Counted from the first letter of the stretch, positions 1 to 44,270 are shown. The stretch is 44,270 nt of DNA from Candidatus Bathyarchaeia archaeon (GCA_050010515.1 JBEKKX010000018.1:1-44270); one strand, 5' to 3'. Numbers and translations: made by a program. Notes: generated from the sequence alone by a model not told the origin.

Positions 1-42
1 CAGTTTAGACAGAATGGCGCATGAGAATTCGGGTTTCTCCAT
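1..42 (-). CDS. 5' end of a gene running off the window (MEKPEFSCAILSKL...)
   Basis: ATG at 42-40 preceded by GGGTGAAGG RBS-like sequence; frame open to the window edge. Confidence 0.4.
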   Translation of the reverse strand, partial: MEKPEFSCAILSKL

Positions 43-191
43 CCTTCACCCTAAATATTCAAGCTCAAACAAACTTAAACAGCAACATGTCAACTTTCAT
101 AATTTTGCAACAAGCTGGCGCGAGCTATTTCAATGAAGATTTACTGAGTACATCTTAACCCTTGAATATACTCGTTGATAGCCCTAACAGT

Positions 192-377
192 TTAATGGTC
201 TAAGTAATTTACCTGTCTCTTAATAGCCCTAATGTACTCTGTCAATATAGCCAAGTTTCTAACCCCTGAGTAGTCGTAGTGACCGTTCAGTATATTTTGC
301 AGAATGGAAAGAAACTTGGATATGCTTACGGAATATTTGTCCACACTGGCATTATAGTCCAGCTCATCAACTGCCAA
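192..377 (-). CDS. hypothetical protein (61 aa)
   Basis: ORF overlapping the end of the upstream 184-aa gene; no recognisable motif. Confidence 0.3.
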   Translation of the reverse strand: MAVDELDYNASVDKYSVSISKFLSILQNILNGHYDYSGVRNLAILTEYIRAIKRQVNYLDH

Positions 378-921
378 GATATACTTCTAAACTGTTGCCC
401 ATTGTTGTCAAAACATAAAGTTCATTTGTGCCTTGATATAGTGCTAATGGTTGGTTAATGACTTGTATTGTTATTGTCACGCTTTGGTTAGGAGATAGCG
501 TATATCCATTTTTTATTGATGGGTTAATTGTTGGCACAGGGTTATAGCTGCTATAAGGTTGCCCATTTATGACCATGTTGTTGATAGTTACGGGAGTGTT
601 TCCAATATTTTCAAGTTCTAAAATAATTGTCCAGTTCCAGCCGTCACCATAACTTCCTTCACCAACATATAGATAGAGTTGGGGATTTTGTTCTGCGGAG
701 ATTAAGCTTCTATTTGTCCGTGTCATATTTGTTAGAAGGCTTACTTGAGCTGTAAGGTTTGAAATTTGGCTGTTAAGGTTTCCCATTTGATTGTTTAACG
801 AAGCTATATGTGAATTTTTATCGTTCACTACACCGTTATAATAAACTATCGTTCCAGCAATCGCACTTACAAAGAGTATAGCTATCAAAACTGATATGGC
901 TATTATTATTTTTTTATTCAT
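367..921 (-). CDS. membrane-anchored exported protein (N-terminal TM, short coiled coil, beta-rich Ig-like C-terminal domain)
   Basis: MNKK + hydrophobic stretch; heptad segment IASLNNQMGNLNSQISNLTAQV; beta-strand pattern LELENIGNTPVTI...LSPNQSVTITI. Confidence 0.75.
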   Translation of the reverse strand: MNKKIIIAISVLIAILFVSAIAGTIVYYNGVVNDKNSHIASLNNQMGNLNSQISNLTAQVSLLTNMTRTNRSLISAEQNPQLYLYVGEGSYGDGWNWTIILELENIGNTPVTINNMVINGQPYSSYNPVPTINPSIKNGYTLSPNQSVTITIQVINQPLALYQGTNELYVLTTMGNSLEVYLGS

Positions 922-935
922 TCTATCGCTAATGC

Positions 936-1187
936 TTCTATTCTACGCTATGCAGATTTAAGACTTATTCTTGCTTATTTTTTGGCACTTTGAGGACATC
1001 TACAGCATAAATAACGAAACCAACCCCAATCACAATTATGCCGAAATACAAACCTAATTGGTAATCGAGCAAACGCGCTATTAACAAGACTATTAGTCCA
1101 ACTACTGCTAAAGCCATTCCGACCAAACGAGTTACATTCATGCTTTCACCCTATTTTTCTATTCTATGCTATACAGATTTAAGACTT
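936..1187 (-). repeat. 31-bp direct repeat (936-966 and 1157-1187), a duplicated minus-strand promoter
   Basis: ttctattctacgctatgcagatttaagactt vs ttctattctatgctatacagatttaagactt (2 mismatches); reverse strand reads AAGTCTTAAAT (TATA-like); each copy precedes a minus-strand ATG (921, 1141). Confidence 0.8.
965..1141 (-). CDS. unannotated 58-aa two-TM membrane protein (MNVTRLVGMALAVVGLIVLLIARLLDYQLGLYFGIIVIGVGFVIYAVDVLKVPKNKQE)
   Basis: manual translation; GGGTGA RBS; own copy of the duplicated promoter; two hydrophobic helices and a basic tail. Confidence 0.75.
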   Translation of the reverse strand: MNVTRLVGMALAVVGLIVLLIARLLDYQLGLYFGIIVIGVGFVIYAVDVLKVPKNKQE

Positions 1188-1331
1188 TTACCTAGCACGC
1201 TAAAGCAAGCCGTGTCATGGATGCTTGACATCGATGTTCTAAGATGCGACCAGTAACCGAGCGTAGCAGATTAACATGATTTTGAGCATAAAATTCTTAA
1301 ACTCAATAGTAGAGTGGATGACGGGTAATTA

Positions 1332-1469
1332 ATGAAGCCAAAAGAAGCAACAACTATAATGGATATGTCTAATGAATTTTACAATTTCTTATTCTCTCAA
1401 GTTGCAAAGTTAGAACTTAAGCTACCAGAATCAACTACTCAAGATATGTTCAATAGCCTTAACAACTAA
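1332..1469 (+). CDS. possible 45-aa ORF or gene remnant (MKPKEATTIMDMSNEFYNFLFSQ...)
   Basis: manual translation; ends 27 bp before an AGCGCGCT site. Confidence 0.3.
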   Translation: MKPKEATTIMDMSNEFYNFLFSQVAKLELKLPESTTQDMFNSLNN

Positions 1470-1630
1470 ACATTAACTTAATTTCGGGACAAGGCAGCGC
1501 GCTAAGCCACAAATATATTATGTCCAAAAAATAATGTATATATTAAAGAAAAAAATGGCTAATCTGTTGAGGCGCTATTACGAGTACTCCATCACTTCAG
1601 ATTCTTCAGAGAATTAGACCTTTATGGTCA

Positions 1631-2248
1631 TTGCAAAAGGAGAAAGACAAAAGCAATAGCGATTTCATTGGACATGCTTTCGTAAAATTTGTATTTGATT
1701 TTGTACCTCCAAATGTCAATGCAAAATATCGAGTCGTACCTGGTCCTTTATGGGTTAAAAGTCTTGAATGGATTGAGTGGGACGGTGCTCTTGTGAGAAA
1801 AGGAGCCAGATCCGGCCTTCCAAATTACTTTAAGACCAAAGACATAATTGCTCTTTTCGAAATGAAGGTAGGCGGCATCGTCGGTGGCAGAGAAAACAAG
1901 AAGAAAGAAGAGAAACAAGGGATGAAAAAGAAACAAGCGAAAACTGTAACTCAGGCTATTGCCTCTATAAGAAGTAATTTCATTGCTGCAGAGGAAAAAT
2001 GCCCTAACTTGAAAAAATGTTTTTACATAGCTTTAAGAGAATCGAGACCTCAACACATGTGGCAACTGAAAAAGGAAAGGTTACAATTTACAATAAACTA
2101 TTATGAATATACAAAAAGAATGCTCAATCAGAAAGAAATTGTAACATGCTTAATGTTTGATTCATCATCAATTGATAGAAAGAAAAATTCTGACATAGAG
2201 TTTCCTCGTGAATGGGAAAATTTGATGATTGAACTGAATCGTATTTAA
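1631..2248 (+). CDS. putative PD-(D/E)XK (restriction-endonuclease-like) nuclease
   Basis: EWDGALV...IIALFEMK fits the D...ExK catalytic pattern; Lys-rich; start uncertain (frame open back to 1571). Confidence 0.55.
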   Translation: MQKEKDKSNSDFIGHAFVKFVFDFVPPNVNAKYRVVPGPLWVKSLEWIEWDGALVRKGARSGLPNYFKTKDIIALFEMKVGGIVGGRENKKKEEKQGMKKKQAKTVTQAIASIRSNFIAAEEKCPNLKKCFYIALRESRPQHMWQLKKERLQFTINYYEYTKRMLNQKEIVTCLMFDSSSIDRKKNSDIEFPREWENLMIELNRI

Positions 2249-2462
2249 AGCGCGCTTAACTAATCAGCGAATCCGTTTGGTACGAGAGATTATTTGCGTT
2301 CAAAGCGAATTAGCTCAAAAAACGGTACCAAGTAGTGTGCGCTAATCTTCTATACTGGGATATCAGCTGTTCAACGAAAAACTAATTAATAGAAACTAAA
2401 GAGAAAAGAACGCTAGAGCATTCAATGGTTAAATCCTGAAATCGTAAAAGGAGAAAAATGGA

Positions 2463-3587
2463 ATGTCATGCACCAATCCTATCTTGCGCATCAGACAGAT
2501 TAGAACAAAGTTTGAATGCGAACTTATTGATCCCAAATCAATGCAGATTATAAGAATAGATAGAAAAGAAGCAAAATTTACAGCCGCGACAAAAAAAATA
2601 CTATCAACTTATGGAAGATTGGTAGACCTAGCAGATTCGTGCGCGCCGCGTGATTGGGTGGCATTCTCCCGTGAACTAAAAACTCTGTCAACCGAAACTG
2701 GAAAAATACTAAATAACATTTTGAAAGACCTCGGTTTAGACCCTGCAAAACAAAGTAATCTGACTCTAGCCCTGGATAATCAAACAGTAAAAATTCCCTG
2801 GGAACTCGCCTATTTACCACCCAAAAAACCTAATGCTCCATTAATGTATTGCGAAGAATTAGGAATCGGAAGACTCAGAGTTGTAAAAGCTTACAGTTGG
2901 ATTAACCCACCTGACCGAAGAAGAACCAACAGGGCTCTCGTTGTCGGCACCAACTATAGAAACACTAAGAGAAAAATAAAGCCCTTATCTTATGCAGAAG
3001 ACGAGGCTGAAAAAATCGCAAAAATTTTAGCGACCCATGGCTTTAAAGATGAAAACATCAAATTGCTAAAAGCTGAAAGAGCAACTAAAAAAGCAGTATT
3101 AGAGGAGCTTAAAAAAGGGGTAGACCTTTTCCATTTCACCGGGCACGGTATTATGACCAGAAACAGCAGCAAGATATGCCTGAACGATAAAGACTTGTCA
3201 GCAAAAACTTTTGAAAAGGAAAGCAAAAACTGCAGTGTTCCGAGACTGACATTTTTCAATGCTTGCGAATCTTCTATTGATACTCCACACAAAAATAAGC
3301 CTGCCAGCGTTCCGTATAGTTGGGCATATGCCATAGCTGGACAAGGTGGCAGAGTCTTCATAGGCACGTTATGGACTGTATGGGAACCTAATGCAGGAGA
3401 ATTCGCCCAGACCTTTTACAAGTCATTTCTTGGAAAGCAAAGAAAGACCCTCGCAGAGGCTATGAAAGAAGCTAGACTTGAAACCTTCCTAAAAGAAAAC
3501 TCTAATGGTAATACCTCTGATAATACTTGGCCAGGATACATGCTTTACGGGGTTCCAACACTTGTAAAAAGAGACATTCTGAGATGA
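2463..3587 (+). CDS. stand-alone CHAT-domain (caspase-like) protease
   Basis: catalytic His motif FHFTGHG and Cys motif FFNACES, plus IPWEL, FIGTLWTV and WPGYMLYG typical of CHAT. Confidence 0.9.
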   Translation: MSCTNPILRIRQIRTKFECELIDPKSMQIIRIDRKEAKFTAATKKILSTYGRLVDLADSCAPRDWVAFSRELKTLSTETGKILNNILKDLGLDPAKQSNLTLALDNQTVKIPWELAYLPPKKPNAPLMYCEELGIGRLRVVKAYSWINPPDRRRTNRALVVGTNYRNTKRKIKPLSYAEDEAEKIAKILATHGFKDENIKLLKAERATKKAVLEELKKGVDLFHFTGHGIMTRNSSKICLNDKDLSAKTFEKESKNCSVPRLTFFNACESSIDTPHKNKPASVPYSWAYAIAGQGGRVFIGTLWTVWEPNAGEFAQTFYKSFLGKQRKTLAEAMKEARLETFLKENSNGNTSDNTWPGYMLYGVPTLVKRDILR

Positions 3588-3636
3588 AGTTCTAAGAGCG
3601 CGCTCTTTATAAGCAAACCCTAACAATCAAAGTTTT

Positions 3637-3717
3637 ATGAAATCTGCAATATTTATGAACGGTAACAAGTTTGATGAATCAGTCTTTAGCTTAGAAGAAG
3701 CATTTGAAAAGATAGTT
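3637..3717 (+). pseudogene. gene 5' fragment (MKSAIFMNGNKFDESVFSLEEAFEKIV) apparently cut at the AGCGCGCGCT site
   Basis: TTTATAA TATA box about 30 bp upstream; protein-like sequence changes character at the motif at 3718, although the frame stays open a little further. Confidence 0.5.
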
Positions 3718-3785
3718 AGCGCGCGCTGCCGCCTATTGTTGAGGGGGAATTCAAAAGCGGAGAAATATTTGCGGTACCGTTGGTA

Positions 3786-3986
3786 TCAGTAAAGAATGAT
3801 TATGATGTTGTAACCCTGATAACTGAAAGATTGCTCAAGCTTCTCTATGAAAAGAATAACGTTCAATAAAGGCATTGTATACATAGGTCCATGTGCGCTT
3901 TGGAGCCTCGGGCTAGCTTCAGACTCGCGTTCTAACTTGTAAAACACGGTTGCTTTGTTTATGTCTATTTCTGAGGGGTCTTTCAT
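3786..3986 (-). CDS. hypothetical or decayed third gene of the mre11-rad50 operon
   Basis: ATGA overlap with the rad50 stop; no motif. Confidence 0.35.
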   Translation of the reverse strand: MKDPSEIDINKATVFYKLERESEASPRLQSAHGPMYTMPLLNVILFIEKLEQSFSYQGYNIIIILY

Positions 3987-5584
3987 ATCTCCCGTATTAT
4001 GGACTTGAATTCTTCGTCCTTTTCGACCATAAATTTCTTTCCGACGGCATCTGCGAATTCGTCATGAACTGTAATAATTATTAGTTGTTGGTCGGAAAGT
4101 TCGTTCAGTGCTTCTTTCAATTTGTTAGTGTTGGATTGATCAAAGTGATGTGTGGGCTCGTCAAGTAGTATGAAGTTGATTTCTTTCGAAGCTATGCGGT
4201 AAAGGCCGTATCTGATTGAAAATGCCAGAATGTCTCTTGCTGCACCGCTAAGATTGAATAGTGGAACTGGATGACCGTGAAGAAGTATTTCAAAGCCAAA
4301 ATCTTCCGTTATTTTGAGTTGTGCATCAAAGTCGCCGTCACTGAACTTAGACATGAAAAAATTCACTGCATTCTCCAAGTCACTCATCATAGAAGACCTT
4401 AGATGAACTCTGAATTCATCAATCGCGAGTTGCAGTTCATCCAAGAAACTGCGTTCTTCGCCTATTCGTTTAAAGACAAAATCCTTGTTTCCATAAGCTG
4501 CCAACTGCTTTTTCATCTTGTCGAGATTCTTCTTATTCGTATCAAGTTCGGTGCTCAATGCATCTCTCTCTGATGTTAAACCTTGCAATTCGGCCACCTT
4601 GCCGAATCCTCGGTCATAATCGAAATTGGCCTTTGCAAGATCAGAGTTAAACTTCTTCAGTTCATCCTCAGCATTTTTGAGCTTTGACTCAATTTCTTCG
4701 ATAATATGGGCGAATTGATGTTGAAGCTTCTTCTGCAAGTCTGTAGGTATTGCCTGTTTGCAAGTAGGGCATATTCCTTTGGCAATACCCTGCAAGATTT
4801 CCCTTTGCATATCCTTTTGAGAATTTAGGCTTGAAGTTGCCCTTATCGAGTTGTTTAATTGTTGAGTTGCTTCGACGGCACGATGGCGAGCGTCAGATAC
4901 ACTTTCTTGAGGTTCTCCAAGTCCGGATATGCTCTTACCTAATTCTTTCAGTCTTTCGGTAATCTCTGAAACACGAAAATCTATGTTTTTGCTCATATCC
5001 ATAATAGTTTTAATATTGCCGCTTGTGAAACCGTCAAGCCACTTCTGCAATGAGTCCGATGCATGCTTGGCTGACATCTTGAGGTCTTTTAGGTAATCAA
5101 AACCCAATATAGTTTCTATGAACACTTTCCTCTCTTCCGGTTTTATTTCTAACACTTTACGCAGTTCGTCTTGTTCAGAATAGAAAACGTTAGCGAACAG
5201 CTCATCATCGACACCGAGCAGTTCATAAAGAGCTTCCTTCACAGTTGCCACGCTTGAACCTATTTCTTTTCCATTACTCTTCAAAGAAGGTTTGTCACGA
5301 GGGCACGTTCTTTTCAAACAGTAATTATCACCATGATGTTCAAATTCAAGCTCAACCCAACCTTCTTCTGAACCTTCTCGGACGAGGTGTTCTGCCTTCA
5401 CTGCTGTTCCTGCTAGCCGTGTCGGAAAGGCCTGCTTGCCAAATAGTGCATAGGCAACCCCGTCCATAAGGGAACTTTTCCCTTGCCAATTCTTTCCAAA
5501 TACATAATTCTGACTGTCGGAAAACTCGATGTCCGCCGTGCCATAAGAGCGGAAGTTATGCAGTTTTAACCTCAAGAGTTTCAT
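3983..5584 (-). CDS. rad50: compact Rad50/SbcC SMC-family ATPase (533 aa)
   Basis: Walker A GKNWQGKSS, Q-loop YSEQ, zinc hook CPTC, signature LSGAAR, Walker B ILLDEPT, H-loop ITVH. Confidence 0.9.
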   Translation of the reverse strand: MKLLRLKLHNFRSYGTADIEFSDSQNYVFGKNWQGKSSLMDGVAYALFGKQAFPTRLAGTAVKAEHLVREGSEEGWVELEFEHHGDNYCLKRTCPRDKPSLKSNGKEIGSSVATVKEALYELLGVDDELFANVFYSEQDELRKVLEIKPEERKVFIETILGFDYLKDLKMSAKHASDSLQKWLDGFTSGNIKTIMDMSKNIDFRVSEITERLKELGKSISGLGEPQESVSDARHRAVEATQQLNNSIRATSSLNSQKDMQREILQGIAKGICPTCKQAIPTDLQKKLQHQFAHIIEEIESKLKNAEDELKKFNSDLAKANFDYDRGFGKVAELQGLTSERDALSTELDTNKKNLDKMKKQLAAYGNKDFVFKRIGEERSFLDELQLAIDEFRVHLRSSMMSDLENAVNFFMSKFSDGDFDAQLKITEDFGFEILLHGHPVPLFNLSGAARDILAFSIRYGLYRIASKEINFILLDEPTHHFDQSNTNKLKEALNELSDQQLIIITVHDEFADAVGKKFMVEKDEEFKSIIREI

Positions 5585-6699
5585 TTCTTCTTACCTCCCG
5601 CCTCTTCGAGGATTCCATTCAGGATTGAGTCTGAAAACTCGTCTCCTTTTTCGCGAAATGCTTCGACATACTGGACAGCCTGTTTTTGTCTTGAAGCAAA
5701 TCTTTTCTTGATAAAATCCTGAAAGTTGACTGTTGCTCGGATTTCAGGTGCAGTTCTTACTTGGTCTTGAAGACCCCCGTCAAAATGGACCTTGAGACAT
5801 CCCAACTGGTTGCCGATTGAACGAAGATGTTGCCATTCTATATCAGCAGACCTGCCTGATGATAGAGTTCCATCGATTTGAATGACTAAAAGGGCACCTG
5901 CTGAAGAATTGCTGCGAATCCATATTTCAATGGCTTTTTGGAAGTCTTTTGGAGATTTGCCCTCTCCATTCATTTCAGTGTATCTAATGTTTCTTGAAGG
6001 CGGCAGGACAACAAACTCATGTCTCTTTGTGTCAGTATCATACAGCACAAATCCTTTCTTGCCCAATTCCTTTGCCACATGTATCTCTAGAGAGCCCGGA
6101 GTCACAGCGTATCTTAAGTCCTCATACTGATGGTGATGGCCAGTAAACACTACCGGCCATTCTTTCAAGTCTTCTTTCTTGATTTCGGCGACAAAGGCAG
6201 GAATAAAGTGTGATCCCTCACAGAATTGATGCATAAGTAAAATGGAGTTTGCTGATGGTTTCCCTAGTTTCTCTAATGTTTCCTTAAATGACTCTCGGTC
6301 GCTCTTCCAAGAAATTCCACCAATTCTATAGCCATTAAACTCTTTGACTTCGTCATCGAGAAAATTAATAATCTCGAGATCGCTGAGTATTCTTAATTCT
6401 CCGCCTTGCCTACCTCGACCGTATTCATGGTTGCCTCCAATTGCAAAGACTTCTATTCCAGCCTCTTTGAGTTTAACAAGGGATTCTGCAACGTCTCCAA
6501 TGCAAGCAGCAAAATTATCAACACTCCTTCTGTAAGCACTACTGTCAAAAACGTCGCCTAGAAGGAACACGGCGTTGACTTTTCTTTTGAGTGATTCTTC
6601 AATCGATAAATTGAATTGTTTTGAGAAGTCTGAAATACGTTTGTCTGTATACGTGGTACAGCCTAAGTGAGGGTCGCCAATTACGGCAATTTTCATCAA
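5581..6699 (-). CDS. mre11: Mre11/SbcD metallophosphoesterase nuclease
   Basis: GDPHLG, GDVFD, GGNHE, MHQ, TGHHH and PGSLE motifs; ATGA-coupled to rad50. Confidence 0.9.
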   Translation of the reverse strand: MMKIAVIGDPHLGCTTYTDKRISDFSKQFNLSIEESLKRKVNAVFLLGDVFDSSAYRRSVDNFAACIGDVAESLVKLKEAGIEVFAIGGNHEYGRGRQGGELRILSDLEIINFLDDEVKEFNGYRIGGISWKSDRESFKETLEKLGKPSANSILLMHQFCEGSHFIPAFVAEIKKEDLKEWPVVFTGHHHQYEDLRYAVTPGSLEIHVAKELGKKGFVLYDTDTKRHEFVVLPPSRNIRYTEMNGEGKSPKDFQKAIEIWIRSNSSAGALLVIQIDGTLSSGRSADIEWQHLRSIGNQLGCLKVHFDGGLQDQVRTAPEIRATVNFQDFIKKRFASRQKQAVQYVEAFREKGDEFSDSILNGILEEAGGKKK

Positions 6700-6837
6700 A
6701 TTCCCCTATTCTTGATTATATCTTTAGACCTTATATTATTACTTAAAATATTCTACAGAAAAAAACAGGTGCTAAAAGTTAAGACACAATTTCGTAGCTT
6801 TTCATCTTCCTTTGCCTTCAGACCAGCGCGCGCGGTT

Positions 6838-7989
6838 TTAGGGTTTTTTGAAAACATCTAACCCTTTTTTCACCGCCTCGCCAAGAAAAAGATTATCAAA
6901 GATTGTTCCTTCACTTTCTCTTAGCTTCATGACACGGATTATTTCTTCAAATTTGCCATGAGCTATCCCGTTGGCAAACACCGCCGCGCCTTCTGCCGCT
7001 TGTTTAGACACTTTTGCCTCGCCTTGAAATCTCACGACATCTACGTGTGATCCGATCTCGCTAAAGAAATCTTGCAACCTAAACTTTATCGCGTCGAGGA
7101 ATTGTGGCATATTTACAAATCTCCCACTTAGCATCACTTCTTTGGGCTTAATTGAGGGTAAAAGTGAGGCAGCATCCTTAACTATTGATTCCATCATCAG
7201 GTCATATCCCGCTCTCACTTCTTCGTTGCTTCTAGCAGTATTAACAAACTCTTCTAAGGACTTTGAGGGATCAATCCCAGCAACCGACGCGCACCCTCCC
7301 GAAAAAAGCATGAGTTTTGAGAAATCTTTAACCGTGTTAGCAAGGGCGTATGCCAGCTCTGAATCAACAAAGCCCATACCCAGGTAGGAGGGAAAGCCTG
7401 CGGTCCCAGCCATAGCATCAACTATTTGGCCGTTTCTAATCGCCAGCGCCGAGGTATATGCAAATCCTATTTCCAAAAGGATAAAATTGGTTTCATCATA
7501 GCGGATTTTTAGTCTTTTTGCTTGATTCTTAACTGCTAAAACAGCGCTGAGAACTTTATCGGATGTACCCATGTCTATTTTGTTAGCCTTTCTGTACTTA
7601 GGAACCGTCGTTAAGTGAACCACTGACGGCGTGAACCATACCTCTAGGTCCTCGGCGGTCTTCATCATTTTCATGGCTTCTCTTAAGCCAATGATCTTTA
7701 GCTTCTTTTCCACGTCAGCCTCCGTTACAAAAGTTGCCAATGCTATATCTGCATAGCTTGCATCCCTTGCTTTTTGAAGAGGCATTCCATAGCCAGAGGG
7801 GCCAACAATTGCATCTATGAAACCCGCAGTCTGTTGGGTTTCTCTAAGCTTTTCAATTATGAGGCTGGGGTTTTTGGTTATTTCGTCTCTTGGGATGGCT
7901 GAGTCAATTAAAACTCTTCCGTCGTCGTCATCGAAACCATAGATATCCATGCTTTTTGTTCCAGAATCTATACCGATTGCTTTGACCAT
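6838..7989 (-). CDS. DUF1464 family ASKHA-fold (butyrate-kinase-like) protein
   Basis: N-terminal GIDSGTKS phosphate-1 motif, GPSGYG, DMGTSDK. Confidence 0.8.
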   Translation of the reverse strand: MVKAIGIDSGTKSMDIYGFDDDDGRVLIDSAIPRDEITKNPSLIIEKLRETQQTAGFIDAIVGPSGYGMPLQKARDASYADIALATFVTEADVEKKLKIIGLREAMKMMKTAEDLEVWFTPSVVHLTTVPKYRKANKIDMGTSDKVLSAVLAVKNQAKRLKIRYDETNFILLEIGFAYTSALAIRNGQIVDAMAGTAGFPSYLGMGFVDSELAYALANTVKDFSKLMLFSGGCASVAGIDPSKSLEEFVNTARSNEEVRAGYDLMMESIVKDAASLLPSIKPKEVMLSGRFVNMPQFLDAIKFRLQDFFSEIGSHVDVVRFQGEAKVSKQAAEGAAVFANGIAHGKFEEIIRVMKLRESEGTIFDNLFLGEAVKKGLDVFKKP

Positions 7990-7991
7990 TT

Positions 7992-8954
7992 TTATTCCTT
8001 CAAAACGGAAGCGCCTGAATTATTCGCTTTAGTGTAGAATACTTCTCCGCCGCCGTTTTTGTTCAGATATTGCTTTAACTCTTCGGTTAAGCGTTTCGCT
8101 TCGCTCTCTCCTTTTACTATTGAGTAGAACGTTGGTCCCCAAGAAGTTTGGCATGCGCATGAGCTTCGGTGCAACATGAGTTTGACGCCTTCTTCTACCA
8201 CTTGATTGCAGTAGGTTCCTTCTTGATAGTCCTTCCAAAATCGACCGAGCTTTTGATTAAACTCAGTTAGTGCTTCCCCGAATCCTTTGAGATCTTTTTC
8301 TACGAAGGCAGGCATGAGTTTAACTAAAACCAGTCTTGAGAGTTCGTCAGATAACTCTTTAGGCATCACCTTTAGGTTCCCGAGAATTTCATCTTCTTTT
8401 TCTCGGAGCTTAGCTATTTTAAGTCTGGATTCTTCGGGAACAGCTACGACGAAAAACCAGTTTTTCGGTAACGCACTTTGGAATATGAGCGGAGGGACCA
8501 TCTTTTCTCTTTGGTCAACTTTGAAGCCGCCTTCAATTATGAATCCACCCGTTTTGAATGCGTACACGCCTAAGGCAGTTATTGTTCCTCTGCCCATAAT
8601 TAGCGCTACATCTTCAACGCTCAAATTCAATTCATACAGCTTGGATAATCCAACGCCTATCGAGAGCGCTAAAGTGGTGTGAAAACCTAAGCCGACAAAC
8701 TTTGGAATCTCTCTCTTAATCCGAACTTCTGCGCCTTCTATGCGCGTTTTTTCCACAAAGCGTTTCGCAAATTTGTATGCATCTTTATCTTCAGCCTTGA
8801 TTCCTTTGGCTTTGGCAACTTCAACTTCAAGCGGAAGATCAATGGCGAAACCTACCGTTCCATAGAGTCTACCTAAATCGCCTGTTAAATCAAAATTACC
8901 TGTGTGCAAATGTGCCGGAGCGCTTATCGCCAACTTCTCCAAATAAACCACCAA
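7992..8954 (-). CDS. beta-ribofuranosylaminobenzene 5'-phosphate (RFA-P) synthase family, GHMP-kinase fold
   Basis: APAHLHTG..DL...GR.YG, IPKFVGLG..T, GGFIIEGG, QTSWGPT. Confidence 0.85.
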   Translation of the reverse strand: MVVYLEKLAISAPAHLHTGNFDLTGDLGRLYGTVGFAIDLPLEVEVAKAKGIKAEDKDAYKFAKRFVEKTRIEGAEVRIKREIPKFVGLGFHTTLALSIGVGLSKLYELNLSVEDVALIMGRGTITALGVYAFKTGGFIIEGGFKVDQREKMVPPLIFQSALPKNWFFVVAVPEESRLKIAKLREKEDEILGNLKVMPKELSDELSRLVLVKLMPAFVEKDLKGFGEALTEFNQKLGRFWKDYQEGTYCNQVVEEGVKLMLHRSSCACQTSWGPTFYSIVKGESEAKRLTEELKQYLNKNGGGEVFYTKANNSGASVLKE

Positions 8955-9160
8955 GCAATTTTTAAAGACGCAATTATTAAGTCGAAACTAATAAACCTAT
9001 TAGATTAGCCAGAATTATCTTGCACAATCAAAAATGCGGCTTATTGATGGGCGGCAGACATAACAAATATCTGGGTGCACTAAAATAAAACAAATCGGAA
9101 AATCATAAAGTAAAGAATAATAAGCCACAACACCATTGCGGTCACTTAGATACGGGTGAA

Positions 9161-9979
9161 ATGGTGGAAACTGGAAAATTGAGGGTTAAGCCGAAGGATA
9201 GTGAAGGGTTCTTGACTATCGATGTTCAAAATCAAAAGCCCGAAAACGAGATTGAGCTAGAAAAAGTTGGTGTTGAGGGTTTAAGGAAGTTAGTGTCGTT
9301 GAAAAGGGCTAAAGTCACCTACAACGTTATTGTTACAATAAACAGTTACATAACCTTGCCAGCTAATCTTCGCGGTGCTCACATGAGCCGTTTTGTCGAA
9401 TCAGTTGAAGAGACTTCCAGCACCGCTTCGTCAATAGAAGATTTGGCTGAGCAGATTTCAAAAGGAGCATTAGAAAAGCTTGGATTTGATTGTCAGACTG
9501 AAGTCTTTGGTGAACTTCCCTACGAAAGGACAAGGCCAGGTGGAGCGAAAGAAAATTCAATTGCTCAAATGTTCGCCAAATTCTCTACTATGACAAAAAG
9601 GAAAACTGCAGGCATTCAAATCAACGGAGTCTTAGCTTGCCCATGCTCAAAAGAAATGTGCAACGGCCTAACTCACAACCAAAGAGGCAGCCTCAGCGTC
9701 GAAATCGACAGCTCAAACCACAAAATTCAGCTGCTAGATGTCATCGAGATTTGCAGTCAGAGTTTTAGTTCACCTACATTCTCATTATTAAAAAGGCCTG
9801 AAGAAAAGAAAGTGGTGGAAAAAATGCATAAAAACGCCAAATTTGTGGAAGATGTGACGAGAAAGTGCGTGCAGCTATTAAAAGAAAAGTATCCAAATAG
9901 GTATTGCAAAGTCAAATGCGCGAGCATAGAATCCATTCACGATCATAACGTTTGTTCAGAGTGGCGCGGAGTCCTATAA
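9161..9979 (+). CDS. mptA: GTP cyclohydrolase, FolE2/MptA family
   Basis: DVQ, RGAHMSRF, ACPCS, HNQR, KRPEE, FVEDV, ESIHDH motifs. Confidence 0.85.
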   Translation: MVETGKLRVKPKDSEGFLTIDVQNQKPENEIELEKVGVEGLRKLVSLKRAKVTYNVIVTINSYITLPANLRGAHMSRFVESVEETSSTASSIEDLAEQISKGALEKLGFDCQTEVFGELPYERTRPGGAKENSIAQMFAKFSTMTKRKTAGIQINGVLACPCSKEMCNGLTHNQRGSLSVEIDSSNHKIQLLDVIEICSQSFSSPTFSLLKRPEEKKVVEKMHKNAKFVEDVTRKCVQLLKEKYPNRYCKVKCASIESIHDHNVCSEWRGVL

Positions 9980-9992
9980 CCGAGGTTACAGC

Positions 9993-10352
9993 ATGTATCG
10001 ACTAAGAGTTGAAACAACGTTTGATGCGGCTCACAATATTCTCGCTTCCAATGGCAAATGTGAAAGGTTACATGGGCACACGTGGAAAATAGAACTCTTC
10101 GTTATAGGCGAAAAAACAGAATCTACTGGCATGGTTGTAGACTTTAGCGTTCTTAAGGCAAGCCTGCAAGAATTAGCCGAAAAACTTGATCATACATACC
10201 TAAATGAGCTAACAGAAATCGGCAACCCAACATCCGAAAACATTTCAAAATACGCTTTTGATTACCTAAAGAAAGTAATACCCAACTGCGTGACACTCGA
10301 AAAAGTGAGAGTCTGGGAAAGCCCAAAAAGTTGGTGCGAATACTTAGGGTAA
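9993..10352 (+). CDS. queD: 6-carboxytetrahydropterin synthase / PTPS family
   Basis: FDAAH, CERLHGHTW, DHTYLN, NPTSEN, VWES. Confidence 0.9.
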   Translation: MYRLRVETTFDAAHNILASNGKCERLHGHTWKIELFVIGEKTESTGMVVDFSVLKASLQELAEKLDHTYLNELTEIGNPTSENISKYAFDYLKKVIPNCVTLEKVRVWESPKSWCEYLG

Positions 10353-10482
10353 GCCCAAATAAAAAAGAGTTTTTTGGACGATATTGAGTTTTCAGAAAAC
10401 TGTTCATCGCTTCTATGAACGGCGACTGCAAAGAAGCAAGAAAGAGCTGTGGGCCTCAAAATTATCATTTTTCACCAATTGT

Positions 10483-11634
10483 TTAACTCGCCTGCGCGTT
10501 TGATTGTTGTTGTTTTCTTTTGGTTCTTGTTGCGATTATTAGGCTTGCCACTGCGACTCCTGCGATGACTATGGCGACTAAAACAGTTAGAAGTAGTGTG
10601 TTTCCGCTGGCTGTGCTGGAACTTGTAGCGGTTGGTGTTGGCGTTTGGGTCGCTTGGAGTGCTGGGTTTCCTTGTTGTTGGGCATATACTGAAGCGGGGA
10701 TTGCGCCGGGACCAGCGAATGAACTTGAGCTTGGAGCGCCTGTTGTTGAGCCTGTTTCTGGTGTTGCGGTGGCTGCGTATGGGGTTATCCAGTAGCTTTG
10801 CTGTTGTGTGTACATCGTGATTGTTGCCGTTGTTTGTGGAGGGACTATCAGCGTTGAGCCTGCAACTCCAATGTAGGCTGGCTCCATTGGGCCAGTTACG
10901 TTTACGGGTTCGCCAGCGATGATGACTTGCGGTGCGGTGATGTCGGTGAGGTTTAGGGGTAGCCAGCTCCATGCGTCGATTTGTTCTGGTGCTGTGGGTG
11001 TGACGAGGGTTGCATAGCCGTCGGATCCAGTTGTGGTCCAGGTTGTGACGTTGGGTTCGTAGCCCCAGTAGTATGAGGATCCGAGGGTGGATGCTGAAAC
11101 GGATGCGTCTGCGGCTGCGGTTCCGTTGGCGTAGAGAACTTGTATTGTGAGTGTATTTGTTGGGAATGAAGCCACGTTTTGAGTTGTGATTGTGATAGTT
11201 ATTGAGCTGGAGATTTGCTGTACTGAGTATCCGTATTCGATTGCTGGGGCTATGGAGATGGGCAATGATGGAGTGCTTGGGGAGCTTTCACCGCTGCTTG
11301 ATGTGGCTCCTAGTCCCAGGGGAACTGGATAGTTCGAGTTGGTTTGGTTGTTTGCGGTGACGGTGAAGATGTATTGTCCGTTTGGAAGTTCGAAGGAGGC
11401 GGCGGGATAATAGGTTTGGACTGAGGATTCCTGGTAGCCGGTCATGTTGAATGCTGAGACTGTGAAGTAGCCTGATTGTATGTTTGAGGTTTGGATGTTT
11501 ATTTGGACGTTGTTGTATGAGGTTAGGCTGGCAGACGAAAGTGAAGTTACGCTTAAAAGGCTGAGACCTAAAACAATTATGAACGCAACAAAACAGAAGC
11601 TTGTCTTGAAGTTACGCATTAAAATTGCCTCCAA
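10483..11634 (-). CDS. Thr/Ser-rich cell-surface protein with signal peptide and C-terminal TM anchor
   Basis: signal peptide; beta-rich body; TPTPT linker; TM followed by a basic tail; true start likely ATG at 11619. Confidence 0.8.
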   Translation of the reverse strand: MEAILMRNFKTSFCFVAFIIVLGLSLLSVTSLSSASLTSYNNVQINIQTSNIQSGYFTVSAFNMTGYQESSVQTYYPAASFELPNGQYIFTVTANNQTNSNYPVPLGLGATSSSGESSPSTPSLPISIAPAIEYGYSVQQISSSITITITTQNVASFPTNTLTIQVLYANGTAAADASVSASTLGSSYYWGYEPNVTTWTTTGSDGYATLVTPTAPEQIDAWSWLPLNLTDITAPQVIIAGEPVNVTGPMEPAYIGVAGSTLIVPPQTTATITMYTQQQSYWITPYAATATPETGSTTGAPSSSSFAGPGAIPASVYAQQQGNPALQATQTPTPTATSSSTASGNTLLLTVLVAIVIAGVAVASLIIATRTKRKQQQSNAQAS

Positions 11635-12190
11635 TGTTTATTGTAATTTGTATCGGCGTGGTCTGTATTCCGTACGTTGGGCCTGTTTGGCCAATTATGT
11701 TGTAGGTTCCTGATGAGACCGGTTCTCCTTGAACTTGGGCGTTGAAATTGCATGTCTGCAGCCAAGTGAAGTTGGCCGAAATGCTGTCTCCGGCGGGAAG
11801 CGGCTCGATTGCTATGAATTGCGGTATGGCTTGGAAATTTGACCACTGGTACACTACGTTGTTTGTGCCGTTGTAAACTTGAAAATCAAAATCCAATCCT
11901 GTGTGCGTAAAGTTTATTGTTTGACTACTGATGTTGGTGATTGTCAAAGTTAGGTTGACAGGTTCGCCTAAACTGTAAGAGGTTTTGTCGAGGGTCATGG
12001 TGAGTTCGAGATTGCCGTTTCCTCCTGATGCCAAGGGCTGGTTGGGGTATTGAAGGATAGAACCTGGTTCAGAATTTGATTTTGGCGTCTGTTGGGCAGG
12101 GAAGAACGATAGGCTTACTCCGCCCAAAAGAATTATTGCAACTGAAGCAAGAACAATTGCAAGGATTATTTTCTTTTTCTGTTCACTCAT
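11612..12190 (-). CDS. exported protein with a BsuPI-like Ig-fold domain
   Basis: signal anchor; DKTSYSLGEPVNLTLTITN...FDFQVYN...VYQWS pattern. Confidence 0.7.
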   Translation of the reverse strand: MSEQKKKIILAIVLASVAIILLGGVSLSFFPAQQTPKSNSEPGSILQYPNQPLASGGNGNLELTMTLDKTSYSLGEPVNLTLTITNISSQTINFTHTGLDFDFQVYNGTNNVVYQWSNFQAIPQFIAIEPLPAGDSISANFTWLQTCNFNAQVQGEPVSSGTYNIIGQTGPTYGIQTTPIQITINIGGNFNA

Positions 12191-12254
12191 GAGCTATCGT
12201 CCTTTTGGGTTTGATAAGCTTCTAGACTTTGGAGCCTTACTTAATTCTATGCAA

Positions 12255-12295
12255 TAGAACATGTGTTCTAATTGTTTGATTTTTCGTTCTAATTG
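12255..12295. promoter_or_regulatory. candidate operator between divergent genes
   Basis: palindrome TAGAAC-ATGT-GTTCTA (12255-12270) and a GTTCTAATTG direct repeat (12265, 12286). Confidence 0.55.
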
Positions 12296-12355
12296 ATTGA
12301 ACGGAAAATCATTTATAATATCAACGGTGAATGTGATTGGCGGAGTAGTGGTACC

Positions 12356-12778
12356 TTGACAGCGGATAAACCTGAAAGTATGTTGAAGGGGACTACGCTG
12401 GAGGTTTATCGGTTCTTGTTAAAGAGCAACAAGCCTGTTGGAGCAAGAGAGGTTCAAAAAGCTCTCGATTTGAGCACTCCTTCATTGGCGGTTTATCATC
12501 TCTCTAAACTAGAGGACGTAGGGTTGCTAAAACGTGAGGATGGCGGCTATGCTATCAATAAGGTTGTTTTGGAAGACGGCATAAAGATCAGTCGCTTCTT
12601 AATCCCAAGGTTTCTGTTTTACGCCATTTTTTCAGTTTTACTTCTCGTCACCGAATTAACCGTTCTAAGACCGCCCGTAGTAACTGGCGAATACTTCTTC
12701 GCCACAACAGGTACATTCATATGTGCCTTAGCTTTCTGCTACGAAACTGCAAGGGTATGGAACAAAGGCGGTTTCTAG
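12356..12778 (+). CDS. winged-HTH transcription regulator with two C-terminal TM helices
   Basis: GAREVQKALDLSTPSLAVYHLSKLEDVGLL HTH; two hydrophobic segments; start set at the TTG after GGAG. Confidence 0.8.
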   Translation: MTADKPESMLKGTTLEVYRFLLKSNKPVGAREVQKALDLSTPSLAVYHLSKLEDVGLLKREDGGYAINKVVLEDGIKISRFLIPRFLFYAIFSVLLLVTELTVLRPPVVTGEYFFATTGTFICALAFCYETARVWNKGGF

Positions 12779-12919
12779 CGCGCTCTACAGTTGCTCGTGT
12801 TCACTTGCGCTTAGCCACCACTCGAGTCTTGAAACAAAAGTGACTTTGTTATTTTTTCGCTACAGCCATATACATTTAAGAAAGCTTGAACCCGCTTTTA
12901 GAATGTTTAGGTGTTAGCT

Positions 12920-13000
12920 ATGAGCGACAAAGAGCCTCATCAGCCTCACACGTTGGGTGCGACACGTGCGCTATATGTACGTCTTGTAAACGAATTGTAG
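12920..13000 (+). pseudogene. short ORF or gene stub (MSDKEPHQPHTLGATRALYVRLVNEL) whose stop overlaps an AGCGCGC site
   Basis: AGGTG RBS; TAG at 12998-13000 overlaps the motif. Confidence 0.35.
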
Positions 13001-13005
13001 CGCGC

Positions 13006-13074
13006 GAGCCTAAGACGATTATGAACGCTAAAAAACGGAAGTTTGTCTTAAAGTTAAACGTTTAAATTAACTCC
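13006..13074 (-). pseudogene. decayed copy of the RBS and signal-peptide region of the 10483-11634 gene
   Basis: cctaagacgattatgaacgctaaaaaacggaagtttgtcttaaagtta aligns with cctaaaacaattatgaacgcaacaaaacagaagcttgtcttgaagtta (11567-11614); start codon lost; similarity ends at the GCGCGC motif. Confidence 0.75.
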
Positions 13075-13415
13075 GTTGCTTAAAACAGAGTTTTCGGTTC
13101 ATATAAAGCTCACCTTAAATCTTCTCTTGACGTTGCTTTTTGGTTCTGTTGATGCTAAAGATTGTAGGGTTGAAGAAATAATGGGCAATTGACTTGCAAC
13201 AATTAAGTGTGAATAGGCATGGTTAACGTATTTGTCCGTTAGCGTTGAGGATTTTGCTGATGATTTTTCGTCTATGGTCACGTTGAACGTATCTTTAAGA
13301 AAACTAGGGATATGATGATGCTTGGGATGTCAGGGTTAGTGAGATGGTTATCAGCACGCGAAGCGTTGTCAGTTGAGGTGGCGTTGGTTTGAGTATTTGA
13401 TGCAGTTGAGCGCGC

Positions 13416-13850
13416 TCATCGGCTGTTGTCGGCTAAGGGATATCGGCTCATGGCAGCGAGCATTACTTCACTGAAGCTTTTTTTGCTGAGGTGCCTAGCA
13501 AAATCGGAAGTAGCTATTATACCGACCAACACGTTATTCTTCGTAACGGGAAGCCGCCTTATTTTGTACTTGACCATTTTCCTCGCAGCATCTCGCAGTG
13601 GGGACTCCTCCTCAATTGTTATGAGCGGATCTGACATTATCTCAGAGACTTTAGTTTCAAGCGGTTTTTTCTGCGCCAATACCCTTCTAACTAAGTCTCT
13701 TTCAGTAACTATGCCCTTAGCCACAATACCCTCCATTACTACAAGATCACCTACATCTTGTTGGTGCATTAGCTTTGCAGCCTCAAACACGGTCCCCTGA
13801 ACATCAATTGTGATGACATTCGTTGTCATAAAATCTCTTACAGTTGGCAT
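13416..13850 (-). CDS. CBS-domain pair protein
   Basis: VRDFMT...GIVTERD...VSEIMS...IRRLPV...GIIATSD. Confidence 0.92.
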   Translation of the reverse strand: MPTVRDFMTTNVITIDVQGTVFEAAKLMHQQDVGDLVVMEGIVAKGIVTERDLVRRVLAQKKPLETKVSEIMSDPLITIEEESPLRDAARKMVKYKIRRLPVTKNNVLVGIIATSDFARHLSKKSFSEVMLAAMSRYPLADNSR

Positions 13851-14154
13851 AATTTTACAAATCTATAAACTATCGTATAAAAGTTTTGTACGTTACAATT
13901 CTGGATCAGGATCCAAATATGTTATACCTGATTTCCATTGCAGTCAAGATTTCAGACCGAAATATCTTTCCAGTTTCATGTTTGTTGCCAGCGACTTCTT
14001 TGTATTCGATCAACAGCAACTCATAGAACCGTTTAAGCAAGGTAATGTTAATTATGTCACTCGATCTCTGAATCTCAAACGTTTCTCCGCTTCCTCTTAC
14101 GCTCTTTGTCAGAATCGTGTAATCACCTTTAGTGGTGAAAACGATCTTGCATGA

Positions 14155-14295
14155 TTCGCGCAACCCTTCAACCCACGCAAGGGCTTTACAGTCAAAGTCT
14201 TAGAAAACCCTGAAGAAATAAAAAGCCTCTTGGAAGTAGGATTCGAATATGTCTGCCAAAAGGACAACTTAATATTCCTGAGAAAAAGAAAATGA
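14155..14295 (+). pseudogene. C-terminal remnant of a tyrosine integrase
   Basis: start-less frame ...FTVKVLENPEEIKSLLEVGFEYVCQKDNLIFLRKRK*, resembling the GFEYV...FRKRK tail I recall from archaeal tRNA-associated integrases; 53 bp upstream of tRNA-His. Confidence 0.65.
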
Positions 14296-14348
14296 TTAAT
14301 AACCAAGCTATCAGCGACGGGCAAAAAGTAGCCGAAAACACCAAAAGC

Positions 14349-14422
14349 GGCCGAGGTGAGGTAGCTTGGTAGCCTAGAGGCCTGTGGAGCCTTTTGCCAG
14401 GGTTCAAATCCCTGCCTCGGCC
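14349..14422 (+). tRNA. tRNA-His(GUG) with encoded G-1
   Basis: acceptor GCCGAGG/CCTCGGC, anticodon arm GAGGC-CTGTGGA-GCCTT, T-loop TTCAAAT. Confidence 0.95.
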
Positions 14423-14447
14423 CTCCTCAAATTTGATCCACACAAGT

Positions 14448-14566
14448 GCAGGGGTCGCCGAGCATGGTCAAAGGCGTAGAACCACTCTCCCACAAGAGGG
14501 CGGTATGTCAGCTTCAGGAGCCTATCCTGTAGAGGTTCGTGGGTTCAAATCCCACCCCCTGCACCA
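14448..14566 (+). tRNA. tRNA-Leu(CAG) with a 31-nt intron (14480-14510) at non-canonical position 29/30; CCA encoded
   Basis: acceptor GCAGGGG/CCCCTGC; long variable arm; removing the intron restores the TAGGC/GCCTA stem; full bulge-helix-bulge can be drawn. Confidence 0.92.
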
Positions 14567-14585
14567 TAAGCAAGATCTATAAGTT

Positions 14586-14732
14586 TCATTTAGTCGGTTC
14601 TGGTGTGAAAAGCCTGTTTGGTTGAACTGAAAAAGTAACTGTGATTTTCTGCTTGACTGGGTCTGCTTCGAACACGCGGGCATCCGCCCATGCAGTTTGC
14701 CATTTAACCTAAATTTGTCTCAGGATTATCAT
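14586..14732 (-). pseudogene. leuS: N-terminal remnant of leucyl-tRNA synthetase with an in-frame stop
   Basis: MIILRQI*VKWQTAWADARVFEADPVKQKITVTF matches the archaeal LeuRS start (IExKWQ..W...+FE.DP...K..+TF). Confidence 0.6.
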
Positions 14733-14806
14733 AAACTGTTGAACGACCCCATAAACTATTCAGAGCTTTGCTTTCCCGGTTATGCTTTGACCCAAAATAC
14801 CGAGAA

Positions 14807-14836
14807 ATTGTTCTCTGACCTGAACAATCTTTTAAA
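14807..14836 (+). promoter_or_regulatory. inverted repeat plus TATA box upstream of the prenyltransferase
   Basis: ATTGTTC-N8-GAACAAT immediately followed by CTTTTAAA, about 25 bp before the ATG. Confidence 0.5.
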
Positions 14837-14861
14837 CTACAAACGCAGATAGAGTTAGAAC

Positions 14862-15848
14862 ATGTCACACAAAAAAGGAAAGCTGGTAGTTGCAGAACTG
14901 AGAAAAGGAAGCGAAAAAGGGCTCGACCTGGCAAAACAGATTTTGCGGGCGGAAAAAATGGAGCCTCCAAAACTGCGTAGCGCGTTTGAACATTACCTTG
15001 AACACTGGGATGACTTCACTCATGCAGGCTTATTTTCAATGGCATGTGAGGCTGTGGGAGGAAATCCAGACGATAGCGTACTCGCGCAAGCTGCGATAGC
15101 TATGATGGCAGCTGCATTTGACCTACACGACGATATATTAGACAAATCTAAAGCGAAAAACAAGATCCCCACTGTTTATGGCAAGTTCGGCGTCGAGATG
15201 GCGCTACTTCTTGGCGACGCGTTCTTGATCGAAGGCTTCAAAATTTTTGCCGATTCAACGACAACATTTTCGCAGGAAAAAAGGAAGAACATACTTGAAA
15301 CGACTAAAAACTTGCTTTTTGAAGTCGGAAATGCACATTCTTTGGAAGTCTACTTAAAACAGAGGAAACGAGTTACTCAGAATGACTATATGATGATTAC
15401 TGAACTGAAGGCTGCATCAATCGAGGCGGACCTCATGCTCGGCGCACTTTTCGGGGGAGGCAACGAAACCGAAGTGGCGAACTTGGCTAAACTGGGAAGA
15501 ATTATCGGAATACTAGCCACCTTGCGAGATGATCTCGTGGATGTTTTTGACATTGAAGAGCTTCGTCAACGAATCATCGTTCAGGATTTGCCCCTGCCGC
15601 TTCTGTTTGCAATGCAAGATAAAGAAACGAGAACCAGAATCATGTCAATTCTCTCAGAACCCAAAATGACACAAAGCGCGGTCTCTGAATTAGTAGACCT
15701 GACTCTTAAAGCTAAACCTGTCGCTAAAATGAAAGATAGAATGAAGCTCCTCATTGACGAAGGATTATCTCTATCCAATAGACTCCCAAGGAAGGAACTG
15801 CAGATCAATCTTCAAGCAGTTGTATCATTCATGCTTGAAGATTTATAG
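14862..15848 (+). CDS. class I isoprenoid synthase / polyprenyl synthetase-family protein, atypical
   Basis: FARM DLHDDILD, ALLLGDAF, SARM LRDDLVD; lacks the GGKR and RRG IPP-binding motifs. Confidence 0.85.
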   Translation: MSHKKGKLVVAELRKGSEKGLDLAKQILRAEKMEPPKLRSAFEHYLEHWDDFTHAGLFSMACEAVGGNPDDSVLAQAAIAMMAAAFDLHDDILDKSKAKNKIPTVYGKFGVEMALLLGDAFLIEGFKIFADSTTTFSQEKRKNILETTKNLLFEVGNAHSLEVYLKQRKRVTQNDYMMITELKAASIEADLMLGALFGGGNETEVANLAKLGRIIGILATLRDDLVDVFDIEELRQRIIVQDLPLPLLFAMQDKETRTRIMSILSEPKMTQSAVSELVDLTLKAKPVAKMKDRMKLLIDEGLSLSNRLPRKELQINLQAVVSFMLEDL

Positions 15849-15852
15849 CCTC

Positions 15853-15900
15853 TTACGGCAATACTCGAACGGGTACTTCTTTCTTTTTTGCTTTCTTCAT
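15853..15900 (-). CDS. candidate 15-aa micro-ORF MKKAKKKEVPVRVLP
   Basis: GAGGT RBS and AAAGCTTATTA TATA-like element upstream; stop 4 bp from the convergent prenyltransferase stop. Confidence 0.4.
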   Translation of the reverse strand: MKKAKKKEVPVRVLP

Positions 15901-16032
15901 TGCCTTCTACCTCTTTCGTGTAGTACACCTGTAGAACACATCTGCTAATAAGCTTTGTGTTGAACAGAAATACAGAATCATAAATTAACAAGAGTTTTAT
16001 CCTTAAAACATATATTTCACACAGAACACACG

Positions 16033-17358
16033 ATGAGTTCAATTAGAACACTTAGAAACAAAATATTCCGAAGAGAGACAGCACCTGCGATTTTGCTAGT
16101 GGTCAACACCTTCGTATGGTACATATTGACCTATGTCGTCTTTAGTAATATTATTAACTTAAATGTGCTCGAAAACCAAAGACTAGATTTATTCACTGCT
16201 TATTTTTTGGGAATTGCCGTGACGGCAATTATTGGTTCAAAAGTATCCCCTCGAGCGCGTGATCGTTTTCTAAGTATATGGTTGTTTTTAGGAGTTATAG
16301 CTACTTTTCTTCTCTCTATGGTTTCTGCTGACAATTTAATAATTAATGTGTTGATTGGTTCTTTCTTTGGGGCTTCAATCGGATTAGGGTTGCCTTCTTG
16401 TTTAAGCTATTTCGCAAAGTCAACTGCTATTGAAAATCGTGGTCTAATAGGTGGAGTAATCTGGAGCGCTGTTGGATTCATTTTTTTAGCATTTGGGTTG
16501 TTGATAAGTGTGTCAGGACTGTTAGAAGCGATCATATTATTGGCAATCTGGAGACTTATTGGTGGCGTTGGCTTCTTTTTTCTCAATAGAACTCATGAGA
16601 AGACTGAAGTGCAGAAATCTCCAAGCTATTTGGACCTTGTTCGTAAAAAAGAGATATTGTTGTACTTGTTTCCATGGGTAATGTTCTCTCTCATAAACTT
16701 TACAGAGACCCCGATGTTGGCGAGGGTCTTTGGCGACAAATTTGCACTCGTGCAAATTACAGAGTTTGCTTTTGTCGGTATTTTCGCGTTCATAGGTGGT
16801 TTTGTAGCAGATATTGCAGGGAGAAAGCGAGTAGTTATCGCTGGCTTCGTTATGCTGGGTATCGAATATGCTACAATGAGTGCATTTTCAACCTCCTCAT
16901 TTGCAATATATATTTTCACGATTCTTGATGGTATAACATGGGGTTTACTTTTCTCGGTTTTCTTTACCGTTATTTGGGGAGATCTTGGAGAAAATTTTGA
17001 AAAAGAAAAATTTTATGCACTAGGCGGTATTCCGTTTCTTCTTGCCAGCTTCTTATCTGTCCTAATCCAACCCTACGCGAATGATATTCCCTTAGCCACC
17101 GCTTTCACTTTAGCAAGTTTCTTCCTTTTTGCGGCCGTCATCCCTTTGATGTATGCTCCTGAGACTCTGCCTGAGAAAGCCATCAAGGACAGAGACCTTA
17201 AAAGCTATGTTGAGAAGGCGCAGAAAGTGGCACAGAAAGAAGAGAGGAAAAACCAGAAAAAAGAGAAAAAGAAAAACCAGCAAGCGCCCGAAGCCGAAAA
17301 AGAAGAAAACACTGAAGAATACAATGAAGCACGTAAGTTGGCAGAAAAATACTATTAA
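16033..17358 (+). CDS. MFS transporter with a charged C-terminal tail
   Basis: about 12 TM segments; motif A GFVADIAGRKR; APETLP after the last TM. Confidence 0.88.
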   Translation: MSSIRTLRNKIFRRETAPAILLVVNTFVWYILTYVVFSNIINLNVLENQRLDLFTAYFLGIAVTAIIGSKVSPRARDRFLSIWLFLGVIATFLLSMVSADNLIINVLIGSFFGASIGLGLPSCLSYFAKSTAIENRGLIGGVIWSAVGFIFLAFGLLISVSGLLEAIILLAIWRLIGGVGFFFLNRTHEKTEVQKSPSYLDLVRKKEILLYLFPWVMFSLINFTETPMLARVFGDKFALVQITEFAFVGIFAFIGGFVADIAGRKRVVIAGFVMLGIEYATMSAFSTSSFAIYIFTILDGITWGLLFSVFFTVIWGDLGENFEKEKFYALGGIPFLLASFLSVLIQPYANDIPLATAFTLASFFLFAAVIPLMYAPETLPEKAIKDRDLKSYVEKAQKVAQKEERKNQKKEKKKNQQAPEAEKEENTEEYNEARKLAEKYY

Positions 17359-17382
17359 ACCAGCATCATTAATAGTTAAGCC

Positions 17383-18510
17383 ATGTTCTTCCATGTTATA
17401 CTGACAAGTGAATGCAATTTACAGTGCAGGTACTGCTTCGGCGAATCTTTAGATGATTTTGACGAGGACTTCGGCGACATCGAAGTTGATTATGGTTTAC
17501 CCAAAAAAATTAACTATAACGTGGAGTCGCTGGATAGTTTCTGTCGGAAAGACCCTGATTGCGTCTTAACCTTTTATGGTGGTGAACCCTTGCTCTGCGC
17601 TGATAAAATCAAGCAGGTAATGGACGGGGTGAAGGCTAAGCTTTTTATGATTCAGACAAACGGGTTGCTGCTTGATAAGTTGGAGCCAAAATACGTTAAC
17701 CGTTTTCACACTATTCTTGTTTCCATTGATGGTGAAGAAGCCTTAACTGATTATTACAGGGGAAACGGAACCTTCCGCAAAGTCGTAAACAACCTCAAAT
17801 TAATCAAGCAAAACGGCTTTAGAGGAGAATTAATTGCTAGAATGACAATCATGGAGCAAACGGACATTTACAAGCAAGTCCGGTGGCTCTTAGACAACGA
17901 TGAATTTTCTTTTTCCTCTGTGCATTGGCAATTGAACGCTGGTTTTTGGGGAAACGACTACCAAAGACGCAACTTTGAACAGTGGACAGAGACAAGCTAT
18001 ATTCCTGGCGTAAAAAAGCTTGCAGAGTTCTGGGTAGACCAGATGGAGGAGAAGGGCGTTGTTTTGAAGCTTTACCCTTTGCTAGGCATCGCCTATTCCC
18101 TTTTGCATGAAGAGAAAAATTGTTTTATGCGCTGCGGTGGAGGCTGGATAAACTATGCCATTCAAACTGACGGTTACATCATTCCTTGTCCAACAATGTG
18201 GGGGATGAAAAATTACTATTTAGGCCACATAAGCAATACTGATCCGCGTAAAATAAAGAAAATTTTTGTTGACCAGCCGCCATGTGCAAACTGCTCGATT
18301 CTGAATGTTTGCGGTGGAAGATGCTTATATGCAAATGTGACTAAGCGCTGGAGTGATGAAGCTTACAGTAAGGTCTGCCACACGGTTGCAGAACTCGTAG
18401 GGGCTGTGAAAGTTGAGGTTCCACGGATTCAGCGCTTGCTCAAGAACGAAAAAATAAACATAAAAGATTTCGATTTCATTAAGTACAACGGCTGCGAAAT
18501 AATCCCTTAG
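17383..18510 (+). CDS. radical SAM/SPASM protein (AF0577/TIGR04084-like)
   Basis: CNLQCRYC, FYGGEPLL; SPASM CGGG...IPCP...CANC...CGGRC...C. Confidence 0.88.
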   Translation: MFFHVILTSECNLQCRYCFGESLDDFDEDFGDIEVDYGLPKKINYNVESLDSFCRKDPDCVLTFYGGEPLLCADKIKQVMDGVKAKLFMIQTNGLLLDKLEPKYVNRFHTILVSIDGEEALTDYYRGNGTFRKVVNNLKLIKQNGFRGELIARMTIMEQTDIYKQVRWLLDNDEFSFSSVHWQLNAGFWGNDYQRRNFEQWTETSYIPGVKKLAEFWVDQMEEKGVVLKLYPLLGIAYSLLHEEKNCFMRCGGGWINYAIQTDGYIIPCPTMWGMKNYYLGHISNTDPRKIKKIFVDQPPCANCSILNVCGGRCLYANVTKRWSDEAYSKVCHTVAELVGAVKVEVPRIQRLLKNEKINIKDFDFIKYNGCEIIP

Positions 18511-18579
18511 TTTTTGGATTTATCCGTTGTTTGTGCTCTTTAGATGCTTTTTCCTTGGATTAGCAAAGGGAATGTATGC

Positions 18580-18840
18580 TTATAGTTTCTTGTAAACCAC
18601 GTCTTTTTCCCTCGCTGGTTGCACTACTTTTAATCCTATGTTTTGTCCACCTTCAGCTCGCGGAATAGATTTGCCTTCTATTTGCATAGATTCTACAGTT
18701 TGCTCAAAATCAGTCGAAGGCCCTTTTACGAGTATACGATCTCCAACAGATAACGGTAACATTAATTTTACTACTGCTACACTGATTTTAGAAAAGAAAT
18801 GTGTCACATGCCCGATCTCGATTACGGCTTCTTCTACCAA
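18580..18840 (-). CDS. translation-factor-like beta-barrel protein (peptidase U32 C-terminal-like)
   Basis: IGHVTHFFSKISVAVV...VGD.I...QTVESMQIE...GLKV. Confidence 0.8.
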   Translation of the reverse strand: MVEEAVIEIGHVTHFFSKISVAVVKLMLPLSVGDRILVKGPSTDFEQTVESMQIEGKSIPRAEGGQNIGLKVVQPAREKDVVYKKL

Positions 18841-19233
18841 AGGTTTTTCCTCAAGCTTTAACTATTAGCTGAATGCCAATAAAAGTCTTATGTTGTATAT
18901 AATAAATAGAACTAAATGGCTAAAAATTTGAGGTTTTGAAACGTTATCACGCAGCTTTATGCTAAAAATGGAATTAGCTTTTTTAAGGTAAGAGGGCTGT
19001 TTTGTCTGTTCCAGACATCTTCAGAATCAAGTTCTTCTACAAGTATTTGCCCAACGTTCTCGCAAATTTCCATTCCTTGTTTGTCGCTTATGCTTAATGT
19101 TTCCATTTTTTTCACCGTAAAGAATAACTGGCAAATTTGCAGTATTAACATGCGTGGTTGTGTAATAACAACAACAATTAAAATTATTGAATAAAGGTTA
19201 GAAGGAAATAAAAAATTGGAGTTTTTCGACTGC

Positions 19234-19686
19234 TTAAGGTTGGTCGATGGATAGTTCTTTGACTCTGGTTTCAATGAATTCAGCTACCTTTTGTTCGCTA
19301 AATTCTTTTTCGTTTTCTTGTAATTGCAGCTGCTCTTTTACTATGTTTAGAAGGTTTTCGATGTCTATGGGTTTGATCAGGTATGCGTCTGCGTTCTTGT
19401 TTAAGGCTGCTATGGCATTTTGCATTGAGGGGTAACCTGTTACCATTATTTTGCGTGTCCGTGGAACAGTGTCTTTAATTAATTTTAGCAGTTCCATGCC
19501 TTCCATGTCAGGCAGTCGGATATCTAATAGCGCAATGTTATAGGCTGATTTCTTCGTTTTTTGAATAGCTTCGCTTCCGCTAGCTGCTAAATCAACAATG
19601 TATCCTTCGTCCTCAAGTATAGTCTTCATAGTGTTCCTTATGTTTTCGTCATCGTCGACAACGAGGATTCTGGCATGTTTATCCAT
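19234..19686 (-). CDS. response regulator receiver protein
   Basis: ILVVDDD, LLDIRLPDMEG, MVTG, KP. Confidence 0.93.
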   Translation of the reverse strand: MDKHARILVVDDDENIRNTMKTILEDEGYIVDLAASGSEAIQKTKKSAYNIALLDIRLPDMEGMELLKLIKDTVPRTRKIMVTGYPSMQNAIAALNKNADAYLIKPIDIENLLNIVKEQLQLQENEKEFSEQKVAEFIETRVKELSIDQP

Positions 19687-19747
19687 GTTTTTTCACCTCC
19701 AATTTCTATTTTGTTTTGAATTGGCAAAGTAATCTTGAAAGTTATCG

Positions 19748-20152
19748 TTAAACGCGTTGCTTTTGCTTTTCCTCTGCATTAACCCAGACCTCTAATTTTA
19801 CCGTTTTCTCCTTACCTCCATAGCATAGCCTCAAGAGCTCAACATATTGCCTTAACGTTAAATCGGGAACCAGCCAGCTTGGACCGTTCCATTCGTAAAA
19901 GCAAGTGATTTTGTCATGAAGCTTCTTCATGATCAGTATCTCCAAATGTTTGGCGGCTATGCCGAAAATTCGTTCAAGTGCATCTGAAAAATCATCGATC
20001 CTGTAAGGAATATCTTGCTTTGGAATGATGAATTTGTGCTCCAAGTGAAAGTAAATTGATGTTTTTACGCTTTCTCCTAAAGTTGAAAAGGCTTCTTCTA
20101 CTGCCTCTACTAGAACGGTTTCAAATTTTTTACGTCCGTTATTTCTATTCAA
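19748..20152 (-). CDS. archaeal signalling output-domain protein (NitrOD5/DUF3227-like)
   Basis: LVEAVEEAFSTLGESVKTSIYFHLE...IP..IDDFSDALERIFG.AA..LE. Confidence 0.65.
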   Translation of the reverse strand: MNRNNGRKKFETVLVEAVEEAFSTLGESVKTSIYFHLEHKFIIPKQDIPYRIDDFSDALERIFGIAAKHLEILIMKKLHDKITCFYEWNGPSWLVPDLTLRQYVELLRLCYGGKEKTVKLEVWVNAEEKQKQRV

Positions 20153-20689
20153 TTATTTATCACAGCGGCTGCCTTTTCTTTCGTCACAGATAGGTTGTGA
20201 ACACGTTTTTCGTGGGTCACTAATTCTAAAACGAGGGAAGGAAAGTAAAGGGTTATGAATTCCTAATAATTACTGTTAATCATGTTATGAGGCTTTTAAT
20301 TTGAATGCGTTATCTATTAGATTTTGCTATACATTACAGAAGGGAAGCGGCTTTGAAATCATAAATAAGGCGATTTTTATTAATGAAGCTGTATTAACGT
20401 GATCCGTCTGATTAGCTTTGAGGTGGCAAACTTCAGTGAGCTCTGTTTGAGAAACGTGGCCATCAGTGGGCTTTAACCGGTTTGCTTTTGACGCCTTTGG
20501 CGCTGTTGACTTAGAAGATGTACGAAGTAACCCCAGCAACTAGGGGGAGAGAGGTACACTATTGATATGAAAACTACGTCAAAAGTGCGGGTATCTATCC
20601 GTATAAGCAAGACCAAGTGAATTCTGAATGTTGATACTGACGGACAAGGCGGAAGCTTATCGTGCAGTTGGAGGAGGTTTTCCATATCG

Positions 20690-20913
20690 CAGTTATAGGA
20701 TTTAAGGAAGTTTTGTTTTGTGCTGTTTGTTAACTTTGAGTTATGAGATTGTTGTTTTTACTTGTTCGGGTCGTGTTAGGTCTGTGAGTTTGTTTAGGTG
20801 CTTGAGTTGGTCTGACGTGCTTTTTATTGTTCCCTGTGATAGTCCTGCGGTAGTCATTTTGAGTAATGTTTTTATTATCTCTTGTTCATTTTTGTGTCCT
20901 AATCCAGTGTCGA
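20690..20913 (-). pseudogene. decayed N-terminal (core-binding) part of a tyrosine integrase abutting tRNA-Pro
   Basis: NEQEIIKTLLKMTTAGLSQGTIKSTSDQLKHLNKLTDLTRPEQVKTTIS*LKVNKQHKTKL; in-frame stops; frame reads through the tRNA antisense. Confidence 0.55.
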
Positions 20914-20992
20914 GGGGCCGTCGTCTAGCTTGGTTCAGGATACATGCCTGGGGCGTATGCGATCCTGGGTTCAAATCCCAGCGGCCTCACCA
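20914..20992 (+). tRNA. tRNA-Pro(GGG), CCA encoded
   Basis: acceptor GGGGCCG/CGGCCTC, anticodon arm CATGC-CTGGGGC-GTATG, TTCAAAT. Confidence 0.95.
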
Positions 20993-21153
20993 CAGTTACT
21001 CACAGCCCCATACTGCAAAAATTATCTGAAACGCTTGCCTTAGTAAGGGTGTGCTTTATTTTGCGATTTTCTTCTAAAAAGCATTTTTACTTAATTTAAG
21101 ATAGAATTCAACATCATTCTTATTACTTAATCGTTCATTCTAAGTTTTTGGTG

Positions 21154-21252
21154 TTACACTTTGGTTTTGAGTTCTACCCTGATGCTGTACATTATAAAGG
21201 CAAATGAACCGATGATTGTGGCTATTGAAGCTAAATCAATTATTCCAAACAT
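21154..21252 (-). CDS. unannotated 32-aa single-TM peptide A (MFGIIDLASIATIIGSFAFIMYSIRVELKTKV)
   Basis: manual translation; GAGTGA RBS; regulon promoter; paralog at 27702-27800. Confidence 0.8.
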   Translation of the reverse strand: MFGIIDLASIATIIGSFAFIMYSIRVELKTKV

Positions 21253-21295
21253 ATTTTCACTCTTTTATTTTATACTTAGTTAGTTGCCCAGCTAA

Positions 21296-21324
21296 ATATA
21301 AATGTAATTATGATTTGTTCATAA
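21296..21324 (-). promoter_or_regulatory. regulon promoter 1: TTATGAACAAATCATAA-N5-TTTATAT
   Basis: read directly; drives peptide A. Confidence 0.8.
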
Positions 21325-21444
21325 TTTTTCATAAATGTTAGACAGTCGTTTAAATTAAAACAGAAAATTTATATGCAATAAAATTAAATAGTGTTACGTT
21401 TAAACAAAAAACCGAGTGAAAAAAAACAAAAAGAGGTAAAAAAA

Positions 21445-21681
21445 TTGAAAGCCTATATACTCTTAAGCACCAAACCAGGCACATCATTGGACGTCGTTAA
21501 GAGAATAAAAGAAAAAGTAAAAGGGACCATCATTGCCGACGCCATCTTTGGTCGATACGACGCAATAATAGTTTTGGAAGCTCCAGCGCTTGAAGACATC
21601 AACCAAGTGGTTTACAAAATAATCGAAAAAGATCCCAACGTAATCCGCACTGAAACCTCCATCGTTCTGTCACCGATGTAG
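21445..21681 (+). CDS. Lrp/AsnC ligand-binding domain protein without HTH
   Basis: KAYILL...IFGRYDAII...VIRTETSIV; TTG start after GAGGT. Confidence 0.85.
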   Translation: MKAYILLSTKPGTSLDVVKRIKEKVKGTIIADAIFGRYDAIIVLEAPALEDINQVVYKIIEKDPNVIRTETSIVLSPM

Positions 21682-21793
21682 CTCTTAGATAGAAGCCTAA
21701 AATTCCCAAATAATTTTTTTAATTTTTTAGAAATAATGACTTCAAGAAGAAAAATACAATTGCTGGACCCCAAAAAAAATTAACTGCTCTATC

Positions 21794-22087
21794 TTAAACA
21801 GGTGAAGATGCTGAATGGTTGTTTTCTTCGATGCATTTTGGTCCTTTGTGAGCTTTAAGGACAATAGAGCTTACGGTGCTTTTTACTCCTTTTATTTTCA
21901 TGATTTTGTTCTTGAGGATGTCTCGAAATTCTTCTATGTCAGCAGCTGAAACCAATGTTACGATGTCAAATTCGCCGGTAACTTCGTATAATTCTTCGAG
22001 GTGTTCCAATTGGGCAAGCGATGCTAGTACGATATCCATCTCTGGGGATTCCACGAATATGTCTACGAATGCAAGTAGCTTTGGCAT
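21794..22087 (-). CDS. Lrp/AsnC ligand-binding domain protein without HTH
   Basis: LYEVTGEFDIV...IKGVKSTVSSIVL; paralog of 26654-26944. Confidence 0.88.
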   Translation of the reverse strand: MPKLLAFVDIFVESPEMDIVLASLAQLEHLEELYEVTGEFDIVTLVSAADIEEFRDILKNKIMKIKGVKSTVSSIVLKAHKGPKCIEENNHSASSPV

Positions 22088-22272
22088 ACAGGTCGTCTTG
22101 CCTAATTGAACACGAGTTCCCAATATTTATACTTTTTCTCGCCATGCAGACAGTTGTTTCATCTTTTACCTTACAAATGTACGGTGTTGAGGTTAAAAAT
22201 TGGACATTTGTTAAAAGAGCTATCGCTTGTGTTTTAGCATTCAGTAACCATAAGTTTACCAAGCGCTAAATA

Positions 22273-22752
22273 TTATCCTGTGAAATTACTGTAAACAGAA
22301 GGATAATCATTTATTAGCAACAGATTGAGTTGCAATGGGTCTACATATGGACTGCCAAAAATCCAAAACGTTCCCTCCTGATTCTGATTAACGATAGTCA
22401 TTAAAGAATCAGCAGAAATTCCGGTTGCATTGCTTATTCTTGGTATCTGCGAATAAGCGTCCTGAAGCGTGATATCTGGGTCGACGCCTGATGCTGATGG
22501 TGACGCTGTCTCGTTTCTTGTATGGAAGAAAATGGGTAAAGTAAAGTTTTGAGCAATAAAATAAGATCCGACAGCTTGCCCGTTGGGCAGATGAGCAAGT
22601 TCGCCGTTAGCTTGATAGGGAAAGAAAACCTGACCTATACCCGTCATTAATAGTGGGAAAAATAGTCCGCAAATCAACAGCGAAACCACTGTCAATCCTA
22701 TAATCGGTCTCAGGTTCTTTAGGTTCCATTTTTCTTTTTGTTTTGTTGTCAT
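22273..22752 (-). CDS. kdpC: K+-transporting ATPase subunit C (short form)
   Basis: single TM, FPYQANG, IAQNF, SASGVDPDIT...Q..RI. Confidence 0.9.
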   Translation of the reverse strand: MTTKQKEKWNLKNLRPIIGLTVVSLLICGLFFPLLMTGIGQVFFPYQANGELAHLPNGQAVGSYFIAQNFTLPIFFHTRNETASPSASGVDPDITLQDAYSQIPRISNATGISADSLMTIVNQNQEGTFWIFGSPYVDPLQLNLLLINDYPSVYSNFTG

Positions 22753-22764
22753 AGTTATTGCTTC

Positions 22765-24948
22765 CTAAACGTGAAATACTCCCACAAGGAGCAGATCTAT
22801 CAGTTTGATTCCTATGAATGGCACGATAACGCCGCCTACCCCGTAGATTAAGGTGTTCTTAAGGAAAAGGGTCATGGTGCTGGTAGGTTTAAATGCGATT
22901 CCTCGCATGGCTAGAGGAATCAAAAGCGGTATGATAATGGCGTTGAATATTAAAGCGGACAAGACTGCACTTTTCAAGCCAAGGTGCAGAATGTTCAAAG
23001 CTGCCAGTTGAGGTATAGTAACGGCAAACAGAACAGGCATGATTGCGAAGTACTTGGCGACATCATTGGCTATGCTAAAAGCAGTAACCGCGCCTCGAGT
23101 CATTAGCAACTGTTTTCCAAGCATGACGACATCAATTATTTTTGCTGGGTTCGATTCCAAGTCAACCATGTTCGCTGCCTCCTTAGCAGCTTCTGTGCCA
23201 GAGTTCATAGCCAAGCCTACATCTGCAGCAGAAAGTGCTGGGGCATCATTAGTTCCATCGCCAATCATTGCGACAATTCTGCCTTCAGCTTGCTCTTTCT
23301 TGGCGATGTTGTACTTGTCCTCGGGCTTGGCCTGCGCAACATATTCGTCGATTCCAACCTCTGATGCAATACTTTTTGCAGTGAGTGGTTGGTCTCCAGT
23401 TATCATGACTGGGCGTATTCCCATGACTTTAAGATCGTGAATTTTTTCTTTTATGCCTTCTTTGAGGACGTCTTTCAGTCTGATTATTCCGATGGCTTTG
23501 CGGTTTCTTGCGATGGCTATAGGTGTTTCGCCCTCTGCAGATATTCCTTCTACGATGAGGTCATAGTTTAGAGGAACGGAAGCTACAATTTTTTTGATGG
23601 TTTCTGGAGCGCCTTTAAAGATTTCAATTTCAGGTTCGATTCTTGAGGCAACGCCTAGTTCGGATACTGTTGAGGATTTTCTTCTGATTCTCAGCCGGTC
23701 TCGTCCTGATTTGTCACCTTTTGGAAGCGTTAAGCCCAAGTGAGTTATTTTCACTCCGCTCATGCGGGTGCTGGCTGAGAACGGGTAAGTTTCCGAAAGT
23801 GCGAGAGAGTTCAGTTCTTTCGGTAGGAAACCTTTTTCATATGCGAGCCTGAGTATGCTGCGTCCTTCTGGAGTGTCATCATGCCATGAAGAAAGGAAAG
23901 CTGCTTCCCCTACTTCTTCTTCTGTAAATCCTTCCAATGGTACGAACTTTATAGCTTGCCTGTTACCCACCGTAATGGTGCCTGTCTTGTCGAGGAGAAC
24001 GACGTCTGCATCGCCAGCGGTTTCTATAGCTTTACCGGACTTTGCAATTATTTTACTCTGGTACAGTCTGGACATTCCGGAAAGTCCGATTGCTGGAAGC
24101 AGAGCGCCTATGGTTGTGGGGAGGAGACAAACGTAGAGCGCGATTAGCACGGAGAGGTCAGCGCCCAGACCCAGCGTGACCGACATGCCTAGCAAAGCAA
24201 CTATTATAATGGTGAAGATGGCGGTCAATCCAATCAGCACAATGGTTATTGCAACTTCGTTGGGCGTCTTTGGTCTCTTAGCAGATTCAACCATCTTTAT
24301 CATTTGGTCAATGAAGGTCTCTCCAGGGTTCGTCGTTACTTTTGCAGTTAGAGTGTCGCTAACCACTCGCGATCCACCGATAAGCGAGTCTCCAGGTGCC
24401 TTCCGAACTGGGGCTGATTCACCCGTGACAAGCGACTCGTCAACCATGGCAATTCCCTCAAGTATATCAGCGTCTAGAGGAACGATGTCGCCTTTTTCGA
24501 TAAAGATAAGATCATCTTTTCGGAGTTCAGTCGATTTTACGGCAACTATCTTCCTCGTCCATTCTTCCTTTACAATTTTTTTGGCTGGCACCTCGGTTTC
24601 CAATTTCCGTAAGGCGCCAGCTGTACTTTTTGCTTGTTGCTCTGCAAGGGCATCGGAGAGTGTGCTGAACCAAACTGTAATGAGGAGAATTGCGGCGACT
24701 TCAACATAGAAGACTCGCAGGCTGGAACTGGCTATCGGCCCGAAAGCCTGTGGAACAATAGCCATTGCTGCCACAATAAAGAACGTGATTTCAACTATTA
24801 GCATCACTAGATTTTTGAGCAGTGATTTAGGGCTTAAACGGACTACCGAATCGACCAGCACTTTTCTAGAGAAAGCTGACCTCATTCCTATAGGGGCTGA
24901 TTCGTTACTTTTTGTTGGCGCTAAAGTTTTCTTATCATCAGAAGCCAC
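22765..24948 (-). CDS. kdpB: K+-transporting P-type ATPase subunit B
   Basis: TGES, CLLPTTIG, DKTGT, TPEGRS, GDGTNDAP, IANDVAKYF. Confidence 0.97.
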   Translation of the reverse strand: MASDDKKTLAPTKSNESAPIGMRSAFSRKVLVDSVVRLSPKSLLKNLVMLIVEITFFIVAAMAIVPQAFGPIASSSLRVFYVEVAAILLITVWFSTLSDALAEQQAKSTAGALRKLETEVPAKKIVKEEWTRKIVAVKSTELRKDDLIFIEKGDIVPLDADILEGIAMVDESLVTGESAPVRKAPGDSLIGGSRVVSDTLTAKVTTNPGETFIDQMIKMVESAKRPKTPNEVAITIVLIGLTAIFTIIIVALLGMSVTLGLGADLSVLIALYVCLLPTTIGALLPAIGLSGMSRLYQSKIIAKSGKAIETAGDADVVLLDKTGTITVGNRQAIKFVPLEGFTEEEVGEAAFLSSWHDDTPEGRSILRLAYEKGFLPKELNSLALSETYPFSASTRMSGVKITHLGLTLPKGDKSGRDRLRIRRKSSTVSELGVASRIEPEIEIFKGAPETIKKIVASVPLNYDLIVEGISAEGETPIAIARNRKAIGIIRLKDVLKEGIKEKIHDLKVMGIRPVMITGDQPLTAKSIASEVGIDEYVAQAKPEDKYNIAKKEQAEGRIVAMIGDGTNDAPALSAADVGLAMNSGTEAAKEAANMVDLESNPAKIIDVVMLGKQLLMTRGAVTAFSIANDVAKYFAIMPVLFAVTIPQLAALNILHLGLKSAVLSALIFNAIIIPLLIPLAMRGIAFKPTSTMTLFLKNTLIYGVGGVIVPFIGIKLIDLLLVGVFHV

Positions 24949-26596
24949 TCTTTAACCCCCCGAAGAATGATGAAATTGGTCCAAGCGCCAAGAACGGGAA
25001 GAACGTCAATACTACGAGTATGATGATGCTGCCGACTAGAACTATAGTAAATAGCAGGCTGTCGGTTTTGAGCCCCGTGGTGGTGCCGGTTCGTTTTCGC
25101 CCAATCATAGAGCCTGACAGTGCAAGCAAGATTACAATTGGACCGTAGCGTCCTATTAACATGACGATAGCGGTAGCTATGTTAAAGAACAGGGTGTTTC
25201 CTTGGGCGCCTAGGAAATCGGAACCGTTGTTTGCCGCCGCTGACGTGAATTCCCACAGGATTTGCGTGTAACCCACAGAGTTTCCACTGACCCCAATGGC
25301 TGCCGTTGCGCCCGAAGCGTAAGCGGTTACTGTGGGTATTAGTATGATAATGGGATGAAGTAGGAAAGCCACCATGACAAGCTTTACGTCACGGCCAGTG
25401 ATCTTGACTCCCAAGTATTCAGGAGTCCTTCCAGACATTAGCCCAACGATGAAGACGGTAATTAGTACAAACATTACCATGTACATCATTCCTACTCCTT
25501 TCCCCCCCGGAATCGACTGAATGAACATTCCCATGAAACCAGAAGTTATCGCCAGAGGATGCATGCCTAAGAGCGCAGAGTTAACTGAGCCAGTTGTGCA
25601 CATGGTCGTAATTACGGTCCATAAAGTGGACGTGAAACCGCCGAACCGGGTTTCAATGCCTGGAGCAACCGAGGGGATAGCTGGAATAAATGCTAGGAAT
25701 AGGCAAATTCCGGCAAGAATGTAAGCGCCCCACACAAGCGGTTTGGATTCGCTTTTTTTGCCTATCATTTCTCCGAAAACGAAGAGCAACGCTGTGGGAA
25801 GCAGAAGCATTAGAATTATCATGATAACGTTCGTGTAGATGGAAGGATTCATGAAGGGATAGGCAGCGTTTGCACCGTAATACCCGCCGCCGTTTGTACC
25901 TAGTTGCATTATACCGTCTAGGGAAGCAACTGGCCCGACTAGAATTGATTGTGTGGCTCCTTCTATGGTCTTCACTGTGGTGTAGCCGGTGAGGGTTTGG
26001 GGTACACCCAAGGCGAGAAGTATAATTGAGGCTATAAAGGCGAGTGGCAAGAAAATTCTTGTAATGGATCTGGTGAAGTCAACGTAGAAGTTGCCCATGT
26101 CTTTTGCGCCGACGACTAATCCTCGGATAAATGCGATGCCCATGCATAATCCTGTGATTGGGGAGGCAAATTGAAGCCACTGGAGGACGCCTATTTGACT
26201 AAGATAAGAAAAAGCGGCTTCGCCGTTATAATGCTGAAGGTCAGTATTTGTCGCGAAAGAGACTACTTGCATAAAGGCAAGGTCCGGATGTATGTCGGGA
26301 AAATGCATGGGGTTAAGGGGCAAGTTGCCTTGGAAGACAAGAATTAGAAAGGCAATAACCATCATGACAACGTTTACCAGCAAGCCTGCGAGGAAGTACT
26401 GCTTCCAGCCCATCGTCTGTTCTGCGTCTACTCCAATGATTTTGTAAATGAAGTTCTCGATTGGATTTAGTATTTTATCTAAGCGGCTTGGTTTTCGATT
26501 AAAGACTCCGGTAAGGTAGGGCGCTATAAGTTTCGCTAAAACTATTGCTACTCCAAGTATAAGGATGACTGCCAGCACCTGAACTGCATTGATCAA
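24938..26596 (-). CDS. kdpA: K+-transporting ATPase subunit A
   Basis: filters TNTDLQHY, LGTNGGG, CTTGS, AANNGS; GLMSGRTPEYLG. Confidence 0.96.
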   Translation of the reverse strand: MINAVQVLAVILILGVAIVLAKLIAPYLTGVFNRKPSRLDKILNPIENFIYKIIGVDAEQTMGWKQYFLAGLLVNVVMMVIAFLILVFQGNLPLNPMHFPDIHPDLAFMQVVSFATNTDLQHYNGEAAFSYLSQIGVLQWLQFASPITGLCMGIAFIRGLVVGAKDMGNFYVDFTRSITRIFLPLAFIASIILLALGVPQTLTGYTTVKTIEGATQSILVGPVASLDGIMQLGTNGGGYYGANAAYPFMNPSIYTNVIMIILMLLLPTALLFVFGEMIGKKSESKPLVWGAYILAGICLFLAFIPAIPSVAPGIETRFGGFTSTLWTVITTMCTTGSVNSALLGMHPLAITSGFMGMFIQSIPGGKGVGMMYMVMFVLITVFIVGLMSGRTPEYLGVKITGRDVKLVMVAFLLHPIIILIPTVTAYASGATAAIGVSGNSVGYTQILWEFTSAAANNGSDFLGAQGNTLFFNIATAIVMLIGRYGPIVILLALSGSMIGRKRTGTTTGLKTDSLLFTIVLVGSIIILVVLTFFPFLALGPISSFFGGLKSGF

Positions 26597-26653
26597 TTAT
26601 TCCGAAACTCCAGATAACATTTGTGCTCACTATGGCTCCTTTCCACTCCTGTT

Positions 26654-26944
26654 CTATTTTGCTACTGAAGTATTAGCTTTTACCGTTAAACATTTTGGTC
26701 CTTTGTGAGGTTTCAAAATTATCGTTGTTATAGTGCTTTTTATGCCGTTAATCTTCATTATTTTCTTCTGCAGTACATCCCTGAACTCTTCGAGGCAAGA
26801 TGCAGAAACTAAAGAAACTATGTCGTATTCTCCAGCTACCTCGTAGATTTCTTCGATGTTTTTGAGTTCTGCGAGAGCCGTCAATACCTGGTCTTTTTGG
26901 GACGGTTCCACGAATATGTTAACAGATGCCAATAGTCGGTTCAT
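26654..26944 (-). CDS. Lrp/AsnC ligand-binding domain protein without HTH
   Basis: IYEVAGEYDIV...INGIKSTITTIIL; directly upstream of kdpA. Confidence 0.88.
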   Translation of the reverse strand: MNRLLASVNIFVEPSQKDQVLTALAELKNIEEIYEVAGEYDIVSLVSASCLEEFRDVLQKKIMKINGIKSTITTIILKPHKGPKCLTVKANTSVAK

Positions 26945-26946
26945 AA

Positions 26947-27045
26947 CTAGACTATCCTCTTTGCTAAGGGAATGATCGCTACCGTTGACTCCGTTTCGTC
27001 TCTGTGGTCATTTTGGAACGAACATTCAGTACATACACTTTTCAT
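26947..27045 (-). CDS. possible 32-aa leader ORF MKSVCTECSFQNDHRDETESTVAIIPLAKRIV
   Basis: GGTGGT RBS; CxxC; stop 2 bp before the next ATG. Confidence 0.4.
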   Translation of the reverse strand: MKSVCTECSFQNDHRDETESTVAIIPLAKRIV

Positions 27046-27086
27046 ATAAACCACCATAATAACCCGCTAATCCTGCGTTTTACGAC

Positions 27087-27206
27087 TTATGAAATCCCTT
27101 CAGCTTTTGCCCGCTTCTTAATCGAAAAGCTTCGATTTAGGAAAGCGGAAACCGCTGAGGCTGCTGAGCCAGTTCTCATCCAGAACAGGGTCGTAAAGCT
27201 CTGCAA
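27087..27206 (-). CDS. possible 39-aa leader ORF (TTG start; MQSFTTLFWMRTGSAASAVSAFLNRSFSIKKRAKAEGIS)
   Basis: AAGGAG RBS 8 nt upstream; first ORF with an RBS after promoter 2. Confidence 0.3.
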   Translation of the reverse strand: MQSFTTLFWMRTGSAASAVSAFLNRSFSIKKRAKAEGIS

Positions 27207-27247
27207 ACTTTTTTCTCCTTAACTTTCATATTCATAACATCTTCAAC

Positions 27248-27276
27248 ATATAAAGCTATTTATGATTTGCACATAA
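27248..27276 (-). promoter_or_regulatory. regulon promoter 2: TTATGTGCAAATCATAA-N5-TTTATAT (kdp operon)
   Basis: read directly. Confidence 0.8.
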
Positions 27277-27620
27277 TTTTTCAGAAAAACTGGACTAATT
27301 TACATGAAAATGTCTAATAATTGAAAACATGAACGTATCCAAAACGTAAAGTCAAGAAAACATGTTGAAACAACATATATTCCGAACTGCACAGGTTCTT
27401 ACGAAAACAGAAATGGAGCCGCCTTCAAATCAATCAAAACAAATTGATTTCATTACTAATTTGCCGTTATCAAATAACTTTGTCAATGAACTTGTAAATG
27501 AGCGATAGGCGCTCCGAGAACGAAAGGGATCAAACTGATGTCCAAACAAATAGCTATTACCCAGCCAAATGTCTAATTTCAGTTCTAATGATTGTACATT
27601 CTTTTTATTTTTCATAAAAG

Positions 27621-27649
27621 TTATGAACGCTTCACAATTACATTTATAT
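27621..27649 (+). promoter_or_regulatory. regulon promoter 3: TTATGAACGCTTCACAA-N5-TTTATAT
   Basis: read directly; drives peptide B. Confidence 0.78.
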
Positions 27650-27701
27650 AGGATGGCATATTACTAAAAAATGTTCAATAAAACAAAAATTGGGTGGAAA
27701 A

Positions 27702-27800
27702 ATGTTTGGATTATTGGATTTATTCTGGACATGTATAATATTGGGGTCAATAGCGACAATTGGCTACCGACTTCGTTCAGAGTTAAAAATTGACAAATAG
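27702..27800 (+). CDS. unannotated 32-aa single-TM peptide B (MFGLLDLFWTCIILGSIATIGYRLRSELKIDK)
   Basis: manual translation; GGGTGG RBS; gap-free paralog of peptide A. Confidence 0.8.
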   Translation: MFGLLDLFWTCIILGSIATIGYRLRSELKIDK

Positions 27801-28008
27801 CGTCATAAGTTTATTTTACTTGTTCACTTCGCCACTATTCCAGTTTCTATCAAATATTTGCTAAAATAGGCTGACAAAAGCAAGCATAAAAACTTTCTTT
27901 CTTCTCTCACAGTTCAATTTTTCTTTTGCTCAAGAAAACAGTCTAATCATGACATTTTGTACATAAATTATGTGTTTTTATGGAAATACTTACAGTTATT
28001 CATAATTA

Positions 28009-28037
28009 TTATGAACAAATCTTAATTAGGTTTATAT
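28009..28037 (+). promoter_or_regulatory. regulon promoter 4: TTATGAACAAATCTTAA-N5-TTTATAT (APC permease)
   Basis: read directly. Confidence 0.8.
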
Positions 28038-28081
28038 TTCGCTAGAATTGCTCTATTGTACTAATAGTTCGGTGTTACTGG

Positions 28082-28207
28082 ATGAAAAAGGGAATGGAAT
28101 CTCCAACTGTAAACAAGTCAAGCGGAAAGCACGACGCGCAATTCGTTAAAAAAGGCAAAAACTATTTTCCGCTTTTTTCAGCTTGCCGCTTAGAGGAGGG
28201 AAAATAG
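28082..28207 (+). CDS. possible 41-aa uORF in frame with the APC permease (TAG directly followed by ATG)
   Basis: GGTG RBS; MKKGMESPTVNKSSGKHDAQFVKKGKNYFPLFSACRLEEGK. Confidence 0.35.
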   Translation: MKKGMESPTVNKSSGKHDAQFVKKGKNYFPLFSACRLEEGK

Positions 28208-29773
28208 ATGTCTACTGACTCAACAGGTGCACAGACGCAAAAGTCACCTCAATTGAAAAAAACTCTCGGCCTCGGCGGCGTTACAATAAACGCCATGGCC
28301 TTAATAGCTCCAGGGGCGTTCTTGTGGCTTACTTTTCAGATAAACGCGGCTCAGACCTCGCCGTCTGGCGCTTCAACGGCATCCGACATATGGTTTGGTC
28401 TTACATTAGCATTAATTTTGGCGTTCCTAACTGCCGCTTCTTATGCGTGGCTAGCACGGCGTTACCCCGATGCTGGTCCTGGCAGTTCATATTACTTTGC
28501 TCAAAGAGCCTTACTAGACAACGGAAGCAGCAACACTTCAGCTAGAAACGCTAAGTTCGGTGTCGGCTGGATTTCTCACCTCTACTACTGGGTCTATCCA
28601 GGGGTCATGGTTGCAGCAATGTCTATCCTGCTCACATGGATTTTATCTGTACTTGGATTCAGCATTTCACCCTTAGGCGAAATCGCTATAGCCTGCTTAT
28701 TTGCAGTCGTCACAGGCGCGATAGCTTACCGTGGAATTCAAGGATCAACGAGAACAAATCTTCTTCTCAACGTAGTTCAAATCGGAATGCTGGTCATCAT
28801 CACCGGAATGGCATTGGCATTCCGTTTTACTAACCCTCAACATGTAACCTTCACGTTCTCTAGCATTGGCGGAATAGTCACTCCTCATGATATTAGCAAC
28901 GTGTTATTTCAAGCGACCATCGCTATCTTAGTACTAGTCGGATTCGAATCCGCAACAGCATACACCGGAGAAGCCAAAGATCCCAAGGTTGTTCCAAAGG
29001 CAATCATTTTATCATTGATTATCCAAGGAGCCTTCGCGTACCTGTTCGAATACTTCGGAGCTGAGGCATGGATGAACTCCAGCTATAGCATAACACAAAA
29101 CGGCAAGGTATTTACAGGATTTAGCGCTGCTGCAGTTTCGAGCGCCCCCATCGGCGATATGGTTCGCACCCTTGGGAACGTATTCCTCGGAGGCAATGGA
29201 TTCACACTAATGTTAATAGTAGCTGCAATTGTGGCCGCTGCAATTTTAGGAACTACCCTTGCATGCATGAACACCGGCGTTAGAGTAACCTACGCAATAA
29301 GCCGAGACACTGAAGTGCCTTATCACCTTAGCAAGCTAAACCCAAAATACTCAACTCCAGCGATTGGAATCTGGGTAATGACAGCTGTTGCAGCTGCTAT
29401 AGGATCTTTCGGAGTACTTTCAATAACAAACCTAACCTCAATTACATTGCTGTCAAACTTTGGCACCTTCATGCTATATGGACTAACAAACATTGTAGCA
29501 CTAATCGCATTCACTAAAGAACGCAGTTCAATACTAAAACGCAAAGTAATTCCAATAGCAGGCTTCGCCGCCAACGCTCTCATGATGGCTACTATCTTGT
29601 ACCTCAGCATAGTTGGCGGAGGGACTTCACGGTTGGAAGGAACCTTTGCCATAGTCGGCACCGCAATATGGTTGATAGCAGGTTTAGTCTATTTCCGTGT
29701 TAACTCAAAATCAAAGCCTTCCGGTTTGTTCCCATTCCCAGGCAAAGAAGTAGATGAGAACAAGACTGAATGA
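28208..29773 (+). CDS. APC-superfamily permease
   Basis: LKKTLG, NAMALIAPGAF (TM1), LVGFES (TM6), GEAKDP; about 12 TM. Confidence 0.9.
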   Translation: MSTDSTGAQTQKSPQLKKTLGLGGVTINAMALIAPGAFLWLTFQINAAQTSPSGASTASDIWFGLTLALILAFLTAASYAWLARRYPDAGPGSSYYFAQRALLDNGSSNTSARNAKFGVGWISHLYYWVYPGVMVAAMSILLTWILSVLGFSISPLGEIAIACLFAVVTGAIAYRGIQGSTRTNLLLNVVQIGMLVIITGMALAFRFTNPQHVTFTFSSIGGIVTPHDISNVLFQATIAILVLVGFESATAYTGEAKDPKVVPKAIILSLIIQGAFAYLFEYFGAEAWMNSSYSITQNGKVFTGFSAAAVSSAPIGDMVRTLGNVFLGGNGFTLMLIVAAIVAAAILGTTLACMNTGVRVTYAISRDTEVPYHLSKLNPKYSTPAIGIWVMTAVAAAIGSFGVLSITNLTSITLLSNFGTFMLYGLTNIVALIAFTKERSSILKRKVIPIAGFAANALMMATILYLSIVGGGTSRLEGTFAIVGTAIWLIAGLVYFRVNSKSKPSGLFPFPGKEVDENKTE

Positions 29774-30284
29774 GTCACTAAGTCCAGAACCATCAAGTTC
29801 TGGAAAAAACATTAGCTCCCTTTCTCCTTTTTTAAGAAAACTCTAAAGAATTTGATAAATATGAAAAAACGCCGATATTTTAGAAAGAACTGTGGATCCT
29901 TGCTTCTTCACACTTGATTCCAGCACAAAAACTTCAGCGGCACTTTTTTTGGCACTCTTACTCATAGCAATGAACCAATCTCTAGCTGCCGCATTTGATT
30001 CTGGCAAGCTGTCGAGCGAAATGTAAAGTTCTGGCGAAATTTTACATCGACATCTTTCTTGCAAAAGCCATTTACACTGCAATAGTGAACACAAATTCTA
30101 GACTTAATGAAGAATGCTTACATTCCTCTCGATATTCTGTACGTCCATTCATTGTTCTCAATGGTTAGATGAAATTGGAGCAAAACCAACCAATCAGGCA
30201 ACAAGAAACGACTTAGAAAGAACGTGAGAAGTTGAAACTGCCCGAGTTTGAAAGTATAAGGGTGTACTTTGTTTCACTATTCAT

Positions 30285-30392
30285 CTACTTTTCCTTCAAA
30301 ATTCTTTTTTGAAAGATACTGTGCGGTTGTCCTCGAGCGTCTATAATAATCAGTTCTTCAATGTCCCGTTTGGTTTTTGAAGCTTTCTTCAA
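30285..30392 (-). CDS. possible 35-aa ORF (MKKASKTKRDIEELIIIDARGQPHSIFQKRILKEK) followed by TAG-ATG and a 23-codon stub
   Basis: GGTGTTACT leader identical to the promoter-4 leader; same TAGATG junction. Confidence 0.4.
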   Translation of the reverse strand: MKKASKTKRDIEELIIIDARGQPHSIFQKRILKEK

Positions 30393-30436
30393 TAGTAACA
30401 CCAATTTTGATTTTACAAATTGATATGTTCAGAGAA

Positions 30437-30465
30437 ATATAAACATAGTTAATACTTGTTCATAA
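30437..30465 (-). promoter_or_regulatory. regulon promoter 5: TTATGAACAAGTATTAA-N5-TTTATAT
   Basis: read directly. Confidence 0.72.
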
Positions 30466-30708
30466 CTTTTATGAAAAGCTGAATTGTTTTGCAATAAAAA
30501 TCTTTAATGATGAACAGACAAGAAACGAAAACTATTCGATCTACTGACAAAACTAATAGCCATCAAGACTTTTTTTCCACATGTCCATAACCAGCGTACA
30601 AAGGCTTGCTGAAAGCTCACGCCGCTTTAAGAGGGAAGACGCTGAGAATTAACAGCGATTAACTCTTAATTTTTTTATTGATTTGTTCGATTTTTAGGAG
30701 ACGAAATA

Positions 30709-31086
30709 TTATTGTACGACTATTATCTTCGTGCTTTCAAAGTTTACGAAGTTCTTGTCCTTTGTTATGAGCGTTTCGTTGTTTGCCTCGGCTATGCCCG
30801 CTATTATGAGATCAAGCTCGTTGACTTTCTTGCCCTTCTCAGTCAGTTTCTTATACGCTTTAACCACTTCGCTTACAGCGCAATCCTGAAAATCATAGAT
30901 AACGAACTTTTCAAGCAACTCTGATACAAAACCGGCATCATGTTCTGTTGCGCCGCGGAGCATTTCGTACTTGCTAATGATTGTAGTAGCAATACGTTCC
31001 TTTCCTGAATATGATTCTATCAGATCTATGGCGGTTTTTTTTCTTCTTGAGGCATCCACAATGATTGAAGTATCGAAAATAACCAT
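30709..31086 (-). CDS. vapC: VapC PIN-domain toxin
   Basis: VIFDTSIIV, YEMLRG, DLIIAGIA, LITKD..F. Confidence 0.92.
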   Translation of the reverse strand: MVIFDTSIIVDASRRKKTAIDLIESYSGKERIATTIISKYEMLRGATEHDAGFVSELLEKFVIYDFQDCAVSEVVKAYKKLTEKGKKVNELDLIIAGIAEANNETLITKDKNFVNFESTKIIVVQ

Positions 31087-31094
31087 CAGATCAC

Positions 31095-31343
31095 TTACTT
31101 TGAGTTTTTAAGTTTTCTTGCAATTGCAGTCTTTCTGCTCTTTTCCAACGTATCGGTTATATTTTTCTCGCTTTCCTCGCTTAAAGGTTCTTTTTTCTCC
31201 AAGAACGCCAGTATGGTTTTTGCGTCGCCTCTGCTCTGGCACTGTGAAATGAGAGTTTTAATGAGCTCGGTAAAAGACATTCCATCCTTTATTCGTGATA
31301 GTTCAGAATAGACTTCGTCAGATATGGATATCACTCGGACCAA
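31095..31343 (-). CDS. vapB: VapB-type antitoxin
   Basis: VRVISISDEVYSELSRIKDGMSFTELI RHH-like N-terminus; TTG start after GGTGA; directly upstream of vapC. Confidence 0.85.
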   Translation of the reverse strand: MVRVISISDEVYSELSRIKDGMSFTELIKTLISQCQSRGDAKTILAFLEKKEPLSEESEKNITDTLEKSRKTAIARKLKNSK

Positions 31344-31607
31344 TAAAGTCACCGCAATGAATGTATGCATACATGTATATAAATATAATTTTAGTTTTTT
31401 AGGCAGAACCTTAATCCTGTTTCTAACTAAAACGCTGTCTACACAGACAAAGAACGGTTTATCCAGGCTGGCCATATCTTTTTCATAACCTTCTTTTGCA
31501 AGGATTAAATGGCCGCCTCTTTGCCTTACTAGAAAGTAATTTGCCAAGCAAAACACCACCACTTACACCTGAATGGCTAGTAAAATCATGATCAAAACAA
31601 TAGATGG

Positions 31608-32522
31608 CTAAACGGTGCCTATGATTAACCCTATTGTGAAGCTTAGCAGTGGCACGATTACCCAGCTTAACGCTATCAGCAGGAACGGCTTGACCGAGAC
31701 AAACTTGGATTTGTAAGATATGCCTGTTCCAAAAACTGCCGACGCCAAGGCTTGCGTGTTGGAAAGTGGAATATTCAAAATCGTAGCCGCCTCCACGAGA
31801 ACCGTTGAAACCACAAGTGTCGCCGTCGCGTTTGGGTACCGCATGAGAAAAAGCTCTTGAGCAACCCTGCGAATCTCGCCGGCACTCAAATAGAACGTTC
31901 CGATAAATATTGCAACAATTGCTGCTATGACGGTTGTTATATTGAAACCGCCTGTGGCAACTATCAACCCAAGGGTATTTGCTCCCAGAACATATGAAGT
32001 AGAAAACGCTAAAACAATAAGCAAGATTTTGTAGGTTTGCAGTCTGTGCCAAATGTTTTCAGGCCAGCCGCGATTTATGATTCTGATGAGGTAAAAAGCA
32101 AAAACTATAGCAATTAGGGGTGCCGCAACCCACATGGCAGCTACCTCAGCTATGTAAGCCATGTTTGTAAGTGTACCAGTTGCAAGGGATAAGCCTGCGA
32201 GCAAACCGACAAGCAACATGCTCATAGATGCTGGCACTCTAATTAAGTCGGCAATAACAAAAATTAAAATCGCCACCAGCAAAGCTTCAGCTCGAAACTG
32301 TAAAGCCGCATTCGGCAGCAGCACATTTACTGTTTTTGTCATTCCTATGCCTTGGGCGACAAGTCCAAGCGAAAACCCTGCAGCGCCAAGTATTATGGCA
32401 AATCGTTTGCTTATGATTCTTGAGCCTACGGCGGGGCCAACACATGCGGACAGGTTGTTGCCTGAAACTAACATTACCGTGATGAAAGTTAATACAAGAA
32501 TAACGATTGAAAGCCACAGCAT
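31608..32522 (-). CDS. PiT-family inorganic phosphate transporter
   Basis: SGNN...GPAVGS, GAN, PLSNTQ. Confidence 0.85.
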   Translation of the reverse strand: MLWLSIVILVLTFITVMLVSGNNLSACVGPAVGSRIISKRFAIILGAAGFSLGLVAQGIGMTKTVNVLLPNAALQFRAEALLVAILIFVIADLIRVPASMSMLLVGLLAGLSLATGTLTNMAYIAEVAAMWVAAPLIAIVFAFYLIRIINRGWPENIWHRLQTYKILLIVLAFSTSYVLGANTLGLIVATGGFNITTVIAAIVAIFIGTFYLSAGEIRRVAQELFLMRYPNATATLVVSTVLVEAATILNIPLSNTQALASAVFGTGISYKSKFVSVKPFLLIALSWVIVPLLSFTIGLIIGTV

Positions 32523-32528
32523 TCAGAG

Positions 32529-33209
32529 TCACTTAAGGATGGATGTAACCACAGAGACAATCAGGTCTGAGAGATCCTCGCAGGAATCAAGTACGTCGTC
32601 GCATTTGTGCAAAAGTTCAGAATAATGAAAGAACTGTAAGTAATGCAGGTTCGGCGTCATGTTATATAGCCTGTCAAATCCATCGTCCTTTAATTCATCG
32701 CCATGCTCTTCTAAAGCTTCAATTTCTTGGCGCAACCTCAAAATCTCCGTAACGTTAGATGAGGAGAGCGCCTGTTTTAGCTTTAAGTGGGATGTTGCCG
32801 CGAGTGCAAGAAGGTTCACATATACAGAGTCCCAACCAAGACGTTTCATTTCGAAACCCGCAGAGTAAACCTTGGACATTCGATCCAATTCCCTGCTGAG
32901 GTAATAATACAGGTCAACTATGTCGTCAGCAACTTGGACGGATTTAAGCAGGTCATCTATTATGTTGGGGCTGATGGCGCCGCTTGTAATGTCTTCGCTT
33001 ATTTTGAAGGCTATATCATCAGATTTTTTCTCAAGCGACTGCATGGCATGCATTGCTTCAGTTACCTGTTTTTCTTTGACATCTACATTGAACATGCTTG
33101 ACACAAGAGTGTTGGCTTCTGTGGCGATGGCGATGATTTGTGTAAGCTCGATGAAAATGTTTTTTTCTCCAACAACCAAGATACCCCTGAGACTTTTCAA
33201 CTCAAACAC
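32529..33209 (-). CDS. DUF47/PhoU-like phosphate transport regulator
   Basis: LEKKSDDI...DDIVD...LEEHGDEL...D..LDSCED; upstream of PiT. Confidence 0.85.
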   Translation of the reverse strand: MFELKSLRGILVVGEKNIFIELTQIIAIATEANTLVSSMFNVDVKEKQVTEAMHAMQSLEKKSDDIAFKISEDITSGAISPNIIDDLLKSVQVADDIVDLYYYLSRELDRMSKVYSAGFEMKRLGWDSVYVNLLALAATSHLKLKQALSSSNVTEILRLRQEIEALEEHGDELKDDGFDRLYNMTPNLHYLQFFHYSELLHKCDDVLDSCEDLSDLIVSVVTSILK

Positions 33210-33352
33210 CCTCCCACAATTTCAAGTGCAGTAATACTTGCTCAGCAATATTAAGTATTTACAATTTTCTGCAAGTTTGTTTGCAGCAACGAGGCTAACG
33301 ATGAAGCTCACAAACAGTATGAACTTTGAACAATTCAGGAAGCGGGGTTCAA

Positions 33353-33850
33353 TCAAATAACTTTGCTGTATTCCTTTACAGCGTTTAAAGCAATCAGCGT
33401 AGTGGTTCTCTTTATGAAGCGCTCAGTTAGCAGTTTTTTCAAATAACCATTAAGGCTTGCGTTGTCTCGGAACTTGGCGAAGACGATTGCATCATACTCT
33501 CCAGTTATGTCATAAACGGATAGAACGTTGTTTTCTTTGGCAATTTCGTTTTCGACTTCGACAATATGTCCGCCTTCAACCTGAACCATGATGATTGCGG
33601 TCAAGGCATAACCCATCTTGGCTGCATCAACAATGGGCACGTATCCAAGAATTATGCCTTCACGCTCTAGACCGTCAAGGCGATTATGCAGAATGCTTGG
33701 GGTTATCCCAACCCTGTGAGCTAGCTTACGCAAACTTACGCGTGAATCTTCTTCCAGTGCTCGTATGATTTGCAGATCAATGGCGTCCAATTTTTTCGTT
33801 GGGCTTTTACTAGGGTTTAAGCCCAAACTTCTCACACCCTGATGGTTCAC
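33353..33850 (-). CDS. Lrp/AsnC transcriptional regulator (full length)
   Basis: LDAIDLQIIRALEEDSRVSLRKLA HTH; YDITGEYD. Confidence 0.93.
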   Translation of the reverse strand: MNHQGVRSLGLNPSKSPTKKLDAIDLQIIRALEEDSRVSLRKLAHRVGITPSILHNRLDGLEREGIILGYVPIVDAAKMGYALTAIIMVQVEGGHIVEVENEIAKENNVLSVYDITGEYDAIVFAKFRDNASLNGYLKKLLTERFIKRTTTLIALNAVKEYSKVI

Positions 33851-34151
33851 TTGACGTTTGTTTAGTAAAACAAGGTATATATAAACATAACCGCATAAAA
33901 ATTAAACCGTTGTAAACAATGGTAAGACTCAAAACCACTTAAATAGACAATCGATACATGAACGATTCACAAATGTACATTGATTGTGAAAGGCGAAAAG
34001 GGCATATTGCCAGATAGGACAGCAATCTATTGGACGAATCCTTCATTAGCAAAGATTACATAACGCTGTAACGTTTATTTGGATGTACCAATAATCTAAT
34101 CCTAGTGCTAAGTAGCTGATATATTCATATTAGAAAAATAACCTGTTTGAC

Positions 34152-35657
34152 ATGGATGATTTCCAAATGGCAAATAATTGTGTGGACGTACTCTTAACAG
34201 CTGACAGAACACTAATGAGCAATTACCATGGCAATGAATTCCTGGGCTTTGGTACGTGCGCTCCTTCCAACTTCATCCCTGATGTCTTGTACAGTTACCT
34301 GTTTTTTCCACCGATAGGGACAAGCAATGGGTTGCCAAATGCTGCGCCTTATGGCTTAAGAAAAATCGAAGCTCAACTGCTAAAAGAAGGCTTCAACGTT
34401 TTAACAGTCAGCCCACAGCACCTTCGGAAATACCTTAAAACCGCCAAAGTTATTGGCATTCACACCATGGATCCCTTTGGTTTCGGTCCTGCATCAACGA
34501 CCTTGGCATCTGTTTTTCATAAAGAGCCTTTCTTAGCAAGGCACTTCCATGCGTTAGTCACTAGCCCAGTTATCAGAGAAGCAAAAAGAAATGGAGCAAA
34601 AATCATAGTCGGTGGTCCTGGCGCATGGCAGTTCCGCTACAGACCCCAGCTTGTTGAAAGAAAAGCAATAGATTGCGTAGTAGAGGGCGAAGCTGAAAAC
34701 GTTATCGGAAAACTTTTCAAAGCCGCCATAAATGGAGAGCAACTGCCCCCTCATTGTGAAGTCTCAGCAAAAGACGCACCTCGGCTGGAAGATATACCGG
34801 ACATTGTACAGCCGTCAGTTAATGGCCTAATTGAACTCGGAAGGGGCTGCTGCAGAGGATGCGAATTCTGCAACGTTACATTAAGACCCCTACGCTGGTA
34901 CCCTCTTGATAAAATCGTGCGGGAATTAACAGTCAACGTTGAGGTCGGTAAACAGCGTGTTATCTGCTTGCATGCTGAAGACGTCATGCTGTATGGTTCC
35001 CCGAATACAGTGCCCAATGACGAGAAGCTGCTAAAGCTTCACGAAGTGGTCATGAACAAGGTCCAAACCATAAGTTGGAGCCACTGTTCCTTAGCTGCTG
35101 TAGCTTCAAAACCAAAGCTCGTCTCCAAACTCTCAGAAATCATACTTCAAAAGCAAGCATGGTGGGGAGCAGAAATCGGCATCGAAACAGGCTCAGCTGA
35201 ACTTGCCAAAAAAATCATGCCAGCTAAAGCGCTTCCGTTTAAGCCCGAAGAATGGCCCATGGTTGTTCGGCAAGGCTTGGGAATAATGCATGATCACAAG
35301 TTGATTCCAGCCGGAACTCTAATCGTTGGGCTTCCTGAAGAAACTGAGGACGATATCATAAAAACGATAGAGCTTATAGACGACGTTAAAGATTGCCGAA
35401 GCCTCATTGTGCCATTATTCTTCGTTCCTCTGGGTAGATTGAAAAACAAAGACTGGTTCACACAAACAGAAATGAATGAACTCCACAAGCAACTAATGTT
35501 CAAGTGCGCGGAACACAGCCTTCGTTGGGTTGATAATCTTTTAGACATGTCCTTTATGGATAAGGGATATCGGGTTGCCTTGAAAGAATTTTACAAAGTC
35601 TTCGCAGGACTGGCAAAACGGCAATTAAGACAAGCTGAAATTACAGAGCTACATTGA
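34152..35657 (+). CDS. B12-binding-domain radical SAM protein
   Basis: LTADRTLMS, APYGLRKIEA, GGPGAWQ, RGCCRGCEFC. Confidence 0.9.
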   Translation: MDDFQMANNCVDVLLTADRTLMSNYHGNEFLGFGTCAPSNFIPDVLYSYLFFPPIGTSNGLPNAAPYGLRKIEAQLLKEGFNVLTVSPQHLRKYLKTAKVIGIHTMDPFGFGPASTTLASVFHKEPFLARHFHALVTSPVIREAKRNGAKIIVGGPGAWQFRYRPQLVERKAIDCVVEGEAENVIGKLFKAAINGEQLPPHCEVSAKDAPRLEDIPDIVQPSVNGLIELGRGCCRGCEFCNVTLRPLRWYPLDKIVRELTVNVEVGKQRVICLHAEDVMLYGSPNTVPNDEKLLKLHEVVMNKVQTISWSHCSLAAVASKPKLVSKLSEIILQKQAWWGAEIGIETGSAELAKKIMPAKALPFKPEEWPMVVRQGLGIMHDHKLIPAGTLIVGLPEETEDDIIKTIELIDDVKDCRSLIVPLFFVPLGRLKNKDWFTQTEMNELHKQLMFKCAEHSLRWVDNLLDMSFMDKGYRVALKEFYKVFAGLAKRQLRQAEITELH

Positions 35658-35764
35658 AAAAAAATAGTTTACTTGCTAACTTCCACGCTATTTTTATCTT
35701 CCTTCGTTTTATTATAATATCCTTATAACTTTCATTTGGATTCAGTGAATGTGAGATAGAGAAA

Positions 35765-36493
35765 TTGCCAAAAAATTCAAGCGCAAAAAAAGATTGCAAG
35801 ATAACAGTTAGCAAGGACGGTCCATATCTGGTTTCTGGTGGCATCCCTTTGTTTACCACGACAATAACATGTGACGCACAGGGGATCCCAGCCAAATGGG
35901 TCATAGGAAAAAACTTGAAAACCGCGGAAAATTACGCCTTGTGCCGGTGCGGTCAATCCAATAACAAGCCATTTTGCGATAGCACTCATTTGAAAGTGAA
36001 TTTTGACGGAACAGAAACAAGCACAAATGAACTTTTCGATAATGTAGCAAAAATAATTGATGGTCCTGAGTTAAAGTTAAAGGATGCTGAGATACTTTGC
36101 GCTTCGGCGCGTTTCTGCCACCGAGGCGGCGACATCTGGGATGTAATTCACAAATCAGATGATCCGAAAGCCAAGAAAAACGTGATAGAAAATGCTTGCG
36201 ATTGTCCCTCAGGCAGGCTGGTGGTTTTAGATAAGGAAACTGGCATGACGATTGAGCCTGTTTTAGCCAAGTCGATTGGTATAATTGAGGACCCAAGCAT
36301 AGGCGTCGGCGGACCATTTTGGGTTCGCGGTGGAATTCCAATCTACTCTGCGGATGGCAAACTCTATGAAGTGCGAAATCGCGTGACTCTTTGCCGATGC
36401 GGAAAATCCTCAAATAAACCGTTTTGCGACAGCAGTCACTATCCAGAAGAGGACAGAGAGCCAGAGCGGGAGAGAGAGGTGAAAGAGAAATGA
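35765..36493 (+). CDS. tandem CDGSH iron-sulfur protein with a central divergent 4Fe-4S domain
   Basis: two LCRCG.S.NKPFCDS.H motifs; central C..ARFC...CPSG. Confidence 0.92.
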   Translation: MPKNSSAKKDCKITVSKDGPYLVSGGIPLFTTTITCDAQGIPAKWVIGKNLKTAENYALCRCGQSNNKPFCDSTHLKVNFDGTETSTNELFDNVAKIIDGPELKLKDAEILCASARFCHRGGDIWDVIHKSDDPKAKKNVIENACDCPSGRLVVLDKETGMTIEPVLAKSIGIIEDPSIGVGGPFWVRGGIPIYSADGKLYEVRNRVTLCRCGKSSNKPFCDSSHYPEEDREPEREREVKEK

Positions 36494-36816
36494 GTAAGAG
36501 ACGGCAGGAGCAAGCTGAAGAAAATATTGATGGTATTTTGAAGGCTAAGGAGAAAGCTTTTGTCCTCTTTTATGCTTCATGGTGCCCATTTTCCCAAATG
36601 TTTGTACCAATATTTGAGGAGTACGCGAAAGCCAACCCGCATGAATGCATAAGCGTTGTAGTCGATGACAAACCAGACCTATGCGAGAAATACTCAATCG
36701 AATACTACCCTACCGTGCTTCTTTTCAAAAAAGGAAAGGTGCACAAAAGACTCGATGCCACGCCGGGAGCAGGATTAACAAAGAAGCAACTGGTAGAACT
36801 CACCAAAAATCCATAA
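36490..36816 (+). CDS. thioredoxin-fold protein with CxxS
   Basis: FYASWCPFS, YYPTV; start at the ATGA overlap with the CDGSH gene. Confidence 0.85.
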   Translation: MSKRRQEQAEENIDGILKAKEKAFVLFYASWCPFSQMFVPIFEEYAKANPHECISVVVDDKPDLCEKYSIEYYPTVLLFKKGKVHKRLDATPGAGLTKKQLVELTKNP

Positions 36817-37010
36817 ATCATGCGGTAGCCCAAAGCAGTCTCTTGAATTCCAAGCGTGCCCGCTACTTATTTTGGTGACCTGTTTGTACGATTACCAACG
36901 GCATTCATGGCTTAAAACGTTGAAAAAGCAAGTGTTATACCTACAATGCAGTGAAAGAAAGGTAAGTAAAAGTATAACCTGTATTTTTCTTGACCTTATT
37001 ATTTTGAGGT

Positions 37011-37763
37011 TTATTTCCATTTAGTCAGTATTTCTTCTCTTTGGAAGGTTGCTTTGCTTAGGTAGAACAGTGCGATGTCTGCGACGGCTAGTGCTGCGGA
37101 CACGATTAAGGCGAGCAGGCTAAGGGGGATTATTGTGATTTGATTTGCAAAAACCAACATGAGTATTATGGGGAGAATTACGAGTGTCCCTAGCTGCTGA
37201 GCTGCACGTATGTCGTTTACCTTGGAAGATATGATGACGTTGGCTTCGACACTTAAGACGCACGCTAAAGGCGCCATCACACCCAGTATTACTGCTGAAT
37301 CTGTGTTCGGAAGCAAGAAAAGCCCTAATTTAATGTAGGACCAAACGTCCATGATTGTTATGAATATCGCTGCGCCGATGTAAGTTACTCCCATGGTGGG
37401 GAGGAAGGTGGCTAAACTTTTGCCCAACAGCAGCTCGCCATCCGTCGTCGGAGTAGCCAATAAGGGTTCAAGGCTTTTTTCGATTTTTTCGCCTACAATA
37501 CTGTACGAACCTATTATCGAAGGGAGAACCACGGGTATAAGAACAAAATATATCGAGCCTTCGTTTGCGAGTATATTAGCAGCATTAATGAATTGAGCTT
37601 GTGTAAGCTGGGTCGCTTCGGCTCCTAAAGCATATATGAAAATAATCGGAAGCACCACACCCAAAATGAAGGGTAGGGAAACTAAGGAATAGAGGATGTA
37701 CTTGTTTTTCTTGAATACACTCAAGTCTTTTGAAGTTACTATCCATGACTTCCATAATCTCAT
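37011..37763 (-). CDS. ABC-2 type exporter permease
   Basis: SIVGEKIEKSLEPLLATP...LLGK; about 6 TM. Confidence 0.9.
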   Translation of the reverse strand: MRLWKSWIVTSKDLSVFKKNKYILYSLVSLPFILGVVLPIIFIYALGAEATQLTQAQFINAANILANEGSIYFVLIPVVLPSIIGSYSIVGEKIEKSLEPLLATPTTDGELLLGKSLATFLPTMGVTYIGAAIFITIMDVWSYIKLGLFLLPNTDSAVILGVMAPLACVLSVEANVIISSKVNDIRAAQQLGTLVILPIILMLVFANQITIIPLSLLALIVSAALAVADIALFYLSKATFQREEILTKWK

Positions 37764-38689
37764 TGCGCCGACGCCTCCCGAATCAATTTCAAGTAGACAT
37801 CTTCAAGCGTGGACCGCAACTCCGTGACATATTGGATGTTGCCGCCCGCCGCCACAATCGCCCGCACCAACTCGGGATTATCTCTCTCCGGATTATCCAT
37901 GTCAAGAATTAACTTGTTGTCGCTGGTTTTCAGGTTCTTCACTGCACTCAGCCCCCTAACGGCGGCTAAAACCTGGCTGGTGACACTTTCTAGGTGGACT
38001 ATGGTTTTTCGGTTGTATAGGCTGTGCTCTAAGTTTTTGGGTGAGTCAACCACGATTAGGCGAGTTTTCAGGATGCCGATGCGGTCGCAGAGCCGCTCCG
38101 CTTCATCTAGGTTGTGAGTGTTCAGGAAGATGGTGCGTTTCTCTTTTTTGAGGCCCAGAACAAAGTCCCGAACTGTTTTTGAGGCTTCAGGGTCCAAATT
38201 CGCTGTAGGTTCATCCAGAAACAACACTTGGGGGTCATGTATTAGGGCGCGGGCGATGGCGATTTTCTGTTTGGTGCCTTTCGAGAATGTGCCGACGGCG
38301 TCGTCTCTACGCTCCCAGATGCCCAGCAGCCGCAGCAGATGTTCAATGTTTTCTCGCCGTTTCGCTTCTGGGACCTCGTAGAGTTTTCCGTAAAAGTCAA
38401 GGTTGCGGTAGGCACTTAGGCTGTCGTATAAGCCGACGTTTTCGGGAAGTATGCCAACCATTTTTCTTATTTTGAGACAGTCAGCTTCGTTGTCAACGGC
38501 AAAGTCGCCTATGCGGGCATTGCCGCTGGTTTTGCCGATTAGACAGCAGAGCATGCGTACAGTGGTGGTTTTTCCTGCGCCGTTGGGTCCAAGAAAACCA
38601 AAAACCTCGCCTTCGTCCACGTGTAGGGTGACGTTATCTACAGCTGTTAGATTGCCAAATCTTCGGGTGAGATTCTCGGTGTCAATCAT
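37760..38689 (-). CDS. ABC exporter ATP-binding subunit
   Basis: GPNGAGKTT, FSKGTKQK, LFLDEPT. Confidence 0.95.
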   Translation of the reverse strand: MIDTENLTRRFGNLTAVDNVTLHVDEGEVFGFLGPNGAGKTTTVRMLCCLIGKTSGNARIGDFAVDNEADCLKIRKMVGILPENVGLYDSLSAYRNLDFYGKLYEVPEAKRRENIEHLLRLLGIWERRDDAVGTFSKGTKQKIAIARALIHDPQVLFLDEPTANLDPEASKTVRDFVLGLKKEKRTIFLNTHNLDEAERLCDRIGILKTRLIVVDSPKNLEHSLYNRKTIVHLESVTSQVLAAVRGLSAVKNLKTSDNKLILDMDNPERDNPELVRAIVAAGGNIQYVTELRSTLEDVYLKLIREASAQ

Positions 38690-38717
38690 GCCATGCGCTG
38701 TCCAATATCATTTGAGT

Positions 38718-38984
38718 TTAGGCTTTTTCGTATTTGGATTCTTCAATGCGTTTCTTTTCTTGTTCTTCCCCGGTTAGTTGAGGTTCAGTGGTTTGCTGTT
38801 CTTGTTTCTTTTCTTGTGGAGACCAAGTGATTGGATCTTTGACCGAGGAGAGTAAGTTAAAGAAGCTGCTTTTCCCACAGGCTGGACATTGGTATCGTCT
38901 GTAAGGTCCAAGACGGATTGAATCAACTGGTCTATAACTTTTTTCGAAGACGTTTCCGCATTTCTTACACTTAAGACGCGCCAT
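38718..38984 (-). CDS. 88-aa zinc-ribbon protein, copy 1
   Basis: CKKC...CPAC; paralog of 40018-40284. Confidence 0.8.
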   Translation of the reverse strand: MARLKCKKCGNVFEKSYRPVDSIRLGPYRRYQCPACGKSSFFNLLSSVKDPITWSPQEKKQEQQTTEPQLTGEEQEKKRIEESKYEKA

Positions 38985-39108
38985 CGCAATCATCTGCAAT
39001 TAGAAGTTTTTGGTCTGCCTTAAAAAATGTTCTATCTAAAAAAAATGCGATTTAATCATGGGAAAGCTTAAGTATTAAATTGAATATTTTTAATACAGGT
39101 AATGGTAG

Positions 39109-39417
39109 ATGCCTGTTACGTTTACAACTAGAGTTGAAGAAGACCTCGCCAAAGTCATAGATGAAGTTTCTAAGGAAGAAGGAATGGACAGATCCACCGT
39201 TATACGACGATTCCTCATGAAAGCCGCGAAAGAATGGCTAATCGAAAAAAGCTTAGAAGACTATGAAGAAGGCAAAATTACCCTCTGGCAAGCCGCCGAA
39301 AAATGCAGCTTATCCCTTTGGGAGATGATTATAGAGGCAAAGAAAAGAGAAATTCATGTTCCTTACACCTTGGAGGCTTTTAGGGAAGACTTGAAAGGGT
39401 TAAGGAAGGCTTCCTAG
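39109..39417 (+). CDS. RHH + UPF0175-like antitoxin
   Basis: FTTRVEEDL...DRSTVIR; YEEGKITLWQAAE. Confidence 0.85.
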   Translation: MPVTFTTRVEEDLAKVIDEVSKEEGMDRSTVIRRFLMKAAKEWLIEKSLEDYEEGKITLWQAAEKCSLSLWEMIIEAKKREIHVPYTLEAFREDLKGLRKAS

Positions 39418-39930
39418 GTGCGTGGCGTCGTCTCCAACGCAACTCCCCTGATTTACTTGGCCAAGGCTGGCAAAATCGACCTTCTGAAAACAGCTTTCGA
39501 ACAGGTGTTTATCCCTGAGGATGTCAAACGGGAAGTTGTTGATAAGGGAAAGCTGCTAGGAGAGAAAGACGCATATGTCGTTGAAAGTGCCATCGCTGAA
39601 GGCTGGATTAAGGTGTTAGCGGCTGACCCTGTAGAGATGCCGATAATGCTGGACAAGGGAGAAGAGGCGGTGTTGTCGCTTGCAAAACAACTGGGGTTGG
39701 AAGTTGTGCTTGTGGATGAGGTTTCGGCGCGGTCAGCGGCTAAGCTTCTTGGTTTAACGCCTCGAGGAACTTTATTCGTCTTGCTGATGGCTCTTAAGAA
39801 AAAGGAAATTGATTTGGATGAATTCCTCGAAACTCTCGATCAGTTGATAAGTCAAGGTTTCAGGTTGAAGGAAGAAGTTTACGTTGAAACTATTAAAGAG
39901 GCAAGAAGAATAGCGGCACCAGAAAAGTGA
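39418..39930 (+). CDS. PIN-domain protein, DUF3368-like toxin
   Basis: VVSNATPLIYL, LDKGE..VL.LA, VLVDE, GTL.VL, GFRL. Confidence 0.88.
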   Translation: MRGVVSNATPLIYLAKAGKIDLLKTAFEQVFIPEDVKREVVDKGKLLGEKDAYVVESAIAEGWIKVLAADPVEMPIMLDKGEEAVLSLAKQLGLEVVLVDEVSARSAAKLLGLTPRGTLFVLLMALKKKEIDLDEFLETLDQLISQGFRLKEEVYVETIKEARRIAAPEK

Positions 39931-40017
39931 CATGCTCAACCAGCATTTTTTAAGCCTATGCTCTTAGAAAGGTATGAAGACAAAAGGCTACTTTCGCCAT
40001 TTTCCCAAACTAATTTT

Positions 40018-40284
40018 TTAGGGTTTTTCGTATTTGGATTCTTCAATACGCTTCTTTTCCAGTTCTTCCTCAGTTAACTGGGGTGGGGCAACCTGCTCTT
40101 GCTGTTTTCCTTCTGGAGACCAAGTTACCGGATCTTTCACTGATGAATAGGTGTTGAGCCAACTGCTTTTCCCACATGCTGGGCACTGGACTCGTTTGAT
40201 AGGTCCAAGATGCACCAATGAATCCAACGGTTTGTAAGTGTATTCGAAGACGTTTCCACATTTCATGCATTTTAGCCTAGCCAT
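40018..40284 (-). CDS. 88-aa zinc-ribbon protein, copy 2
   Basis: CMKC...CPAC; shares CPACGKSS, SSVKDP.TWSP and EKKRIEESKYEK with copy 1. Confidence 0.8.
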   Translation of the reverse strand: MARLKCMKCGNVFEYTYKPLDSLVHLGPIKRVQCPACGKSSWLNTYSSVKDPVTWSPEGKQQEQVAPPQLTEEELEKKRIEESKYEKP

Positions 40285-40410
40285 ACATGACCGTCTAAGT
40301 CCAATTGCTTATATTAGTTAGATTAAAAGTTTGCCTAAAAAGAATGTTTTTTACACGATATATTGACCATTAATGAACCTGAGCATTTTTATGATTTTAA
40401 ATTTTAAGGT

Positions 40411-40536
40411 GCCGTTTGGCAGACTACTCTAACTGCCTGAAAGGATGCCCAGAAATACACATTTGGGAGCCTAAGCCCCATAGTGCAGATTTGGGACAGA
40501 GCCATATCTTGGCAGCAGGTTTATCTGCCAAACGAC
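40411..40536. ncRNA. candidate structured RNA or MITE-like element
   Basis: 11-bp terminal stem CGTTTGGCAGA/TCTGCCAAACG with nested stems; GC-richer than its flanks. Confidence 0.4.
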
Positions 40537-40667
40537 TCGTTACGTTCGTCGACAATATCCTACGTGATTAATAGGAAAATAAGAATTTGTGGTAGTGTCA
40601 TAGCAGTCACAAGCAACCTGCAAGCTTTCGCTGCCTAGATTTAACTATAAATAAGTGAGCTATAGTT

Positions 40668-41024
40668 TTGTTAACGCTTGAGGCGAAACCGAAGTTGAAT
40701 TTGGAAGAGATGAAGAAGCAAATAGAATCTCTTGTAATTGCCAAAGGATTTTACAATAAGCCTGAAGACATTCCAAAGAAACTGCTTTTTGCCTTCATAG
40801 AGCTAGGCGAAGCCAGCGATGCTTGGAAAAAAGGATTACCTGAAGAGAAAATAGCTGAAGAACTAATCGACGTGATGTTTTATGTTTTAGATGCAAGCCG
40901 CTTAGCTTGTCCAAACATGAACCTGGACGAAGTTTTCCAAAGAAAACTCGAGAAAAACTTCAACCGTTCTTTCCAGTATGGAGAAGGCCACCGCAATAAA
41001 CAGCCAGAAGAAAACAAAAAGTAA
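40668..41024 (+). CDS. MazG-like NTP pyrophosphohydrolase
   Basis: IELGEASDAW...AEELIDVMFY...KLEKN. Confidence 0.82.
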   Translation: MLTLEAKPKLNLEEMKKQIESLVIAKGFYNKPEDIPKKLLFAFIELGEASDAWKKGLPEEKIAEELIDVMFYVLDASRLACPNMNLDEVFQRKLEKNFNRSFQYGEGHRNKQPEENKK

Positions 41025-41074
41025 CTGCCGAAGTTTTTATTGCACCTTCTTTAAGTTATAGTTGTTGAATAAAA

Positions 41075-41497
41075 GTGGACTTTACCTATCCTGTTGACCT
41101 ACAGTTCGACTGCAATAGATGTGGTTTATGCTGCGGTGACACTAAACAAAAAACTAGGCATATTCTCCTCTTAGAAGCTGAAGCCAAAAAGATTGCTTCA
41201 CATACTTCCCGGCTCATACCTGATTTTTCAGGGGAAATTAAGGATAAGCTTCCTTACGTTTATGAAATGAAAAAGACAAGTGAAGGTAAATGCGTCTACT
41301 TAAAAGATAACCAATGCAGCATTTACCCGTTAAGACCATTAATCTGCATGTTTTATCCCTTTGAGTTAAAATTCGATGAGAAGAAAGGGTTGCATAATTT
41401 TGATTTTACGCTTGAGTGCCCAGGAATAAATCAAGGCAAAGTTTTTCATAAAAAAGATTTTAAAAAATTGTTTGAGTTGGCACAAGGAAGCTTATGA
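41075..41497 (+). CDS. YkgJ-family cysteine cluster protein
   Basis: CNRCGLCC, CVYL...CSIY..RPLICMFYPF, CPG. Confidence 0.9.
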   Translation: MDFTYPVDLQFDCNRCGLCCGDTKQKTRHILLLEAEAKKIASHTSRLIPDFSGEIKDKLPYVYEMKKTSEGKCVYLKDNQCSIYPLRPLICMFYPFELKFDEKKGLHNFDFTLECPGINQGKVFHKKDFKKLFELAQGSL

Positions 41498-41508
41498 TGA
41501 AGCCATTA

Positions 41509-41973
41509 CTAGAGTTGTTGGAGAACATCGGCCTGTTCTAAAATGATGCCGCAATAATGGCATTTCAACGATAAAGGTTCCTCGTTCTTAACGTAAAATT
41601 TTGAGACTACTGGTTCATCGCTGTTACTTATACAACACGGATTTACGCATTTAACTATGCCTTCAATAGCATTCGGCAACTTAACTTCCAGCTTTTCAAC
41701 AACCTTGTAATTATGAATAATGTTGATTGATGCGTGAGGAGCCACCAAAGCAATCCTGTTAACTTCCTGCGAGTTAAGTGCTCGACCCTCAAACTTCACA
41801 ATGTCCTTAACTCCGAAACGTTTGCTTGGAACATTAATGGCAATAGTAATTACCCGTTTTTCCTTGCCTGTTATCCCTAAAATCTTGATGACATCCAACG
41901 CGTATCCGCCTCTAATGTGATCGATGACTGTGCCGTCTTTGATTTTTGACACCCGCAGTTCCATTTCACCCAT
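41509..41973 (-). CDS. pyrI: aspartate carbamoyltransferase regulatory subunit
   Basis: VSKIKDGTVIDHI, KDIVK, CVNPCCIS, CHYC. Confidence 0.96.
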   Translation of the reverse strand: MGEMELRVSKIKDGTVIDHIRGGYALDVIKILGITGKEKRVITIAINVPSKRFGVKDIVKFEGRALNSQEVNRIALVAPHASINIIHNYKVVEKLEVKLPNAIEGIVKCVNPCCISNSDEPVVSKFYVKNEEPLSLKCHYCGIILEQADVLQQL

Positions 41974-42044
41974 GTGAATCCTGTCCAGTAGAGACTATTA
42001 CATCTGGCACCAAATAAGATTTTACATTAAAAATGAGGGGAATA

Positions 42045-42767
42045 CTATAGGTGAGATGAACGCAGGTCAATGACGGTTGTACCGGCAAACTTATCAAAGT
42101 ACCTCATGAATGTAGGATTTTTCAGTCGCCACCCAATAATTAAGTCAAAGGGCAACAGAGGCAAAATTTTCCCAAAGTTCCTTACTGCTGCATGGTCATA
42201 GAACATTTTCTTCCCATCAGTCCTAACGACCTTCAAACCCATAATACGCTTGCCTATGGTTTGACTGTTAAATCCTTCAAGCAAAGTAGAATAAAGCCAA
42301 AGAAGACCCACAGTAATGAAAAGCACTGTGCTGGTTAATGCAGCGAAAAAGGTTGCCGAAGACATAGAAATGACTTGGGGCAGAAAAATAATTGCCATCG
42401 TGATTGCAAGTATTAACGCAAAATCAATTACGTAAGCTACAATTCTGTTTTTTAGAGAAGCAAGCGGAAGCTGGCTTTCTTTTCTTTGTACATCCGCTAC
42501 TTCTGCCCAGCCTTCGACGTCATGTATAACTCTTACTGCGCTTTCACCAGCCCTGCTTAATTTGTACTTGCCCGTAGGGGTTTGCTCTATGAAAATCTCT
42601 AACGAGCGAAGGTGAAAACTTAATTTTCCAGTATCAACTTTTAGCAGGTTCAGCAGGTCAGTGAAGGATGACTCGCCTTTTTCGCTCAGGTTCAGCAGTA
42701 TTTCTCTTCGCAAAGGATGCGAAAGGATCGAAAGTATCTTGGAAATATTTTCTTGATCTACTGCCAT
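42045..42767 (-). CDS. ArsR-like HTH fused to an RDD membrane domain
   Basis: LSHPLRREIL...GKLSFHL; RIVAYVID...QTIGKRIMGLKVV...DKFAGTTV. Confidence 0.88.
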   Translation of the reverse strand: MAVDQENISKILSILSHPLRREILLNLSEKGESSFTDLLNLLKVDTGKLSFHLRSLEIFIEQTPTGKYKLSRAGESAVRVIHDVEGWAEVADVQRKESQLPLASLKNRIVAYVIDFALILAITMAIIFLPQVISMSSATFFAALTSTVLFITVGLLWLYSTLLEGFNSQTIGKRIMGLKVVRTDGKKMFYDHAAVRNFGKILPLLPFDLIIGWRLKNPTFMRYFDKFAGTTVIDLRSSHL

Positions 42768-42928
42768 GTTTCAAAACCTAACTTACGTTAAACATCTGTT
42801 AATTATGGGCGATTTTGGTATATTTAACCGTATTCTTACAGTACTGCCATATAAGTCCAACCCAAAAAACTCGGTTAATGTTACGGAAAACATAGTGTTT
42901 ATAGTGAAAAGCAACCTATATCATACGT

Positions 42929-43828
42929 GTGTCAAGCGCTGAAGTAGCAGTCAAAGTATTCCGACAACTTGAAAGCGAAGATTTCAGAATACTCCACATT
43001 ATCGAGGCTGCTATGAGCAAACGCGAATTTGTACCAGTAGAGCAGATACAAAAATACGCAAAACTGCCAATGGAGCGTATAGAATTTACTTTGGGCAAGC
43101 TAAACAAGATAGGATTAATTTACCGAACAAAAGGAGCTTACGTTGGACACACCTTAAACTATGCAGGCTACGATTGCCTAGCGATAAATACCCTTGTCAA
43201 AGCAGGAGTAATTGACTCGTTTGGGCAATCTCTAGGCGTTGGAAAAGAAGCGGATGTTTATGACGCATTAAGCCCCGACGGCAAACGTATAGCCGTAAAA
43301 TTTCACAGGCTAGGAAGAATAAGCTTTAGGCAAACAAGAAGAAAAAGAGGCTACATACGCGAGCATTCCACATGGCTTTTCCAATCGCATGTATCAGCAG
43401 AAAAAGAGTTCCAAGCAATGCAACTTGTTTACAAAAACGGCGTTTCAGTCCCAGAGCCAATAAGCCAAAACAGACACGTTATTGCCATGGGAATGATTGA
43501 AGGTGCAGAATTATCCAAATATAAAGAGATTCAAAAGCCTGAAAAAATCCTAAAAGAAATATTGCGCAATGTAAGAAAAGCGTACTTGAAAGCGCACATT
43601 ATTCACGCAGACCTCAGCGAATACAACATCATCCTAAAACCTGATGGGCATATCCTCATTATTGACTGGCCACAATACGTAATGTCTGACCATGCAAACG
43701 CGGAGGAATTGCTTGAGCGAGACCTCAAAAACGTACTTACTTTTTTCAACCGCAAGTTTAATGTAAAAGTGGCTATTGAGGATGCCTGCGATTACGTGAC
43801 TGGGAAAACCAGAAGTTTGGCTATTTAA
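42929..43828 (+). CDS. rio2: RIO2 serine/threonine kinase
   Basis: wHTH N-terminus, GVGKEADVY, KFHRLGRISF, HADLSEYN, IDWPQ. Confidence 0.95.
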   Translation: MSSAEVAVKVFRQLESEDFRILHIIEAAMSKREFVPVEQIQKYAKLPMERIEFTLGKLNKIGLIYRTKGAYVGHTLNYAGYDCLAINTLVKAGVIDSFGQSLGVGKEADVYDALSPDGKRIAVKFHRLGRISFRQTRRKRGYIREHSTWLFQSHVSAEKEFQAMQLVYKNGVSVPEPISQNRHVIAMGMIEGAELSKYKEIQKPEKILKEILRNVRKAYLKAHIIHADLSEYNIILKPDGHILIIDWPQYVMSDHANAEELLERDLKNVLTFFNRKFNVKVAIEDACDYVTGKTRSLAI

Positions 43829-44067
43829 TGCTTATCGGCGTCTAGTACAATGTAGAGGACGTTGTTTCCGCGAAGCAGCACATTGCCGTAGTTTGTCATT
43901 AATTGGTCGTCTTTGGATTCATTTGCACCTTCAAGAAGAATGTTCATGTGCCCATCACATTTTATCATTTTTCCCTTATAGTCGAAACCGTTTTTAAGAA
44001 TGACTTCAATATTTCCATGCAACTGTTTTATGAGAACATTCAACGGTTTTTTACTTGGTTCCATCAT
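43825..44067 (-). CDS. Sm-like (Lsm/SmAP) RNA-binding protein
   Basis: KPL..L, LKNG..Y.G.M..CDGHMNILL, LRGNNVLYI. Confidence 0.93.
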   Translation of the reverse strand: MMEPSKKPLNVLIKQLHGNIEVILKNGFDYKGKMIKCDGHMNILLEGANESKDDQLMTNYGNVLLRGNNVLYIVLDADKH

Positions 44068-44145
44068 ATTATCGTGTTCCTAATGGATTTCTTGTAATAA
44101 CCAAGAACCCATGACCCAATATAAAAGTCTTATGAAACATGGTTC

Positions 44146-44270
44146 TGTTGTTCTATCTAGAAAATGGGCTACACTTTGTCTTTGAGGTATATTTCTGCTG
44201 GAGTTAAATAGCCTATTCCCTCATGCGGTCTAGTGTAGTTGTAGTAGCGTATGAAGCTCCAATGTTCCTT
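44146..44270 (-). mobile_element. end of an IS481-like element; transposase C-terminus at 44169-44270 (partial)
   Basis: ...FIRYYNYTRPHEGIGYLTPAEIY matches the rve integrase-core tail; putative terminal IR starting TGTTG at 44146. Confidence 0.75.

Follow-up and report, generated by a model that had tools for sequence, protein, structure and literature searches.

Short GC palindromes punctuate the left part of a 44,270-nt stretch of DNA from a Candidatus Bathyarchaeia archaeon (the whole stretch is referred to below as the window) and fall at or near the ends of genes, which raises the question of what they are and how they came to lie there. Our searches recovered the five exact copies of AGCGCGCT (at 1496, 2249, 3597, 12777 and 13409) that an earlier note on this DNA had listed, together with its three longer (GC)n forms (3718-3727, AGCGCGCGCT; 6825-6834, A(GC)4G; 12999-13006, AGCGCGCG). 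As that note had also observed, GCGCGC occurs within a long ORF only at 2641 and is absent from the last 30 kb: all 11 starts lie at or before 13410, and a search of the remaining ~30 kb (13416-44270) found none. The excess of the octamer over chance is equally evident, with five copies observed against 0.63 expected per 44 kb, and none of 100 dinucleotide shuffles of the window attained five. Given 42 octamers in the whole 2.38-Mb genome, the genome-wide Poisson probability of at least five within 12 kb is 3e-6, or about 4e-4 to 6e-4 after multiplication by the number of windows. The decayed forms proposed at 1194 and 2334 did not hold up, one-mismatch octamers being no more frequent than chance allows (16 seen vs 12 expected; 18 of 100 shuffles get to 16). 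The repeated unit is in fact the GCGCGC hexamer, or (GC)n, and not the octamer; on the outer side of the hexamer, the bases at 97 element ends look random.

These ends belong to transposable elements. In the genome, GCGCGC directly adjoins 52-60 terminal inverted repeats (TIRs) of at least four related families: the flanks of 52 (GC)n runs group into inverted-repeat families that all begin at the hexamer, and classification of the runs assigns 60 of 358 to element ends. The repeat types adjoining the hexamer begin with TGSCTTGTCCC, CAGCTTGTTGC, ATGCGTGTTCC or ATAAGTGTTCA. The insertion sequences (IS) of these families measure 1.1-1.2 kb (1122-1211 bp) and carry a DUF772+DDE_Tnp_1 transposase; the intact copies C16:53498-54620, C57:5607-6737 and C45:1200-2411 encode proteins of 332-346 aa, and PF01609 and PF05598 exceed their cut-offs in C16, C57, C45 and C62. 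Against the NCBIfam models, the 336-aa transposase falls below the cut-off both for NF033581 (IS5_4; 121.3 bits vs 140) and for NF033551 (IS1182; 155 vs 270). Homologues are named 'IS5 family transposase' in their sources. Paired terminal inverted repeats were found in nine G000 elements and in seven copies of the relative G016, each of which is complete at 1.1 kb and bears the hexamer on either side (in variant form in L059, ACGCGC/GCGCGT, and L061, GCGCGC/GCGCGG). Beyond the hexamer, the seven G016 copies and three G000 copies have no duplicated sequence, although 2-4 bp of the GC run itself may be a duplication; a DDE transposase of IS5 type that made no target duplication would be unusual.

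The same tip is found on elements that encode no transposase. Five elements of 163-481 bp (C40:1229-1391, C44:16483-16647, C48:397-640, C35:26253-26498 and C57:1927-2407) have the features of MITEs, in that they are shorter than ~500 bp, share their repeats with autonomous IS, lack a transposase and exist in several copies. A related metagenome contig, L074, contains a TIR-bounded 770-bp cassette (7876-8655) with a DUF998 gene, whose family-F3 ends consist of 14-25-nt IS-family inverted repeats inside hexamers. The combination of hexamer and TIR is present in many Bathyarchaeia MAGs. Element ends cluster side by side (C57:117-150, C35:1762-1786, C35:26191/26253, C22:116-228), and the hexamer is retained with them at truncation junctions.

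Table 1. Features of the left part of the window (positions counted from its first nucleotide).
Position	Strand	Feature	Basis or remark
1-123	.	Right end of multi-copy IS, family F2 (...TTGCAACAAGCTG), then hexamer variant GCGCGA (118-123)	Sequence and end profile
1333-1503	+	Right-end remnant of F1-type IS (...TTTCGGGACAAGGCA), hexamer-terminated	Contains first exact AGCGCGCT, 1496-1503
1504-6824	.	Strain-specific accessory block	Pfam, PADLOC; relatives; unitigs
1631-2248		Gene without family match	In accessory block
2249-2256	.	Solo AGCGCGCT	Begins directly after TAA of 1631-2248
2463-3587		CHAT protease	Pfam/PADLOC
3597-3604	.	Solo AGCGCGCT in 14-nt palindrome AAGAGCGCGCTCTT	9 nt past CHAT stop
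3718-3727	.	Solo A(GC)4T	
3983-5584		LmuB-like SMC ATPase	Pfam/PADLOC
5581-6699		Metallophos	Pfam/PADLOC
6825-6834	.	Solo A(GC)4G	Run 6826-6834 ends 3 nt short of DUF1464 stop
6835-10366	.	Conserved core: DUF1464, GHMP kinase, GCHY-1 (MptA-type), PTPS	Pfam and DNA identity
11567-13008	.	1442-bp segment: BsuPI-domain gene, HTH gene, truncated gene fragment, copies 12777 and 12999	
12777-12784	.	Solo AGCGCGCT	Overlaps TAG of HTH gene 12293-12778
12999-13006	.	Solo AGCGCGCG	2 nt left of indel border 13008/13009
13409-13416	.	Solo AGCGCGCT at CBS stop	Last base (13416) is first base of TCA (13416-18; CBS gene stop, minus strand); G016 collinearity resumes at 13418

Within the window, two copies are element ends (92-123 and 1470-1503) and the other seven are solo copies (Table 1); an end-profile search found an inverted-repeat remnant beside none of these seven. 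The first end is 100% identical over 1-122 to the ends of contigs C21, C66, C34, C23 and C15, and the end profile matches it at 92-122 (E 1e-5); the body of this F2 element lies beyond the contig start. The second is 96% identical over 1333-1506 to C44:132-305, is matched by the profile at 1470-1502 (E 4e-7), has a flank that groups with 34 other ends, and recurs on the full 1.1-kb copies of G016. The solo copy at 2249 has neither a similar flank elsewhere in the genome nor an inverted-repeat remnant. Around the solo copies the palindrome continues 0-4 nt past the GC run, and such extension is chance-like genome-wide.

The DNA between these copies is of mixed kind. A search of 30 relatives gave the block at 1504-6824 DNA matches of at most 47 bases. 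The block lies whole on one unitig (1473/1474-6859) each in X4 and in X12 and is missing from the high-depth X12 strain; its gene at 1631-2248, called a nuclease in the earlier note, has a product that matches no Pfam or PADLOC family. In the core block that follows, the DNA is 86-93% identical to that of G004 and G016 and 66-68% identical to that of G001 and G012. The description of the region as accessory DNA in unrelated blocks is right as to the blocks, which are functionally unrelated, but not as to 6838-10352, which is a conserved pterin-synthesis cluster. The gene fragment in the 1442-bp segment, 12804-12961, matches the 5' end of a G003 gene, promoter included, at 90% identity.

That the motif marks junctions of mobile or variable DNA is supported by the positions at which relatives and co-occurring strains diverge. 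Synteny and population breakpoints fall at ~1503, ~6830, 13008 and 13417, which bears out the prediction that synteny breaks and indels end at the motif. Homology to G004 and G016 begins at 6833/6837, and to G016 again at 13418; metagenome unitigs and population contigs branch at ~1503 and ~6830. The 1442-bp segment, flanked by diverged direct repeats (11567-11640 and 13009-13080), is absent from a co-occurring strain, in which 11566 joins 13009 (X12; depth 80, side 176), and one border of this indel lies 2 nt past the copy at 13000. The pattern extends beyond the window. Homology to the genes of relatives begins right after an element-end hexamer at C57:2409 (three relatives) and at C57:150 (one relative, G016), and none of these relatives has a GC run there; C39 and C35 present the same picture. 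The gene at C13:71092-72286 has the opposite orientation in G003 and G013; an F1-end hexamer lies 64 nt off one of its ends, and the 514-bp spacer at the other contains a solo hexamer. This comparison is at 66-71% identity, so that the breakpoints are approximate and not placed to the base.

Comparison covers three of the seven solo copies, and supports an element origin directly at 6826 and indirectly at 13000 and 13410. At the DUF1464 stop, G004 and L076 have an empty site with no GC run, L074 has hexamer, cassette and hexamer within the 8 nt that separate two convergent genes, and the present genome has the hexamer run only. The other side of this junction is borne by G000:C22, where the MptE gene is followed by GCGCGC and an F1 end. 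We therefore read the 6825-6834 run as the scar of an element inserted between the MptE-like gene and DUF1464. The right hexamer of L074 is GCGCAC, and its AC could be the one present in the empty site. At the identical left junction stand two families, F3 in L074 and F1 in G000:C22, a hint that an existing hexamer may attract insertions. At the CBS stop, G013 reads GTTGA-TCATCGG where the window reads GTTGA-GCGCGC-TCATCGG, and the hexamer is found in none of six related CBS loci; upstream of the 13410 copy, homology to G013 is not significant. Among the loci compared, no allele pair of MITE and solo hexamer was found.

Five stop codons in the window have a motif copy on them or within 10 nt, as the earlier note had reported for the 1631-2248, HTH, CBS, CHAT and DUF1464 genes. 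Genome-wide, the motif favours non-coding DNA, which holds 46% of GCGCGC yet makes up 17% of the genome, compared with 7-9% for the palindromes GGCGCC, GCCGGC and CCGCGG; of the solo runs, 25 of 94 in non-coding DNA are at least 8 long, vs 15 of 204 in coding DNA. Of all 298 solo runs, 21 stand within 12 nt of the 3' end of a gene, five of them in this window, vs 3 within that distance of a 5' end. Set against ~2525 genes, from crude ORF calls, these 21 are too few for a general signal of gene ends, the point on which a comparison with core-gene ends had been suggested.

Taken together, these findings make it probable, in our judgement, that GCGCGC is the outermost hexamer of IS5-like elements and that the solo copies are transposon scars at junctions. 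In this model, the hexamer would be the constant outer tip, at both ends, of an IS5-like DDE transposon superfamily in this Bathyarchaeia genome, one that would include MITEs and at least one passenger-carrying cassette. The elements may insert in short post-stop spacers, where insertion is tolerated, and may bring about deletions and inversions and place new neighbours side by side. Because the hexamer is palindromic, the two copies flanking an element are direct as well as inverted repeats, and the simplest route to a later loss of the element would be slippage or recombination between them, leaving one (GC)3-(GC)4.5 run without an inverted repeat. The left 13.4 kb of the window, with two element ends and seven putative scars, would accordingly be a hot spot of element traffic. 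The hexamer appears to arrive with the element rather than to pre-exist as a target, because the empty sites of G004 and L076 have no GC run.

The last point bears on an alternative in which GCGCGC or (GC)4 is a preferred transposase target, 2-6 bp of it duplicated, solo copies are unused targets or repaired donor sites, and scars attract insertions. IS5-group elements classically duplicate a short palindromic target, and a 4-bp GCGC duplication fits all seven G016 copies, L059 and L061 included; the lack of duplication outside the hexamer in the ten copies above, the left junction shared by two families at the DUF1464 site, the piling up of ends in C57, C35 and C22 and the over-representation of long (GC)n runs in non-coding DNA agree with it as well. 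We nevertheless consider it unlikely, given that the empty sites of G004 and L076, the six CBS loci, and the relatives at C57:2409 and C57:150 show no such pre-existing run, and that a strict 6-8-bp GC-only target alone could not raise sites in AT-rich spacers sixfold. The footprint of an IS target site was the closest of the alternatives offered by the earlier note, correct in pointing to an IS but not in making the hexamer the prior target; nothing spoke for its other suggestion, cut-and-rejoin at a GCGCGC restriction site. It is also rather improbable that the hexamer is itself a site cut and rejoined by IS5-like transposases, such that any DNA between two GCGCGC copies could be relocated, lost or inverted even if it had no inverted repeats. 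This reading is compatible with the data because one junction is used by different families, single genes lie between octamers and solo copies coincide with breakpoints; if true, it would mean DDE-transposase-driven cassette shuffling in Bathyarchaeia, integron-like in outcome, with scars doubling as entry points.

That solo copies have nothing to do with elements, and represent a functional motif (protein-binding, RNA-end signal or Z-DNA-prone spacer) or a compositional accident, seems very improbable. The preference for 3' over 5' ends and the lack of inverted-repeat remnants are in its favour, but the motif is found at so few gene ends, is not conserved at orthologous sites of relatives, gave no Rfam match in 12600-13450 and is clustered beyond genome-wide expectation. 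The integron-like proposal, in which the octamer is the crossover core of site-specific cassette capture and shuffling and cassettes are bounded by the motif alone, we regard as the least probable. It draws on the exact octamers that flank the CHAT gene (2249 and 3597) and stand at block borders, on the unrelated functions of the blocks, on the coincidence of breakpoints with motif copies and on the single gene between two hexamers in L074. That cassette, however, has IS-family inverted repeats inside its hexamers, and outside the window a large share of non-coding hexamers are plain IS or MITE ends. No cassette was seen in a second context: a CHAT scan of the genome contigs found nothing, and 1504-6824 has no match of more than 47 bases in the 30 relatives. 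The search for joints between non-adjacent copies, limited to assembled contigs, gave none except the low-support 1505->5429 (side 24, depth 9.6). Nor do tRNA-associated tyrosine integrases appear to serve the motif, as PF00589 has five matches in the genome and none on the window contig C18, and the genes next to the two tRNAs (MFS, radical SAM, response regulator and KdpC) include no integrase. attC sites are imperfect hairpins of 60-140 nt with RYYYAAC/GTTRRRY cores; the flanks of the solo copies share no sequence with one another, and attC-type hairpins were not seen.

Transposon tips rather than recombination sites thus remain our favoured reading of the motif, and known systems resemble it in part. 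Like members of the IS5 and neighbouring IS1182 families, the elements are ~1.1-1.2 kb long with one ORF, DUF772 and DDE_Tnp_1 domains and terminal inverted repeats, and like the MITEs of those families, the short non-autonomous derivatives exist in many copies and contigs break at their ends. They differ in that the transposase is under the NCBIfam cut-offs, that every subfamily has the same palindromic GCGCGC outside otherwise divergent repeats, and that no flanking duplication is visible outside the hexamer. Mobile insertion cassettes (MICs) consist of IS-type inverted repeats around passenger genes, without a transposase. The L074 DUF998 membrane-protein gene between F3 ends and hexamers, with matching empty sites in G004 and L076, is such an arrangement, although it is the one clear example and lies in a relative rather than inside the window. 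Tn10 and Tn5 can excise precisely without transposase, through slippage across their inverted repeats from one flanking repeat to the other. A similar loss, leaving one copy of the flanking repeat, would account for the variable length of (GC)n, although the repeat left here is apparently element-borne and not target-duplicated, and the excision itself is inferred. Integron attC arrays also place a short motif between unrelated genes near stop codons, whereas here there is no integron integrase, attC-type hairpin or observed cassette mobility, and the motif belongs to DDE ends.

Altogether, (GC)3-5 in AT-rich spacers provides a simple tag for transposon junctions, both those that exist now and apparent former ones, in an archaeal group that is uncultured and abundant in peat. 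The tag allows the entry points of accessory genes and the splits of conserved clusters to be mapped, as done here for the entry of the LmuB-like/Metallophos pair and the CHAT protease and for the split of the MptE-DUF1464 pterin cluster. It also points to an IS5-like group with an invariant GC palindrome at its ends and no ordinary target duplication, which raises the mechanistic question of how these ends are cut and joined.

All 11 GCGCGC starts in the window lie at or before position 13410, with none in the last 30 kb, and five motif copies touch a stop codon or lie within 10 nt of one. In these respects, as in the positions of five exact octamers, an earlier note on this DNA described the motif correctly; the "decayed" copies that it added fall away, one-mismatch octamers being no more frequent than chance would give. 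The five octamers have no common flanks, which rules out that they are parts of one long extended repeat. Across the genome (G000; 2.38 Mb in 66 contigs, of which the window is C18; 42.6% G+C), the octamer occurs 42 times, against 18 expected from base composition and 43 under a maximal-order Markov model, and global over-representation was therefore dropped. Thus, the octamer itself is not special genome-wide, and it is the placement of GCGCGC that carries the signal. A HIP1-type explanation was rejected because GCGATCGC is found only 12 times in the genome, palindrome extension or hairpins around the motif are at chance level, and an Rfam search of 12600-13450 at E<=1 returned no known RNA. 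Peat and wetland metagenomes hold DNA nearly identical to the window.

Motif copies and genes of the window, with the terminal repeats that adjoin the hexamer in the genome
Feature	Position	Strand	Remark
Exact octamer AGCGCGCT	1496, 2249, 3597, 12777, 13409		5 copies; 0 of 100 shuffles reach 5
Longer (GC)n runs	3718-3727, 6825-6834, 12999-13006		
Repeat families next to the hexamer			GCGCGC followed by TGSCTTGTCCC..., CAGCTTGTTGC..., CAGTCTGTTGCTAAT..., ATGCGTGTTCC... or ATAAGTGTTCA...
Unknown gene			
CHAT protease gene			
LmuB-like SMC-type ATPase and Metallophos partner	3983-6699	minus	
DUF1464/GHMP-kinase/GCHY-1/PTPS			conserved cluster
Unknown gene			
BsuPI-domain gene			
HTH gene			
CBS gene			

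About one third of the genomic octamers run on into GGGACAAGSC on one side. Clustering of 40-nt flanks, taken at each (GC)n run with n>=3, yielded terminal-inverted-repeat families, each starting right at the hexamer (52 flanks in total), and by signature 60 of the 358 genomic runs are element ends. Nine elements are complete in G000. Intact elements of 1122-1211 bp encode proteins of 332-346 aa with DUF772 and DDE_Tnp_1, among them the 336-aa product of C16:53545-54555, that are nearest the IS5 and IS1182 models, yet under both cut-offs; homologues of these transposases are named Candidatus Bathyarchaeia or Bathyarchaeota. Five miniature derivatives (MITEs, 163-481 bp) have the same ends, and family F1 is present in the sister genome G016 as seven full-length copies of 1.1 kb. 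Among the matches listed, the hexamer with the F1 repeat is present in many Bathyarchaeia MAGs, the remainder being single matches in high-GC bacteria. A 58-end profile matched the window only at 1470-1502 and 92-122. An F1 remnant has the first octamer as its tip, and the seven further window copies are solo. The window thus begins inside a multi-copy IS, the final 122 bases of which recur unchanged at the ends of five other contigs.

Several further repeats were seen. Contig joints and loose ends are frequent in 122-1187 (at 935-968 and 1153-1187), and C21:38261-38516 matches 932-1187 at 88% identity; the stretch appears to hold small membrane-protein genes of a variable family whose boundaries are repeated. 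The stretch 12785-12998 was rejected as a MITE between two motif copies, being a truncated gene start: 12804-12961 holds the promoter and ~25 initial codons of a small gene, of which the relative G003 has an intact version with a zinc-finger-like continuation. Copies at 77-90% identity are present in at least six relatives, several copies in some. At C16:36301-39345, two F1-type ends, their hexamers decayed to CCGCGC and GCGCCC, flank about 3 kb with two long ORFs that, read by eye, look ornithine-cyclodeaminase-like and DedA-like; the whole could be an old element with passenger genes. In another repeat, GCGCGC occupies a central position (...caacatag...GCGCGCactttcaacatg...; C9:38772, C12:59367 and C41:4585 in G000, and ~14000-14080 of locus L022), with a related hexamer-free copy after the CBS gene in G016.

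Comparison with 30 relatives and with Logan contigs from four metagenome runs, where window parts uncovered in some runs were left out of the evidence, placed breaks at the motif. G016 is collinear with the window over 6837-10366 and 13418-14567, with 10367-13417 replaced by 248 bp, and G004 matches from 6833 at 93% identity. Single unitigs span 1473/1474-6859 in runs X4 and X12 from which, given 31-letter words, we infer branch points at ~1503 and ~6829. The dominant X12 strain (depth ~77 versus ~9) covers only 6777-11566 and 13009 onwards, and one X12 contig joins 11566 to 13009, two bases past the 13000-13006 run. The idea that breaks would coincide with the motif therefore held at ~1503, ~6829, 13009 and, in G016, 13418. 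Each motif copy is crossed by contigs from several runs, possibly including source runs of the assembly, and the junctions are therefore no assembly chimeras. The skipped 1442 bp (11567-13008) have diverged direct repeats on both sides; these repeats (70-125 bp, within 11567-13080) include the 5' end of gene 10483-11634, which therefore acquired a new N-terminus and new upstream DNA when the segment was inserted. Outside the window, a gene at C13:71092-72286 has the opposite orientation in G003 and G013, with an F1-end hexamer 64 nt from one end and, at the other, a solo hexamer within a 514-bp spacer; at 66-71% identity, this inversion appears supportive, not precise. Beside tRNA-His, a ~300-bp stretch (13928-14227) is missing from G016 and skipped by one X4 contig (13934 joined to 14212, 12 other letters between), with no GC run involved.

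Block 1504-6824 and its neighbours occur only in this strain among the genomes searched, so no comparison is possible at 2250, 3598, 3719 and 12778. The CHAT gene was not found in the other genomes searched. The SMC-type ATPase, 533 aa long, gives a full-length match to the Lamassu LmuB model (E 3e-27), and its gene overlaps that of the 372-aa Metallophos protein; the pair has no DNA match among the 30 relatives and therefore may be a defence module.

Whether the hexamer is tip or target is best judged from the junction at the stop of DUF1464. In G004 and metagenome contig L076, an MptE-like gene and DUF1464 converge a few bases apart with no GC run, the empty site in G004 reading TGAAGAAC then GGTTTA. 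In L074, a relative's contig, the same flanks enclose GCGCGC, ATGCGTGTTCCTAA..., a DUF998 gene, ...TTTAGGCACAAACAT and GCGCAC. In G000, the MptE side lies on C22, where GCGCGC and then an F1 end come next, and the DUF1464 side, in the window, is preceded by GCGCGCGCG and unrelated DNA. The run-free empty sites and the hexamer-bounded cassette argue that the hexamer came with an element, and window run 6826-6834 is read as a probable descendant of an element insertion. The MptE-like gene adjoins DUF1464 in G004, L074 and L076; in G000 it is on a separate contig (C22:223-1602) from window 6838-10352, so mobile DNA has split the pterin-synthesis cluster there.

Other junctions, all one-sided, agree with arrival by an element. 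Homology to relatives' genes starts directly after the element-end hexamer at C57:150 and C57:2409, as does that to G016 at C39:19725, the relatives having no GC run; a truncated F1 end at C35:26252 shows the same pattern, and a nested insertion on C35 was rejected as clean nesting, being a truncation. All six related loci lack a GC run at the CBS stop, and GTTGA-TCATCGG in G013 stands against GTTGA-GCGCGC-TCATCGG in the window, although farther upstream the homology falls short of significance. For G000 and G016 elements, clean empty sites were found neither via loci L007, L003, L042, L046, L044 and L045 nor when the flank pairs of 30 element pairs were compared by BLAST with all sequence used here, every junction being one-sided, and comparing L071 with C2 is uninformative because homology begins 19 nt from the hexamer. 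Variant-hexamer statistics from 80 loci on other genomes' contigs were set aside, having been biased by the selecting pattern. The seven G016 F1 copies show no duplication outside the hexamer and two have variant outer bases (ACGCGC/GCGCGT and GCGCGC/GCGCGG), so the outer two to four bases are either repeat tip or hidden duplication. That the hexamer is the target of the transposases rather than their tip is compatible with a duplication inside the GC run and with the use of one junction by two element families, and we consider it unlikely.

Placement bears on the remaining alternatives. Using crude ORF-based gene calls (83% coding), GCGCGC is non-coding in 46% of cases versus 7-9% for three other GC-only palindromes. 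Of the 298 solo runs, 94 are non-coding, and 21 are no more than 12 nt from a 3' gene end (five of them in the window) and three from a 5' end, compared with 8 of 1061 for six control hexamers. Runs of at least 8 bases make up 25 of the 94 non-coding and 15 of the 204 coding solo runs. Eight non-coding runs in 13.5 kb have a Poisson P of 2e-6 (~4e-4 after multiplication by the number of windows), and only two IS-rich stretches, C57 and C16:50-57 kb, match this density. The motif is thus no general gene-end signal, and the window region is a genuine hot spot. That the copies are merely a motif of functional or accidental origin is very unlikely. We give scant credence to the earlier note's integron-like crossover core, possibly served by tyrosine integrases: no tyrosine recombinase was found on the contig and no integrase beside its only two tRNAs, the contigs hold no well-supported joint between motif copies, the sole cassette seen (L074) bears IS-type repeats, and no cassette appears in a second context among the 30 relatives or, for the CHAT gene, in other genomes.

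The facts fit transposon ends bearing the hexamer. An element's two hexamers are direct as well as inverted repeats, and we infer that solo runs arise when slippage or recombination between the two deletes the element, which would leave behind a single run whose length varies. Transposase-independent precise excision is known for Tn10 and Tn5, and resembles the loss between flanking repeats proposed here. IS, MITEs, mobile insertion cassettes and footprints are known kinds. The portions of the literature searched do not describe GCGCGC at the ends or targets of IS (PMC13343696 likewise), nor an invariant GC palindrome that lies outside otherwise divergent repeats, lacks an ordinary target duplication and persists as a scar. 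Such elements would insert into tiny post-stop spacers, be tolerated there, and then mediate rearrangements.
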